Notes: a model not told the origin generated them from the sequence alone. Positions 1 to 64,000 are shown, counted from the first letter of the stretch. The stretch: DNA of 64,000 nt from Desulfamplus sp. (GCA_015231615.1 JADGBE010000014.1:3196-67195), one strand, 5' to 3'. Numbers and translations are program-made.

Positions 1-1800
1 AGTGTTGATATGGAGATTGCAAGAGAGTCTCTTTTAAATGGATTAGTGGATATACAGTATGAGAGAAATGATGTTGACTTTCATCGTGGCACATTTAGAG
101 TACGAGGCGACAGAGTTGAGGTATTTCCTGCCTATGAAGATAACAAAGCTCTTAGGATCGATTTTTTTGGAGATGCTATTGAAAGCATATCAGAAATTAA
201 TCCGCTTAAAGGAGATATTATTAATTCCCTTCGTAAAACAGCGATCTTTCCAGCATCTCACTACGTTACAATGCAACAGACAAGAGAGAGGGCAGTAAAA
301 GCTATAAATGAGGAGCTTGCCCTTAGACTTGAGTATTTTTATAAAGAGAACAAACTTCTTGAAGCCCAGAGATTAGAAGAGAAAACCCGCTACGATCTTG
401 AGATGATGAATGAAATTGGCTACTGCACAGGTATTGAAAACTACTCACGACATCTGACAGGCAGAAAGGCGGGCGAGCCTCCACCTACCTTGCTTGACTA
501 TTTTCCTGACGATTTTTTGCTATTTTTTGATGAGAGCCATATTTCAGTGCCTCAAATTGGGGCAATGTATAAGGCGGATCGCTCAAGAAAGACTACCCTT
601 GTAGATTATGGATTCCGCCTTCCCTCGGCAGTTGATAATCGCCCTTTAAAGTTTGAGGAGTTTAAAGAGAAGGTTTCTCAGGTTATTTATGTCTCTGCAA
701 CACCAGCAGACTATGAACTTGAAAAAGCTAAAGAAAATATAGCTGATACTAAGAATGACGAAAGTGTTGCGGAACAGATAGCAACTTTTATTGAGCATAG
801 AGGAAGAGTTGCAGAACAGATAGCAACTTTTATTGAGCATAGGGGAAGAGTTGCCGAACAAATTGTAAGACCTACAGGACTTATTGACCCTGAAATTGAG
901 ATTAGAGACGCAAAACATCAAGTTGATGATCTTTATGAAGAGATTCTAAAACGTGTAGAACCTATTAATTCTCTACCAAATTTTGATAATATAACATCTA
1001 TCAATAATAGAGGTGTTTTAAGCTCATCTGAGATTCAAACGGTTGAATCTGGAAATCATGCAAATAAAAGTGAAAAAACAAGAGTTCTGGTTACTACCCT
1101 TACCAAACGTATGGCAGAAGATTTAACTGACTACTTTTCAACTCTTGGGATTAAAGTTAAATACCTTCACTCTGATATTGGGACAGTTGAACGAATTGAC
1201 ATTATTCAGGATTTACGAAAAGGTATTTTTGATGTGCTTATTGGCATCAATCTTTTAAGAGAAGGGCTTGATATTCCAGAAGTATCTCTTGTTGCTATTT
1301 TAGATGCAGATAAAGAGGGTTTTTTGCGTTCATATCGCTCTTTGATTCAAACATTTGGACGGGCTGCAAGAAATGTTGATGGCAAAGTTATAATGTATGC
1401 TGAAAAAATTACTCCATCTATGAAAAAGGCAATGGAAGAGACTGATCGCAGACGAATTATTCAAAGAGATTATAACCTACAACATGGCATTATTCCGTCA
1501 ACCATTCAAAAAGAGCTAAAGTTGTTCGATTACACAATGGAGAAAAAGATTGAATCTAAGGTTGACTACCATCAAGATATTATCAGAGATGAAGTTCAAG
1601 TGCAGGAGTTATTAAGTTCTTATGACAAAATAGAGTCTAAAGCTAAAGTTATCAAAGAAAATAATAGACCAGAAAAAATAGAGCGGCTTATCAAAACGCT
1701 TGAAAAGGAGATGAAGAAGGCAGCCGCTGATCTTTTGTTTGAAAAAGCGGCTGAACTTAGGGATAAAATCAAAGAGCTAAAAAAAGAAAATTTGCTTTAA
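1..1800 (+). CDS. uvrB: Excinuclease ABC subunit B, 5'-truncated by the window edge
   Basis: Frame is open from base 1. Motifs [32 protein letters not shown] and a C-terminal UVR coil (FEKAAELRD). Confidence 0.97.
766..861 (+). repeat. 42-bp in-frame tandem repeat in uvrB (about 2.3 copies)
   Basis: gttgcggaacagatagcaacttttattgagcatagaggaaga at 766 and 808, partial copy at 850; encodes [14 protein letters not shown] twice. Confidence 0.95.
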
Positions 1801-1837
1801 ACGAGGCTGTAGCTTTTTAGGGTTTGCTTTTTAGCGT

Positions 1838-2236
1838 CTATTTAATTGAAGTTACAGGACATTTTGCTTTCAATATAACAAACCTTGCTGTTGAGCCAAG
1901 TATCATCTTTTGGGTTCTTGATGTTTTTTTGATTCCTAAAAAAATATGGTCTATTTCGTTCTCTTTTGCGTAAAGGACAATATCTTCCCCTGGCGAAAGG
2001 CCTCTAACACTTTGGTGTGCCAAAAATTTTACACCAGAACTCTCCATTAATTTTTTGGCAAAATTAAGGTCTTTCTCAGCCTGAATAATATCTGATGCTT
2101 TTTCATTTTCTCCGCCTTCCATTGATGTGATAATATGAACAAAAGCGTTTGTAAGCAGGGCATAATCTCTTGCAAGTTTTAAAGCCCGCTCTCCTGACTC
2201 TCCACCATTATATCCAACCATGATTTTCATTATCAA
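1838..2236 (-). CDS. Universal stress protein (UspA family)
   Basis: KIMVGY N-terminus; C-terminal ILGSTARFVILKAKCPV motif. Confidence 0.92.
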   Translation of the reverse strand: MIMKIMVGYNGGESGERALKLARDYALLTNAFVHIITSMEGGENEKASDIIQAEKDLNFAKKLMESSGVKFLAHQSVRGLSPGEDIVLYAKENEIDHIFLGIKKTSRTQKMILGSTARFVILKAKCPVTSIK

Positions 2237-2266
2237 ACCGTCCTTTATCTATAAATTAATGTCGTA

Positions 2267-3628
2267 TTACAACACTATATTCCCAGCAAATTCAGTAGCT
2301 TGAAGCATAATAGAATCAATATCAAGTGTTTTGATTTTTCTATTTTTTAAAACAATCTTCCCATCAATTATCACATCTCTTACATCTGCTCCTGAGACAG
2401 AATAGACAAGATGCGATATTGGGTTATACATAGGGACTAAATGAGGTTTATGGGTATCTAATATAATAATATCAGCTTTTTTCCCAATCTCTATAGAACC
2501 TGTAATATCACCAAGACCAATTGCCTTTGCACCCTCTATTGTTGCCATTCTAACAACTGACAAGACATCTAAAACTCCAAAATCATAACGATGAATTTTA
2601 TGCAGCTTTGCTGCTGTATCCATCTCTGTAAAAAGATCAAGATTGTTGTTACTTGCACTGCCATCTGTTCCAAGACCTGTTGGGATACCAGCACTAATAA
2701 AATCAAAAACAGGGGCAATGCCTGATCCAAGTTTCATATTGCTTTCAGGGTTGTGAGATATTGATGAGCCTCTTTCTCTGATAATCTCAATATCTGGATC
2801 TGTTACCCACACAGCATGGACTATCAATGTATTTTTATCTAAAACATCAAGACTATCAAGATACTCAACAGGTGTTTTTTGATGGAAAAGCCTTATCTGG
2901 TCTTGCTCTGCTTTTGTTTCAGCAACATGAATCTGAAACAAAACACCTATTTCGCGAGCTGCCTGTTTTGCATTCACAATAGTCTCTTTAGAGCAAGTGT
3001 AGGGTGAATGGCAAAATATCGAAGAGGTGATATTTGGGTATCTATTTTTAAATTTTTTGGCATAATTTATAGCGTTTTCAATATTTAAAGATGGATCAAC
3101 AACTCCTGGGGCAGGAAAATCAATTACCCCTTGACCAAGAACCGCCCTCATACCAGATTCGTTTACAGCTTCTGCAACTGACTCTTCATGAAAATAGCCA
3201 TCGCAACAGGTAGTTGTTCCTGAAAGTAGCATCTCGGCACAAGATAACAACGTTCCACACTTAACTGTATCAGGCTTAATATATTTGGCTTCAAGTTTGA
3301 ACATGTAGTCGTTAAGCCATGTTATAAGGGGCATATCTTCAGCAAATCCACGAAAAAGAGACATAGGAAGGTGGGTATGGGTATTTACAAGACCCGGCAT
3401 TATTATTCCATGTTCCGCGTCAATAACACACGCAGCATTAAGCCCTGCCATTTCATCACTATTGCCAATTTTAATTATAGTATCTGCTTTTATTAATACT
3501 GCTCCATTATCAATGATGCTATTTTGAGAATCGACTGTAATAACTCTGCCATTCTTAATCAAAATATCGCCATCAAAATCTCTCTTATCGCTATTTTCTG
3601 AGTTATTCATAAATATAATTCCACCCAT
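2267..3628 (-). CDS. Amidohydrolase, MtaD-like MTA/SAH deaminase family
   Basis: PGLVNTHTH, IHVAE, HNPESN and GTDGSASNN motifs. Confidence 0.88.
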   Translation of the reverse strand: MGGIIFMNNSENSDKRDFDGDILIKNGRVITVDSQNSIIDNGAVLIKADTIIKIGNSDEMAGLNAACVIDAEHGIIMPGLVNTHTHLPMSLFRGFAEDMPLITWLNDYMFKLEAKYIKPDTVKCGTLLSCAEMLLSGTTTCCDGYFHEESVAEAVNESGMRAVLGQGVIDFPAPGVVDPSLNIENAINYAKKFKNRYPNITSSIFCHSPYTCSKETIVNAKQAAREIGVLFQIHVAETKAEQDQIRLFHQKTPVEYLDSLDVLDKNTLIVHAVWVTDPDIEIIRERGSSISHNPESNMKLGSGIAPVFDFISAGIPTGLGTDGSASNNNLDLFTEMDTAAKLHKIHRYDFGVLDVLSVVRMATIEGAKAIGLGDITGSIEIGKKADIIILDTHKPHLVPMYNPISHLVYSVSGADVRDVIIDGKIVLKNRKIKTLDIDSIMLQATEFAGNIVL

Positions 3629-3645
3629 TTTTTTGATTAATTTAA

Positions 3646-4173
3646 TTAATCTAACGATATTTCAATATGAAGCTTTTTTCCAATATTCTCAAGCTCGCGT
3701 TCTACACTCTCTATTGTAACAGAATCTGGAAAAATAACATCAATATTCATAATGTAGAGAGCTGTTCCGCTTTCAGGTGATGGTTTTGTTTGAGATTGTA
3801 GCTTAACAATATTAATACCATTATCTGCAAGGAGCTTACTAACTTTATATACAATGCCTGCTTGATCGATTCCTTCAACAGATACTGTGTGTCTATTACC
3901 ATTAACCTTGTAATCTACGTGGTGAAAATCCAATGGACGTATAAAAACTGAAATCCCTTTCTCTTTCTCAAGTCTTCTGCAGTCTCTATAAATATTCTCT
4001 TCAAGCATTTCACCCTGTCCTGATAAAAGTAAAATCAGTGTGAATTCGTCTGCAAGAAGACCCATCTGAGACTCTTCAAGATTACATCCATTCTCGTAGA
4101 TAATTCCTGAAACATCAGCAACTATACCGGGTCTATCTTTGCCAAAAGCTGTCATTATAAATTTTTTTTCCAT
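3646..4173 (-). CDS. Double ACT-domain protein, GcvR-like
   Basis: Two ACT repeats (GKDRPGIV, GIDQAGIV). Confidence 0.85.
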   Translation of the reverse strand: MEKKFIMTAFGKDRPGIVADVSGIIYENGCNLEESQMGLLADEFTLILLLSGQGEMLEENIYRDCRRLEKEKGISVFIRPLDFHHVDYKVNGNRHTVSVEGIDQAGIVYKVSKLLADNGINIVKLQSQTKPSPESGTALYIMNIDVIFPDSVTIESVERELENIGKKLHIEISLD

Positions 4174-4207
4174 TTTATAATCCTTAAAATTAATGATAAT
4201 TTTCTAC

Positions 4208-4336
4208 TATAGTATTCCAGATAAATAAATTGGCAATTCCTATTGCCCCACCCGTCCCCTTCCCCAATGGGAGGGGATAATATACTCCCTCCTCTTGGGG
4301 AGGCTGGAGGGGCAAGTAATTATCTGGAAAACTATA
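4208..4336. mobile_element. MITE-like repeat family A, complete copy
   Basis: 17-bp terminal inverted repeats tatagtattccagataa / ttatctggaaaactata (16/17) enclose GC-rich CCCC/GGGG palindromes. Homologous to 33644-33767 and 49231-49329. Confidence 0.8.
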
Positions 4337-4342
4337 CTTACA

Positions 4343-4978
4343 CTATAAGTTTTTAAGACCTCTTTTAAATGCCATACCATGAATATCAGCAGCAATATGG
4401 ACAGGACTCTTACCATTTATTGGATCCCAATTTGCGGGGTTGGCACTACAAAAAAATTGAACCTCAAGACCATATCGAATCTTAGCATCTTCAACATCAA
4501 GCCCTTCAATCTTTTTTGCTGCGTCCCAAGTTGCACCACAAGGTGCTCCACGAATAACATCAACTTTCTCAATTTTTCCATCTTTTATCGTCAAATCAAC
4601 TTCAGGAGAGCCAAACAATTTTCCATATTCTCCAAGAGATTCATCGCGTGGAAGCATACAACATGTTAATGGGGTAAATGAATTACCTTGTGTGATTTTT
4701 TTGCCAGAAGCAACTACAGGAATACCTGCCTTTTGACACAATAGCGAAAGATCGGTTGAAAGATCAGGGTGTTTTAGATAATCAAGCACAAGATCAGCAT
4801 CAATTTTTGTCGGAAGATATTGAGACGCATCATCAATAAGATTTGGAAGATTTCCTTCAATATTGATAATTTCAAGAACAAAATGGTTACCGCCAAACCG
4901 TTTAATTCCCGCAATTTTGCTCATTGCAGAGCCATTTTGCTGAAATACCGTTATTTTTTGAATATTATTATGATTCAT
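4343..4978 (-). CDS. DUF166 family protein
   Basis: HPDL, CC, FGSPE and RGAPCGATW motifs. Confidence 0.75.
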   Translation of the reverse strand: MNHNNIQKITVFQQNGSAMSKIAGIKRFGGNHFVLEIINIEGNLPNLIDDASQYLPTKIDADLVLDYLKHPDLSTDLSLLCQKAGIPVVASGKKITQGNSFTPLTCCMLPRDESLGEYGKLFGSPEVDLTIKDGKIEKVDVIRGAPCGATWDAAKKIEGLDVEDAKIRYGLEVQFFCSANPANWDPINGKSPVHIAADIHGMAFKRGLKNL

Positions 4979-4989
4979 AGTTGAAACTC

Positions 4990-5643
4990 TTAAAAACCAA
5001 GGTCTTCATTTATCAGAACAATTTTGACTCTTTTCGCAGGAAGACATTTCTCTGTAATGCTCCATGTATTGCATATTCTGTTTGGTGACTGGCAGTCTTG
5101 GCAAAATCCTGTATGGCTACATGGGGTCTTTTTATCAAGATTCATAGTATTTACAGGTGCTGCATAGTTTTTGATTCTATACATTGCATCGTCAAGATCG
5201 CAGCAGATTTTGTTTCTTCCAACAAGTATAATTACATGGCGAGGTCCAAAAGTTATCCCACCAATTCTATTTCCAATCATGTCAAGGTTTACAAGTTTTC
5301 CATCTTCAGTTATGGCGTTTGTGCCTGTTATAAATAGATCGACAAGAAGAGATTGCCTTCTAAGTTCCATCTGCTCTTCAACTGAGATAGTTTTATCAAA
5401 GGTATTGATAACTTGATAACGCTCATCATCTTTAAGTGCATGAAAAAGACCTGTGCCGATAAAGGTCATTGAACCACCCCATGAGATAGATTTTATTTCA
5501 AGGGAAGGAATAATTTGGTTTAGGACAGTCTCTTTTGCCTCTTGACCATTTTGTGCTATGAAAACCTCAAAATTGTTATCTTCCAACTCTTCTTTAACTT
5601 TTGTTAAACGGTGATTCCAGTAGTTTAGTTCAGGATTCTTCAT
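4990..5643 (-). CDS. LUD-domain (lactate utilization, DUF1121-like) protein
   Basis: GGSMT, NAITEDGKLVNLDMIGNRI and a C-terminal Cys cluster. Confidence 0.85.
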   Translation of the reverse strand: MKNPELNYWNHRLTKVKEELEDNNFEVFIAQNGQEAKETVLNQIIPSLEIKSISWGGSMTFIGTGLFHALKDDERYQVINTFDKTISVEEQMELRRQSLLVDLFITGTNAITEDGKLVNLDMIGNRIGGITFGPRHVIILVGRNKICCDLDDAMYRIKNYAAPVNTMNLDKKTPCSHTGFCQDCQSPNRICNTWSITEKCLPAKRVKIVLINEDLGF

Positions 5644-5908
5644 TTTTAAATTTACCCCTTTTTAAAATTTACGTTCTTAAATTTGCTTTTATTTTATCAT
5701 CATTTGCCTTTAAGTTGACAATTATCTAATTTTGAATTGAACATTTGCATTTTGATTTTTTTGAAGAATTCTTACCTGATATAATTTATAAAATCAACTA
5801 ATCATAATAAAATTCAAACCCTTTTTAGACTCATAAATTTTACATTAAGCACATTTCTGAAAAATCAATTTATTGTCTTAAATTAATTCATTTTTTTAAA
5901 AAAAATTA

Positions 5909-5937
5909 TTGACTAATCCTTTTTTCCTTTTTATAGT
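5909..5937 (+). promoter_or_regulatory. Putative sigma70 promoter for acs-prpE
   Basis: TTGACT-17 bp-TATAGT. Confidence 0.6.
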
Positions 5938-6030
5938 CAAACAAATTTTATGAATCTCCTTCAATTATTATCAATCAATATAAAATATTTTTAACCCAAC
6001 ATTCTAAACCATTGTTATTAGAGCAGATGC

Positions 6031-6099
6031 AGATTCCTACAAAACTTGCATTAACTCCTTGGTTTTACTTAATAAAAAATGGGTTTTGCAGGAGTTCAA
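6031..6099. mobile_element. About 70-bp MITE family B, copy 1
   Basis: Ends ..CCTACAAAAC / GTTTTGCAGGAG..; aligns with copies at 22171, 40463 and 42504. Confidence 0.7.
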
Positions 6100-6318
6100 C
6101 TATAGTTAGGCTCCTTAAAATTATAAACTCAACCTTTATAAAGGAGGTGGTTGCCCTAAAAATTCAAATAATTACGAAATAAATTACAAAAAGTCTTAAA
6201 CCTTTACCCTAATAGTCTTCAATTTTATCTTACGTCCTTTAAAAATTTAAGTTGTTTCAAGAAGTTGTTTCAAACTCCGTAAAAGCTATTTTTTTAACCA
6301 TTAACTTAAGTTACTTAC

Positions 6319-6356
6319 AGATGTAATTTCACACTTAAGATGTAATTTCGTACTTA
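6319..6356 (+). repeat. 19-bp tandem direct repeat upstream of acs
   Basis: agatgtaatttcacactta / agatgtaatttcgtactta. Confidence 0.85.
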
Positions 6357-6372
6357 AAAAAAATAATTAAAA

Positions 6373-8424
6373 ATGCAGGAGAAAAAATCAATGGGCGACA
6401 CAAATGTTTTAGAAACAACCGAGGCACAGATTGCCGTACACTGGCAAGAAGAAGATTACTACTATCCATCATCAAAGTTTATCGGTCAGGCAAACGTAAC
6501 TGACCCTGCCATCTATGAACGTTTCAGCTTAGACAAATTTCCAGACTGCTTTATCGAATATGCAGAGATGCTAACATGGTATAAATATTGGGATAAAGTC
6601 TTGGATACAAGCGATGCCCCTTGCTGGAAATGGTTTAAGGGTGGTAAAATCAATGCCAGCTACAACTGCATTGATCGTCATCTTAAAGATAACAAAAATA
6701 AGACCGCTATTCATTTTGTTCCTGAACTTGAAGAGGAGAGAGTTGACCATATCACCTATCAGGAGCTTTATGTAAGGGTTAATGAATTTGCCGCCGTTCT
6801 TCGCGATTTCGCAGGTCTGAAACGTGGTGATAGAGTAACAATCCACATGCCAATGTCTGCTGAGCTTCCAATTACAATGCTTGCCTGTGCAAGGCTTGGT
6901 GTTATCCACTCTGTTGTATTTGGAGGTTTTTCTGCGAGTGCCTGTGCAGATAGAGTAGTTGACTCACAATCAAGAGTCCTTATCAGCATGGATGCCTACT
7001 ATAGGTCAGGCAAACTTCTGAACCACAAAATCAACGCAGACGAAGCAGTAGCCCTTGCCGCAAAAGATGGTCAAGTTGTTGATAAGGTGCTTGTATGGCA
7101 GCGTTATCCGGGCAAAGCATCATCTGAAACACCTATGGTTGAAGGTCGTGATTATTTTGTCAATGACGTGTTAAAAAAATACTATGGAGCAAGAATTGAG
7201 CCTGAACAGATGCTCTCTGAAGACCCTCTTTTCTTAATGTACACAAGTGGCACAACAGGAAAACCAAAAGGTGCCCAGCATGGCACAGGTGGCTATCTTG
7301 CTTATGTTACTGCAATGTCAAAATATATCCAGGATATTCACCCAACAGATGTCTATTGGTGTATGGCTGATATTGGCTGGATTACAGGACACTCATTTAT
7401 TGTCTATGGACCGCTCGCCCTATGTGCCTCAACCGTAATTTATGAAGGTGTCCCCACCTATCCAGATGCGGGTCGTTCATGGAGAATCGCCCAAAACTTA
7501 GATGTCAATATTTTCCACACAGCCCCCACCGCAATTCGTGCCTTACGAAAAATAGGACCAAATGAACCTGCAAAATACAACTATCACTTTAAACACATGA
7601 CAACTGTTGGTGAACCAATTGAGCCTGTTGTCTGGAAATGGTATGAATCCGCAGTCGGCAAAGGGGAGGCTATCATTGTAGATACTTGGTGGCAGACAGA
7701 AACTGGTGGATTCCTCTGCAGCACTGTTCCTGCTCTTAAACCGATGAAGCCAGGTAGTGCAGGACCTGGTGTTCCGGGGATTCATCCAATTATTTTTGAC
7801 GAAGACGGAGAAGAGATTACTCAACCAGGAATCGCTGGCAATATTTGTATCCAGAATCCGTGGCCTGGTCAGATGCAGACAGTTTGGGGCGATAGAGACA
7901 GATTTGTAAAAACCTATTTTGCAAGATACTGCAAGAATCCAGAAAGCAAGGATTGGAGAGACTGGCCTTATATCGCAGGCGATGCAGCCACAAGGTCAGA
8001 GGATGGTTACTACAGAATTCTTGGACGAATTGACGATGTTATCAATGTATCTGGTCACAGACTTGGCACAAAAGAGATTGAATCTGCTGCCCTTGCTGTG
8101 GAGGAAGTTGCTGAAGCCGCTGTTGTGCCAGTTGCCCATGAGGTTAAAGGTAAAGAGCCAGATCTCTATATTGCCCTGAAACCCGGAATTCAGGCAAGTG
8201 ATGCCCTTGCCCAGAAGATTTCCGATATGGTTTGTCAGAAGATTGGAAAACTTGCCAAACCTCGAAAGGTGTGGATTGTGTCTGATATGCCAAAAACCCG
8301 CTCTGGAAAGATTATGAGAAGAGTTCTTGGAGCTATCTCCAATAAAGGCGATGTTGGAAATGTTATGACACTTGCAAACCCTGAAGTTGTTGAATCCATT
8401 AAAAATCTTGTTGATAAATCGTAA
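6373..8424 (+). CDS. acs: Acetyl-CoA synthetase (start may be 6391)
   Basis: YTSGTTGKPKG, DTWWQTETG and PKTRSGKIMRR motifs. Confidence 0.93.
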   Translation: MQEKKSMGDTNVLETTEAQIAVHWQEEDYYYPSSKFIGQANVTDPAIYERFSLDKFPDCFIEYAEMLTWYKYWDKVLDTSDAPCWKWFKGGKINASYNCIDRHLKDNKNKTAIHFVPELEEERVDHITYQELYVRVNEFAAVLRDFAGLKRGDRVTIHMPMSAELPITMLACARLGVIHSVVFGGFSASACADRVVDSQSRVLISMDAYYRSGKLLNHKINADEAVALAAKDGQVVDKVLVWQRYPGKASSETPMVEGRDYFVNDVLKKYYGARIEPEQMLSEDPLFLMYTSGTTGKPKGAQHGTGGYLAYVTAMSKYIQDIHPTDVYWCMADIGWITGHSFIVYGPLALCASTVIYEGVPTYPDAGRSWRIAQNLDVNIFHTAPTAIRALRKIGPNEPAKYNYHFKHMTTVGEPIEPVVWKWYESAVGKGEAIIVDTWWQTETGGFLCSTVPALKPMKPGSAGPGVPGIHPIIFDEDGEEITQPGIAGNICIQNPWPGQMQTVWGDRDRFVKTYFARYCKNPESKDWRDWPYIAGDAATRSEDGYYRILGRIDDVINVSGHRLGTKEIESAALAVEEVAEAAVVPVAHEVKGKEPDLYIALKPGIQASDALAQKISDMVCQKIGKLAKPRKVWIVSDMPKTRSGKIMRRVLGAISNKGDVGNVMTLANPEVVESIKNLVDKS

Positions 8425-8477
8425 GCTATTCTTAAATTATAATGCAAATGATCATAAATTTAGTTTTTATCAATCCT

Positions 8478-8566
8478 TTAGCCGTGGGGCTAAAGCCCTC
8501 GGCTAAAATAAAAAAGCCCTCTTAAGAGGGCTTGTATTATGTAGCCCAGAGCTTTAGCTCAGGGCG
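8478..8566. repeat. REP-like doublet flanking a central hairpin between acs and prpE
   Basis: ttagccgtggggctaaagccctcggctaa, aagccctcttaagagggctt, and gtagcccagagctttagctcagggc in the opposite orientation. Confidence 0.7.
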
Positions 8567-8629
8567 ATAAAAATTAAAAAATCAAAATAAAATCGTGTAT
8601 CATAATTTAATACAAAAGGACTTAAATTC

Positions 8630-10534
8630 ATGTCAAATTCATATAAAGATGCTTACGAAAAATCGCTAAATGATCCAAATAGCTTTTGGGGTTCTGTTGC
8701 AGAAGATTGCCATTGGTATAAAAAATGGGATAAGGTGCTTGATGATTCCAATAAACCTTTTTACAGGTGGTTCACAGGCGGCGAAATGAACACCTGCTAC
8801 AATGCTCTTGATATTCATGTTGATAAAGGAAATGGCGATAGAACAGCCTTGATTTATGACAGCCCTGTTACAGATACCAAGAAAACCTATACATTTAAAG
8901 AGTTGAGAGATGAGGTTGCAAAATTTGCTGGGGTCTTAAACTCAATGGGTGTGGAAAAAGGCGACAGGGTAATTATCTATATGCCCATGATTCCAGAAGC
9001 TGCAATTGCCATGCTTGGGTGTGCAAGAATAGGAGCTGTTCACTCTGTTGTATTTGGTGGATTTGCTCCAAACGAGCTTGCAACCCGTATTAACGATGCT
9101 AAACCAAAAGTTATTATATCTGCTTCGTGCGGAATTGAAGTTAAAAAGAAAATTCCATATAAACCGCTCCTTGATAAAGCAATTGACCTTTCTGAAAGCA
9201 AACCCAATGCAACAATTATTTTTCAGCGTCCAATGGAGATAGCATCTCTTCAAGATGGCAGAGATTATGATTGGGCAACCTTAATGTCTGATGCAAAGCC
9301 GCACGGTTGCGTTCCTGTCAAGGCAACTGATCCTCTCTATATTCTCTACACCTCTGGAACTACAGGTCAGCCTAAAGGCGTTGTTCGAGATAATGGTGGT
9401 CACCTTGTTGCTTTAAAGTGGAGCATGAAGGCTGTTTATAACATTGATGAGGGTGATGTTTGGTGGGCAGCGTCAGATATTGGCTGGGTTGTTGGACACT
9501 CTTATATTGTCTATGCCCCCCTTTTTAAAGGGGCGACAACTGTGATGTTTGAAGGAAAGCCAGTTGGCACTCCTGATGCTGGAACATTCTGGAGAGTTAT
9601 TTCAGAATATAAAGTTAAATCTATGTTTACGGCTCCAACTGCGTTTCGTGCAATCAAACGCGAAGACCCAGAGGCTAAATTGGTTAAAAATTACGATCTC
9701 TCAAAGTTTGAGATTCTTTTCCTTGCTGGCGAAAGAACTGATCCAGACACTCTTCATTGGTCTGAAAGAAACTTAAATGTTCCAGTAATTGACCATTGGT
9801 GGCAGACAGAAACAGGCTGGGCAATTGCTTCAAACTGCATGGGAATTGAGAGATTTCCTGTAAAGGCTGGCTCTCCAACCAAAGCTGTTCCGGGTTGGAA
9901 TGTTCAGGTTGTTGATGCTGATTGCAACGTTCTTCCAGTAGGACAAATTGGTGCCATTGTTGTCAAGCTCCCGCTTCCTCCCGGAACACTTCCAACTTTG
10001 TGGCAAAATGATGATAGGTATATCAAAGCATATCTTGAAGAGTTCCCAAGTTATTACAAAACTGCTGATGCCGGCTTTATTGACGAAGATGGTTATATCT
10101 ATGTTATGTCGCGAACAGACGATATAATAAATGTTGCTGGGCACAGACTATCAACTGGGGCTATGGAAGAGGTGCTTGCAAATCACCCTGATGTAGCTGA
10201 ATGTGCTGTAATGGGTGTTGAAGATCAACTAAAGGGTCAAGTGCCTCTTGGATTTTTGGTGTTAAACGCTGGTGTTACAAGAGATCATGCTGAAATCGTA
10301 AAAGAGGCTGTTCAGATGGTCAGGGATATGATTGGACCTGTTGCAGCGTTCAAAACTGCCACTATTGTTAAGAGACTTCCAAAAACAAGATCAGGAAAAA
10401 TTCTTAGGGGAACAATGAGAAGTATTGCTGACAAAAAAGAGTATAAAGTTCCAGCAACCATTGATGATCCGCTTATTCTTGAAGAGATTGAAGAGAGTCT
10501 CGGTAAAGTTGGTTATGGTCCAAAGGCAAATTAG
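8630..10534 (+). CDS. prpE: Propionyl-CoA synthetase
   Basis: YTSGTTGQPKGVVRDNGGH, DHWWQTETGW and PKTRSGKILR (PrpE-type). Confidence 0.88.
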   Translation: MSNSYKDAYEKSLNDPNSFWGSVAEDCHWYKKWDKVLDDSNKPFYRWFTGGEMNTCYNALDIHVDKGNGDRTALIYDSPVTDTKKTYTFKELRDEVAKFAGVLNSMGVEKGDRVIIYMPMIPEAAIAMLGCARIGAVHSVVFGGFAPNELATRINDAKPKVIISASCGIEVKKKIPYKPLLDKAIDLSESKPNATIIFQRPMEIASLQDGRDYDWATLMSDAKPHGCVPVKATDPLYILYTSGTTGQPKGVVRDNGGHLVALKWSMKAVYNIDEGDVWWAASDIGWVVGHSYIVYAPLFKGATTVMFEGKPVGTPDAGTFWRVISEYKVKSMFTAPTAFRAIKREDPEAKLVKNYDLSKFEILFLAGERTDPDTLHWSERNLNVPVIDHWWQTETGWAIASNCMGIERFPVKAGSPTKAVPGWNVQVVDADCNVLPVGQIGAIVVKLPLPPGTLPTLWQNDDRYIKAYLEEFPSYYKTADAGFIDEDGYIYVMSRTDDIINVAGHRLSTGAMEEVLANHPDVAECAVMGVEDQLKGQVPLGFLVLNAGVTRDHAEIVKEAVQMVRDMIGPVAAFKTATIVKRLPKTRSGKILRGTMRSIADKKEYKVPATIDDPLILEEIEESLGKVGYGPKAN

Positions 10535-10666
10535 CTCCAAACAAAACAAGTTGCATATAAATAAAAATAAAATTTGACAATTGCTAAAAATTTGTGAAAT
10601 CTATCATTTATCTTTAACAGTTATCACTTATTTTTATAAAATCGAATCTAATCAAGGAGATTAAAA

Positions 10667-11968
10667 ATGGCTACACAAGCGATTGAAAAAGTTCCAACAC
10701 AGGCTTGGATAACAACTTTTTCTGGCACAGCTATAAACCTATGTCTTGGTATTTTGTATGCGTGGAGTATCTGGAAATCAGCCCTTGTTGATGTTACCAA
10801 AGCAGGGCAGGCAATGGATGTAAACGGAATAAATGCGGGCTGGACTTATCTTACAAATGCACAGGCTGCAACTCCGTTTTCTCTGTGCGTCATTATTTTT
10901 GCCCTTCTTATGATTCCGGGCGGAAGAATTCAGGATAAAATTAGTCCAAGATTTGGAGCAACTGTAGGCGGTCTTCTTTTAGCTGCTGGTTGTATTGTTG
11001 CAGGCATGATGAAGAGTTACACAGGGCTTATAATTGGTTTTGGAATTCTTGGCGGTGCTGGTATGGGTATTGGTTATGCTGCCCCTACGCCAGCGGCTTT
11101 AAAGTGGTTTGGACCTGAAAAACGAGGGCTTATTGCTGGTATTGTTGTTGGTGGATATGGAGGTGCTGCCCTTTATATTGGCGGTCTTGGCTCATATCTA
11201 CTTAAAAATTATGGTATTTCAGGCAGTTTTATCTACCTTGGAATCTTTTTTGCCGTAATAGTTATTATTGCGGGTCAGATGCTCAAAGCCCCACCCGCCG
11301 GTTATATCCCTCCTGCTAATCTGAACAATTCTGGACAAAAAGGTGCGACAGAAAAGACGCATAACTGGGAAGCTGGTGACATGATGAAAACATGGCAGTT
11401 TTATGCCCTTGTGGTGATGTTTATTCTTACTACACAGTCAGGTCTTTTAATCATCAGCAGTGCCAACGGACTTTTGATGAGTACAGCAAAAGATATGCCA
11501 TTTTTCGTGGCAAACGCATGGTTACTGGTCTCTTTTGGTGGACTTGTTAATGCTTCAGGACGTGTTGGCACAGGATATTATTCCGATAAAATCGGAAGGC
11601 TTAATGCTTATTGCCTAAATTGCGGTGTATCTGCTATTTGTCTCTTTTTGCTACCTTATGTTATCTCAACAGCAAATCTCTTCCTTCTCTTCCTTGTAGT
11701 TGGTGTTGCATATTGGCAGTATGGTGGAGGACTCTCGTTGCTGCCATCCTTTACAGCAGATTTCTTTGGTGCAAAAAATCTTGGTTTTAACTATGGATTA
11801 GTTTTCATCGGCTGGGGACTTGGCTTCTTCATGGCAAGACTTGGTGGTTGGATTCAAGATGTTACAGGAAGCCTTGACTATGCGTTTTATATCTCAGGTG
11901 CCTTGTTAGTTGGTGGTGTTCTTTTAGCAAGAATTACAACAAAACCACAGTATGGTGGCGTAAAGTAG
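10667..11968 (+). CDS. MFS transporter, oxalate:formate antiporter (OFA) family
   Basis: About 12 TM segments; GILYAWS, KWFGPEKRG and DFFGAKNLG motifs. Confidence 0.87.
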   Translation: MATQAIEKVPTQAWITTFSGTAINLCLGILYAWSIWKSALVDVTKAGQAMDVNGINAGWTYLTNAQAATPFSLCVIIFALLMIPGGRIQDKISPRFGATVGGLLLAAGCIVAGMMKSYTGLIIGFGILGGAGMGIGYAAPTPAALKWFGPEKRGLIAGIVVGGYGGAALYIGGLGSYLLKNYGISGSFIYLGIFFAVIVIIAGQMLKAPPAGYIPPANLNNSGQKGATEKTHNWEAGDMMKTWQFYALVVMFILTTQSGLLIISSANGLLMSTAKDMPFFVANAWLLVSFGGLVNASGRVGTGYYSDKIGRLNAYCLNCGVSAICLFLLPYVISTANLFLLFLVVGVAYWQYGGGLSLLPSFTADFFGAKNLGFNYGLVFIGWGLGFFMARLGGWIQDVTGSLDYAFYISGALLVGGVLLARITTKPQYGGVK

Positions 11969-12076
11969 TGTTGCTGCTGTATAATCGCCTCAACGAGAAT
12001 AATTAAGATTATTGCGGTCATTTAGTTTGATTATTTTTAAATTTAGAGTTAATTTCAAATATTTGCCATAATTAAA

Positions 12077-12107
12077 TAAGGGATAAGCAACTTTAGCTTA
12101 TCCCTTA
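12077..12107 (+). terminator. Putative intrinsic terminator after the MFS gene
   Basis: 12-bp stem TAAGGGATAAGC/GCTTATCCCTTA followed by ctatttt. Confidence 0.65.
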
Positions 12108-12158
12108 CTATTTTGTACCGTTATATATTTTAAATATAAAAAAGGTATTCAACTTCTA

Positions 12159-12860
12159 ATGCCGATTTCCCAATCTCTACCCATAGACATTCCATTTATT
12201 TTAAATTTTTCTAACCTTGAATTTGACAAAATGGTCATTTTTTTTGTGGCAATCCTATTATCTATAACTGTTAATGCAGAAGCTCAAGCATTCATGGCAA
12301 CGATATTAGGAGACATAAAAGATGATGCTAAAGATAGATTTCACTTTAATCCTCTTTTGCATATAAACCTTGCTGGACTTATATGTTTTGCAGTTGCTGG
12401 ATTTGGCTGGGCAAGACCGATTGAGATTAATACCTCTAAATTTAAACGCCCTGCAATTGCCGTTGCGATAATCAGATTTACAGGTGCTTTTGGTAATCTA
12501 CTTTTGGCAAGCATCGCTGCAAGTATCTTGTTTGTAATGAAAAAGTGGAATCTTGAAGATCAGGTCTTTTCCATTGTAGTGGCTGTTAATATCATGGTTT
12601 TTGTTTATAACTTTGTTCCAGTCCCGCCTCTTGCTGGAGCTTATATCCTCTTTTCTATAATCTCTGCTTTTTTACCCACCTCTTTTCTTAATCTCCTTTT
12701 TGCAAATACAAAAATAATAAATATCAATAGATACTTTATCAGGATAACTCCATATATTTTTGTGGGTGTTTTAATTGTGATGAAAATTAATGGTTTGGCA
12801 TTATTAAATGAGACACTATATCCAGTTATAAGGGCTATTTTCCAATTTGTTGCTGGATAA
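12159..12860 (+). CDS. Site-2 protease (M50) homolog lacking the zinc ligands
   Basis: LGD..K..RFHFNPLLHI, GFGWARP and NFVPVPPLAG match the M50 fold; HExxH is replaced by NAEAQ. Confidence 0.75.
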   Translation: MPISQSLPIDIPFILNFSNLEFDKMVIFFVAILLSITVNAEAQAFMATILGDIKDDAKDRFHFNPLLHINLAGLICFAVAGFGWARPIEINTSKFKRPAIAVAIIRFTGAFGNLLLASIAASILFVMKKWNLEDQVFSIVVAVNIMVFVYNFVPVPPLAGAYILFSIISAFLPTSFLNLLFANTKIININRYFIRITPYIFVGVLIVMKINGLALLNETLYPVIRAIFQFVAG

Positions 12861-13124
12861 AAAATATTGTTGTCAGATTAGATTATTGAATATGATTTTC
12901 TTAAATCTTTTTTGATATGCTGTTCAAGCCAATTCATGCCAATTTAAGAGTATAAGAGTATCTTATTTAGAATAATAGATTGCATCTTGACACAAAAGTT
13001 ATGCTATATTAAACAGAGTACATCATTATATTAAACAATGTTTATCATAGTGATTTCAATACACTTATTTGATTTAGTTGGAGTATAGACAAATTTAAAC
13101 CTAAAGGAGTTAAGGAGGCAGTAA

Positions 13125-13649
13125 ATGGCTGTTCAGTATCGTCCTATAGTTCCGGGCATAAAGAGATTTAAAATCCTTGTGATTAAGATTGTCTTTATTG
13201 TTCTGGGAAGAGCGTTTCAATCTGCATCACAGCATGACGAAGAGATAAGAAAAGAGATCTCTTCATGGCGTGATGGTTTTACATTGATTATGAAGGTTAT
13301 GCCAGACGGACCATATATGGGTCTTGAGAAAAAAAATAATATGCTTGAATTTAAAGGCTCGCAATTAAAACAGGCTGATTTTGAGATATATTTTAAAAAT
13401 GTTGAGTCTGCATTTATGATTATGACCCCTCAAATGGGTTCACATCAGGCATTTGCAGAAAGGAGAATGAGCATTAAAGGAGATCTTGGAATTGCCACTG
13501 TTTTTACAAGAGTTTTAGTGATTGTGATGTCAGTTCTCTATCCTGAATTTATAGTCAAAAGGCTTGTAAAAAGAGTTCCGCCTTTGACGCTAAAAAGAGC
13601 TGGGCTTAGAGTTTGGCTATACACACTTGGAATATTGCTTGGAAAATAA
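13125..13649 (+). CDS. SCP2-like lipid-binding domain protein
   Basis: ADFEIYF...QAFAERRMSIKGDL resembles the SCP2 C-terminal motif. Confidence 0.6.
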   Translation: MAVQYRPIVPGIKRFKILVIKIVFIVLGRAFQSASQHDEEIRKEISSWRDGFTLIMKVMPDGPYMGLEKKNNMLEFKGSQLKQADFEIYFKNVESAFMIMTPQMGSHQAFAERRMSIKGDLGIATVFTRVLVIVMSVLYPEFIVKRLVKRVPPLTLKRAGLRVWLYTLGILLGK

Positions 13650-13734
13650 AATTTAAATAATGCATATTACTTGTAAGATAATAAAATTTAAATAATGTAA
13701 AATATAATTTTTTTGAATATAAAGGAGTTCAAAG

Positions 13735-14916
13735 ATGCTACCTTCATACTATGAGTTTCACAATCCCGTAAAAATAATATCTGGCAACAAAGCCCTTGAC
13801 AATCTTCCATCAGAACTTGAGATACTCGGGGCAAAACGCCCAATGGTAGTTACGGATAAAGGGGTTGCTGGTGCTGGTCTTGTAAAAATTTTTATTGATA
13901 GCTTTGGCAGTTCAGGCATGACAATCGGGGCGATATTTGATGATGTTCCCCCTGACTCTTCAAGTGAAGTTGTTGAAAAAATAACCTCTATATTTAGACA
14001 AAACCAATGCGATTCTCTTGTTGCCCTTGGTGGCGGCTCTGTAATTGACACTGCAAAAGGTGTAAATATTTTGGTTACTGAAAATTCTGATGATCTTCTT
14101 AAATTTTCAGGTGCTGAAGTGCTTAGGAAAAAGATGAAGCCGCTTGTAGTTATTCCAACAACATCAGGCACAGGCTCGGAAGTTACTGTCGTGGCTGTAA
14201 TATCTGATGTTAAACGAAACATTAAAATGCCATTTGCATCAACCTATCTTCTGCCTGATATTGCACTTCTTGATCCAAGAATGACATTAACACTTCCCCC
14301 TAAAATGACTGCTGCAACTGCAATGGACGCAATGAGTCATGCTGTTGAATCTTACATAAATCTTCAAAAAAACCCAATGAGCGATGCTTATGCAGTTGCT
14401 GCAATTGAGATTATTTGTGAAAATGTTCTCAAAGCTGTAAGCGATGGAAACAACGCTCAGGTGCGTCTTGCAATGGCAAATGCCTCAACTATGGCTGGAA
14501 TTGCATTTTCAAACTCAATGGTTGGTGTGGTTCATGCCTTAGGTCATGCCGCTGGCGGAATCTGTCATATTCCTCATGGTGTTGCTATGAATATCTTTTT
14601 GCCATTTGGATTAGAATATAATTTGCCAAAATGTCGTGAAAATATAGGAAAACTTCTTCTTCATATTGCTGGTGATGAAGTTTATGCAAGAACGCCAGAG
14701 TCTCGAAGAGCAGAACAGACAATTAACTATATAGTAGAGCTACGTAAAGCTCTAAATGAGCTGTGTGGTCTTCCAATAAATTTAAAACAGGCTGGCGTAA
14801 CTGAAGATAAACTTTCTGAAATTGCTCAAGCAGCTATTAATGACCCAAGTATTGTTATGAATCCAAGAGAGATGGACGTAAATGATGCCCTTGCTATTTT
14901 GAAAAAGGCTTTTTAA
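13735..14916 (+). CDS. Iron-containing alcohol dehydrogenase
   Basis: GGGSVIDTAK, PTTSGTGSE, DAMSHAVE and HALGH motifs. Confidence 0.93.
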   Translation: MLPSYYEFHNPVKIISGNKALDNLPSELEILGAKRPMVVTDKGVAGAGLVKIFIDSFGSSGMTIGAIFDDVPPDSSSEVVEKITSIFRQNQCDSLVALGGGSVIDTAKGVNILVTENSDDLLKFSGAEVLRKKMKPLVVIPTTSGTGSEVTVVAVISDVKRNIKMPFASTYLLPDIALLDPRMTLTLPPKMTAATAMDAMSHAVESYINLQKNPMSDAYAVAAIEIICENVLKAVSDGNNAQVRLAMANASTMAGIAFSNSMVGVVHALGHAAGGICHIPHGVAMNIFLPFGLEYNLPKCRENIGKLLLHIAGDEVYARTPESRRAEQTINYIVELRKALNELCGLPINLKQAGVTEDKLSEIAQAAINDPSIVMNPREMDVNDALAILKKAF

Positions 14917-14949
14917 TAAATTATTAAATTTAATAAGCGGGATAAAAAT

Positions 14950-16944
14950 ATGGAAGAGATAAAAGGTTTTTCAAATAAAATTATTGAGATTAATCTAACA
15001 GATAAATCGTGGTCTGTTTCTGAAGCATCAATCGAAGATAGAAAGATGTTTCTTGGCGGTAAAGGTTTGGGAATGAAACTTCTTTACGACCGCTTAAAAC
15101 CAGGGGTTGATCCACTTGGTGAGGATAATATCCTTATAATTATGCCAGGTGTTGTAACTGGAACTGGTGCCCCATGTTCAGGTAGATTTGAGGCAATCTC
15201 TAAATCTCCGTTGACTGGAATCATTGCAACAGCATCGTGCGGCGGACCTTTTGGTATTCAGCTTAAAACAGCAGGATATGGCGGACTTGTAATTCGTGGA
15301 AAATCAAAAGATAAATGCGTTGTCTGGTTTGACCATAACACTGTAGAGTTTAGAGACGCTACAGACTTGTGGGGTCTTGATACCGTAGAAACTCAAGAGC
15401 GGGTTTTAAATTCTTCAAAAACTGAATCTAAAAAAGAGGCAACACTTGCAATTGGTCCTGCTGGAGAAAATCTTGTTCGATTTGCAAATATCTCATCAGG
15501 GCATAGATTTCTTGGCAGAGGTGGACTTGGAGCTGTTATGGGTTCAAAAAACCTCAAAGCAGTTGTTGCAAAAGGTAGCCATTACAAAATTGTTCCAGCA
15601 GAGCCTGAAAAATTTCAAAAGGTTAAGAAAAAGGCAACTCAATTTATAAAAAATGATGCCGTAACAATTTCCTTGGGTAAATTTGGTACTGCAACCAATG
15701 TTAAGTTTGTCAACAAGGAGAAGATGCTGCCTGTCTGGAACTACTCTTTTGGTGATCATGAGCACGCTTTTAGAATATCAGGCGAGATGATTAAAGAGAA
15801 ACATGACACTAAGGTTCATACCTGTAAGCCATGCTCAATAATGTGCGGACATAAAGGTACATTTAACGGGAAAGAGTCCCCTGTCCCTGAATATGAGACA
15901 CTCACACTTCTTGGCTCAAATCTTGGTGTCTTTGATACAAACGCAATTTCGAGATTTAACGATATTTGCAACAAAGCTGGAATGGACACAATTTCAGCAG
16001 GTGGAACACTTGGATGGGTTATGGAAGCAGTTGAAAAAGGGTTAGTTTCACCTGATCTCTTTGTCTCTTCTAAAAATTCAAAGCCAAATGAGTTATCCGC
16101 AAATGAAAATTCCTCTGATGATTTAGACAAAACTCAATCTGGGACACGCAAATATTCTCTGATGTTTGGTTCAATTAATGGAATTGAAGAGGCTTTGGAA
16201 AGTATTGCAAAAGGTGAAGGATTTGGAAAAGAGATGGGGCTTGGCTCAAGAGCTTTATCTCATAAATATGGAGGAAAAGGTTTTGCAATTCAAGTAAAAG
16301 GTCTTGAAATGGCAGGATATGACCCAAGAGGCTCTTATGGTCAGGGGCTTGCATATTCAGTTGCAAACAGAGGGGCATGTCATCTCTCTGCATTTCTTGT
16401 ATCATTCGAGGTTTTGTTAGGGCTTCTGAAACCAGATACTGCCCGTTCCAAACCAGAGTTTGTGAAGTTTGTCGAGGATTTGACATGCAGTGTTAATGCA
16501 CTCCAAACCTGTCAGTTCACCATGTATGCCTACACCCTTCAACCAATGCTTACAAAATACACACCAAAATTTATTCTAAAAAACATGATGCTTTGGCTTC
16601 CTGAAGTTGCTATGACTCTTTTTGATTTCTCTATTTATCCTGATCTTTTCTCTTCAATTACTGGAATTAAAATGTCATCAAAAGAGTTTCTCAAATCTGG
16701 AGAACGGATTCATGTTCTTGAAAGATATATGAATACAAGGGAAGGAATCAGAGGCAGAGATGATGTTCTGCCAGATAGAATGCTTATGGAGACAATCGTA
16801 AGAGATAAGAAAAGAAGAATCGTTCCACTTAAAGAGATGCTTGCAAAGTATTATAAATTAAGGGGTTATAATGAAGATGGCATTCCCATTGATAAACTTC
16901 TTAAGAAGTTAAAAATACCATCGCAGCCCTCTTACAGCGTGTAG
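14950..16944 (+). CDS. Aldehyde:ferredoxin oxidoreductase family protein
   Basis: KSPLTG, IGPAGEN, GRGGLGAVMGSKNLKA, CxxCxxxC, GMDTIS and RGACH motifs. Confidence 0.93.
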   Translation: MEEIKGFSNKIIEINLTDKSWSVSEASIEDRKMFLGGKGLGMKLLYDRLKPGVDPLGEDNILIIMPGVVTGTGAPCSGRFEAISKSPLTGIIATASCGGPFGIQLKTAGYGGLVIRGKSKDKCVVWFDHNTVEFRDATDLWGLDTVETQERVLNSSKTESKKEATLAIGPAGENLVRFANISSGHRFLGRGGLGAVMGSKNLKAVVAKGSHYKIVPAEPEKFQKVKKKATQFIKNDAVTISLGKFGTATNVKFVNKEKMLPVWNYSFGDHEHAFRISGEMIKEKHDTKVHTCKPCSIMCGHKGTFNGKESPVPEYETLTLLGSNLGVFDTNAISRFNDICNKAGMDTISAGGTLGWVMEAVEKGLVSPDLFVSSKNSKPNELSANENSSDDLDKTQSGTRKYSLMFGSINGIEEALESIAKGEGFGKEMGLGSRALSHKYGGKGFAIQVKGLEMAGYDPRGSYGQGLAYSVANRGACHLSAFLVSFEVLLGLLKPDTARSKPEFVKFVEDLTCSVNALQTCQFTMYAYTLQPMLTKYTPKFILKNMMLWLPEVAMTLFDFSIYPDLFSSITGIKMSSKEFLKSGERIHVLERYMNTREGIRGRDDVLPDRMLMETIVRDKKRRIVPLKEMLAKYYKLRGYNEDGIPIDKLLKKLKIPSQPSYSV

Positions 16945-16988
16945 TTATTATACTATTCAGGCTCATAAACTAAAGTTCTGCCTAAACT

Positions 16989-17014
16989 GTAGAGACGCAC
17001 GGCGGCGTCTCTAC
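16989..17014. repeat. GTAG...CTAC REP-like palindrome
   Basis: gtagagacgcacggcggcgtctctac. Confidence 0.85.
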
Positions 17015-17069
17015 TTAAATATAAAATCTCAATTTATCCCGCTTGAGTATATATAAAATATGCTAAAAT

Positions 17070-17462
17070 CTATATTGATTTTACTGTTAAAACTGGGCAG
17101 TGAGCTTCTAAAATTATATATTGAGCATTAGAACCAAAAACTAATTTCCCAACCCTTGACTCTTTTCTCATGCCGTAGATAATCTCATCAACTCCTTTCT
17201 CCTTTGCAAACTGAACAACATCTTCGCCCGGGGCAATGCCACGAATAAGTATATGAGTTTCGCATTTAACCCCTTTTTGCTCAAAATCTTCTTTATGGTA
17301 ATTAAGTTTTTTTTCAACCTCAGCAATCTCTTCTTGTGGCACATCTGGATCACATGTTTTTACAAAAAAGATATAAGCATCTGCTTGTTGCGCTCTTCTT
17401 AGTGCCGTATCCATAAGTGTTGATGTTCTTACTTGGTCATCATAGCTAACTAATATCTTCAT
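17070..17462 (-). CDS. Universal stress protein (UspA family)
   Basis: MKILVSYD; FGSNAQYIILEAHCPVL. Confidence 0.92.
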   Translation of the reverse strand: MKILVSYDDQVRTSTLMDTALRRAQQADAYIFFVKTCDPDVPQEEIAEVEKKLNYHKEDFEQKGVKCETHILIRGIAPGEDVVQFAKEKGVDEIIYGMRKESRVGKLVFGSNAQYIILEAHCPVLTVKSI

Positions 17463-17625
17463 TCTCTTTTCTCCTAATATAAATTTTTAGTCGCATATTT
17501 GGTAATTAAAAAATATTAACAAATCTTTATCAATATTTACTCCAAAATTGCAGTTATAAATGTTAAATAAACAAGTGCAATGCTTTTGTCAACTATGGCC
17601 GTAACAACAGGAGTTATAACTAACC

Positions 17626-18942
17626 ATGATAACAAAGAGTCCCTTAGAAAAGAGGGTAAAAAGAAGAATCACGGCAAGAACACATCGTTTTTTTGCAGTT
17701 TGTCCGCCAGGACTTAAACGAATGTGCCACAAAGAGATAATCTTTTTATCTGAGCAGATATTAAATTGTGAGTTTCAAGATATTGTCATGCTTTCAGGAG
17801 GTGTTGAGTTTACATCAACCGTTCAAGGTTGCTATGCTGCCAATCTCTACCTTAGAACTCCATCAAGAATTTTGATGAGAATTACAAAATTCAAGGCTGA
17901 AAATTTTAGAACTCTTGAAAAAAAGCTCACCCAGATTGAGTGGGAGCTTTATCTTAAACCATCTCTGAACGTACATGTTGAAGTTTCAACCAACTCTTCA
18001 AGACTTTACCACACAGATGCAATTGCCCAAAGGGCAGAAAAGGCAATTAAAGAAAAGTGTAGTGATGTTAGTAGTGTTGTCAAGATTAATAGCCTTACTA
18101 ATATTGCCAAAACCAGAGATAACGAAAAAACTAAAATTGCTATGCAGACAATTATGATTCGTGGCGAAAATGATCTTTTTGAAGTTTCTATAGATAGTAG
18201 TGGAGAGCTTTTACATAAAAGAGGATTAAAAGAAAACGTTGGGGTAGCACCTATTCGTGAAACTATTGCTTTTGCAATTCTCTCAGCCATGAAATATCCA
18301 GAGTCTCAAACATTGATAAGTGGTGATAATTCGCTATCTGAGAACTCTAAAATATTTAGAGCAAATAGCCTTCCATTGATTGATGGAATGTGTGGTTCAG
18401 GAACTTTTGCTCTTGAGGCCGCAATGGTAGCACTCAATATTCCAGCAGGTTTTTTTAGACAATTTGCCTTTGAAGATTGGCAATGTTTTAGCAAAGGGCA
18501 GTGGGACTATATGAAAAAAAGAGCATCAGAGAACATTATAATTCCTGATGCTCTTTGCAATAATCCTTTCATATTCGGAGTTGATCAAGATCCGTTCATT
18601 CTGCAAGAGTTTGAAAAGATGATTCAAAGATTCAAATTTTCATCAGCAATTAAAACCGTAGCAGGTAATTTCCTCGATATTTTGCCTGAAAAAATTACAA
18701 ATAATAGTAATAAAGGATTTGTGGTATTAAACCCACCTTATGGGAAACGTATTGGAGAAAACGAAGATATTGAAAAGATATTTTTTGATATTGGAAGAAA
18801 ACTTAAATCAGACTTTAAAGGTTGGAGAGCAGGGGTCATTATTCCTGATAAGAAATTTATAACCTATCTGCATGGGAGAAAATCAATAATGCCAATATTT
18901 CATGGTGGGCTTGAGATTTATGCTGTGATTGTAGATTGTTAG
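17626..18942 (+). CDS. THUMP-domain RNA methyltransferase (RlmL-like)
   Basis: DSSGELLHKRG, APIRETIA, DGMCGSGT and NPPYG motifs. Confidence 0.9.
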   Translation: MITKSPLEKRVKRRITARTHRFFAVCPPGLKRMCHKEIIFLSEQILNCEFQDIVMLSGGVEFTSTVQGCYAANLYLRTPSRILMRITKFKAENFRTLEKKLTQIEWELYLKPSLNVHVEVSTNSSRLYHTDAIAQRAEKAIKEKCSDVSSVVKINSLTNIAKTRDNEKTKIAMQTIMIRGENDLFEVSIDSSGELLHKRGLKENVGVAPIRETIAFAILSAMKYPESQTLISGDNSLSENSKIFRANSLPLIDGMCGSGTFALEAAMVALNIPAGFFRQFAFEDWQCFSKGQWDYMKKRASENIIIPDALCNNPFIFGVDQDPFILQEFEKMIQRFKFSSAIKTVAGNFLDILPEKITNNSNKGFVVLNPPYGKRIGENEDIEKIFFDIGRKLKSDFKGWRAGVIIPDKKFITYLHGRKSIMPIFHGGLEIYAVIVDC

Positions 18943-18997
18943 GTTAGTTAGTATGTCATTCCTATTTCATTAGGGTATCCTTGCTATGTTATTAAAA

Positions 18998-19025
18998 GTA
19001 GAGACGCACGGCCGTGCGTCTCTAC
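18998..19025. repeat. Perfect 28-bp GTAG...CTAC REP-like palindrome
   Basis: gtagagacgcacggccgtgcgtctctac, between convergent genes. Confidence 0.9.
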
Positions 19026-19096
19026 TCGTAAATATTGATTGTTTGGATTTTCACAAATCTTTACGTTTTTTTTGTTAAATCTTAAACTTTTATACT

Positions 19097-20911
19097 TTAG
19101 CTTGCAAAAGAAGCCTCGTCCATCTCAACAGCAGCACCGCTTGTATTTTTAACTGCAATAAGATTTCCCATTGTGATTGGCAAATAAGACTCAACAAAGA
19201 ACTGTAGTGATTTAACAAGACCTTCATAGAAAGGTTTATCTTTCTTTTTTGCTGACTCAAGTTTTTGGGCAGCAATTGTAGCTCTCCAAAGAAGCATCCA
19301 TGCAAGAACAACATCACCAGTTGCATCTTGGAATGGGTGAGCATTAGCAAAGGCACTAAGAACTTTAGGAGACATTGCGGTCTGGCCCATGTGAAGGGCA
19401 ACTTCAGCCAATTTGTTAAATGCTTTTTCAATTTTTTCTGTATAAGCGGCAAGTGTTGGAATCTCTTTAGCTGCTGCAAGAGTCTTTTGCATCTCACCAA
19501 ACATATCCATTACAGGCTTTCCTTTATTCATGCCAAGTTTTCTGCCAAGAAGGTCCATAGCCTGAATACCATTTGTCCCTTCGTAAATCATGGTAATACG
19601 ACAATCTCTGAGAAGCTGTGCCATTGGGTACTCTTCAATAAAACCATATCCACCGTAAACCTGCATACCTTGACTACAAACATCAAAAGATTTGTCAGTA
19701 ACATAACCTTTAGCAATCGGGGTTAGAACCTCAACAAGCCCTTGATATTTTGCCCGCTCTTCCTCTGTTGCACCAACAACAGCCATATCTGCACAATAGG
19801 TTACATAGTAAAGGATACTTCTCATACCCTCAACAAAAACCTTCATCTTCATAAGCTGTCTTCTAACATCAGGGTGGTTGATGATTGTAACAGCTTTGGC
19901 ATCAGGATTCATCATATCAAGAAGGCTTTTGCCTTGAACTCTCTGTTTAGCATAATTAACAGCATACATATAAGATGATGTTGCACATGAAAAACCCTGA
20001 AAACCTACAAGCAGACGGGCTTCGTTCATCATTACAAACATTGCCTTCATGCCTTTGTTCTCTTCTCCAAGCAAAGTGCCGATACAGTTGCCGTTGCTGC
20101 CAAGTGCTAATGAGCATGTGCTGTTGCCATGAATACCCATTTTATGCTCAATACCCGTGCAGATAACATCATTAAATTCACCAAGAGAACCATCGGAATT
20201 TACTCTAAACTTTGGCACAAGAAATAGAGAAATTCCTCTTGTTCCTTCAGGTGCCCCTTCAATACGGGCAAGAACAGGATGGATGATATTTGGGGTCAGG
20301 TCATGCTCTCCGCCAGAGATAAATATTTTCTCTCCAGTAATTGAATAAGTGCCATCAGGATTCTTTTTTGCACTTGTAGTCAAAGCACCAACATCAGAAC
20401 CAGCCCCTGGCTCTGTCAAAAGCATTGTGCCTGCCCATTTTCCTGAATACATATTGTTGAGGAAAAGTCTTTTTTGCTCATCAGTTCCAAACTCTTCAAC
20501 AAGTTTTCCAGCCCCATGTGTCAAACCCGGATACATCATAAATGGATAGTTAGCACCGTTGAAATATTCAGCAGCAGCAGAAGCAACGGTTCTTGGCATA
20601 CCTTGACCACCCCATTCTGGGGACTCTGTTGTTGCAAGCCAACCACCTTCGCAGAAAACATCGTAAAGTTTTTTAAATGGTTCAGGAGTTGTTACTTTAC
20701 CGTTTTCTAATTTGCACCCTTGCTGATCACCCTCTTTCTGTGTTGGAAGAATTTCTTTTATTGCAAGGTTCCTTGCCTCAGATACAATAAGATCAATGGT
20801 TTTTTTATTAAACTCTTCAAATTTTTCATGTTTTGTTGAAAGAGATTCTGCATCAAGCATCTCATGCAAAATAAAGTCAATGTCTCTACGGTCTGATATA
20901 AATTGTGCCAT
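19097..20911 (-). CDS. Acyl-CoA dehydrogenase (about 600-aa type)
   Basis: MLLTEPGAGSD, GEKIFISGG, EHKMG, QVYGGYG and IYEGTNGIQ motifs. Confidence 0.93.
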   Translation of the reverse strand: MAQFISDRRDIDFILHEMLDAESLSTKHEKFEEFNKKTIDLIVSEARNLAIKEILPTQKEGDQQGCKLENGKVTTPEPFKKLYDVFCEGGWLATTESPEWGGQGMPRTVASAAAEYFNGANYPFMMYPGLTHGAGKLVEEFGTDEQKRLFLNNMYSGKWAGTMLLTEPGAGSDVGALTTSAKKNPDGTYSITGEKIFISGGEHDLTPNIIHPVLARIEGAPEGTRGISLFLVPKFRVNSDGSLGEFNDVICTGIEHKMGIHGNSTCSLALGSNGNCIGTLLGEENKGMKAMFVMMNEARLLVGFQGFSCATSSYMYAVNYAKQRVQGKSLLDMMNPDAKAVTIINHPDVRRQLMKMKVFVEGMRSILYYVTYCADMAVVGATEEERAKYQGLVEVLTPIAKGYVTDKSFDVCSQGMQVYGGYGFIEEYPMAQLLRDCRITMIYEGTNGIQAMDLLGRKLGMNKGKPVMDMFGEMQKTLAAAKEIPTLAAYTEKIEKAFNKLAEVALHMGQTAMSPKVLSAFANAHPFQDATGDVVLAWMLLWRATIAAQKLESAKKKDKPFYEGLVKSLQFFVESYLPITMGNLIAVKNTSGAAVEMDEASFAS

Positions 20912-21070
20912 TGTTTTAATCCTCTCCTGATTCTATTTTTTGTTGATTACCCGTTTGATTGGTTATTTACGGTCGTTATTATGAATTGTCCTTCATATCA
21001 CTCTTTGCTTAGTTTAGCTGCGAATAACATGAACAATCTATTATTATTTAGTTTTATCCTTACTTTTAAA

Positions 21071-21108
21071 AATGAATAAGTATTCATTACACTATAAAAT
21101 TTTATAGT
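21071..21108. promoter_or_regulatory. Two adjacent palindromic operator-like sites upstream of the acyl-CoA dehydrogenase
   Basis: AATGAATA-AG-TATTCATT (21071-21088) and ACTATAAAATTTTATAGT (21091-21108). Confidence 0.55.
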
Positions 21109-21242
21109 CAATAATAATTTTTAATTTTTTTTATATTGAACCATATTTTAATGTCAGATATAGATACTCAAAATTTTTAAAAATTATTGTTCTCTTAACA
21201 GTGTTAGAAATTAGGATTGATATTAAACAGATAGGTGATTTT

Positions 21243-21542
21243 ATGCAGTTTATTGTAATAGGTTATGATGGAACAGATGAATATGCTCTTGAGAGAAGAA
21301 TGGTGGCAAGAGAAGCACACCTAAAAGTTGCCTCTGAGATGAGTTGTCAAGGAAAATGGCTTTATGCAGCAGCTATCTTAAATGACAAAGGCAATATGTG
21401 TGGTTCTATGATTGTCTGCGAATTTGATTCAATTGAGGCATTAAAAGCAGAGTGGTTAAACAGCGAGCCATACGTTATCGGCAATGTATGGGAAAAAATT
21501 GATATTAAACAGGCTAAAGTTGCACCATTTTGTGCTAAATGA
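21243..21542 (+). CDS. YciI family protein
   Basis: R..AREAH, GSMIV and EPY motifs. Start moved to ATG 21243 after an AGGTGA RBS. Confidence 0.87.
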   Translation: MQFIVIGYDGTDEYALERRMVAREAHLKVASEMSCQGKWLYAAAILNDKGNMCGSMIVCEFDSIEALKAEWLNSEPYVIGNVWEKIDIKQAKVAPFCAK

Positions 21543-21585
21543 TCTCTTTAGTTTGGTATGAGATAACAACGGGATAAAAATTAAG

Positions 21586-22143
21586 ATGGAAAACAATGAT
21601 GTGTTGCGAATGTTTAGGTATGCCTTAAATATTCCAGATTTAACTATGCTCAATATTTTCAAAATAGCAGAGTGTAAAATAGATGGACCGCAGTTGTTAA
21701 ATCTCCTTAAAAAAAGAGATGACGAAGGGTATGCGGCTTGTTCTACAGCTCTTCTTGAACGTTTTTTCAATGGATTGATAATATACAATAGAGGCAGACA
21801 AGGCTATGAAACATCAGAGTCAAATGAAAAATCTATGGAGAGAGGAAAATTTACAGACTCTAAGCCAACTCTTAAGACAGAACGAGAGGCAAGCGATGGC
21901 AAAAATAGTCAGCCTAAACCACCAGAAATATTGAGTAACAACACTATACTGAAAAAAATACGAATTGCCCTTGACCTTAAACAAGAAGAGATGATGGAGA
22001 TTTTCAGGCTTGGAAAAGTCAATATGACAAAAGGGGAATTTACAGCTCTATTTAGAAAAGAGGGGCATAAAAATTACAAAGAGTGCGGAGATCAATATCT
22101 AAAAAAATTTTTACAAGGGCTTGCTGCGCGTCATAGAAGTTAA
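21586..22143 (+). CDS. DUF1456 (YehS-like) protein
   Basis: NNDVLR..RYAL, NNTILKKIRIAL and HKNYKECGDQ, with an enlarged linker. Confidence 0.87.
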   Translation: MENNDVLRMFRYALNIPDLTMLNIFKIAECKIDGPQLLNLLKKRDDEGYAACSTALLERFFNGLIIYNRGRQGYETSESNEKSMERGKFTDSKPTLKTEREASDGKNSQPKPPEILSNNTILKKIRIALDLKQEEMMEIFRLGKVNMTKGEFTALFRKEGHKNYKECGDQYLKKFLQGLAARHRS

Positions 22144-22170
22144 TAGCATCAAATTTTGAATATTAATATT

Positions 22171-22238
22171 AGATTTTCTGCAAACTTAGATTTACCCATT
22201 GATTCTATTGGATAAAAATGAGTTCTGTAGGAGGTCAA
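22171..22238. mobile_element. About 70-bp MITE family B, copy 2
   Basis: agattttctgcaaac...gttctgtaggaggtcaa. Confidence 0.65.
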
Positions 22239-22275
22239 TTTAAGATATACCTTGTAGTATGTTTGGAGCTAAATA

Positions 22276-22764
22276 ATGTTAAAAACGCAAGAAGAGTTAT
22301 TAGATGTATTATCAAAAATTGGCATAAATTATAAGAACCATGAACATCCACCTGTCTATACTGTTGAGGAGGCTGATAAGCACCACAAAGGGATTGAGGG
22401 AGTTCACAGCAAAAATCTATTCTTTAAAGATAAAAAAAATAATCTCTTTTTAGTGATAACTCTCTCTGACAAAGAGATAAATATCAAGGATATTGCAAAG
22501 AAGATTGATGCAAAAAATCTCACTTTTGGCAAACCAGAGCTACTTGAAGAGGTTTTAGGAGTTACACCGGGTGCTGTTACCCCTTTTGCTGTAATTAATA
22601 TAAAAAACTATAGTGTTAAAATTGTGCTTGACGAGGAGATGATGGGACACACTCTTCTCAATTTTCACCCTTTGGTCAATACGGCAACCACAACAATCTC
22701 ATCAAATGATCTGCTAAAATTCATGGAACACTGCAATCAGAGACCCGAAGTCATAAGACTTTAA
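22276..22764 (+). CDS. YbaK/ProX-family aminoacyl-tRNA deacylase
   Basis: KNLF, GVTPGAVTPF and NFHPLVNT motifs. Confidence 0.9.
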   Translation: MLKTQEELLDVLSKIGINYKNHEHPPVYTVEEADKHHKGIEGVHSKNLFFKDKKNNLFLVITLSDKEINIKDIAKKIDAKNLTFGKPELLEEVLGVTPGAVTPFAVINIKNYSVKIVLDEEMMGHTLLNFHPLVNTATTTISSNDLLKFMEHCNQRPEVIRL

Positions 22765-22833
22765 ACATTGTTGGATGGACATTAAGAAATAGTCCGCTAC
22801 TTCATACATATTTTTGATAACAAGGAGACACGT

Positions 22834-23484
22834 ATGACCGAGAAAGTCATTCAGTCAACAGACGATATCTTGCTTATTCTATGTAAATCTGTTCAGAAAG
22901 TTCTAACCAAAGCATCTGGAGAAGATATAACATTCTCTCCCGTTGTACAAAAAATAAACAAAACATGTCTAAAACCAGACATTGGCTGTTTTACCGTATT
23001 TGAAGGTGGGTTATCAGGTCTTTTAATTATGAATTTCACAGCAGAAGCTTCAATGGAAATTTATACAAGCTACATGATAAACATGGGTATGCCCAGAGAT
23101 GAGCTTTCGATTTTACATACATCTGATGATGTTGCCAATGTTTTAGGTGAACTCATGAGTCAGGCTATGGGGCGTTTTCAGACTGAATTGAGACAGGAAC
23201 TTCAAGTCTCAATTAAGCTAAGTGTGCCCAAAATGCTCGTTATCAATAAAGATATTGTCATCTCGATAGATACAAAAATTGATACTCCTGAATACAGGCG
23301 TGTTTCTTTTGAAACTGAGAGTCATAGACCATTTTTTCTTGAGCTTGGTATTGAAAAGACAGAATTTGAAACTCTTTTTCCGTTTGAAAAGGAGGAAGAG
23401 GAAGATATAGAAGAGATACTTCTTGCTGAACAGAGAAGGCAGAGGCTTACAAAAAAGATCGACTGGAATGCTACTTTAAAATAA
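22834..23484 (+). CDS. DUF3334 family, CheX-like protein
   Basis: LKPDIGCF, GLLIMNF and DDVANVLGELM motifs. Confidence 0.75.
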   Translation: MTEKVIQSTDDILLILCKSVQKVLTKASGEDITFSPVVQKINKTCLKPDIGCFTVFEGGLSGLLIMNFTAEASMEIYTSYMINMGMPRDELSILHTSDDVANVLGELMSQAMGRFQTELRQELQVSIKLSVPKMLVINKDIVISIDTKIDTPEYRRVSFETESHRPFFLELGIEKTEFETLFPFEKEEEEDIEEILLAEQRRQRLTKKIDWNATLK

Positions 23485-23506
23485 TATCACAATTTGTATT
23501 TTCATA

Positions 23507-23539
23507 AGATTTGACAACTTTTAAAAAGTTGTCAAATCT
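23507..23539. terminator. Long palindrome between convergent genes (bidirectional terminator or repeat)
   Basis: AGATTTGACAACTTTT-A-AAAAGTTGTCAAATCT. Confidence 0.65.
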
Positions 23540-23599
23540 ATTCAGAAAATATTAAAAAACTAAATGTATCATTTACTTATAAATAATTATTTATTCTAT

Positions 23600-25021
23600 C
23601 TACTTTGAGAAATAGCGATCCACAAGTTTTTCAGCAAGACCTGTATAGTTAGAAGGGGTCAACGTTTTCATCTTCTCTTTAAAATTAAGAGGAACTTTCT
23701 CAAGGCTATTTACAAATAAATCAAGCTCTCCTCTTCCAATCTTTTGTCCTCGCGTAAGCTCTTTTAGTCTCTCATAAGGGTTATCCTCTCCATAAACTCT
23801 CATGGCTGTTTGGAATGGCTCTGCTAAAAGCTCTTGATTAGCCTCTAAATCTTTAGAAATGGTATCTGTATCAAGACCTATTTTTCCAAGCCCTTTTATG
23901 GCATTTTTAACTCCAATAAGATAATAACCAAAAGCAGAGCCAAGGCTTCTTAAAACAGTGCTATCAGTCAAATCTCTCTGAAAACGAGATTTTTGAAGTT
24001 TTACTGCAAGATGCTCCATAATTGAGATTGACAGCCCCATATTTCCTTCGCTGTTTTCAAAATCAATTGGATTTACTTTGTGTGGCATGGTTGAAGAGCC
24101 AGTCTCCCCTTGTTTGAGTCGTTGCCTAAAATACCCAAGTGAGATATAGCCCCACATATCTCTGTCAAAATCAACTGTAATTGCGGCTGATCTGACCATA
24201 GCGTGAAGGATAAAAGATAGATAGCTATTCGGGTTAATTTGGGTGGTAAACAGTATAGGCTCAAGCCCAAGATATTTTGAAAGAAATTTTTGTCCAGCTT
24301 CAATCCAGTCAATTTCAGGAAAGACAAAATAGTGAGCATTGTAGTTGCCTGTTGCACCATTTATTTTTGCCTCTATCTTTGCATCTTTTAGAATCTCAAG
24401 TTCTCTACTCAGACGCCACGCAAAATTGACAAACTCCTTACCAACAGTTGTTGGTGTTGCTGGCTGTCCGTGCGTTCTTCCCATCATTGGGATTGATTTA
24501 TAGTCAAGAGCTTTTTCCTCAATTTTTTCAACAAATTCAGAAAGATATTTAACCACAACATCTTTGCCCTGCTTTACCATAAGTGAGTATGATATATTGT
24601 TTATATCATCTGATGTGCAGGCAAAATGCACCCACTCCATAATATCAGATAGCCCAAGCTCTACTAATTTATCCTTAATAAAATACTCAACTGCTTTGAC
24701 ATCGTGGTTGGTTGTTTTTTCTATATCTTTTATTTTCTGTGCATCTGATTCACTAAAATTATCCAGAATAGATTGTATTTTATCCAATCTGTTCTCATCT
24801 ATGCCAACCTTAATTTTATCTACACCTGCGGGTTTATGCCTTGCTAATTCAGGCGATAAGGTAGTCAGCTTTAAATCTTTAATTATGAATTTAAGCCATT
24901 CAAGCTCTACATAGACCCTATAGCGTATCAATCCATATTCAGAAAAAATATCTTTTAGTTCTGCTGTCATTTTGTCATATCTGCCGTCAAGTGCAGATAG
25001 TGCTTTTAGAGAAGATTCCAT
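23600..25021 (-). CDS. purB: Adenylosuccinate lyase
   Basis: TNHDVKAVEY, RTHGQPATPTT and GSSTMPHKVNPIDFENSEGN motifs. Confidence 0.97.
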   Translation of the reverse strand: MESSLKALSALDGRYDKMTAELKDIFSEYGLIRYRVYVELEWLKFIIKDLKLTTLSPELARHKPAGVDKIKVGIDENRLDKIQSILDNFSESDAQKIKDIEKTTNHDVKAVEYFIKDKLVELGLSDIMEWVHFACTSDDINNISYSLMVKQGKDVVVKYLSEFVEKIEEKALDYKSIPMMGRTHGQPATPTTVGKEFVNFAWRLSRELEILKDAKIEAKINGATGNYNAHYFVFPEIDWIEAGQKFLSKYLGLEPILFTTQINPNSYLSFILHAMVRSAAITVDFDRDMWGYISLGYFRQRLKQGETGSSTMPHKVNPIDFENSEGNMGLSISIMEHLAVKLQKSRFQRDLTDSTVLRSLGSAFGYYLIGVKNAIKGLGKIGLDTDTISKDLEANQELLAEPFQTAMRVYGEDNPYERLKELTRGQKIGRGELDLFVNSLEKVPLNFKEKMKTLTPSNYTGLAEKLVDRYFSK

Positions 25022-25075
25022 TGTTATAAAATCCTTAAAATAGATTTATCTTAAATTATTTCCTATACAATTTTG

Positions 25076-25307
25076 TTAAAGACTATTCCACTCTTCTGCG
25101 GCAATATCTCTATCAATAATAGATTCAACTTCTTTCAACATAATATGTAATTGGGGAACAGAATATTCTGAATTTGATGGTATGCTCATTCGATGCTTTT
25201 CATAAACCAGAAATTGATGACGAGGAACCAGAATAAGGACCATCAAATCCAAGAGAACGTAATTTCTTGATAAAAACCCGCCGCTTACACGGCTGCCATT
25301 GACTCAT
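25076..25307 (-). pseudogene. hicA: HicA-family toxin with a +1 frameshift
   Basis: Manual translation: MSQWQPCKRRVFIKKLRSLGFDGPYSGS, then one extra base near 25224, then RHQFLVYEKHRMSIPSNSEYSVPQLHIMLKEVESIIDRDIAAEEWNSL*. The span is 232 bp = 77 codons + 1. Confidence 0.8.
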
Positions 25308-25554
25308 AAGTAGGTTCCTTATTTAGATCGTAATCAGCAATAATTGGTAGTTTGTGTTTTAATTTTAATCCAATTAAAATCCAATCTTCAAGTGTCGCTT
25401 GAAGCTCGTCCTCACATTCACGTAAAGTCTTACCAAAAGCTACTACACCTTTACATGATGGAATTCGACCATAGAAAGTGCCATCTTCAAGTTTATCATA
25501 CTCTGCGTTAAACAATGCCTTTTGAATATAGCCAGTAAGAATGTTCTGTATCAT
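25285..25554 (-). CDS. hicB: HicB-family antitoxin
   Basis: EDGTFYGRIPSCKGVVAFGKTLRECEDEL HicB fold; overlaps the hicA start. Confidence 0.88.
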   Translation of the reverse strand: MIQNILTGYIQKALFNAEYDKLEDGTFYGRIPSCKGVVAFGKTLRECEDELQATLEDWILIGLKLKHKLPIIADYDLNKEPTYESMAAV

Positions 25555-25651
25555 ACAACTCCTTTTATAAGTAATTCTAAGAAAATATTTGACATAAACC
25601 TCTCTTATCTAATAATAGTTCAAACAATTATATTTTGTTATCTTACCACAA

Positions 25652-27862
25652 TTGTTTAGCTACCTTTTCAATGAAGGGATTGTAAAAAAGATGCCTATAA
25701 CTTCTGACTCAGACCCCAACTCAAGCATATCTTCAGACCCCAACTTAATTGTATTTGCTGATGAAGTATCTTCTAATTTACCCTCGAATAATAGACTAAA
25801 ACATTCTGGTAAAACAATTGAAGATAATGAAGTTGAAGCTAACGACTCTATTCAACCTTGGAAAATACTCATTGTTGATGATGAAAAAGATGTTCATTAT
25901 ATCACAAAAAAGGCTCTTGAGAATTACTCATTTCATGAGAGAACTCTTTTTTTTCTTCACAGCTTCTCATCAAGGGAGGCAGCAACCACTATTAAAAATA
26001 ACCCAGATATTGCCTTGATTCTTCTTGATGTTACTATGGAGAGTGATGATGCTGGTCTGAAACTTATCCACTATATCAGAAAAGAGTTAAATAACAGTAT
26101 AGCTCAAATTGTCATAAGAACTGGACAGCCCGGACAAGCACCAGAGCAAAAGGTTATTGAAGATTATGATATTAATGATTACAGGCTAAAAACTGAACTT
26201 ACATCTCAAAAACTACACACTCTTGTAACAGCATCACTTCGCTCTTTTGAATTAAAATCAAGGCTTCAAAAAGAGTTAGAGTATCGCGAAATTGTGGAAT
26301 CATCACTTAGAGATAGTAGGGAGAGATTTAAGGATATTGCATTAAGCACGGGTGATTGGATATGGGAGACAGATGATTTAGGCAAATACACCTATATTTC
26401 TGATAATGTTGAGCAACTTACAGGTTACACAGCATCTGAACTTATCCACAAACATTTTTCTCACCTTATGTCCCAAGAGACAAAAGATAATGCCCTTAAA
26501 GTAATTGATGAGCAAATTTCTTTGGGTAACAACTACACGAATATTGAAACTATCAAAATAGCAAAAGATGGCAAAAACGTCTATCTTATGACGAGCGGAA
26601 AACCTGTGCATGAGGAAGATGGAACTATAACTGGTTATCGGGGGGTAGATAAGGATATTACAGGAATAAAACTTGCTGAAAAAGAGAAAGAAAAACTTCT
26701 TTTTAACCTAAAAGAGTCTCAAAGACTTGAGGCACTTGGAACTTTAGCAGGTGGTATTGCCCATGATTTCAATAATATACTTGGCTCTATTCTTGGGTAC
26801 GCCCAGTTGCTTCAGATGGATGCTGGTGGGAATGAAAAAAGTATGCGTTACACTCAGCAGATAATCAACGGGTGTAATAGGGCAAAAAACTTAACCCTTC
26901 AGATTCTTGAATTTAGCAGACAACGAGAGTCGCAAAATGCTGTGCAAACTCCAGTATTAGTCTCTTCAATGCTTAAAGAGAAGGTAAAATTACTTCATGC
27001 CTCTATTCCATCATCAATTAATATTGTTACTAAAATAGATAAAGACGCTGGGTATATCCTTGCATCTCCAACTGATATTCACCAGATAATTATGAATCTT
27101 GCTACCAACTCCATGCAGGCTATGGAGAACGGTCAAGGGAATATTATTATTGGAATCAGAAATGTTACTCTGGATAATTCTAATGCTTCGTTTTCACGAG
27201 AGATTGGTATTGCTTATGGAGAATATGTTGAAATATCTGTAGCAGATGATGGCAAAGGTATGTCCCCTGAAACAATAGAAAAAGTTTTTAACCCATATTT
27301 TACAACAAAAACAGGAGGAGATGGCACAGGTCTTGGATTATCTGTTGTGCATGGGATTGTTAAACGCTCTCATGGTGGTATAAAGATAGAGAGTGTCGTT
27401 GGTAATGGGACAAAGATAACTATCTGTTTTCCAAGAAAGTTTCCTGAAAAGAAAAAAATAGTTGCTGATGGAATGCCAATTCAAACTGGCGAAGGTAAGG
27501 TTCTATTTGTTGATGATGAGCAGATGCTTGTAGATTTAGGCAAGATGATGCTTGAAAAGATAGGCTATGAAGCTCTGGCTGTTAAATCTTCAAAAAATGC
27601 TCTTGAGATTATTCAGAAAAACCCTAATGCTTTTGATCTTGTCATAACAGACCTTACAATGCCAGATATACAAGGGATTCAACTTGCTGAAAAGATAAAA
27701 GCAATTCGCCCCGAGCTTCCAGTTATTCTTGTAACAGGATTTAGCGATATAACAACAACTTCAAAAGCCAATGCTTCTTGTATTGATGCAGTTCTTGCCA
27801 AACCTCTATCAATTAACGCTCTTGCTATGACGCTTCAAAAACTTCTGCCGAGAAAAATATAG
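25652..27862 (+). CDS. Hybrid sensor histidine kinase (REC-PAS-HisKA-HATPase-REC); start may be 25691
   Basis: ILIVDD, PAS (WIWETD), AHDFNN, NPYFTTK/GTGLGL and a C-terminal receiver domain. Confidence 0.93.
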   Translation: MFSYLFNEGIVKKMPITSDSDPNSSISSDPNLIVFADEVSSNLPSNNRLKHSGKTIEDNEVEANDSIQPWKILIVDDEKDVHYITKKALENYSFHERTLFFLHSFSSREAATTIKNNPDIALILLDVTMESDDAGLKLIHYIRKELNNSIAQIVIRTGQPGQAPEQKVIEDYDINDYRLKTELTSQKLHTLVTASLRSFELKSRLQKELEYREIVESSLRDSRERFKDIALSTGDWIWETDDLGKYTYISDNVEQLTGYTASELIHKHFSHLMSQETKDNALKVIDEQISLGNNYTNIETIKIAKDGKNVYLMTSGKPVHEEDGTITGYRGVDKDITGIKLAEKEKEKLLFNLKESQRLEALGTLAGGIAHDFNNILGSILGYAQLLQMDAGGNEKSMRYTQQIINGCNRAKNLTLQILEFSRQRESQNAVQTPVLVSSMLKEKVKLLHASIPSSINIVTKIDKDAGYILASPTDIHQIIMNLATNSMQAMENGQGNIIIGIRNVTLDNSNASFSREIGIAYGEYVEISVADDGKGMSPETIEKVFNPYFTTKTGGDGTGLGLSVVHGIVKRSHGGIKIESVVGNGTKITICFPRKFPEKKKIVADGMPIQTGEGKVLFVDDEQMLVDLGKMMLEKIGYEALAVKSSKNALEIIQKNPNAFDLVITDLTMPDIQGIQLAEKIKAIRPELPVILVTGFSDITTTSKANASCIDAVLAKPLSINALAMTLQKLLPRKI

Positions 27863-28007
27863 CAATAAAACACTTGACAAAGCATCTTTAATTATAGAAT
27901 TGTGCCTTTACTGATTTAACAGAAACACCGTTTTTTCTACAAACTTTGATTTAATATAAATTTTAACATTCACTTTATCTTACTATTTAAAACTAATGGA
28001 GAATAAA

Positions 28008-29705
28008 ATGAGAATTCTTAACCCCAGAACAGAAACATTTGAATACCTTGATGCCGAATCACGAGAAATTATGAAAAAAACCATTAATTTCTTTGAGAAT
28101 AAAGGCAAAGACAAACTTACAGAGGATTACAATGCAAGAGTCTGGTATGCCGATTTTCTTGATTTTGTTAAACAAGAGAAGATTTTTTATAGACTTTTGA
28201 CACCTTCGCAGTATGGAAAAGAGGGATGCAGATGGGATACTACCAGAAACTGTGATTTCAGCGAAATACTTGGATTTTATGGACTTCCATACTGGTACAC
28301 ATGGCAGGTAACTATTCTTGGTCTTGGACCTATCTGGATGGGTAATAATGAAGATGTAAAGAAAAAGACTGCCGAACTTCTTGAAGAGGGTGGGATATTT
28401 GCCTTTGGACTTTCAGAAAAAGAGCATGGTGCGGATCTCTATTCAAGTGAGATGACCCTTACTCAATTGTCAGAAGGAAAATATGTGGCAGACGGTGGTA
28501 AGTATTATATTGGAAATGCCAATAAAGCGAGTTTTGTCTCTGTATTTGCCAAAGATACTGACACTGATGAGTATGTTTGGTTTACCGCAACCCCAACACA
28601 TGAAAACTATGATTTAGTTAAAAATGTTGTTAGCAGCCAATCCTATGTTGCTGAATTTGGGCTTCATGGCTATCCTGTAACTGATGCTGATATACTTTCA
28701 AGAGGCGAACATGCTTGGGATTGTTCTTTAAACACCATCAATGTTGGAAAATATAATCTTGGTTGGGCATCAATTGGAATCTGCTCCCACGCCTTATTTG
28801 AAGCTATCACCCATGCCTCAAAGAGAAATCTCTACGGCAAGTTTGTTACTGATTTCCCCCATGTTCAAGCTCTTATGACAGATGCGTTTGCACGTTTAAC
28901 AGCTATGAAGTTGTTTGCTCGAAGAAATGCTGATTACATGAGAACTGCCTCAAAAGAAGATAGACGCTATCTGCTCTATAATCCTCTAACCAAAATGAAG
29001 GTTACAACTCAGGGTGAAGAGGTTGTAAACCTTATGTGGGACGTTATTGCGGCAAAAGGGTTTGAAAAAGATACCTTCTTTGAAATGGCTGCTATTGATA
29101 TTCGGGCACTTCCAAAACTTGAAGGAACAGTGCATGTAAATATGGCCTTGATAATCAAATTTATGGCAAATTATCTCTTTGCACCTGCCCAAATGCCTGA
29201 AATTCCAACAGTTGATAAGCCAGCAAATGACGATTTTCTATTTAACCAAGGGGCAACAAAAGGTCTTGGAAAGACAGTTTTCCACGATTTTAATAAAGCA
29301 TACACAAGCGTTGATCTGCCAAATATTGCAATCTTTAGAGAGCAGATAGCGGTTCTTAAAGAGATGCTTATCTCTGCCTCTCCAGATAAAGAGCAGAGCA
29401 AAGATATTGATTTTCTCTTAATTCTTGGGGAACTTTTTACCCTCGTAGCTTACGGACAGCTTATTATTGAAAATGCAGTATTAAGAGGTCTTGATAACGA
29501 TATTTTGGATCAAATTTTTGACTTTATGGTAAGAGATTTCTCAAAATTTGCACTTCAACTATACTCAAAGAGTAGCAGTAGTGCAAAACAGATGGAATTT
29601 GCTCTTAAAATGATTAAAAAACCAGAGCTTAATAAAGAGCGTTTTAAGAGAGTTTGGGAAAATTATGTTCTATCATTAAAAGAAACTTATGAGATGAACA
29701 AATAA
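28008..29705 (+). CDS. Acyl-CoA dehydrogenase
   Basis: AFGLSEKEHGAD, GGKYYIGN and PKLEGT motifs; start placed after a GGAG RBS. Confidence 0.9.
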   Translation: MRILNPRTETFEYLDAESREIMKKTINFFENKGKDKLTEDYNARVWYADFLDFVKQEKIFYRLLTPSQYGKEGCRWDTTRNCDFSEILGFYGLPYWYTWQVTILGLGPIWMGNNEDVKKKTAELLEEGGIFAFGLSEKEHGADLYSSEMTLTQLSEGKYVADGGKYYIGNANKASFVSVFAKDTDTDEYVWFTATPTHENYDLVKNVVSSQSYVAEFGLHGYPVTDADILSRGEHAWDCSLNTINVGKYNLGWASIGICSHALFEAITHASKRNLYGKFVTDFPHVQALMTDAFARLTAMKLFARRNADYMRTASKEDRRYLLYNPLTKMKVTTQGEEVVNLMWDVIAAKGFEKDTFFEMAAIDIRALPKLEGTVHVNMALIIKFMANYLFAPAQMPEIPTVDKPANDDFLFNQGATKGLGKTVFHDFNKAYTSVDLPNIAIFREQIAVLKEMLISASPDKEQSKDIDFLLILGELFTLVAYGQLIIENAVLRGLDNDILDQIFDFMVRDFSKFALQLYSKSSSSAKQMEFALKMIKKPELNKERFKRVWENYVLSLKETYEMNK

Positions 29706-29734
29706 AATAATAGTGCTGATTTGGGAGATTAAAG

Positions 29735-30016
29735 ATGGCATTGACCAAAACCGACGTAACAGAAAAAATTCAGCAAAATCTTAATATTTCAAGAACAACC
29801 GCATATAACATAATGGAAGATTTACTCAAAATTATTAAAGATAGTCTTACAAAAAACGATGATGTAATGATAAGCGGGTTTGGGAAGTTCTGTGTAAATG
29901 AAAAGAAATCAAGAAAAGGTAGAAATCCAGCTACAAATAGGGAGATGAATCTTCCTGCAAGAAGGGTTGTAACATTCAAATGTTCTGGTAAACTTAGAAA
30001 TCTTATTAATGGCTAA
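29735..30016 (+). CDS. ihfA: Integration host factor subunit alpha
   Basis: MALTK, ISGFGKF, RKGRNP and RRVVTF motifs. Confidence 0.9.
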   Translation: MALTKTDVTEKIQQNLNISRTTAYNIMEDLLKIIKDSLTKNDDVMISGFGKFCVNEKKSRKGRNPATNREMNLPARRVVTFKCSGKLRNLING

Positions 30017-30047
30017 TTCATAGATAAATAGACACACCATAAACAAA

Positions 30048-30085
30048 AAGAGGTTTGACAATTTTTATGAATTGTCAAACCTCTT
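30048..30085. terminator. Long palindrome between convergent ihfA and ftsB
   Basis: AAGAGGTTTGACAATT-6 nt-AATTGTCAAACCTCTT. Confidence 0.7.
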
Positions 30086-30116
30086 ATAAAGACTATGTGA
30101 TAATTATAAAAATATA

Positions 30117-30413
30117 TTACTCCTTCTCTTCCTTCTCTTTTATATCTTGAAATCTAAATACCAGCTCATCTTTTGCAACCATGCCAAGTTCATGTCTTGC
30201 AATATGTTCAATATAGGTAATATCACTCTTAAGACGATCGATTTTTCTTTCAAGCACCCTGTTTGCTTCGTTTATTGCAAGGTTTTCGCTTATAATAGCC
30301 TGCTCCTGCAATCTTAGATGATGACCATCCATAAAACCGTTTTTGCCATAAAGTATCAAAAACGCTAAAATTACCATCACTGATATAACTAAACAATAGA
30401 TCGTCTTCTCCAT
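30117..30413 (-). CDS. ftsB: Septum formation initiator, FtsB/DivIC family
   Basis: N-terminal TM helix, GKNG, coiled coil and IEHIARHELGMV..E motif. Confidence 0.85.
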   Translation of the reverse strand: MEKTIYCLVISVMVILAFLILYGKNGFMDGHHLRLQEQAIISENLAINEANRVLERKIDRLKSDITYIEHIARHELGMVAKDELVFRFQDIKEKEEKE

Positions 30414-30498
30414 GATATTATACCAACCTAAAAAAAATTATGTAATTGCTCAAGAATTTCAATCTGACATTAATTGTCTATGTTCTTAGCATAATCAA

Positions 30499-30687
30499 CT
30501 ACAATCTGTTACACGGAACATTTGCAAGTATCTCTTCCATGTAGTCGTCCATCAAATCTTTATATTTATCTTCAGGATATTTTGTTTTGCATGACCTGCA
30601 AATTAAATATACACTTCTTCAAGTTTTTCTAAGCATAAGAGGACTTCCACAAGATAGACATCTTCCTTTTTTTAATTTCTCCTCCAT
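30499..30687 (-). CDS. Small dual-CxxC selenoprotein (62 aa, Sec23); absent from the ORF track
   Basis: MEEKLKKGRCLSCGSPLMLRKT-U-RSVYLICRSCKTKYPEDKYKDLMDDYMEEILANVPCNRL*; in-frame TGA at 30621-30619. Confidence 0.85.
30586..30602 (-). promoter_or_regulatory. Bacterial SECIS hairpin
   Basis: UUUGCA-GGUCA-UGCAAA begins 16 nt after the UGA and resembles the E. coli fdhF SECIS (UUGCAGGUCUGCA). Confidence 0.75.
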
Positions 30688-30835
30688 AACTGCAATAATC
30701 CTTTTATAATTTTACTATTTTCTGATAAAAAATTTTAATAATAAGTGCTTTAATAACTACAAAATAATATATAGCAAAAAAATAGAGTTATATAAAACAA
30801 TAATTTAGTCCACTAAAGTTGACTTTCTTATAATT

Positions 30836-30859
30836 TAGCCAGCGATTTATCGCTGGCTA
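30836..30859. repeat. REP-like palindrome upstream of argJ
   Basis: TAGCCAGCGAT-TT-ATCGCTGGCTA. Confidence 0.65.
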
Positions 30860-30879
30860 TAAATAAAGGAGATATTTTA

Positions 30880-32091
30880 ATGAAGGGTTTTAAATTCAAA
30901 GGGATAGTCGCTGGTATCAAAAAAGATGGGAAAAAGGATTTAGGTCTTATATTCTCAACCCGTCCAGCATCGGCAGCAGCACTTTTTACAGAAAACAGGG
31001 TTGTTGCAGCCCCTGTAATTATGGGGCGTGAAAGAATAAAATCAGGGCTTTGCCAAGCAGTTGTTGTCAATAGTGGTAATGCAAACTGTTTTACAGGAGA
31101 TCAAGGGTTAAGAGATTCAATAGAGACGGCAAGACTTGCAGCCCATGCTCTTCATATTCCTGAAGAGTTGGTTATGGTTGCATCTACAGGGGTAATTGGT
31201 GCCCCTCTTCCTATGGAAAAATTTAGAGGGGCAATGCCAGAGCTGACATCTGATATTTTGTCAAAAAACATTGAGACGCAACCTCAAATTGGCAAATCTG
31301 AGGTTGAAGGGCTTGAAGATTTTGCCGAATCAATTATGACAACTGATCTTGCAATGAAAGTTGTTGTGAAAAAGCATAAAATAAAGGGAGAAGAGTTTAC
31401 AGTTGCTGGCGTTGCTAAAGGTTCTGGCATGATAAGACCTAATATGGCTACAATGCTTGCGTTTATCTGCACCGATCTTGATATATCTTCAACACTTTTA
31501 AAATCTGCTTTAAAGATAGCGTGCGATCAATCTTTCAATAGAATATCTGTAGATGGCGATACAAGCACTAACGATACTGTTATTGCTATGGCAAACGGCA
31601 TGTCCAATGCTGTAGTTGAGGAGAGTGATGATGCTTTAGAGTTTGAAAAAGTTTTAAATGAGGTGATGTTAGAACTCTCCAAGATGATTGTAAAAGATGG
31701 AGAGGGGGCAACTAAACTTGTTAAAATCGTGATAACCGGTGCTGCAACTGCCAACGATGCTTACAAAGCTGCTGAAGCTGTGGCCCACTCAAATCTTGTT
31801 AAAACAGCAATTTATGGAGAAGACCCAAACTGGGGAAGAATCACTGCTGCTGCTGGAAGATCAGGTGCAATGGTTGATCCTGATAAGATGGATTTAACTT
31901 TTGGTGATGTTGTGTTAGTAAAAAAAGGGGTGTGGCAGGGAGTTGATGCAGAAAAGAGGGCTGCTGAGGTTATGAAAAAGAGCGAACTTGATATTTTTCT
32001 CAATCTTAATATGGGAAAATTTAGCGATTTTTACTATTTTTGCGACTTCTCAGAAAACTATGTTAAAATTAATGCAAACTACAGATCATGA
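30880..32091 (+). CDS. argJ: Bifunctional ornithine acetyltransferase/N-acetylglutamate synthase
   Basis: NSGNAN, KGSGMIRPNMATML, DGDTSTND and DGEGATK motifs. Confidence 0.97.
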   Translation: MKGFKFKGIVAGIKKDGKKDLGLIFSTRPASAAALFTENRVVAAPVIMGRERIKSGLCQAVVVNSGNANCFTGDQGLRDSIETARLAAHALHIPEELVMVASTGVIGAPLPMEKFRGAMPELTSDILSKNIETQPQIGKSEVEGLEDFAESIMTTDLAMKVVVKKHKIKGEEFTVAGVAKGSGMIRPNMATMLAFICTDLDISSTLLKSALKIACDQSFNRISVDGDTSTNDTVIAMANGMSNAVVEESDDALEFEKVLNEVMLELSKMIVKDGEGATKLVKIVITGAATANDAYKAAEAVAHSNLVKTAIYGEDPNWGRITAAAGRSGAMVDPDKMDLTFGDVVLVKKGVWQGVDAEKRAAEVMKKSELDIFLNLNMGKFSDFYYFCDFSENYVKINANYRS

Positions 32092-32888
32092 CAATAAATC
32101 GGGTTACACAAAATCTACCTAAAAAAGAGCTTGGGAGCAAAAAAGTGCATCTTAAAAATTTACCTGAACAAGAGCTTGGGAGTAAAAAGATGCGTCTCCA
32201 GAAATTTCTCTCACAAGCAGGTCTTTGCTCAAGAAGAAAAGGTGAGGAGTATATTACAGCTGGATTAATTACAGTTAACGGCGTTGTTGTAACTGAGCTT
32301 GGAACATCAATCGATGTTGAAAATGATGAGGTAAAATTTCAAGGTGAAATTATTAAATTTTTTCCAGAAAAAGAGAGAATTTATATAGCACTAAATAAAC
32401 CTCTTGATGTTATTGCATCTTGTTCTCATTCTCATGTTGGTGAAAAAATAGTTCTTGATCTTATTGATATTCCTGACCGAATCTATCCAATTGGCAGACT
32501 TGATAAAGATTCAACTGGGCTTTTGCTTTTAACTGATGATGGAGAGCTTCACAATAAACTTTCCCACCCATCTTACAACCATGAAAAAGAATACATTGTT
32601 ACCACTGTTGAGCCTGTCTCTAAATCTGCTCTTGAAAAGATGGCTGTTGGAATAATGTTAGATGGAAAAAGGACGAGAGCTGCCCAAGTTGAACAACTTT
32701 CAAGGTATAAATTCAGGATAATTCTCAAACAGGGAATTAATCGCCAGATAAGAAGAATGGTTGAAAAGACGGGCAATAACGTTAAAGAGCTTATAAGAGT
32801 GAGGATAGGTTCAATAAAAATTGGTGGACTTAAACAAGGAGAGTGGCGATTTCTAAATCAACAAGAGATAAATGGTTTAAAAAGTTAG
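32088..32888 (+). CDS. rRNA pseudouridine synthase, RsuA/RluB family (conserved part starts at ATG 32190)
   Basis: MRLQKFL S4 domain and GRLDKDSTGLLL motif. Confidence 0.92.
   Translation: MTINRVTQNLPKKELGSKKVHLKNLPEQELGSKKMRLQKFLSQAGLCSRRKGEEYITAGLITVNGVVVTELGTSIDVENDEVKFQGEIIKFFPEKERIYIALNKPLDVIASCSHSHVGEKIVLDLIDIPDRIYPIGRLDKDSTGLLLLTDDGELHNKLSHPSYNHEKEYIVTTVEPVSKSALEKMAVGIMLDGKRTRAAQVEQLSRYKFRIILKQGINRQIRRMVEKTGNNVKELIRVRIGSIKIGGLKQGEWRFLNQQEINGLKS
32111..32200 (+). repeat. 45-bp tandem duplication covering the RBS and start codon
   Basis: aaatctacctaaaaaagagcttgggagcaaaaaagtgcatcttaa / aaatttacctgaacaagagcttgggagtaaaaagatgcgtctcca. Confidence 0.85.
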
Positions 32889-32980
32889 ATTCCCACTAAT
32901 ACTCTTTGCGATCAACAACTAAAGTATTCTCAGTTTCTCTATCCATTATTTTGTACTCTTTATAGGCTTACAAAGTTATT

Positions 32981-33622
32981 TCAATATGTTAGAATAAAAT
33001 TAACAGCTTCCTTTAAGTTATCAAAAATAAAATTAGGGGTTGCTTTATATCTATTATCTGTTCCTGCCTTGCCCGTTCTTACAAGAGCAGTTTTAATACC
33101 AGCATTTATACCAGTTTGAATATCTCTTGTAGTATCTCCTATTATCCAAGATTTTTCCATATCAATATTGAATATGGACTTTGCTTTTTCTATCATACCA
33201 ATAGCTGGTTTTCTGCATTCACACTCTTTGTTATAAATTAGATTCTCTTCCAAATGAACATTGTCAGAATATTCATTATTAGAAAAATGTCTCTTGTCAG
33301 GGTGATGAGGACAAAAAAATATATGGTCAAGGTAGCAGCCATGTTGTTTTAAAAGAGACTCTATTTTGTTGTGCATCTTTTCAACCATATTAATATCACA
33401 TAAGTTCATAGCAACTACTGGTTGATTGGTTACTACTATACATAGATAATCTGAGCGATTAATCATAGAAATAGCTTCATAAGAAAAAGGATATAATACC
33501 AAATCTTCTAAATTATTAAGATAATCAACATATTCAATTAAAGTGCCATCTCTATCTATAAAAATTGCTGGTTTTTTATATCTATCTAAATTATTTTGCA
33601 AATTATATGAAGCCATGTCCAA
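32981..33622 (-). CDS. HAD-IIIA phosphatase, GmhB-like
   Basis: DRDGT, VVTNQ, CPHHP, CECRKP and IGD motifs. Confidence 0.9.
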   Translation of the reverse strand: MDMASYNLQNNLDRYKKPAIFIDRDGTLIEYVDYLNNLEDLVLYPFSYEAISMINRSDYLCIVVTNQPVVAMNLCDINMVEKMHNKIESLLKQHGCYLDHIFFCPHHPDKRHFSNNEYSDNVHLEENLIYNKECECRKPAIGMIEKAKSIFNIDMEKSWIIGDTTRDIQTGINAGIKTALVRTGKAGTDNRYKATPNFIFDNLKEAVNFILTY

Positions 33623-33643
33623 TCCTTAACTTTTGAAGCTTTG

Positions 33644-33767
33644 AAATAAATTGGCAATTCCTGTTGCCCCACCCCCTTGCCCCCTCCCCAATGGAGAGGG
33701 GGATAATAATTACTCCCTCCCCTTGGGGAGGGCGGGGAGGGGCAAAATAATTATCTGGAAAGCTATA
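33644..33767. mobile_element. MITE-like repeat family A, copy 2 (left terminal repeat missing)
   Basis: aaataaattggcaattcctgttgcccc...ggggcaaaataattatctggaaagctata aligns with the copy at 4208-4336. Confidence 0.8.
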
Positions 33768-33773
33768 TTATCT

Positions 33774-35606
33774 TTATCCATTTGACATTTTAAGAGTTTC
33801 TAACTCTTCCCATCTTGCATAAAGGGAATCAACCTCTTCTTGTGCTTTTTGAAGCAAAATACATACCTGATGCAACATATCAGGATTTTTAATAACTTCA
33901 GGATCGCCTGTTTGTGCCTGAATAGCTGTAAGTTCAGACTCTGCTTTTAGAATCTTATCCTCAATCTGGCCCAACTCAAATTTATGCTTATACGAAAAAA
34001 TTCGGGTATTTTTCTTTTCTTTTGATTTTTCTTTAGAATTTAATTTAGAACTTAATTCAGAGTTAGATGGCAATTGTTTCTCTTTTAGCTCATTTTTTTG
34101 TTGATTTAAGCACTGTCTGTAGTCAGCAAATATGCCAGAGCCACCTTTGCCGTCAAAATATAGGATAGAGTTACAAACTCTATCCATGAGAAATCGATCG
34201 TGCGAAACTAATACAACAGCCCCAGCAAATTCAAGCAAACTCTCTTCAAGCACCTCAAGAGATGGAATATCAAGATCATTTGTTGGCTCATCAAGAAGTA
34301 AAATATCAGCGGGTTGAAGCATCAAATTGGCAATAAGGATTCTTGCCTTTTCTCCGCCAGAAAGGCGTCTAATTGGCAAACTCAACTGACTTGGCGTAAA
34401 TAGAAACTTTTTTGCCCAAGAGACAACATGAAGGCTTCTACCCTTATAAATTACTGATTCACCAGCAGGGCTTAAGGCATCTTTTAGCGTCATATCAGGG
34501 TCTAACTTTGTTCTATTTTGATCAAAAACTGCTATTTTTAGATTTTCAGCCCTGTTTACAATGCCACTATCTGGAGCTACTCTATTCTCAAGAATAGTCA
34601 TAAATGTGGTCTTTCCACTACCATTTTCACCCATAAGACCAAGTCGTGTTCCGGGCATGAGCTTAAGGTTAATATTTTCAAATAGCTTCTTGCCATTAAT
34701 AGACTTGGAAATATCTTTACAGATCAAAAGCTGCTTTGTTTTCCGTTCAGTTGAGTCAAAATCAATATTAACTGTCCCTGTCTGACGGTTTCTGTGTCGT
34801 ATCATAGAAAGTTCAAGCCTCATTTTTTCTGCCTGATCAATTCTATATTTTGCCTTTGTTGTCCTTGCCTTTGCCCCTTGGTGCAGCCACTCTGTCTCAC
34901 GCCTCATCTTATTTGAAAGTATCTCTTCTTGCTTTAATTGGGCTTCTAAAAAACTCTGCCTATATTCTGAAAATTTTATATAGCCACCATTTAATGTAAG
35001 CAATCCTTCAGGATAGCATTTTCCAAGCTCAACAATCCTTTGGCAGACATTTTCAAGAAAAGCTCTGTCATGGCTTACAACCACAGATGCAAATTTGGAA
35101 TTTTTAAGAATCTCCTCAAGCCACAAAATACCTTTTATATCTAAATGGTTAGTAGGCTCATCAAGAAGCAAAATATCTGGTTCAAGGCAGAGCGAACGGG
35201 CAATGGCAACTCTTTTGTGCCACCCACCAGAGAGCTGAGAACATTTTAAATGCTCATCTTCAAAGCCACATTTACCAAGAATACGTTTTACTCTAAAGTA
35301 TCGTTCTTGTTCATCAATATCTTCATCTAAGAGACCATCAAAGAGTGTCTGTTCAACTGTTTTATCTGGATTTAGGCGATCTTCTTGAGGTAGGTAAACT
35401 AATTTTGTGAACTGTTTTAAATATTTTTCACCCAAATCTGCTGTGGCTTCCCCTGCCATCAATCGCAAAAGGGTAGATTTTCCACTGCCATTTCCGCCAA
35501 TGAGTCCGAGACGCTCATCTGCTTTGATGTTTAAGGAGAGGTCTTCAAATAGAGCCTCTTCGCCATAAGTTTTGTAAATTGATCTGTAGCTGAATAAAAG
35601 GGTCAT
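33774..35606 (-). CDS. uup: ABC-F family ATPase, Uup-like
   Basis: Two ABC domains (GSGKS/LSGG/DEPTN twice), GAKARTTK linker and a C-terminal coil. Confidence 0.88.
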   Translation of the reverse strand: MTLLFSYRSIYKTYGEEALFEDLSLNIKADERLGLIGGNGSGKSTLLRLMAGEATADLGEKYLKQFTKLVYLPQEDRLNPDKTVEQTLFDGLLDEDIDEQERYFRVKRILGKCGFEDEHLKCSQLSGGWHKRVAIARSLCLEPDILLLDEPTNHLDIKGILWLEEILKNSKFASVVVSHDRAFLENVCQRIVELGKCYPEGLLTLNGGYIKFSEYRQSFLEAQLKQEEILSNKMRRETEWLHQGAKARTTKAKYRIDQAEKMRLELSMIRHRNRQTGTVNIDFDSTERKTKQLLICKDISKSINGKKLFENINLKLMPGTRLGLMGENGSGKTTFMTILENRVAPDSGIVNRAENLKIAVFDQNRTKLDPDMTLKDALSPAGESVIYKGRSLHVVSWAKKFLFTPSQLSLPIRRLSGGEKARILIANLMLQPADILLLDEPTNDLDIPSLEVLEESLLEFAGAVVLVSHDRFLMDRVCNSILYFDGKGGSGIFADYRQCLNQQKNELKEKQLPSNSELSSKLNSKEKSKEKKNTRIFSYKHKFELGQIEDKILKAESELTAIQAQTGDPEVIKNPDMLHQVCILLQKAQEEVDSLYARWEELETLKMSNG

Positions 35607-35656
35607 TATTTATCTTTCATATATAAATTTTAATGTTTATTTTTTTGATAAAATAC

Positions 35657-35785
35657 GGCGACCTAAAAATTCCTATCCCCGCCTCAGCGGACGGGGTATT
35701 ACGGAATTTTTCCCTTTCGGGAACGGCCGCCTTTAAGCTGACTTCGCAGCAAGCTGCGGGTATTAAAACCGAGCTTCGCAATAAA
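35657..35785 (-). mobile_element. Two-hairpin repeat family C (IS200/IS605-end-like), copy with an extra folded domain
   Basis: Minus strand TTTATTGCGAAGCTC..TTAATACC-hairpin...ATACCCCG..CGGGGA; homologous to 42391-42477. Confidence 0.65.
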
Positions 35786-35819
35786 AATTTTCTATTGATT
35801 TATCATTCAACCATAAAAA

Positions 35820-37112
35820 TCATTGTTTTATCCACTCAACCATAAGATTTATAGCCTTAATTGTATTGTTGCACCATGTTTCTGCAAAATCATCAGGAAG
35901 AGGCTGATCAAGCGGAATAGTTTCACTTGCTGTAAGTGCTTTTGCACCATCAAAATCAATATAGGCTAAACGGAGAGTCAACTCATCTGCAGGACGTTCA
36001 AAAGCCTTTCCCGGAAGTGTTGCAACGCCAGTATCCTGAAGTAGTCTTTCACACAATGATGAACTTGATCTAATCCCGCGTTTGGCAAACAAATCTTTAA
36101 AAGGTGAAAAATCTGGAAAAAGATAGAATGCCCCTTCGGGGAAATGGACTCTTACACCTGCATCAGAAAGAATCTGTGCACATTTATTTCCAATATGGGC
36201 AAGGATTCTGCGAACATGCCAAAGGTAACGCTCAATAATAACACCTCCGTTGAATGCCCTGATAGCTGCATATTGAACAGGGGCACATACAGAGGTATAG
36301 GTTTCACTTGCCAGTGCTGTCATAGAAGATACAAGCCAGTCCATGCTGGTAGGGAATGTAAACGTTCCAAGCCGCCAGCCTCCTGCTCCGCACCATTTTG
36401 ACAAGCCTGAACTTATAATAGTTCCTTCAGGATAAAAGTTAGCAACAGAGATATGTCTTCCCTGATGGTGGATTTCGCCATAAATTTCATCTGAAAGGAG
36501 AATCACCTTGTATTTTCTGGCAACATCGGCAAGCTCCTGAAGTTGGTTTTCAGAATAAGTGCAACCATCTGGATTTGCTGGATAGTTCAAAATAAGAATT
36601 CTGGGACGCAAATCATCTTTTTCCTCTGCACAATACTCTTCCAAAAGTTCTCCAGTTACTTTCCATCTATCTTCAAATCGTGTGGGTATGAGCCGTACTT
36701 TTCTGCCAATAATATTTGCCTGAGGCACATAGGATACCCAACATGGCGTTGGCACTATAAGTTCGCCATAGTAAGCAAGCTGAAGCAGAAACATCAACTC
36801 TTTTGATCCTGGTCCTATGATTACATTATCTTCTGAAAATTCCACCCCTGTCTTCTGACGATGAAAATTTGATACCGCTTTTCTAAGCTCAATAAGTCCA
36901 GCAGAAGGAAGATAATCTTTCTGGTGGGCATTTGCCTTTAGTGCTTCAACAACAGAAATAGGTACAGGAAAAGGAGATTGACCTAATCCGAGACGATAAA
37001 CAATCTGACCGCCCTGTTGCAGTTCTTTGCTCTTCTCGTTTATAGCTATTGTCGGAGATTGCTCGAGTCCTCTAATATTTAAATTAAGACTTACACTTTC
37101 TCTGATATACAT
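35820..37112 (-). CDS. PLP-dependent aminotransferase class I/II
   Basis: NYPANPDG, SDEIY and SGLSK..GAGGWRLG motifs; start placed after AAGGAGG. Confidence 0.92.
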   Translation of the reverse strand: MYIRESVSLNLNIRGLEQSPTIAINEKSKELQQGGQIVYRLGLGQSPFPVPISVVEALKANAHQKDYLPSAGLIELRKAVSNFHRQKTGVEFSEDNVIIGPGSKELMFLLQLAYYGELIVPTPCWVSYVPQANIIGRKVRLIPTRFEDRWKVTGELLEEYCAEEKDDLRPRILILNYPANPDGCTYSENQLQELADVARKYKVILLSDEIYGEIHHQGRHISVANFYPEGTIISSGLSKWCGAGGWRLGTFTFPTSMDWLVSSMTALASETYTSVCAPVQYAAIRAFNGGVIIERYLWHVRRILAHIGNKCAQILSDAGVRVHFPEGAFYLFPDFSPFKDLFAKRGIRSSSSLCERLLQDTGVATLPGKAFERPADELTLRLAYIDFDGAKALTASETIPLDQPLPDDFAETWCNNTIKAINLMVEWIKQ

Positions 37113-37140
37113 AATATCTCCCTCCTTAGGTAAAACCGCG

Positions 37141-37258
37141 TTAAACATTATATTCTTACCTATGATGTTCGTGTTAGTTAGGCAAGAGACGCAAATAAAT
37201 CTCTTTTATTATTAAACATTATATTCTTACCTATAATGTTCGTGTTAGTTAGGCAAGA
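37141..37258 (+). repeat. 47-bp direct repeat, two copies with a 71-bp period, ending in GTTAGGC-AAGA
   Basis: ttaaacattatattcttacctat(g/a)atgttcgtgttagttaggcaaga at 37141 and 37212. Confidence 0.92.
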
Positions 37259-37279
37259 AAATCATAAAAATCTATTTGG

Positions 37280-38152
37280 TTACAAAGTGTTCTGGTTAGG
37301 TATTACTGAATAATGAATCGCATTTTTTCCTTGATTCTTTACAGAATACATTAATTCATCAACTATCTTCACTATCTCATCAGGTGTTGATATAGGATTC
37401 TTACATGTTAATACACCTATGCTAAATGTTATTTCCCAACTATTTTTGTCCATTGCTCTCAAAAGCCCCTTTTGAATCTTCGAGACAACTATTCGTGCTG
37501 CTTCTTCTCCGATTTCTGGTAACAATAACGCAAATTCATCACCACCAAGCCTTGCAACAACATCAACTTTGCGAAGGTTGTTTTTGATATAAGTAACTGT
37601 CGTCTGGAGAACTCTATCTCCAACAGAATGACCAAACTTGTCATTAACGGCTTTAAAATTATCAAGATCAAAATAAACTATGGTAAAAGGATGGTTATAT
37701 CTCTTAGAACGCTCTATTTCCGCCTGCATCAACTCCATAAAAAAACGCCTATTAGCAGCTCCTGTCAAACCGTCAGTATGAGCTAATTCTTTTATACGAA
37801 CTATATATTTTTTTGATGTATGAAGCCAATATACCAACATTGCAAATATCCAGAATTTTAATAAAGGATTCAGGATATAGTATGCCCAATGAGAGTAGTA
37901 ATAACTATTAGAGACTCTTACAAAGACAAGCATAATAGGGCTCATAAATGCTAATGCTAATCCAATTCGCCAATTTGTAAACCAAGCAGCCGCTAACACA
38001 GGAATAGCATAAAGCAAGTTTAACTCAATCTCGTATCCAGTAAGAAAATCAAGATAACTTATTATTACAAGGAGTATAAACACTGTCAGTGTCCAGATTC
38101 CCCTGTTTGCAAGATTTGAAGCACTTGGTCGCCAAAAAAGATGTTTAATCAT
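37280..38152 (-). CDS. Membrane-bound diguanylate cyclase
   Basis: N-terminal TM helices, DLDNFK, RKVD I-site and GGDEF; start after GGAGGT. Confidence 0.92.
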   Translation of the reverse strand: MIKHLFWRPSASNLANRGIWTLTVFILLVIISYLDFLTGYEIELNLLYAIPVLAAAWFTNWRIGLALAFMSPIMLVFVRVSNSYYYSHWAYYILNPLLKFWIFAMLVYWLHTSKKYIVRIKELAHTDGLTGAANRRFFMELMQAEIERSKRYNHPFTIVYFDLDNFKAVNDKFGHSVGDRVLQTTVTYIKNNLRKVDVVARLGGDEFALLLPEIGEEAARIVVSKIQKGLLRAMDKNSWEITFSIGVLTCKNPISTPDEIVKIVDELMYSVKNQGKNAIHYSVIPNQNTL

Positions 38153-38214
38153 TTTATACCTCCGCAAAAAACAGATATTGGAAATCTTATGAACAGTTGT
38201 ATAGAACTTACAAA

Positions 38215-40419
38215 TCACGCCATTAAGGAGACATCTCCTGCATTATAAACAAGTATCACATCACCAGGAAGATTAATTATCTCTTCAAGTTTAGATGCTG
38301 TAACCCCTTCAGGGTCTTCGTCAGGTGGTTCAAAACCTGCAAAGAGAACAGCCGAAAAATCTATATTCTGACGAACCGCTGAAATCGGATCTTCAGTTGG
38401 CAGGATAACAATCTCAGCTTGTATTCTTGCAACTGATAGCATTTGGTTCATCTCTTTAGTTAAATTCTCCACATCAGCTTTAGGAGAAACAGGGCGAAGA
38501 ATGCGTAAAGAGCGATCGCACCATTCTCTATCTTCTTTTAAAAGAAATGCCAGCAATAGCATCAATTGACCGTTGTTGGAATCAGACCACCATACATTGA
38601 TATTACCTTCTGGCACCTCCCATTTTTCCTCTTCTTGAACGCAGCAGATTACAAGAATGCTCCTGTTCATCTTTTTAGCAAGACAAAGAATTGAAGAAAA
38701 AGATTGCAATCGTTTAGAATCAGCACTCCAACCAAGCAGAAGTGTGTTAGGTCTCAATCCACCAATTCCGTGACACTGTAATAATGCCTTTAATGCGTCT
38801 GAAAAATTTTCATCAACTATTACTACTGGAAAAGCTGGTAATCTCTCTTCTAAGATAAATTTGCGCATCATCTTTTCAGCTTTATCTCTTAGTATAAAAC
38901 GTTCTTCTATATTTCCCCCAATTATTTGTGCAAGAGAGACAATACCTCGATCAGCAGACAAAAGGCAGGCATATCTTACTAAATGGAGTCGATCCCATGC
39001 ACCTCCACTTAAGGCAAGAATTGATGGGCGCCAATTTTTAGGATGATACCGTTCTTGTTCAAGTTTAAGGAGTGCTTTACGAGCCTGTTCAAATGCTAAA
39101 CCACTCCCTAAGTCTCCCCACCTGACTATTATCTTTGCACGCACTATAAGTAAATAAGTTCCAAATGCCAACACCATAGCAACCGTAGCCCAGATAATAT
39201 TGATAAGAAACATTACAGCTAAACAACCTATTGCACCTAATAGTGCAATAGACCAGTGATTAAAACGAAATGTTGGTCTAAAACTTGGATTGCGAGAAAT
39301 ACCCTCAAAAAAACATGCAAGATTAACAGTTCCATAAGTCATTAGAAAGAACATAGTAATTATTGGTGCAATACTATCAAGATCGCCTGCCATGATACCA
39401 ATTTGAGAAATAACAAAAGTTAAGATAATGGCTCTGCGTGGTTCGTTTGAAGAACCACTTCCATGTCCAAAAATATTAAGAAATTTGAATACATTATCCT
39501 TTGCAAATGCCTGTAAAATCCGAGGTGCACCCATCATACTACCTAATGCAGATGATAATGTGGCACTGATAACTCCAGCATAAATAAGTGTTCCTGACCA
39601 GGCAATATCCTTTATCACAAAAGTACTGCTAAGAAGAGCGGGTCTGCTTTTACTTGCAGCCAAAAGGATAGCAATAGTTATATAAATTATGGCAGTGAAT
39701 CCAATAGCCATGAATGTACCTTTGGGAATTGATCTACTCGGCTCTTTAAGGTCTCCAGACATGTTCACCCCAGCCATAATGCCTGTAACAGCTGGAAAGA
39801 ATAGGGCAAAGACGGTGAAAAATGAATAATCTCCCTGCCAGTCAGGTTGTAAGTTTGCAGTTAATATCTCCATTGAAACATTTTCCCACGCACCTATGTA
39901 AAATGATACAATAGAGAGCATAAGAATAGCAAAAATGATATATTGAACACGAATAGTCCAACCAGCACCGATATAGACACAACATAATACCGCTATATTG
40001 GTAAATGTTGCCACTATACGAAACCAGGGACCTATTGCTGGAAATGCAGAAAAGAGTGCTTCTGTGAAACCAATAACATACATGGTTACAGCAACTGCCT
40101 GAGCTATATAAAAAAATATTGCTATTACTCCGCCAAACTCAACTCCAAGACTTCGGCTAATCAAGTAATAAGCACCTCCTCCTTTGACTTGCATATTGGT
40201 TGAAACAGACCCAAGAGAAAGAGCTGTAATGACTGATATTGATTCAGCAGCAAGCAAGATAAGAAGAGAACCCCAAACACCAGCATACCCTACTACAGAA
40301 GGGTATCGCATAAACATGATAACCCCAAGTATGGTGAGAACACTTGGGGTAAAAACACCCCCAAAGGTGCCGAATTTGGTTAATCCTTTATTATCACTTA
40401 ATGACCTATAGCTTTTCAT
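38215..40419 (-). CDS. Amino-acid permease / cation-chloride cotransporter (SLC12-like)
   Basis: FGTFGGVF, ILGVIMFMR, GGAYYLISRSLG, FPAVTGIMAG, KNWRP and GGLRPNT motifs. The track's TTG start lies inside a MITE, so ATG 40419 is preferred. Confidence 0.88.
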   Translation of the reverse strand: MKSYRSLSDNKGLTKFGTFGGVFTPSVLTILGVIMFMRYPSVVGYAGVWGSLLILLAAESISVITALSLGSVSTNMQVKGGGAYYLISRSLGVEFGGVIAIFFYIAQAVAVTMYVIGFTEALFSAFPAIGPWFRIVATFTNIAVLCCVYIGAGWTIRVQYIIFAILMLSIVSFYIGAWENVSMEILTANLQPDWQGDYSFFTVFALFFPAVTGIMAGVNMSGDLKEPSRSIPKGTFMAIGFTAIIYITIAILLAASKSRPALLSSTFVIKDIAWSGTLIYAGVISATLSSALGSMMGAPRILQAFAKDNVFKFLNIFGHGSGSSNEPRRAIILTFVISQIGIMAGDLDSIAPIITMFFLMTYGTVNLACFFEGISRNPSFRPTFRFNHWSIALLGAIGCLAVMFLINIIWATVAMVLAFGTYLLIVRAKIIVRWGDLGSGLAFEQARKALLKLEQERYHPKNWRPSILALSGGAWDRLHLVRYACLLSADRGIVSLAQIIGGNIEERFILRDKAEKMMRKFILEERLPAFPVVIVDENFSDALKALLQCHGIGGLRPNTLLLGWSADSKRLQSFSSILCLAKKMNRSILVICCVQEEEKWEVPEGNINVWWSDSNNGQLMLLLAFLLKEDREWCDRSLRILRPVSPKADVENLTKEMNQMLSVARIQAEIVILPTEDPISAVRQNIDFSAVLFAGFEPPDEDPEGVTASKLEEIINLPGDVILVYNAGDVSLMA

Positions 40420-40462
40420 ATATTTCTCAAAGTGTATGTGGTTGTTTATTTTAATAGGAAAA

Positions 40463-40530
40463 ATGTCCTGCAAAACTTGGATTTAACTCTTAATTGTATT
40501 AGATAAAAAATGCGTTTTGCAGGGGGGCAA
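40463..40530. mobile_element. About 70-bp MITE family B, copy 3
   Basis: tcctgcaaaac...gttttgcagggg. Confidence 0.7.
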
Positions 40531-40559
40531 ATAGTTTTTATATTCTATTTGTGTTTGTC

Positions 40560-42356
40560 TTAAAAATAATACCATATTGTTTCATAATCTGATACGTCCT
40601 CACCTGCATCATTAAGCCTGATAAGATAGTCAAGTATAGGAACATCTTGACCAATATGTGTGGATATGCCTCTGGTAATATTTTTTTCCCATGGATGAAA
40701 TTCATATAACCTTGTTCCATCAGGAAGAACAGAAATCAGCTCCCTGTGCTGTCTTGCTCTTAGATAGTTTTTACCCATTCCAGGAACATTATAAACAGCT
40801 TCATCAGTTCGTGAAATACCGGGAAGTAATCTTGCCTCCTCTTTTTGTTCCTGAAGCAGACGAGCTATAGGTACGCGATACTCAAGAGTCTCCTCTTTTC
40901 CCTTTGTATTAAAGGAATAGTAAGGCTCAACTCCTATACGGGTAAGATTTCTTCTAAGATAAGCTGCTTCAAAACGCCGTGAGGTGAAGAATGTATAGAC
41001 AAGCTGGTTAAAAACGGAGATTGACTTTGATCTTAGCATCTCTACAGCCTTTGCTGTGTCAGGGGTAATTTCATAAGAGTGTTGAATATGTGTTACAACT
41101 GCAATCTGACATTGCCCTGATTGCTTATATTTATCAAGAATATTGACAAGATTCTCTGTAATTCTCATGGGTGCTGTTACAAGAGTTCTTGTTCCAATAC
41201 GGATTCTCTCCACAGAAGGTATCTCTGCAACCCCTGCAAGAATCCGCTCAAAATTCACATCATCCATTCCAAGAGGATCGCCCCCTGTGATAAGAACTTC
41301 ATGAATAGCAGGATGTTCCTTAATCCATTTTAAAGCATCAATAATCTTCTCTTCTGAAGCCATTGATCCTGGCATCATAGCATCTTCTATTTCCCAGTTT
41401 CTCTGACAATATACACATATCTGAGGACAGGTATTAAATGGCTTGAAAATGCAGATAGACGGATAACGCCTTGTGATCAGATCTATCGGAGAGGTGTCTG
41501 TTTCTCGCATAAAATCAAGACAAGAACGATCTTTTTTACCATATTCCGATACCTGATCCACATAACTTGAAGGGGGAAGCACCTGTGCCCTTATCGCACA
41601 ATCCCTTCCTGAATCAGGGTCTTCATCCATAAGAGAGAGATAATATGGTGTTATGCCAAACGGGATACGGACAGTTTTTGCCATTCTCAAAGCTCGTGCC
41701 TGATCAGAAGTAAGATTTACAAGCTGCTGAATCTTATCCGCATCCCGCATAACGTGGCTATATTGCCATCTCCAGTCATACCAGTTCTCTAAAGAGCCAT
41801 TGAGTATCTTCAGAATATGATCACGCCTTTTCTCTCTTCTTGCAACAGAGGTACTTTCAAGTCCATCAGAATATCTATTCATATATTTTGAAACCTCTTC
41901 TGACAGAGTATCAAGCTGGCTGCTTCTCTCTATAGCAGCCTCTCTACCTTCCATCTCACTTGAAGCAAGATGGTAATCAGCAAATTTCGGGCGTGGACTT
42001 CTTCCATGAAGTCCTAAAAAAAGATAGAAAATTTCTGCATAAAATGCTGGTGTCAAATCAGGTCTTGGAACATTGCGGGCAATATCAGATATTGCCTGAG
42101 CAACAGAAAACTGTGATTTTTCTTCTGAACGGAATGTAAAAAATTGGTTGATAACCTGTGCACAATCCCTAACACGAATAAGTCTCCCTTCACTTAATGA
42201 GGCAAAGTCATTGAAAGTCTCATACTGCATTGTATGGACATATTCTGCTGCTTTTTTACGAAATTCATTAATATCATCGTATTGGCGGGCAATATCAAAA
42301 ATTTCAGGGATATTGGATAAAAGATATTCTGGGCAATATTTGTCTGTATCAATCAT
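40560..42356 (-). CDS. Long KamA-family radical SAM aminomutase (glutamate 2,3-aminomutase-like residues)
   Basis: DWRWQ, ITPYY, CPQICVYCQR, LITGGDP, RIGTR and the PLP lysine in PGMGK. Confidence 0.88.
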   Translation of the reverse strand: MIDTDKYCPEYLLSNIPEIFDIARQYDDINEFRKKAAEYVHTMQYETFNDFASLSEGRLIRVRDCAQVINQFFTFRSEEKSQFSVAQAISDIARNVPRPDLTPAFYAEIFYLFLGLHGRSPRPKFADYHLASSEMEGREAAIERSSQLDTLSEEVSKYMNRYSDGLESTSVARREKRRDHILKILNGSLENWYDWRWQYSHVMRDADKIQQLVNLTSDQARALRMAKTVRIPFGITPYYLSLMDEDPDSGRDCAIRAQVLPPSSYVDQVSEYGKKDRSCLDFMRETDTSPIDLITRRYPSICIFKPFNTCPQICVYCQRNWEIEDAMMPGSMASEEKIIDALKWIKEHPAIHEVLITGGDPLGMDDVNFERILAGVAEIPSVERIRIGTRTLVTAPMRITENLVNILDKYKQSGQCQIAVVTHIQHSYEITPDTAKAVEMLRSKSISVFNQLVYTFFTSRRFEAAYLRRNLTRIGVEPYYSFNTKGKEETLEYRVPIARLLQEQKEEARLLPGISRTDEAVYNVPGMGKNYLRARQHRELISVLPDGTRLYEFHPWEKNITRGISTHIGQDVPILDYLIRLNDAGEDVSDYETIWYYF

Positions 42357-42390
42357 AATGTGCTACCTCCTATAAAACTGTTAATTAGCA

Positions 42391-42477
42391 TTTATTGCGA
42401 AGCTCAGGTTAATACCCGCCCCTTGGGGCGTTGTAATGTTTTTAAGATACCCCGCCGCTTGCGGCGGGGAGTTTCAT
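42391..42477 (+). mobile_element. Two-hairpin repeat family C, compact copy
   Basis: tttattgcgaagctc..cgccccttggggcg..gataccccgccgcttgcggcggggagtttca. Confidence 0.65.
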
Positions 42478-42503
42478 AAATAAAAAATCTCTTAAAATTA
42501 AAT

Positions 42504-42573
42504 TTACCTCCTGCAAAAACCGAATTTGACCCTTGATTTTATTAGATAAAAATTTAGTTCCACAGGAAGTTTA
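42504..42573. mobile_element. About 70-bp MITE family B, copy 4
   Basis: acctcctgcaaaaac...gttccacaggaagt. Confidence 0.65.
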
Positions 42574-42754
42574 ATTAAATAAACCTATTATGATGTTATA
42601 AACCTTGTCAAGACGTAATTAAATTAGCATTATATGTGGCAATTTAGATGTTGTTAGGTATATTTCAACTTGAGCTATGCTTATTTGTCTATATTTTCTT
42701 ATAGTTGAAGATGGTTAGATTTTTAATCTTTTTAAGCAGTCTGAGGTAAAAACT

Positions 42755-43171
42755 ATGAAACATTACAGAAAAGAGATTTTCCTTGAAGTTCCAACAAGAC
42801 GTGCATTTATTAATATCACCCCACAAGTTGAGGCGATTCTTAAAGAGAGTGGCATAAAAAACGGGCTGCTTTTGTGCAATGCTATGCACATTACAGCATC
42901 AGTTTTTATAAATGATGATGAATCTGGTCTTCACCACGATTATGAGGTGTGGTTAGAAAAAATAGCTCCGCATGAGCCAGTCTCTCAATATCGTCATAAC
43001 GGCTATGAAGACAACGCAGATGCCCATATAAAGAGGCAGATAATGGGGCGTGAGGTTGTTGTTGCAGTTACTGATGGAAAACTTGACTTTGGAACTTGGG
43101 AGCGTATATTTTACGGCGAATTTGATGGCAGAAGAAAAAAACGGGTTCTTGTGAAAATTATTGGTGAGTAA
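42755..43171 (+). CDS. YjbQ/UPF0047 family protein
   Basis: HITAS, NADAHIK and [13 protein letters not shown] motifs. Confidence 0.9.
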
Positions 43172-43229
43172 AAAGTTATTAGAAAAAACGGTAGCGTTAT
43201 TGAAAACATATTTATTTAAGGAGATTTTT

Positions 43230-44714
43230 ATGAAAAATCCAATTAATGTATCAGGTAGATTTGAAAGAAATTATAGAAAAAATTTTGTATTTAAACCTAT
43301 TAATATGGTTTGGTTTATGTTTGTGGTGCTTTGTTTTACAGCATTGCCAGATAATTCATTTTCAAAATCAGTTCCTATGGTGCCAGCAACTTTTAGTGAT
43401 ATTGCTGACGAGGCAAGAGCTGCTGTTGTAAATATACGAACGACAAAAAACCTTAAAGGTGGTGGACGAGTTTTTAACCATTTCTTTGGTCAACCTTTTG
43501 GTGGAGATGAGATGTTCCGTCAATTCATGGAACCTTTTATGAAACAACAACCAAGAGAGCATGAGCAGAACAGCTTAGGCTCTGGTTTTATTGTAAGTCC
43601 TGAAGGCTACATTGTAACTAACAACCATGTTATTGAAGGTGCAGATAGCATAAGCGTAAAGATGTATGATAACAAAGAGTATAGTGCAAAATTAGTTGGT
43701 CGTGATCCTAAAACCGATCTTGCATTAATTAAAATAGATGCAAAAGGTCTTACCTCTCTAAAACTTGGGAACTCTTCTGATTTAAAGGTTGGAACATGGG
43801 TTGTTGCAATTGGAAGTCCATTTGGTCTTGAGCAGACTGTTACTGCTGGTATTGTCAGTGCTAAAGGAAGAATCCTTGGCTCTGGCCCCTATGATGACTT
43901 TATACAGACAGATGCCTCAATTAATCCGGGTAACAGCGGAGGACCTCTTCTTAATCTTGAAGGTGAGGTAATCGGAATAAATACAGCTATAGTACAATCT
44001 GGACAAGGTATCGGTTTTGCCATTCCTTCTGACCTTGCAAGGGGAATTGTTGAGCAACTTAAGAGTTCAGGTGAAGTTACACGAGGATGGCTTGGTGTTG
44101 CAATTCAAGATATTACTAAAGAACTTGCCGAATATTATGGAATTACAAACCGTGAAGGTGCATTAGTTGGGACAGTCTATAAGGATCACCCAGCAGACAA
44201 GGCTGGAATAAAGGCGGGTGATATGATAATAAAAGTTAATGATAATCCTGTAAAATCAAGCCGTGATTTATCATCTTCTATTGCAGGACACGCTGTTGGA
44301 GAAAAAGTTGATATTACCTTTATTCGTGATGGACAGGTAAAAACAGTTAAAGTTACATTGACAAAACGAAATGACTCTGAGCAGTTTGAACAATCTTTAT
44401 CTCAATCTCAATCAGAAAACGGGCAATTTGATGAATTGGGTATGAATTTAAGTGTTATTAATGATGAGATTGCTTCAAGATTTGGCTATGACCCAAGAGC
44501 AAGAGGTCTTGTTGTTATTGACATTGAACCTGACAGCAAGGCTGCGGTTTCTGGTATTAGGGTTGGAGATGTTTTAAGAGAGGTAAATCACAGACCTGTT
44601 GACAATATAAATCAGTATAACTCTATATTGAAGCAAACTCAAAAAGGGGCTTCTCTTCAGTTGCTTTTTATAAGAGGAAATGCAAGTTTTATAGCTGTAA
44701 GGCTTGTTAAATAG
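43230..44714 (+). CDS. DegP/DegQ (HtrA) serine protease with two PDZ domains
   Basis: TNNHV, TDLAL and INPGNSGG motifs; start after AAGGAG. Confidence 0.93.
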
Positions 44715-44852
44715 TATAACCTCTTAGAACCTGTTTAAAAGTTATCTTTAACGTTTAAACATTATATTCTGATTATAACGGTTTTGCAATGCTTGATATT
44801 TTACAGGATAGATTAAGTTATCCATTAGTCTTAATAATGCTTTTTAATAACA

Positions 44853-44988
44853 TTCCCTGATATTAGTGCTAAAATCAACTTATCAGGGAAAATTGACCTG
44901 ATAAGTTGTTATCAAGGAAATGCTTCCTTGATAATATGGAATTGAAGGTATTATCAGGTAAGAATGACCTGATAATCAATGGTTAGCA
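44853..44988 (+). other. attI-like recombination region: seven alternating CC(T)TGATAA half-sites ending in a G^TTAGC core
   Basis: Half-sites at 44853, 44880, 44895, 44909, 44924, 44951 and 44967. The final CCTGATAA-TCAATGG-TTAGC has TAA-7 bp-TTA geometry. Confidence 0.6.
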
Positions 44989-44998
44989 TGGACACGGT

Positions 44999-45445
44999 AT
45001 GAACAGAATTCGATTAAAATATGTTTTTTTGTCAGGAGTGTTTCTTTTTATATTTAGTTTTCTTTGTGGGATATTTTCATTTCCATATCCCGACTTACCA
45101 CCGGAAGATGTAAATATACATAACTTTTTTGCATCTTTGTTTCTGTGGAGTTTTTGTGGTGGCATAGGGTTAATGCAAATAGCTATCATCGTTGGGATAA
45201 TAAAAGTGCTTTACAATAATTTGGCATCCATGTTTAGCGGATTTTTAGTTGGAATTTTTCTTGTAGTTTTTGGGTACTTTTACGGAGTGTACTTTGCCTT
45301 ACCTCTTCCGAATCCACCCGAAGGAATATTATGGGTATTTCATTTTTTTGCAAGCCTAACAGTTTTTTTGGTTGGCTTAGGATTGTTTCTAATTATTCTT
45401 AAAAATTATTTAGCTAACGAGGTATTGAAGCGGACAAGCCGCTGA
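44999..45445 (+). CDS. Cassette-borne small membrane protein with an internal duplication
   Basis: Four hydrophobic segments; FPYPDLPPE..HNFFASL recurs as LPLPNPPE..HFFASL. Confidence 0.75.
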   Translation: MNRIRLKYVFLSGVFLFIFSFLCGIFSFPYPDLPPEDVNIHNFFASLFLWSFCGGIGLMQIAIIVGIIKVLYNNLASMFSGFLVGIFLVVFGYFYGVYFALPLPNPPEGILWVFHFFASLTVFLVGLGLFLIILKNYLANEVLKRTSR

Positions 45446-45459
45446 ATGCGGCGTTAGAG
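45412..45459 (+). other. Integron attC site (48 bp, very short)
   Basis: AGCTAAC-GAGGT-ATTGAAGC-GGAC-AA-GCC-GCTGAAT-GCGGC-GTTAGAG. R'' GCTAAC is complementary to the cassette start G^TTAGC at 44982. Confidence 0.78.
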
Positions 45460-45512
45460 CATGAATATTTAAACAGGCTCTTAATAGGACTTACCAGCAA
45501 TTTGAATCTTAT

Positions 45513-45565
45513 GCCCCGAAATAAATTTCAGGGTTAAACTTACCAGAAGTCAGCTAAATCTGACT
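45513..45565. repeat. REP-like hairpin pair
   Basis: gccccgaaataaatttcagggt and agtcagctaaatctgact; same architecture as 8478-8533. Confidence 0.45.
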
Positions 45566-45590
45566 ATTATATCCCAAATGTGAGATTTTA

Positions 45591-47057
45591 ATGTTATTTA
45601 ATTCACTATCTTTTGCCCTGTTTTTTATCCTTTTAACAGGGCTTCATTTCTCTTTGCCCCACAGATTCAGATGGATATTGATTTTAGCTGCAAGCTACTA
45701 TTTCTATATGTGCTGGAACGTGGGGTATATTCTTCTTATTGCAACTTCTACATTGATTACTTGGTATGCAGGACTGAAAATAGAAGGTGCGTTAAGCAAT
45801 AAGAGAAAAAAACATTTTCTAATCGCAAGCCTTGTAGCCAATCTTGGTGCATTACTCTTCTTTAAATACTTTAATTTCTTCACCACATCTCTTTTTCAAA
45901 TATCAGCTAAATTTAATCTATTTACTGGATATGAAGCCCCTTTACTCCACATTATGTTGCCAGTTGGAATATCTTTCTACACCTTCCAGACAGTTAGCTA
46001 CACAATTGACATCTATCAAGGCAAAATCGAGCCAGAAAAGCATCTTGGTATATTTGCCCTTTATGTAGCCTTTTGGCCCCGAATTGTTGCTGGACCAATT
46101 GAGAGAGCTGGAAAACTTATACCTCAGTTTAGAAAAGTAATCTCATTTGACTATTCAAATACAACTGACGCTCTTAGGTTGGTTTTGTGGGGCATGATAA
46201 AAAAAGTTGTGATTGCTGACCAACTTGCAGTTTACGTTAATCAGGTCTTTGATAATTGTGGCGATTACACAGGATTTCCTCTGATTATTGCCTCAATATT
46301 CTTTACAATTCAGATTTATTGTGATTTTTCGGGATACTCTGATATGGCTATTGGAACAGCCAAAGTTATGGGATATGAACTAACTGAAAACTTCAGACAC
46401 CCATATTTTGCAGCCTCATTGCGTGAATTCTGGCAGAGGTGGCATATATCGCTCTCAACATGGTTTAGAGATTATGTTTATATTCCTCTTGGAGGCAAGA
46501 GAGTTGTAAAATGGCGATTTTACTATAATCTATTTATCACATTTTTAGTGAGTGGACTTTGGCATGGTGCTAATTGGACATTTGTAATATGGGGCGGTTT
46601 GCATGGTCTCTATTTAATTATTGAGAATATTGTTGAAGAATTTTTCAGCAATATTTTTAAAACTACTTGGAATAGTATTGAAAACACCACCTTTTATAAG
46701 GCTATCCGTGTTGCAATAACATTGTTTTTGGTTAATTATGCGTGGATTTTCTTTAGAGCAAATACTGTTTCTGACGCATTTTCAATAACAGGTAAGATGT
46801 TTATATTTGATTTTAAAAACTCATCATCTCTTATTGAGAATATTGTTGTAGTTGAACCATCTTCATTTATTCTTAGTTTAGCTCTTATACTCTTTCTTAT
46901 TGTTGTTGAGTTCAAAGAGCAGACAATCAAAATTGAGAACTATGTTGGAAACCTGCCATTTGTAGCACGTTGGTCTATCTACACTTTAGGACTGTGGGCG
47001 GTCATCATTTCAACAGTTTTTGGTGTAAAACAAGAGTTTATCTATTTTCAATTTTAA
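45591..47057 (+). CDS. MBOAT O-acyltransferase, AlgI/PatA-like
   Basis: MLFNS, LPVGISFYTFQ, DFSGYSDMAIG, FWQRWHISLS and GLWHGA motifs. Confidence 0.93.
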   Translation: MLFNSLSFALFFILLTGLHFSLPHRFRWILILAASYYFYMCWNVGYILLIATSTLITWYAGLKIEGALSNKRKKHFLIASLVANLGALLFFKYFNFFTTSLFQISAKFNLFTGYEAPLLHIMLPVGISFYTFQTVSYTIDIYQGKIEPEKHLGIFALYVAFWPRIVAGPIERAGKLIPQFRKVISFDYSNTTDALRLVLWGMIKKVVIADQLAVYVNQVFDNCGDYTGFPLIIASIFFTIQIYCDFSGYSDMAIGTAKVMGYELTENFRHPYFAASLREFWQRWHISLSTWFRDYVYIPLGGKRVVKWRFYYNLFITFLVSGLWHGANWTFVIWGGLHGLYLIIENIVEEFFSNIFKTTWNSIENTTFYKAIRVAITLFLVNYAWIFFRANTVSDAFSITGKMFIFDFKNSSSLIENIVVVEPSSFILSLALILFLIVVEFKEQTIKIENYVGNLPFVARWSIYTLGLWAVIISTVFGVKQEFIYFQF

Positions 47058-47129
47058 GGCTTAAATATTCTATATCAAATCAATTCGAGCCATGGCTTTG
47101 GCTTAAGGCGTAAAATCAGGTGATACTAA

Positions 47130-48101
47130 TTGGATAGCCAATCAAAAAAAATTATATTAAAAATAATAATATTCTCTATTCTAAATCTTGTTATTATGTT
47201 GAGTTTGCTCCTCTTCTTTTCAGGCAGCAACAGAGATATAAAGTTCAAAAATTGGGAAACAGAGTCAAATCTTCTTGTAACAGGTGAAAATGAACATTAT
47301 GATGTGGCAATTCTTGGCACTTCAAGAGGTAGAGTGTTTTCTCGTGATTCAAACCATCTGACGATGGAGAGTGTTCTTGGCAGAAAAGTTGTAAATCTCT
47401 CTAAAGGTGGTGGAGGTGGTCTTATGCCAGCAAAGATTCATCTTGCCCATTTCTATAGAAGAGGAAACAGAGCTAATCACGTTATCTATTTTATTGACCC
47501 TTGGATTTTTTTCTGTCCCATAAATAATGAGAACAACACATTTTTTTTAAAAGATGAACCTTTTGAGATTTATATTCTTTTTGATCTGATTTTAAATGGC
47601 TTTCCATCACAACGAATTACTTCATATTTGCAGATGATAGCGGTTGATGACTGGAAAAGTATCAGCAAATACGCAGCCCCAAACCTTGATAAGCTAACCC
47701 TTAAAGCAATTGATCCTGTTAAACTTGAAGAGGCAAGAGAACACTATCTTGGATTATACGAGCCTGATAAATTTGAACACTATAGCAAATTTATAAATGA
47801 TATTAACGGATTGGCGAAAAAGCATAATAGCAAAATCACATATATAATGCTTCCTATTTTGATGAGAGATTTTCCGGGAGCCAAAGAAGTTGATGCAAAA
47901 CTTAAAAAGATAATCAATAAAGAGAGAGCCAATGATATTAATAATAATGAGACTAATAGCAAAATAGGAAAGCAAGAGAGTTTTCAATATTATAACTTGA
48001 TTGATGAAATGCAAGATAGACACTTTTTTTATGACCACATGCACTTTAATAATAAAGGGGTTGAATATTTCACAAAAACTTATTTAAAACCTATTTTATA
48101 A
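47130..48101 (+). CDS. SGNH-like periplasmic partner of the MBOAT
   Basis: N-terminal TM, ILGTSR and C-terminal DHMH (DxxH). Confidence 0.7.
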   Translation: MDSQSKKIILKIIIFSILNLVIMLSLLLFFSGSNRDIKFKNWETESNLLVTGENEHYDVAILGTSRGRVFSRDSNHLTMESVLGRKVVNLSKGGGGGLMPAKIHLAHFYRRGNRANHVIYFIDPWIFFCPINNENNTFFLKDEPFEIYILFDLILNGFPSQRITSYLQMIAVDDWKSISKYAAPNLDKLTLKAIDPVKLEEAREHYLGLYEPDKFEHYSKFINDINGLAKKHNSKITYIMLPILMRDFPGAKEVDAKLKKIINKERANDINNNETNSKIGKQESFQYYNLIDEMQDRHFFYDHMHFNNKGVEYFTKTYLKPIL

Positions 48102-48114
48102 AAAAGAGATAAAA

Positions 48115-48582
48115 ATGTTAACAACAATCGAAAAAAAAGTAATCTCCTCACTTCAAGGCAATATTCCAATAACCCATCGCCCTTTTCTTGAACTTGCAGA
48201 AAATATTGGAATCTCTGAAGAGCAATACCTTGAGATAGTTGAGAGCTTAAGCCAACGTGGCATTATTAGACGTTTTGGAGCAACTCTTAAGCATCAAAAT
48301 TCAGGATTTAAAGCTAATGCTATGGTTGCTTGGAACGTTGATGAAGAGAAAGTTCAAGAGGTTGGAAAAATTATGGCATCTTTTGGCGAAGTAACTCATT
48401 GCTACCGAAGAAATCCAGCCCCAACATGGCAATATAATCTATACACTATGGTTCATGGTCCAGATGAAGAGACCTGTTACTCCATTGCTGCAAGAATATC
48501 AGAGGCAACAGGTGTAAAAGAATACTCGCTTCTATTTAGCACAAAAGAGCTTAAAAAAACTTCAATGAGTTATTTTGATTGA
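48115..48582 (+). CDS. ahbB: Siroheme decarboxylase subunit beta
   Basis: RRFGATLKH, ANAMVAW, HCYRR, YNLYTMVH and ELKKTSM motifs. Confidence 0.88.
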   Translation: MLTTIEKKVISSLQGNIPITHRPFLELAENIGISEEQYLEIVESLSQRGIIRRFGATLKHQNSGFKANAMVAWNVDEEKVQEVGKIMASFGEVTHCYRRNPAPTWQYNLYTMVHGPDEETCYSIAARISEATGVKEYSLLFSTKELKKTSMSYFD

Positions 48583-50176
48583 TAATTTCCCCCACATACT
48601 TTGCGTAAACCCTTGGATACATGATTTTGCAGCCTTTGATTTTTGGGCAAAACCTTTAGGATTGTTGCAGCTTGCCTCAATTATAAGAAAAGGTGGGGCA
48701 AAAGTCTCTTTTTTAGATTGTCTTAACAGGTTTCACCCCAAAGCAATTGAAGAGAATAATCAGACCAATAAAGGAAATGGGGTTAAAATATTAAGAGATG
48801 GGAGAGGTCCTTTTAGGAAAAAGGCAATACCATTGCCAGAAGGGGTTAGAATTTCAAAAAAAGAGTTCTCATCAACCAAAAGTTTATCTTCAGACAAAAT
48901 CATGTTTGCAGGTAAATCATTCTCACGTTATGGCATTGAGCCTGACTGGCTTAAGCAGGATTTGAAAAGAGTTCAAAAAGAGAAAAAACCAGACTTGATT
49001 TTAGTTACATCTATTATGACCTATTGGGCATCAGGTGTTCAAGAGACAATTTCAATTATAAAGGAGATATTTCCAGATGTTCCAGTCGTTCTTGGCGGGA
49101 TTTACGCAACTCTTTGCACTGAACATGCCCTTAAACACTCTATGGCAGATGAGGTTATAACAGGGGCGGGTGAAGAGCAGATTTATGATATTATTAAGAG
49201 ATATACGGGTTTTTCACTCAAGGTTCATTCTAAATCAGCCGTTCATTTCGCCCCCACCCGCCCACTCCCCAATGAAGAGGGGTATAATTACTCCTTCCCC
49301 TTGGAAAGAGACGAAGATGGGCAAAAGAATCTTGATCTACTGCCTTACCCCGCCCTTGATCTTATATCAAATTTAACTTACGCCCCGATTTTAACCTCCA
49401 GAGGCTGTCCATTTTCATGCACCTACTGTGCATCATCTTTTCTTGAACCAACAATGAGGCGAAGATCACCAGAATCTGTTTTTGAAGAGATTTGCCATTG
49501 GCATGAAAATTATGGTGTCCATAATTTTGCTTTTTATGATGATGCCTTGCTCATAAATCCTGAAAAATATATCCTGCCTTTGCTGGAAAGAGTTCTTGTA
49601 TATTCTCAATCAAAATACTCTTCAGCAAATATGTTTTCATATTCCAGCAAATCTTCACTCTCCTACCTATCTTCGTTGTCTGGTCAATCTTCTCCTCCCC
49701 TATCCTTTCACACTCCAAACGCCTTGCACATTCGGCAGATTAACAAAGATACTGCTGATTTGATGTTTAAAACAGGCTTTAAAACTGTCCGTCTTGGTCT
49801 TGAGACAACCAATTTTTCAAATTCCCGAAAAGAAGATATTAAAGTCAAACAAGATGAGTTTTACAATGCAGTATCAATGCTGAAACAGGCGGGCTTTCAA
49901 AAAGATCAGATTGGAGCATATCTTTTGTGTGGTCTTCCAAATCAAAACCTTGATGATGTTGAACGCTCTATTATGATTGTTAAACAAACTGGTATTATTC
50001 CAGTTCTTGCTTACTACACCCCAATACCTCACACCAAGATGTGGGAGGAGGCTATTAGCTATTCACGATTTGATTTAGAGAATGAGCCTTTTTTTACTAA
50101 TAACGCCCTGTTTCCATGTATTAATAATGAGCATGAGATAAAAAAGATTTCTGAATTGAAAAAAATGACAAAGTAA
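48575..50176 (+). CDS. B12-binding-domain radical SAM protein
   Basis: PLGL, LGGIYAT, TSRGCPFSCTYC and FYDDA motifs. Confidence 0.9.
   Translation: MIDNFPHILCVNPWIHDFAAFDFWAKPLGLLQLASIIRKGGAKVSFLDCLNRFHPKAIEENNQTNKGNGVKILRDGRGPFRKKAIPLPEGVRISKKEFSSTKSLSSDKIMFAGKSFSRYGIEPDWLKQDLKRVQKEKKPDLILVTSIMTYWASGVQETISIIKEIFPDVPVVLGGIYATLCTEHALKHSMADEVITGAGEEQIYDIIKRYTGFSLKVHSKSAVHFAPTRPLPNEEGYNYSFPLERDEDGQKNLDLLPYPALDLISNLTYAPILTSRGCPFSCTYCASSFLEPTMRRRSPESVFEEICHWHENYGVHNFAFYDDALLINPEKYILPLLERVLVYSQSKYSSANMFSYSSKSSLSYLSSLSGQSSPPLSFHTPNALHIRQINKDTADLMFKTGFKTVRLGLETTNFSNSRKEDIKVKQDEFYNAVSMLKQAGFQKDQIGAYLLCGLPNQNLDDVERSIMIVKQTGIIPVLAYYTPIPHTKMWEEAISYSRFDLENEPFFTNNALFPCINNEHEIKKISELKKMTK
49231..49329 (+). 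repeat. Family A repeat inserted in frame in the radical SAM gene
   Basis: cgcccccacccgcccactccccaatgaagaggggtataattactccttccccttgg..gggcaaaa aligns with both intergenic copies. Confidence 0.82.
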
Positions 50177-50267
50177 AATATAGTCCCCACGTTTTGTTAG
50201 AATTGCGTTAGTTTTTTGTTAGTTTTTTATTAGACTGCTTGTTTTATTGTTTTAGGGGCTTGTTCTG

Positions 50268-50295
50268 GTAGGGAACAACGATCGTTATTCCCTAC
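50268..50295. repeat. 28-bp GTAG...CTAC REP-like palindrome
   Basis: gtagggaacaacgatcgttattccctac. Confidence 0.85.
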
Positions 50296-50361
50296 CTATT
50301 ACTATTAATATTTTTTTCATAAAAAAGAGAATTTTGTTTTTCTTTTTCAAGGGGGCTAACA

Positions 50362-52038
50362 TTGAATTTGGTTGAAATCCTTATTCAGACCGTAGGAGGT
50401 TTGGGGCTTTTTATACTTGGCATGAAGATGATGACAGAAGGTCTTGAGATGACTGCTGGAAACAGAATAAAAAGAATTTTGGGAGCTATTTCATCAAATC
50501 GTGTAATTGGATGTCTAACTGGTGCTGGTGTTACTGCTGTTATACAATCCTCTTCTGCAACTACAGTTATGTTAATTGGTTTTGTAGGGGCGGGTATGAT
50601 GACATTTGAACAAGCAATTGGTGTTATTCTTGGAGCAAATGTTGGAACAACTATGACCGCCCAGCTAATAGCATTTAAACTCTCAAGTGCCGCTTTACCA
50701 GCTATTGCAATTGGAGTACCTCTTAAATTTTTTTCAAAGCAGCGGAACTACCGTTATATTGGTGAGATTATTTTAGGATTTGGTTTACTCTTTTACGGAA
50801 TGACGGTAATGAGCGATGGTCTTGCCCCAATTCGTTCTAATCCTGAATTTGTAGGTTTCTTTACAAAATTTAATACAGACACCCGTTTCGGAGTTCTGAT
50901 GTGCGTTTTTGTTGGAACAGTGCTTACTATAATAGTTCAATCATCTTCTGCAACAGTTGGCGTAACTATGGCACTTGCTACCCAAGGTTTAATAAGTTTT
51001 GAGACCTCTATGGCTCTTGTACTTGGTGAAAATATAGGCACAACCATAACCGCAGAGCTTGCAACAATTGGCTCTGCAAGTCTAAGTGCCCATAGAACAG
51101 CCCGTGCCCATACTCTTTTTAATGTTATAGGAGTATGTATGATAGTAACTATTTTTCCGATATTTATAACCATTGTGAAATTCGCCACCATTAAAATGGG
51201 GGCTGGAGACGTAGCTATGGCAACTGATGGTCAATATCTTAATGTTGGCAGATATATTGCCAATGGACACACTCTTTTTAATGTAATTAACGCCTCATTT
51301 TTTCTTTTGTTTCTCCCAATTCTTACTAAAACTGCCATCATGCTTTCACCTAAAGAGGGCAAGAAAGAGCGGTATAAACTTCCAATATTTGACACAAGAT
51401 TTATCGACTCTCCAATTGGTGCCCTTGCTAAAGTTCAGGGAGAAGTTGTTAAAATGGCTGAGTTCACAAAAGACCGTCTGCATAACCTTTCACAATGTAT
51501 CAAAGTTAGAGACGATGATAAATTAGGAGAAAGAGAAGCTGTAGAAGAGCATATTGATAAGATGCAGCTTGTAATTACGCAATATTTGACAACAGTTTAT
51601 CAAGGCGGTGTAAATGAATTTGAAGCCAATGAAATCTCTGAAATGATGCGTATTACAAATAACCTTGAGAGAATCGGCGATTCTATGGAAAATGCCTCAA
51701 AATCAATTGAGAGAATGTATAACAATAATATTAAGTTAAGCGAAGGTGCTCTTAATGATCTTGAATCTATCGCAAAAGAGGTTGATGTATTTTTTGATAT
51801 GGTCGTAAACGCAATGAAGGATAAGCAAGGGCATGAGGATTTTTTCAAAAAAGCTGAAATTCAAGAGAATCTGATTGACTCCATGAGAGAGCGTATGCGT
51901 AATGAACACATAGAGAGGCTAAGACAAAGCAGTTGTTCAGTTGATGCTGGACTGCTATATATATCTCTTCTATCAAATTATGAGAAGATGGGAGATTATT
52001 GTTTTAATATTGCAATTGGTGTGGACAGGATAAAATAA
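50362..52038 (+). CDS. Na+/Pi cotransporter family protein with PhoU-like C-terminus
   Basis: QSSSAT and G(A/E)N(V/I)GTT twice; LERIGD. Confidence 0.93.
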   Translation: MNLVEILIQTVGGLGLFILGMKMMTEGLEMTAGNRIKRILGAISSNRVIGCLTGAGVTAVIQSSSATTVMLIGFVGAGMMTFEQAIGVILGANVGTTMTAQLIAFKLSSAALPAIAIGVPLKFFSKQRNYRYIGEIILGFGLLFYGMTVMSDGLAPIRSNPEFVGFFTKFNTDTRFGVLMCVFVGTVLTIIVQSSSATVGVTMALATQGLISFETSMALVLGENIGTTITAELATIGSASLSAHRTARAHTLFNVIGVCMIVTIFPIFITIVKFATIKMGAGDVAMATDGQYLNVGRYIANGHTLFNVINASFFLLFLPILTKTAIMLSPKEGKKERYKLPIFDTRFIDSPIGALAKVQGEVVKMAEFTKDRLHNLSQCIKVRDDDKLGEREAVEEHIDKMQLVITQYLTTVYQGGVNEFEANEISEMMRITNNLERIGDSMENASKSIERMYNNNIKLSEGALNDLESIAKEVDVFFDMVVNAMKDKQGHEDFFKKAEIQENLIDSMRERMRNEHIERLRQSSCSVDAGLLYISLLSNYEKMGDYCFNIAIGVDRIK

Positions 52039-52052
52039 GGGAGAGCTTCTCA

Positions 52053-54005
52053 ATGCAACAAGCTATTCAGAACACTTTAAGGAGTTGCGTTTCTGCTGAT
52101 GGACAATTTATTGTCGGTATTCACAGACCAGCCTTTAATGTCGAACTTTTAAGAAAAAATAGTTATGTTGAATCTCTTGGAAAATTGCCAGATGGAACGG
52201 TGGTTAAAAATGAGGTGAACTTTCCTTGTGATAAGGTTGAAGAGCCAGAGGCTGATGTTATCTATGAAATTCCAAATGCTTTTCCTTTTAGAGGAACAAC
52301 CTATATTAATTCAGCATGGGCAGATAAAAATGTTGGTAAACCTGAAAAGATAGATATTCCAAAGCCTTCCGATTGTTCACTTAGCCAAACGCTAAAGAAT
52401 CTATTTCAAAAGAAACTTAATGAGGAAAATAATGAGCAACAAAATAAGAAGGGTAAGGAAGAGCAGAAGAAGGAGCATCAAGAAAAAGTAACTCATACTT
52501 CTTTTATGAGAGACTTTTTTACTAACCTACCCTACCCTATTAAGATTGCCCTTGCCCAAAGCTCAACAGACCCTGATGATCTACTTGCTATTATTCCTCT
52601 TTGTTGCACAATTATCTTTGATAAAAATGGAGTTCCTTCTGGTCTTATGTTTAAAAAAGGTATAAATGGAGATGTAATACCAGATATACATGATCATACG
52701 CTCTTTGAAATTATTGTGAACAACCCTTATCTACCAGATACCTATAAGCGGGTTATGGTCTTAAAACCCGGAATTCAAGGAAAGAGTGAGATAACAGGAG
52801 AGTGGCTTGAATATAACGAATTAGATAGCTCTTTAAAAAACATAACCGCAAACTCAAACGAAGATATAATCAATAACCAGAATAAGAATAAAAGCCATGT
52901 ATTTGAATATTTAAGGCGAAACAGCTACATTCCGTGGGGACACTTTGCAGCAAATACAGCAGATGACACGGTGCGATATAGCGTAAACTCTTTGACAATG
53001 GCTGATATGGCTGGTATGCGTCATCTTTACTATCAACGCACATATTTGCGTTTAGCAGAGCAATTAAATATCTCATTTTCTTCAGATTGTAGAACAATAC
53101 CACCAGATAACCTTGAACAGTTAAGATTAGAAATTATCAAAACTCTTCAAAATATTGATCATAAATCTCTTGAAAAAAATGATGAGCATAAAATTTTTGA
53201 AACAAATAGCCAAAAAAACTTTGAAAACAATAATCAGCCAAAATTATCTTTTAACGGCTCTTTGTGGGGTTGGAATTTTGGGTTTGGTTATGCTCAATCT
53301 GGTTACAGACTTCATGCCTCACATCAGCAGATTCATCAACAATATGCAATGATTCCAAAAGAGATTAAAAGTTCTATCGCAACAAATAATGACGCTATAA
53401 AAGAGAGAGAGAGTCAAGTCATTAATCAAGCAAAACATAAACCTTTCTTATCTTTTGCTTGTGGTGATATGATTGCTGATTTTATTGAATCCTACAAAAA
53501 TATAACTGGCAAACCTTTTTTTGATAGTTATATCAAGGCTATAAGGACAAATAAAAGAATAGATATAAAAGAAGATAACATTCACCAAAATACGATGAAT
53601 TTACCTTCAAGCCTTATTGTTTATGAAGATGATAATATAATGTTGTTTGTTCCAAAAGCTCAAACATCTCAATGGGAGCTTCAACTTATGGCTATTAAAG
53701 AGTGTGGAAATATTCTTGAGGCAAATACAACGATGAGAGCTTCATTAGATAAGGCAATCCTTACAGCTTTAAAGATTCTCGAAAACATGGGTGCAAGCAT
53801 GGTAACATCAATTGAGTTTTCAAAAAGATTTGACTCTAATGACAAAGATCAGCGACTTTTATACTCTTTTATGCCTAAAATGCCAGATTCACCTGGTGCG
53901 TTTAGCGAAGCACAGCTAAGATGGATTAATGGGCATTATCCTGAAGATTTTGCATATTCATGCAGGATACATTACGAAAAATTTATTAAAAGCTATAAAG
54001 CATAA
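52053..54005 (+). CDS. Hypothetical protein with a divergent GalT/HIT-like C-terminal half
   Basis: ASHQQIHQQ, IVYEDDNIMLFVP..Q..WE and WINGHYPEDFA parallel the GalT motifs. Confidence 0.55.
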   Translation: MQQAIQNTLRSCVSADGQFIVGIHRPAFNVELLRKNSYVESLGKLPDGTVVKNEVNFPCDKVEEPEADVIYEIPNAFPFRGTTYINSAWADKNVGKPEKIDIPKPSDCSLSQTLKNLFQKKLNEENNEQQNKKGKEEQKKEHQEKVTHTSFMRDFFTNLPYPIKIALAQSSTDPDDLLAIIPLCCTIIFDKNGVPSGLMFKKGINGDVIPDIHDHTLFEIIVNNPYLPDTYKRVMVLKPGIQGKSEITGEWLEYNELDSSLKNITANSNEDIINNQNKNKSHVFEYLRRNSYIPWGHFAANTADDTVRYSVNSLTMADMAGMRHLYYQRTYLRLAEQLNISFSSDCRTIPPDNLEQLRLEIIKTLQNIDHKSLEKNDEHKIFETNSQKNFENNNQPKLSFNGSLWGWNFGFGYAQSGYRLHASHQQIHQQYAMIPKEIKSSIATNNDAIKERESQVINQAKHKPFLSFACGDMIADFIESYKNITGKPFFDSYIKAIRTNKRIDIKEDNIHQNTMNLPSSLIVYEDDNIMLFVPKAQTSQWELQLMAIKECGNILEANTTMRASLDKAILTALKILENMGASMVTSIEFSKRFDSNDKDQRLLYSFMPKMPDSPGAFSEAQLRWINGHYPEDFAYSCRIHYEKFIKSYKA

Positions 54006-54038
54006 TTAAATTTTGATTAACCGTTCAAATATTCCATC

Positions 54039-54067
54039 TTGACACCATGATAGTGGTTTTTTATAGT
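54039..54067 (+). promoter_or_regulatory. Sigma70 promoter of minCDE
   Basis: TTGACA-17 bp-TATAGT. Confidence 0.7.
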
Positions 54068-54109
54068 AAAAAACAAAATTTATTATTGCATTATTAAAAG
54101 ATAGAGACA

Positions 54110-54892
54110 ATGTGGTTAAAAAATAACAAGATGAATAAGCACAATGAAATGGAATTAAGTATCGTGCAAAACGAAGCTGTAGCCCCATCAATACCATCAG
54201 TTAAACTAAAGGGGGTCGGAGATGGATTTTTAGTTACAATCAATCCTGCCATTCCTGAAGAGGAAATATATAAAGAGCTATCTGATCTATTTGGACGTCT
54301 CAAACATCTTACTGTAAATGCAAAAGTTGTTATTGATATTGGAAATATTGAGGGATATGATGCTTTGGTAAACAACATTAAACTATTACTAAAAAGTAAG
54401 TTTGATGTTGGAAGCATTACAAGATTAAATCAAAAAAGCTCTTCAAACAGCGTTAGTGGATTTGACGGACAACATAATATTGAAAACAATATCCGTGCAA
54501 ACAATAACAAAGGCTGGATTAACGAGAGAAGCGATGCACTTATACTCACAGGAAGAGTCCGTTCTGGTCAAAAAATAGATACAAAAGGACACCTCGTAAT
54601 TGCTGGCAATGTCAATCCGGGTGCAGAACTGACTGCTGGTGGTAATATTATTGTTCTTGGTTCTCTTTTAGCACCAGTTTATGCGGGTTACCCTGATGAT
54701 GATGAGGCTTTTGTCATGGCTCTTGATTTTCGTCCACCAAATATTCAAATAGGTGGAGTGGTATCTATGGAGATAAATAGTGAGCTTTCAGGCAAAATAG
54801 TGTATGCAACTGTAAAAGATAATAAAATTATTACTGAAGATTATATTAAAACTCAGCCATTTGGAAAAATTCCGTGGCCAACTATCATGTAA
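54110..54892 (+). CDS. minC: Septum site-determining protein MinC
   Basis: VRSGQ, GNVNPGAEL and GNIIVLGSL motifs. Confidence 0.9.
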   Translation: MWLKNNKMNKHNEMELSIVQNEAVAPSIPSVKLKGVGDGFLVTINPAIPEEEIYKELSDLFGRLKHLTVNAKVVIDIGNIEGYDALVNNIKLLLKSKFDVGSITRLNQKSSSNSVSGFDGQHNIENNIRANNNKGWINERSDALILTGRVRSGQKIDTKGHLVIAGNVNPGAELTAGGNIIVLGSLLAPVYAGYPDDDEAFVMALDFRPPNIQIGGVVSMEINSELSGKIVYATVKDNKIITEDYIKTQPFGKIPWPTIM

Positions 54893-54991
54893 TTATTTCA
54901 AATTGATTTATTATTTATTCCAAATTTTACTAATAAAATGATATTTATAATACCTAATAAAATAATATTGATAATGTAAATGAGGTGTTAA

Positions 54992-55792
54992 TTGGAAGGC
55001 AAAATAATTGTAGTAACATCAGGTAAAGGAGGGGTGGGTAAGACAACTGCTACCGCATCTATTGGTGCTGCCCTTGCCCTTGAAGGAAATAGGGTTGCTG
55101 TAATTGACATGGATATTGGTCTTAGAAACCTTGATATTGTTTTAGGACTTGAAAATAGAATAGTATTTAATATTGTTGATGTGGTTAATAAAAGGTGTAA
55201 CCTATCTCAAGCATTGATAAGAGACAGAAGAATTGAGAATCTATTTTTGGTTCCAGCATCTCAAAGTGATAACAAAGATGTTCTAACCACACTTGGAGTT
55301 CAGAGGCTTGCAAAGCAGCTAAAGAGCGAGTTCAATTATGTTATCATGGATTCACCTGCTGGCATTGAAAAAGGTTTTGAAAATTCAGTTGTAGCTGCAG
55401 ATGAGGCTATTGTGGTATGTACTCCTGATGTCTCCTCTATCAAAGATGCTGACAGAGTTATTGGTCTTTTGTATGCACGCTCAATAACCCCAAGACTTAT
55501 TGTGAACAGAATCATACCTGAAATGGTGGTAAGGGGCGATATGTTGAGCCACGAAGATGTTATGGATATTCTCTCTATTGATCTTCTTGGGCTTGTTCCA
55601 ATGGATGATCAGGTTGTTATCTCTACAAATACTGGTGTACCTTTAGTTATGCAAAATCAATCTCTTGCTGGTCAGGCATTTAGAAGAATTGCAAAGAGAA
55701 TTAATGGAGAGACAGACCTCCCCATACAAGTTCCTACTATGAAAACTGGAATTTGGAGCAAAATTACACAAAAATTAGGTTTGACTAAATGA
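54992..55792 (+). CDS. minD: Septum site-determining ATPase MinD
   Basis: SGKGGVGKTT, DIGLRNLD and DSPAGIE motifs. Confidence 0.96.
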   Translation: MEGKIIVVTSGKGGVGKTTATASIGAALALEGNRVAVIDMDIGLRNLDIVLGLENRIVFNIVDVVNKRCNLSQALIRDRRIENLFLVPASQSDNKDVLTTLGVQRLAKQLKSEFNYVIMDSPAGIEKGFENSVVAADEAIVVCTPDVSSIKDADRVIGLLYARSITPRLIVNRIIPEMVVRGDMLSHEDVMDILSIDLLGLVPMDDQVVISTNTGVPLVMQNQSLAGQAFRRIAKRINGETDLPIQVPTMKTGIWSKITQKLGLTK

Positions 55793-56094
55793 GGATGGAT
55801 TCCATGCTTAACGGATTTATGAAAAAATTTTCAGGAAAAAAATCCAGTAAGGAGACTGCCAAAAAAAGGTTACAGTTTGCCCTTGTTTACGATAAGCTGG
55901 AAATCAATGAGATGACACTTGAGAGTCTTCAGAAGGATATTATAGAGGTAATTTCAAAATATTTTGAAATTGATACTAAATCTTTGCAGCTTGAAGTTCA
56001 GCGTGAGCGTGACCATGAACTTTCTGCCCTTGTCTTTAATACTCCAATATTGTGTGTAAAAAAAAACAAAGCTTATAATGCTCAAAAGATATAA
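55789..56094 (+). CDS. minE: Cell division topological specificity factor MinE
   Basis: SKETAKKRLQ and DIIEVISKY motifs. Confidence 0.93.
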   Translation: MRMDSMLNGFMKKFSGKKSSKETAKKRLQFALVYDKLEINEMTLESLQKDIIEVISKYFEIDTKSLQLEVQRERDHELSALVFNTPILCVKKNKAYNAQKI

Positions 56095-56147
56095 TTAAAT
56101 ATTTTCACGAACTGTTAGAACATTATTGATAGTTGCCAAAACAACAT

Positions 56148-57026
56148 TTAATCGGGAGTTAAATTTAATTTTTCAATTACCTTAAAGAGACGATTACCTA
56201 TTTCAATTCCAATATTGATAAAATTGGGACCATACAATTTGCCAGTTTCTGTTCTAAAAGTACTTTTGATCTGCTCTAAAGCATTCATACCAATAGGATA
56301 ACGTTTTATAAATTCATAGATAGGTGCTTTTGAGAACATTACCATATCCCAAACAGTATGGGTAAAATTATCAGGTCCCCATCTAAATTTATCAGCATCA
56401 TAAAGAGCATTAGATATGAGAGATTTATTTTGGTTCTTATCTGACAAGATATTACCATTGCCCATTATCTTCTCTTGATCTTCTTGCTTTTTTTGAAATG
56501 CTTCATGTTCGTTTATTGCACAACAAACTATCTCAATATCCTCTTCTGTAAGAGGATATTTTCCATCTGATAAAAATATTTTTGCAAATTTTGCACCTTC
56601 TGCTGAGTGGTGTTTTTCCTTCCTTTTAATATCATGCAGTAACCCAGCTACCTGAACCAGTAAGATTTGTTCAATTTTGCTGGTTTCTATTTTTATATTG
56701 CTTTTGATTACAATATCACTATTTTCATTCTCTTTTATTTGAGAGGATTGAGATGACAATTTACTACTTTCTTGATTCTGTATCTCAATCTGCACTATTG
56801 CCCCAGCATCTATACACACCAAATCAGAATGACGCATACCATGACCAAAATCATCTTCAATTAATGGGGTTATCTCCTCTTTAATTTTAACCAACATAGG
56901 GTGTGAGTTTAGCATCTGACGAGAATAGTCAATCTCTCTTTGAAACTGCTGATAAAATTGAGGAAGAGGTAAAGATGCTACAATATTTCGAGCCTCTTCC
57001 CTTAATTGAAGGTATATTTCATTCAT
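56148..57026 (-). CDS. HD-domain protein
   Basis: HG..H, LLHD and YDADK motifs. Confidence 0.85.
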   Translation of the reverse strand: MNEIYLQLREEARNIVASLPLPQFYQQFQREIDYSRQMLNSHPMLVKIKEEITPLIEDDFGHGMRHSDLVCIDAGAIVQIEIQNQESSKLSSQSSQIKENENSDIVIKSNIKIETSKIEQILLVQVAGLLHDIKRKEKHHSAEGAKFAKIFLSDGKYPLTEEDIEIVCCAINEHEAFQKKQEDQEKIMGNGNILSDKNQNKSLISNALYDADKFRWGPDNFTHTVWDMVMFSKAPIYEFIKRYPIGMNALEQIKSTFRTETGKLYGPNFINIGIEIGNRLFKVIEKLNLTPD

Positions 57027-57076
57027 GTTTGACTTTAATTATTTGTTCATCTTAAATTATACTCAAAACAGGAGTA

Positions 57077-57104
57077 GTAGGGTTTAACCATGGTTAAACC
57101 CTAC
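57077..57104. repeat. Perfect 28-bp GTAG...CTAC REP-like palindrome
   Basis: gtagggtttaaccatggttaaaccctac. Confidence 0.88.
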
Positions 57105-57145
57105 TTACCCCCTACAACTAAAAAAATAAAACTCTAAAATAAAAT

Positions 57146-58957
57146 TTATCCATCACCTTCAAGTTTTGACACTTTAATTGATAACTCCTGCAACTGTGCC
57201 ATTGTTGGAACTGATGGGGCATCAGTAAGAAGACAGGTTGCTTTTTGGGTCTTTGGAAATGCAATAACATCACGAATTGAATCTTCTTGACATAAAAGCA
57301 TAACAAGCCTGTCAAATCCAAATGCAAGCCCACCATGCGGAGGTGTTCCAGAAGCAAGAGCATTTAGTAAAAATCCAAATTTTTCTTGTGCCTCTTCTTT
57401 TCCGATACCAAGCAAATTAAACACACGCTCCTGAAGCTCTGTGGAGTGGATACGGATACTTCCACCGCCAATCTCTGTTCCATTTAGCACCATGTCATAA
57501 GCTCTTGAACGGATATTGGACGGGTCAGATTCAAGTTTATCCATATCCTCTTCAAGAGGTGCTGTAAATGGGTGATGCAAAGCCTGATACCGTTTTTCCG
57601 TCTCATCATACTCAAGCAGAGGAAAATGGGTAACCCAAACAAAACGATAAACATTGCTATCAATCAAATTTAACCTTCTTGCAAGCTCGTTTCTTAGCTG
57701 TCCTAACGCCTCGTTAGTTACTTTAACGCTGTCAGCAACAAAGAAGACTAAATCTCCAACTTCCATGTTAAGACGTTTTTTTAACGCAGATTTCTCCTCT
57801 TCAGTGAAAAACTTTGCAATTGGAGACTGCCATTCATTATCTTTAACTTTAATCCATGCAAGCCCTTTTGCTTTGTAGATTGCTGCAAATGCGGTTAGCT
57901 CATCAATCTCTTTTCGGCTCATACCAGAAGTTCCATCAACTCCGCCACAACCTTTAGCATTTATAGCTTTAACAATACCGCCATTTTTAACAGCAGATGC
58001 AAAGACTTTAAAATTTGCATCTTTAACAATGTCAGAAACATTGTGCAATTCTAAACCAAAACGCATATCTGGACGATCAATACCAAATCTATCCATTGAT
58101 TCTTTATATGTAATACGCTCAAATGGTATTTGAACATCAATGTTACGAACTTTTTTAAAAACCTCTTTAATCAACCCTTCGGTTATCTCCATTATGTCTT
58201 CTTCGCCAACAAATGATAACTCCATATCAATCTGGGTAAATTCTGGCTGGCGGTCTGCCCTTAAATCTTCGTCTCTGAAGCAACGAACAATCTGATAATA
58301 TCTTTCAAAACCCGCTATCATCAAAAGTTGTTTAAATAGCTGTGGAGATTGTGGCAACGCATAAAAGCAACCATGATTGACGCGGCTTGGCACAAGATAA
58401 TCTCTTGCTCCTTCTGGCGTGCTTTTTGTAAGAAATGGGGTCTCAATGTCAAGAAACCCTCTATCATTTAAGTATTCTCTAACAGCCCTTCCAGCAGTAT
58501 GTCTTGCTATAAGATTTTTTTGAAGTTGAGGACGGCGTAAATCTAAATGTCTGTATTGAAGGCGAATTATCTCTGATGCTTCAACTCTATCTTCAATCTG
58601 AAATATTGGAGTCTGTGCATGGCTCAAAATCTTTAGTTCATCTACAAAAACCTCAATCTCTCCTGTGTCCATATTTTTATTAACCATGTCAGATGGGCGG
58701 GCAACAACTTTGCCTTTTACTCCAAGCACAAACTCACTTCTTATAACTTGTGCTTTTTCATGCACTGATTGGGAGATTTCAGGATTAAAGACAATCTGAG
58801 TAAGCCCTGCCCTATCCCTAAAATCAACAAAAATAACTCCGCCGTGATCACGGCGTCTTTGCACCCAACCCATTAAAACAATATCTTTGCCAACATCGCC
58901 TATTCTTAACTCCCCACAGTTGTGGGTTTTTCTCATATTTCCAAGTAAATCTGCCAC
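57146..58957 (-). CDS. aspS: Aspartate-tRNA ligase (GTG start)
   Basis: [26 protein letters not shown] and GGGSIRIH motifs. Confidence 0.97.
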
Positions 58958-58980
58958 CTAATTTTTCCTCATTTGTTTTA

Positions 58981-59205
58981 TTATATATGTTTTAAAAATT
59001 CTTCGACTGTAAGACCAATATCTTTAATTATTTGCTTTAGTAAAAGAGGTGATATATCTCGTCCCACATGAAAAGGCACCGTTGTTCCTCGACCATCAAC
59101 ATGACGAAATTGTTTATGAGAACCTTTTTGACGGACTTCATAAAAGCCAAGATGATTAAGTATTGCGGTAAGCTCTTTTGGCTTGAGTACAGGAAATGTA
59201 CCCAT
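58981..59205 (-). CDS. hicA: HicA-family toxin
   Basis: LGFYEVRQKGSHKQF..TVPFH. Confidence 0.92.
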   Translation of the reverse strand: MGTFPVLKPKELTAILNHLGFYEVRQKGSHKQFRHVDGRGTTVPFHVGRDISPLLLKQIIKDIGLTVEEFLKHI

Positions 59206-59209
59206 ATCT

Positions 59210-59419
59210 CTAAGCCACCATCAAGTTTTGTGTCCCAATAAATTCAGTCTCAATCTGTGGTTCACCTTCTTCAAGGAGCATTTCAATTACCTCTTTCATA
59301 TTTTTATTGAGTTCATCTAAAGTTTCAGCCTGTGAATGAGCTCCTTTGAATCCTGGTACAAAACCAACATAAAGACCAGTCTCATTGCATCTCTCAATAA
59401 TTGCTGTATATGTTCTCAT
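59210..59419 (-). CDS. hicB: Short HicB-family antitoxin
   Basis: YVGFVPGFKGAHSQAETLDEL..NMKE. Confidence 0.9.
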   Translation of the reverse strand: MRTYTAIIERCNETGLYVGFVPGFKGAHSQAETLDELNKNMKEVIEMLLEEGEPQIETEFIGTQNLMVA

Positions 59420-59449
59420 AGAAATAACTCTCTATCTTTAATTTTAAAA

Positions 59450-60808
59450 TTAAACTCTATTTAAGAGCGTTTCAATCTGCTCAACAGGATTATCGTTTGT
59501 GATAAAAAATTGCTCTTTAGTTTTCATGTTCCTTAATACCAAGGCATTATCCTCAATCTCTTTATCGCCTGCAATAAGAACATTTGCGGCATTTAATTTA
59601 TCAGCTCGTTTCATAAGACTCTTAAGACTTCTGCCGCTGTAATCTGTCTCAGTTCTGATACCAGCAATATTTAAAGCTGATGTCCACATATATGAAAGAC
59701 GAATTGCTTTTTCTCCAAGCGGAATAATAAAAATATCTGGCACTTTTGGAGATAAAAAATTCATAAAATCAGACGAAGTATTACTCTGAGAGAGCGTATC
59801 AGTATTACCCTCAGAGATCGTAGCTGAACCATCTTTGCCTTCAACATTTGCACTATTTATCATCTGTGAAACAATCTCAGCAAGCCTATCAAAACCTATT
59901 GCAAAACCTATTCCGTAAGTCTCTGGGCCACCTAACTCTTTTATTAAGGCATCATACCTTCCACCGCCTGCAACTGCACTTTGGGCACCTAATGCTGTTG
60001 TTAGAATTTCAAATGTAGTTCTTGAGTAATAATCAAGACCTCTCACCAATGTTTTATCAACTGTAAATTCTACATTTTGCTCTGTAAGCACACTTTTTAC
60101 AGTCTCAAAATGTTCTTTGCAGTTATCGCAAAGGTGATTAAGAGTTGAAGGGGCATCTTTAAGAGCCTCACGACATTCAGGCACTTTACAATCAAGGGTT
60201 CGCAATGGGTTTTTATCCATACGCCTTAAACAATTCTCGCAAAGATGCTCTTTTTTGCCCTCTAAAAATCCTAAAAGCTCTTTTTGAAAGGTTGGTCTGC
60301 ACTCTTTACACCCAAGTGAATTTATATGAGCTTTTAGTTCAGAAAGCCCGAGACGTTTAAAAAGCTCATTTAAAATCAAGATAAGCTGTGCATCAATATA
60401 AGGTGATTCAATCCCAAACACTTCAGCATTAATTTGATAAAATTGACGGTATCTACCCTTTTGTGGTCTTTCTCGTCTGAACATTGGTCCTATTGTATAG
60501 AGTTTTTGAACAGAGTCAGATGCCCCCATATTGTGCTGTATATATGCTCTGACAACCGATGCAGTTGCCTCTGGTCTTAAAGTTAATTTATCGCCTTTTC
60601 TATCTGGAAAGGTGTACATCTCTTTTTCAACAATATCAGTTGTCTCTCCGATACTGCGGGCAAAGAGTTCAGTCTTTTCCATAATTGGAATACGAATCTC
60701 TTTAAATCCAAAATCTTCAAAGAGCTTTGAGGCTGTCTTTTCAATTGCCTGCCAAATAGCTATATCTTCTGGTAATATGTCCCTAAAACCTCTTATGGTC
60801 TGTATCAT
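59450..60808 (-). CDS. hisS: Histidine-tRNA ligase
   Basis: LRPEATA, RERPQKGRYRQF, LVRGLDYY and GGRYD motifs. Confidence 0.97.
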   Translation of the reverse strand: MIQTIRGFRDILPEDIAIWQAIEKTASKLFEDFGFKEIRIPIMEKTELFARSIGETTDIVEKEMYTFPDRKGDKLTLRPEATASVVRAYIQHNMGASDSVQKLYTIGPMFRRERPQKGRYRQFYQINAEVFGIESPYIDAQLILILNELFKRLGLSELKAHINSLGCKECRPTFQKELLGFLEGKKEHLCENCLRRMDKNPLRTLDCKVPECREALKDAPSTLNHLCDNCKEHFETVKSVLTEQNVEFTVDKTLVRGLDYYSRTTFEILTTALGAQSAVAGGGRYDALIKELGGPETYGIGFAIGFDRLAEIVSQMINSANVEGKDGSATISEGNTDTLSQSNTSSDFMNFLSPKVPDIFIIPLGEKAIRLSYMWTSALNIAGIRTETDYSGRSLKSLMKRADKLNAANVLIAGDKEIEDNALVLRNMKTKEQFFITNDNPVEQIETLLNRV

Positions 60809-61017
60809 TTTTCCTCACCATTTTAAATAAAATTTGCCTTCTTTATAGCGTTGTAATTAAACCGAAGACGATGAAAATAAGACTCTTTTATACTCGGATA
60901 TATGTTTTATAGTCAATGACTAAATCTTATGTATATAGTCTGCTTTAGGCGACCTCTTTTATCTTAAGAATGAGATTTAATTAATCCCTAAACGCCTAAT
61001 TGCAAAAAAAACTGATA

Positions 61018-61043
61018 GTAGAGACCACGGCCAGCGTCTCTGC
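61018..61043. repeat. Degenerate GTAGAGAC REP-like palindrome
   Basis: gtagagaccacggccagcgtctctgc, similar to 18998-19025. Confidence 0.7.
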
Positions 61044-61153
61044 TTATTTCATTGCTAACTAAAGTTAAAATTGCTGTAATTGATATTGAAGATGAGTTTA
61101 ATAAATGGTAAGAACCGCTAACTATTAACAATATAAAAAATCAGGAGAAGAAC

Positions 61154-61945
61154 ATGCAAAACAGAGTAACAACAACTTCGCTTTATAAAATGAAGAAAGA
61201 GGGGAAAAAAATTACCGCATTAACAGCTTATGACTATCCGTTTGCAAGCATGGTTGATGCTGCTGGTATTGATATTATTCTTGTTGGTGATTCTCTTGGA
61301 ATGGTTGTTCAGGGAAAAGAGAATACACTTCCAGTTACAATGGAAGAAATTTTATACCACACTTCAATGGTATCAAGAGCCTGTTCATATTCAATGGTAA
61401 TAGGGGATATGCCATTTATGTCTTATCAAACATCTATTGAAAAGGCTGTTGAAAATGCTGGTAGATTTTTAAAAGAGGCTGGAGCTTCTGCTGTAAAACT
61501 CGAAGGAGGAGCCGCTGTTTGTGATGTAATTAGTGCTATTTCAAGAGCTTCTATTCCTGTTCAAGCTCATATTGGATTAACACCTCAATCAGTCCACCAA
61601 ATGGGTGGTTTTAAGGTGCAACGTGATGAAGATAGGCTTATGGCAGATGCGTTAAAAGTTCAAGAGGCTGGAGCATTTTCTGTTGTGCTTGAAGGAATAC
61701 CATCTCCAATAGCTGCTAAAATTACAAAAACTCTTGAGATTCCAACTATCGGAATTGGAGCTGGTTCTGATTGTGATGGTCAAATTCTTGTTATTCACGA
61801 TATGCTTGGTATTAGCAATAGAACTGTTCCAAAATTTGTTAAAAAATTTGCAGATATTAACTCTTTAGCAAAGCAAGGCTTAAAACAATATATTGATGAA
61901 GTAAGAGGTGGTCTCTTCCCTTCAAAAGAGTATCAATATAAATAG
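61154..61945 (+). CDS. panB: 3-methyl-2-oxobutanoate hydroxymethyltransferase
   Basis: TAYD, LVGDSLG, VKLEGG and HIGLTPQ motifs. Confidence 0.97.
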
Positions 61946-62010
61946 GCAAGAAATTAATGGTGAATTGTTGAATATGATAAAGGTAAATTTATAACAAATA
62001 AGGCAACTAT

Positions 62011-62496
62011 ATGACAGAGTTTACCCATATTAACGCAAATGGTAGTGTAAGAATGGTTGATGTTGATGATAAAAATACAACCAAACGCATTGCTGTAGCG
62101 TGCGGTGTAGTTAAGATGAAACCAGATACATTGGAAAATATAACTAACATCACTATCAAAAAAGGCAATGTGCTTGAAACAGCAAGAATTGCTGGAATCA
62201 TGGCAGCCAAAAAAACATCAGACTTAATTCCAATGTGCCACCCATTGAATATAACGCATGTAAGTGTGGATTTTTTTCCTGATCATGTTCAAAGCACTAT
62301 AACAATTGAGGCACAAGCATCTGTTTCTGGAAAGACAGGAGTTGAGATGGAGGCTTTGACCGCTGTTTCTGTAGCAGCTTTAACGATTTATGATATGTGC
62401 AAATCTTATGATAAGGCAATGGTAATCTCTGATATTCACCTTAAAAGCAAATCTGGTGGTAAAAGCGGAGATTATCTTGCAGAGAGATATTTATAG
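62011..62496 (+). CDS. moaC: Cyclic pyranopterin monophosphate synthase
   Basis: MVDV, LIPMCHP, TGVEMEAL and KSGGKSG motifs. Confidence 0.97.
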   Translation: MTEFTHINANGSVRMVDVDDKNTTKRIAVACGVVKMKPDTLENITNITIKKGNVLETARIAGIMAAKKTSDLIPMCHPLNITHVSVDFFPDHVQSTITIEAQASVSGKTGVEMEALTAVSVAALTIYDMCKSYDKAMVISDIHLKSKSGGKSGDYLAERYL

Positions 62497-62529
62497 AAGA
62501 TACCCATAATGAATTATAAAAGATAACCC

Positions 62530-63981
62530 ATGATAAAACAGAACCTAAATAGAACACTATTTCTAAGCAAATCACGATACCTAAGTAGAACGCAATACCT
62601 AAGTAAAACACGATATTTTATATTTACCACACTTATTCTAAGTGCCTGTTTTTTTATAAATGGGTGCAGTCGGGCTGTAGTTGTTCAACAACCAATTAAA
62701 GAGCAAGATAGAACTAAAATAGAGATAAAAGAACAAGTTAAAATAGAGCCGCAGCAAGAAGGGGTTAAACCTTATGGGCCATCTGCATTTAAAAAGCCAA
62801 TTGAATATTTTAACGGTATAACCCCATCTTATCCACTTTATAAACTATCAAAAGAGCAATACCCTGATTTTTCAAAAGATATTCATGGAAAAAAGGGATT
62901 AAAGAGGGCATTAAAGCAAAGCATTATCTACTACGGAAGGATTCCTAAATCGACAAAATTCTATTTTGGTAATGATAAATATGACGCAGCGTTTATGCGT
63001 CTATCTGCAAAGAGGTTTCTTGATTTTTTAGAAACATCTCCATCAGCTTACAAGATTAATAGTTTTATCAATAAGAATTACAGCGTTTATACAACAGTTA
63101 GAAGAGATGATTCGCGATCAAATTTAGATGTAAAAAACAGAGAGATTAATTTATCTGTTTTGTTTACAGGCTATTATGAACCATCATTACAAGGTAGCCT
63201 AATAAAAGAGGGGGATTATATCTATCCTATATACTCAAAGCCTAATAATTTAATAGAAGTTCCAAGAGGTGGATTCTCGGGAAAATATAGAGGTACACCT
63301 GCATCAGGTGCAAGGCGTAACAGTAAAAATGAGTTGATTCCTTACTATACCAGAGCTGAAATTGATTTAATGGGTTCTAAATTTGAAAAATATGCAAAAC
63401 CACTTGCATGGGTAAACAGCAAAATTGACCGTTTCTTTTTAGAAATTCAAGGTTCAGGCAGGGTTGAATTAAAGCAAGGTGGAACGTTAAAGGTTCAATA
63501 TAGTGGAAAAAATGGTCGTCCTTACAGATCAATTGGAAAATATTTAGCTGATAAAGGAGAGATGCTAAAAGAGGATGTTACTATGCAATCTCTTCGTAAA
63601 TGGCTTGACGATAACCCTACAAGAATTGATGAAGTTCTAAATCACAATCCAAGTTTTGTATTTTTCCAAAAAGGAGATGGCGGTCCAGTTGGGTGTCTTG
63701 GAGTTGAAGTAACTCGTATGCGTTCTATTGCAACAGATAAAGCCTTATTACCTAAAGGCTCAATCTGTTTTATGGAGACAACTATTCCAACATGGGCAAG
63801 CCGTGAAGATAACATTGCATGGCAAAACTACTCAGCATTTGTGCTTAATCAAGACACTGGCGGAGCAATTAAAGGTTCTGGAAGAGCGGACTATTTTTTT
63901 GGACATGGAAATTATGCACAACTTGCTGCTGGCTATATGAAACAGATAGGCAGACTATACTTTATTGTTCTAAAAAAATGA
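62530..63981 (+). CDS. mltA: Membrane-bound lytic murein transglycosylase A (lipoprotein)
   Basis: INGC lipobox, TGYYEP, IQGSG and QDTGGAIKG..RAD motifs. Confidence 0.92.
   Translation: MIKQNLNRTLFLSKSRYLSRTQYLSKTRYFIFTTLILSACFFINGCSRAVVVQQPIKEQDRTKIEIKEQVKIEPQQEGVKPYGPSAFKKPIEYFNGITPSYPLYKLSKEQYPDFSKDIHGKKGLKRALKQSIIYYGRIPKSTKFYFGNDKYDAAFMRLSAKRFLDFLETSPSAYKINSFINKNYSVYTTVRRDDSRSNLDVKNREINLSVLFTGYYEPSLQGSLIKEGDYIYPIYSKPNNLIEVPRGGFSGKYRGTPASGARRNSKNELIPYYTRAEIDLMGSKFEKYAKPLAWVNSKIDRFFLEIQGSGRVELKQGGTLKVQYSGKNGRPYRSIGKYLADKGEMLKEDVTMQSLRKWLDDNPTRIDEVLNHNPSFVFFQKGDGGPVGCLGVEVTRMRSIATDKALLPKGSICFMETTIPTWASREDNIAWQNYSAFVLNQDTGGAIKGSGRADYFFGHGNYAQLAAGYMKQIGRLYFIVLKK
62543..62614 (+). repeat. Four imperfect 18-bp tandem repeats at the mltA 5' end
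   Basis: acctaaatagaacactat / ttctaagcaaatcacgat / acctaagtagaacgcaat / acctaagtaaaacacgat. Confidence 0.8.
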
Positions 63982-64000
63982 TTTTGGCCTGTAGCCCATT

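Follow-up and report, generated by a model that had tools for sequence, protein, structure and literature searches.

The 754-bp segment between htrA and an MBOAT-family gene in the genome of Desulfamplus sp. is probably an integrase-less attI platform that holds one 471-bp gene cassette and is framed by two unrelated relics of the IS5 family; from comparison of sequences, we put the probability of this reading at about 0.8. The excess of attI-like sites over integrase genes, which extends across the genus, is a more interesting result than the framed segment itself. The segment had earlier been interpreted, in a preliminary description, as a transposable mini-integron, and that interpretation is partly supported by the analysis reported here.

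RESULTS

Layout of the segment

The window, by which we mean the whole stretch of 64,000 nucleotides that was analysed, lies on contig C55 of a MAG of 3.86 Mb (G000; 200 contigs, 36% G+C). Direct reading of the window confirmed the presence of every feature that the preliminary description had listed. The segment is preceded on the plus strand by the gene of an htrA/DegP-type serine protease (43161..44714; Pfam Trypsin_2 and PDZ), the orthologue of which in the closest relative is 94% identical (G009:C11), and it is followed on the same strand by the gene of an MBOAT-family acyltransferase (45591..47057; Pfam MBOAT), the orthologue of which in that relative lies on another contig, C14. Both genes are outside the element. 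The left frame comes after the htrA stop codon and consists of TTA (44724-44726), which is the same in G009, and GAACCTGTTTAAA (44727-44739), and the right frame consists of TTTAAACAGGCTC (45468-45480) and TTA (45481-45483); the arms of the inverted 13-mers differ by one mismatch. Three TTATCAGG-N9-CCTGATAA palindromes (44880-44904, 44909-44934 and 44951-44975) are followed by the core GTTAGCA (44982-44988), by an ORF whose ATG at 44999 is 16 nt past the G of this core, and by the attC boxes R'' GCTAAC (45413-45418), L'' ATTGAAGCGGAC, L' GCCGCTGAAT and R' GTTAGAG (45453-45459). Neither an integrase nor a transposase is encoded in the segment, in agreement with the earlier observation, and no Rfam family was found within 44500-45700.

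A search of G000 with a 760-bp query covering the segment revealed a mosaic holding two separate repeat families. The first (window 44823/44853-44988) was present at at least 14 loci and the second, formed by the final 28-30 nt of the segment, at at least 25 loci, while the DNA of the ORF and of the first ~100 nt of the segment had no counterpart elsewhere in the genome. The 754-bp unit as a whole was not found a second time in this search. The features go beyond what chance would produce: further copies of the attI part lie at at least 14 loci and next to both intI genes, the attC model has no other match in 64 kb and the 13-mer is a real IS end. A tandem site elsewhere in the window (37141-37282) is single-copy in G000.

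An attI-like platform apart from any integrase gene

Judged by homology, positions 44783-44982 (plus strand) are an attI-like site, in which a promoter-region remnant is followed by palindromic boxes and which ends at the G of the core GTTAGCA. We use this label because the repeat adjoins both intI genes of the genome as well as the intI of other Desulfamplus MAGs, and because it has a sharp end at G|TT. The integron integrase model TIGR02249 scored above its cut-off at only two places in G000, on contigs C77 and C163 (444-445 bits); it had no match on C55, the contig of the window, which thus does not offer the adjacent integrase of a complete integron. The intI gene on C77 (34674-35624) is intact and gives a 338-aa ORF, and the one on C163 (9522-10472) has one in-frame TAA. 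The platform of the window shares 88% identity with the region that adjoins the intact intI on C77 in divergent orientation, and 74% with the corresponding region on C163. Since the repeat lies ~100 nt from the start of both intI genes and on the opposite strand, it occupies the position where an attI is expected. The integrons on C77 and C163 share 79% identity across intI and the attI region, with no similarity beyond it on either side. The same repeat was located just upstream of intI, complete or truncated, in every locus fetched from the Desulfamplus MAGs that were found via the IntI protein. The attI-like site postulated in the preliminary description, together with the intI genes carrying the same upstream repeats that it had called for, was therefore recovered, the latter on C77 and C163. 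By homology the platform corresponds to the primary recombination site that stands next to intI in a complete integron, with a GTTRRRY-type core at its end.

The boundary of the platform was precise. In an anchored alignment of 13 attI copies the homology stopped at ..ATGGTT| and the copies diverged immediately after it; the bases past the boundary fit GTTRRRY loosely. A promoter-like box TTGACATATTTATA... is retained in several copies and is present in those next to intI; the window copy has TTGATA with a deletion. An extended -10-like box TGCTAAAAT (44866-44875) is conserved among the long attI copies. A consensus scan for a Pc promoter gave sites that were no more numerous than in shuffles. 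The palindromic boxes would be the binding sites of IntI.

The cassette and its attC

The integron gene cassette (44983..45453, plus strand; 471 bp) begins with the TT of the attI core and has the G of R' as its last base. Its ORF (44999..45445, plus strand, from the ORF list) predicts a small hydrophobic membrane protein of 148 aa, and the stop codon falls within the attC. Four homologues of this protein, all unnamed, show 42-83% identity; the protein matched no Pfam family and the protein atlas gave no function. The same cassette was present, with 84-89% identity, in metagenome contigs L086-L090, where the homology ends at 44982/44983 and at 45452/45456. It comes after the attC of another cassette in L087-L090 (..GGCG|TTAGCATGG) and after an SDR gene in L086, and it thus behaves as a discrete unit with G|TT bounds in different contexts. 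Because the same 471 bp occur in other surroundings with the homology ending at both crossover points, we consider 44983-45453 to be a mobile integron cassette.

The short attC (45410..45460, plus strand) was identified with a covariance model, R1, which was built from nine other attC sites of G000, the window site being left out. It was the single match in the 64-kb window, with 20.3 bits and an E of 0.0034. Across G000 the model found 22 sites, among which the window site ranks last with a genome-wide E of 0.2. The arrangement of boxes (R''-L''...L'-R') and the imperfect hairpin with extrahelical bases are those of an attC, the consensus fold leaving two bases of the 5' arm unpaired. The usual length of an attC is ~57-140 nt; with 48-51 nt the window site falls below this range, which is one weak point of the assignment, and its variable loop comprises 2 nt against 54 model positions. 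Its boxes match those of the attC sites in the C77 array (L'' ATTTCAGCGGAC; L'/R' GCCGYTGAR-N5-CGTTAR), with the variable loop nearly absent. The integron on C77 contains a restriction-modification pair and two PIN/antitoxin pairs, with attC sites between them. Having one R1 match in 64 kb, no further attC and no intI on its contig, the window locus falls where the IntegronFinder categories place one attC without an integrase, that is, under SALIN (Cury et al. 2016, PMC4889954).

The preliminary description held that R'' complements the upstream core and not its own R'. The preference for the core is real, with complementarity of 6/6 to the core and 5/6 to R', but it amounts to a single base in this case and is a second weak point. 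Beyond the window the relation was more general. The R'' of the first downstream attC complements the 7-nt attI/cassette junction at 6-7 of 7 positions at six loci (the window, C12, C118, C123, C77 and C163), and atypical junctions are matched as well (for example GTTCGAA/TTCGAAC on C12). We read this complementarity as the signature of a circular cassette inserted at attI, a signature that is also carried by integrase-less copies. The R1 match, the junction complementarity and the recurrence in L086-L090 together uphold the claim that the segment holds one IntI-type cassette with its attC.

Two unlike IS5-family relics at the ends

Comparison within the genus indicates that the GAGCCTGTTTAAA ends are genuine IS5-family ends. 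A genus-wide search with the 13-mer detected inverted pairs at two spacings, 215 bp (four in G004) and 911 bp. Contig G004:C104 holds a 911-bp IS with 26-nt TIRs, GAGCCTGTTTAAAAATTATTTGTAAC, which start with GAG and have TTA on both sides; its transposase lies in two frames and matches DUF4096, DDE_Tnp_1 and NCBIfam NF033580 (IS5 family). The IS family with these TIRs has a 3-bp duplication of TTA/TAA and 215-bp MITE derivatives. A full-length copy is located between TAA in G009, and fragments lie at contig ends in G000 (C48, 99% identity; C93, 96% identity). The assignment of the ends to the IS5 family with a 3-bp TNA duplication was consequently correct, and the IS with the same TIRs, whose existence it implied, is the one on G004:C104. 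The 911-bp IS presumably belongs to the IS1031 subgroup of the ISfinder classification, to which its TNA duplication points. The view that no IS shares these TIRs had been entertained, as the DDE_Tnp_1 locus on C167 is an unrelated IS with other ends and PF13586 gave no match; it was overturned by the genus-wide search.

The two ends are of different kinds. The left one (44727..44766, plus strand) is a stub consisting of the terminal 40 nt of an IRR-type end, GAACCTGTTTAAAAGTTATCTTTAAC..., all of which align at 82.5% identity with positions 872-911 in the IS on G004:C104. At this position G009 has ~143 nt of IS-derived DNA in two pieces, which match IS 911-818 and 577-525, and relative to it G000 carries a 113-nt deletion at 44763/44764. 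On this comparison the left end is a truncated, decayed IS copy. The right one (45457..45480, minus strand) is a 24-nt palindromic nano-element, 'B', flanked by TTA at 45454-45456 and 45481-45483. Its consensus is GAGCCTG-TTTAAATATT-CAGGCTC, from which the window copy differs at one position (23/24), and it is composed of 17 nt of the TIR, with one change, and 7 nt of the opposite end. G000 contains ~27 copies, each between TTA or TAA, and the same copy precedes MBOAT in G009:C14. The right end is thus a complete, self-contained derivative with its own TTA pair. The R' box GTTAGAG arises where the G of the attC is followed by TTA and by the GAG with which this element starts. The inner arm of the 24-nt repeat accounts for TTAGAGCATGAATA, which had been regarded as a possible stub of a second cassette. 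Both ends can be traced to the TIRs of a known autonomous IS, through 40 nt at 82.5% on the left and 17 nt with one change on the right. TTA is present on both sides of the 754 bp, but little weight can be given to this pair because every member of the repeat/IS family sits between TTA or TAA; as a sign of one insertion, for which it had been taken, the TTA duplication is uninformative.

Relatives and the joint movement of the ends

The closest relative, G009, has flanks that are 94% identical and is 98% complete; all genomes compared here are MAGs. In G009 htrA, TTA, the IS stub and attI have the same place on a 545-kb contig (C11), but the core is followed there by another array, in which at least six attC matches lie, and no right-hand TIR was found within 61 kb past htrA. 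The 24-nt element and MBOAT are located on C14, where four other genes stand before them, along with one attC, a 45-nt attI fragment and a 194-aa ORF. The only DNA of the segment that is specific to G000 relative to G009 is 44987-45451, which is the cassette. htrA and MBOAT were also on different contigs in five further congeners (G004, G005, G007, G011 and G013), and in the two of these whose flanks were read (G005 and G013) both genes have other neighbours, with neither attI nor a TIR there. Bracketing by such ends was absent at all other attI copies of G000. On C195 and C132, where TIR-like elements occur close to an attI copy, they have the wrong orientation for frames, and the one TIR-like match near an attI in G009 (C8, 113 nt away), considered as part of a duplicated attI module, proved to be a complete 24-nt repeat.

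We consider it improbable that the 754 bp form one non-autonomous IS5-bounded element, that is, a mobile insertion cassette or MITE with attI and cassette, which inserted at TTA between htrA and MBOAT and could be moved again by an IS transposase, as the preliminary description proposed. In favour of such an element, one IS5-family IS is the source of both ends, which point inward and have TTA at their outer sides; the IS is present as fragments in G000 and as a full-length copy in G009, and the ~27 sites of the 24-nt derivative imply that very short ends may suffice for mobility. TIR-like elements, moreover, occur within 2 kb of 3/15 attI copies, compared with 3.4% of random places. The unit is, however, single-copy in G000, its right end is an element complete in itself, its left end is a decayed stub that is longer in G009, and the two ends are split between loci in that genome. 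No further copy of the unit was found in G000, and no empty TTA site in the relatives compared or in the metagenome contigs; the latter were covered by two exact-pattern scans for the empty site (the htrA-TTA-MBOAT junction and the htrA 3' flank), which are a weak negative. One X3 contig that joins 44986 to 45456, and might have represented attI without the cassette, was discounted, having 26 nt on one side and a skip of 469 instead of 471 nt. The proposal of one unit moved by an IS transposase is thus not sustained, and an integron fragment between IS ends, which had been named as the alternative to it, is the closer description of the segment. The arrangement fits an IntI-type exchange, or a homologous exchange followed by cassette turnover, and is not what insertion of a 754-bp transposon would give.

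An assembly chimera, in which two loci were joined via the attI repeat to give the order htrA-attI-cassette-MBOAT, is likewise quite unlikely. The core-proximal 45 nt of the window attI match the htrA-linked type (G009:C11) at 44/45 positions and the MBOAT-linked type at 40/45; the two halves therefore meet at the recombination cores, and a chimeric join would have to fall exactly at the core. In favour of a chimera, G000 is assembled in 200 contigs, identity between attI loci reaches 96% and the two halves are on different contigs in G009. In the public read runs at most 14% of the sampled words were present, and the resulting contigs did not span the junctions. The 194-aa ORF, which precedes the MBOAT-linked attI in G009, has its G000 orthologue on C152, where unrelated DNA that contains no attI comes directly after it; G000 thus differs from G009 at this place regardless of a chimera.

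attI sites and integrase genes across Desulfamplus

The preliminary description had envisaged cassette-capture sites around the chromosome, and such sites were indeed detected: G000 has 14-15 attI-like matches, of which only two adjoin intI, together with two TIGR02249 matches, one of them intact. In G009 there were 22 attI-like matches at ~20 loci and one intI, which is truncated (positions 1-210). Seven attI-like matches and one intI were found in G005, and eight with one truncated intI in G013. A same-strand downstream attC was present at 7/15 attI copies of G000, including the two beside intI, and at ~12/20 attI loci of G009, where 19/28 attC matches lie behind an attI copy.

Orthologous integrase-less attI loci could be compared in two cases, G000:C44 with G009:C6 and G000:C123 with G009:C5. 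The flanks are 94-99% identical on both sides, and the inserts between attI and the far flank differ. The comparison is a sign of cassette turnover at attI sites lacking their own integrase and, as orthologous integrase-less sites hold different cassettes, suggests capture in trans. Present-day activity is doubtful in G009, in which ~20 attI copies are accompanied by a truncated intI only.

The shared core-proximal ~105 nt of the attI copies are preceded by at least three different upstream modules. Some copies lie beside intI remnants of varied length, and the copy on C195 retains ~50 nt of the intI 5' end. These remnants favour repeated decay of full platforms as the source of the attI copies that carry them. 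Spread of attI within a 'giant cassette', a circle that an upstream secondary site would form with a downstream attC, was considered and set aside, since the window has no second attC whose R'' matches a left boundary.

It is most unlikely that the TTATCAGG/CCTGATAA array serves a regulon as transcriptional operator or leader module and adjoins intI only incidentally: the array does always stand just upstream of a gene, several copies have a TTGACA-type promoter box and the palindromes resemble dimer-binding operators, but the homology ends at G|TT in every copy, the R'' of the downstream attC complements the junction at six loci, attC sites follow on the same strand at the frequencies given above, the module adjoins intI in every intI-bearing Desulfamplus locus fetched and Rfam gave no match. 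The roles of operator and recombination site are not mutually exclusive.

DISCUSSION

The preferred reading of the segment, an attI platform with one cassette between two IS5-family relics, can be put as a series of events. The cassette would have been a circle with a short attC before insertion, and IntI would have recombined this attC with the attI core at G|TT (44982|44983). The expected products are a left attI/cassette junction GG|TTAGCATGG and a right attC R' G|TTA... As the locus has no integrase, the enzyme must have come from elsewhere, and the intact IntI on C77, which adjoins the 88%-identical attI, is a candidate. A truncated copy of the IS5-family IS would have landed after htrA, and the 24-nt palindromic mini-derivative ahead of MBOAT, at the TTA belonging to the last attC core. 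The two relics may have become neighbours via rearrangement and cassette turnover at attI/attC cores, not by transposition of the whole segment. We infer both the action of IntI in trans at this locus and the order of the events.

The usual picture of an integron is that of a single integrase with a single attI. Cassette clusters that lack an integrase (CALIN, SALIN) are common; since the attI sequence of most integrons is not known, the origin of these clusters is under debate. A SALIN is a single attC and a CALIN a cluster of attC sites, for which two attC are needed, in both cases without an integron-integrase (Cury et al. 2016, PMC4889954; Loot et al. 10.1101/2022.09.11.507474). Loss of intI from a former integron is one origin of CALIN and SALIN proposed in both papers (PMC4889954; 10.1101/2022.09.11.507474). 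In the work of Cury et al. (2016, PMC4889954), no more than 5% of CALINs had a recognisable intI pseudogene in their vicinity, and attI could not be searched for in most integrons, its sequence being unknown. Many SALINs have been proposed to arise by insertion at genomic attG sites, and attI1 showed no significant recombination into genomes (Loot et al., preprint 10.1101/2022.09.11.507474). The window locus resembles a SALIN or CALIN in being a cassette with an attC and no integrase nearby, and differs from them in that its cassette sits at a retained and multiplied attI (14-15 copies) and not at a genomic attG. With a sedentary chromosomal integron it shares the GTTRRRY-like attI core, the R''/L''/L'/R' boxes and an R'' that complements the 5' junction of the cassette, and cognate complete integrons are present on C77 and C163; unlike such an integron, it has no intI and one cassette, and its platform is multiplied across the chromosome.

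For the idea of a transposable mini-integron, the nearest analogues would be MITE-flanked integrons and integron mobilization units. The integron mobilization unit and the MITE-flanked class 1 integrons have two like MITE copies, a matching target duplication and documented movement. The window segment is similar to them as an integron fragment between two short IS-derived inverted-repeat elements, whereas its relics are of unlike kind (an IS stub and a 24-nt palindrome) and occupy separate loci in G009, and no joint movement was seen. Its relation to the IS5 family (IS1031/IS427-type) lies in the matching 911-bp IS with its 26-nt TIRs, the TTA/TAA duplication and the 215-bp MITEs; in contrast to these, all that the window contains is a 40-nt stub and a 24-nt double-end derivative, and a transposase is absent. 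A transposable mini-integron would have been important as a route for seeding new capture sites, and it is unsupported here.

The counts across the genus bring in a wider model, which we offer tentatively and regard as possible though somewhat doubtful. Desulfamplus may have a 'distributed integron', in which one intI, of which none is left in some strains, serves a dozen or more chromosomal attI sites. Each site would capture and exchange cassettes in trans, under a local promoter and beside housekeeping genes; attI/attC cores would act as breakpoints at which the chromosome is reshuffled, and IS5 mini-elements that target the TTA of the core could occasionally frame or move a platform. We found no paper linking Desulfamplus with integrons.

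As attI is recognisable in Desulfamplus, integrase-less cassette loci can be seen to keep a full attI in this genus. The attI sites outnumber the integrase genes by ~7:1 to 20:1, and orthologous integrase-less sites differ in cassette content among close relatives. If the integrase acts in trans, a single intI could run many capture-and-expression sites. Such action would, if true, change the way in which the integron content of genomes is counted, and it would supply at least a part of the CALIN and SALIN elements with an origin that can be tested.

Size forms of an IS5-family element

The full insertion sequence, of the IS5 family, is 911 bp long and was located on a contig of another Desulfamplus genome (G004:C104, L091:553-1463). 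The same genome carries 215-bp MITEs (L092-L095) with 26-nt TIRs identical to those of the 911-bp IS, and forms of the element of about 100 nt were found at two further loci, L097 and L098. In G000, the genome of the window, approximately 27 loci hold a 24-nt 'nano' palindrome (for example C133:15681-15704), which is composed of 17 nt from one TIR and 7 nt from the other. Every size form is flanked by TTA or TAA. The 911-bp IS, the 215-bp MITEs and the ~100-nt and 24-nt forms are a size series derived from one IS5-family element.

Integron docking sites, cassettes and integrases

Upstream of the core-proximal ~105 nt of attI, copies on G000 contigs C116, C178, C67 and C78 and at L041:5380-5450 and L099 in the closest relative, G009, differ in sequence: at least three modules without relation to one another occur there, one of the intI/TTGACA type, one of the 'TATGTTATCAAAGTATATATTGCCCTGATAAC' type and one of the 'TTTATAAGAAAGATTCAA' type. 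Some attI-like copies were observed within cassette arrays, 3' of an attC. The whole genome of G009 (98% complete) gave 22 attI-like matches at approximately 20 loci and 28 attC matches, and its integron integrase was detected only in truncated form (model positions 1-210). The second integron integrase of G000 (C163:9522-10472) contains one in-frame TAA stop, and so does that of G001 and of G011, two other genomes; the gene could be a pseudogene, or the stop could be recoded or stem from an error in sequencing. The cassettes of the intact integron at L058 (G000:C77:26000-36500) encode a restriction enzyme and N6-methylase pair and two PIN-toxin/antitoxin pairs.

Other features of the window

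At window position 44763/44764, G000 lacks 113 nt of IS-derived DNA that are present in G009 and in several metagenome contigs. A tandem repeat with a 71-bp period at 37141-37282, which includes the dyad AACATTATA...TATRATGTT followed by GTTAGTTAGGC, has 16 nt in common with 44755-44770; this repeat occurs nowhere else in G000. One sediment-metagenome contig from sequencing run X3 joined the attI core (44986) straight to the 24-nt element (45456), as if without the cassette, with only 26 nt on one side and a skip of 469 nt versus the 471 nt of the cassette.

The 24-nt palindrome was observed directly upon an attC R' core, in equal relative orientation, at two independent loci, 45453-45483 in the window and L104 (G009:C34, ~21190-21280). 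Both have the layout ..GTTA|GAGCAT.AATATTTAAACAG.CTC|TAA, and the palindrome with its flanks yields GTTAGAG...CTCTAAC, that is, two inverted core-like sites. This placement on R' could reflect a target preference for the core TTA, or something more.
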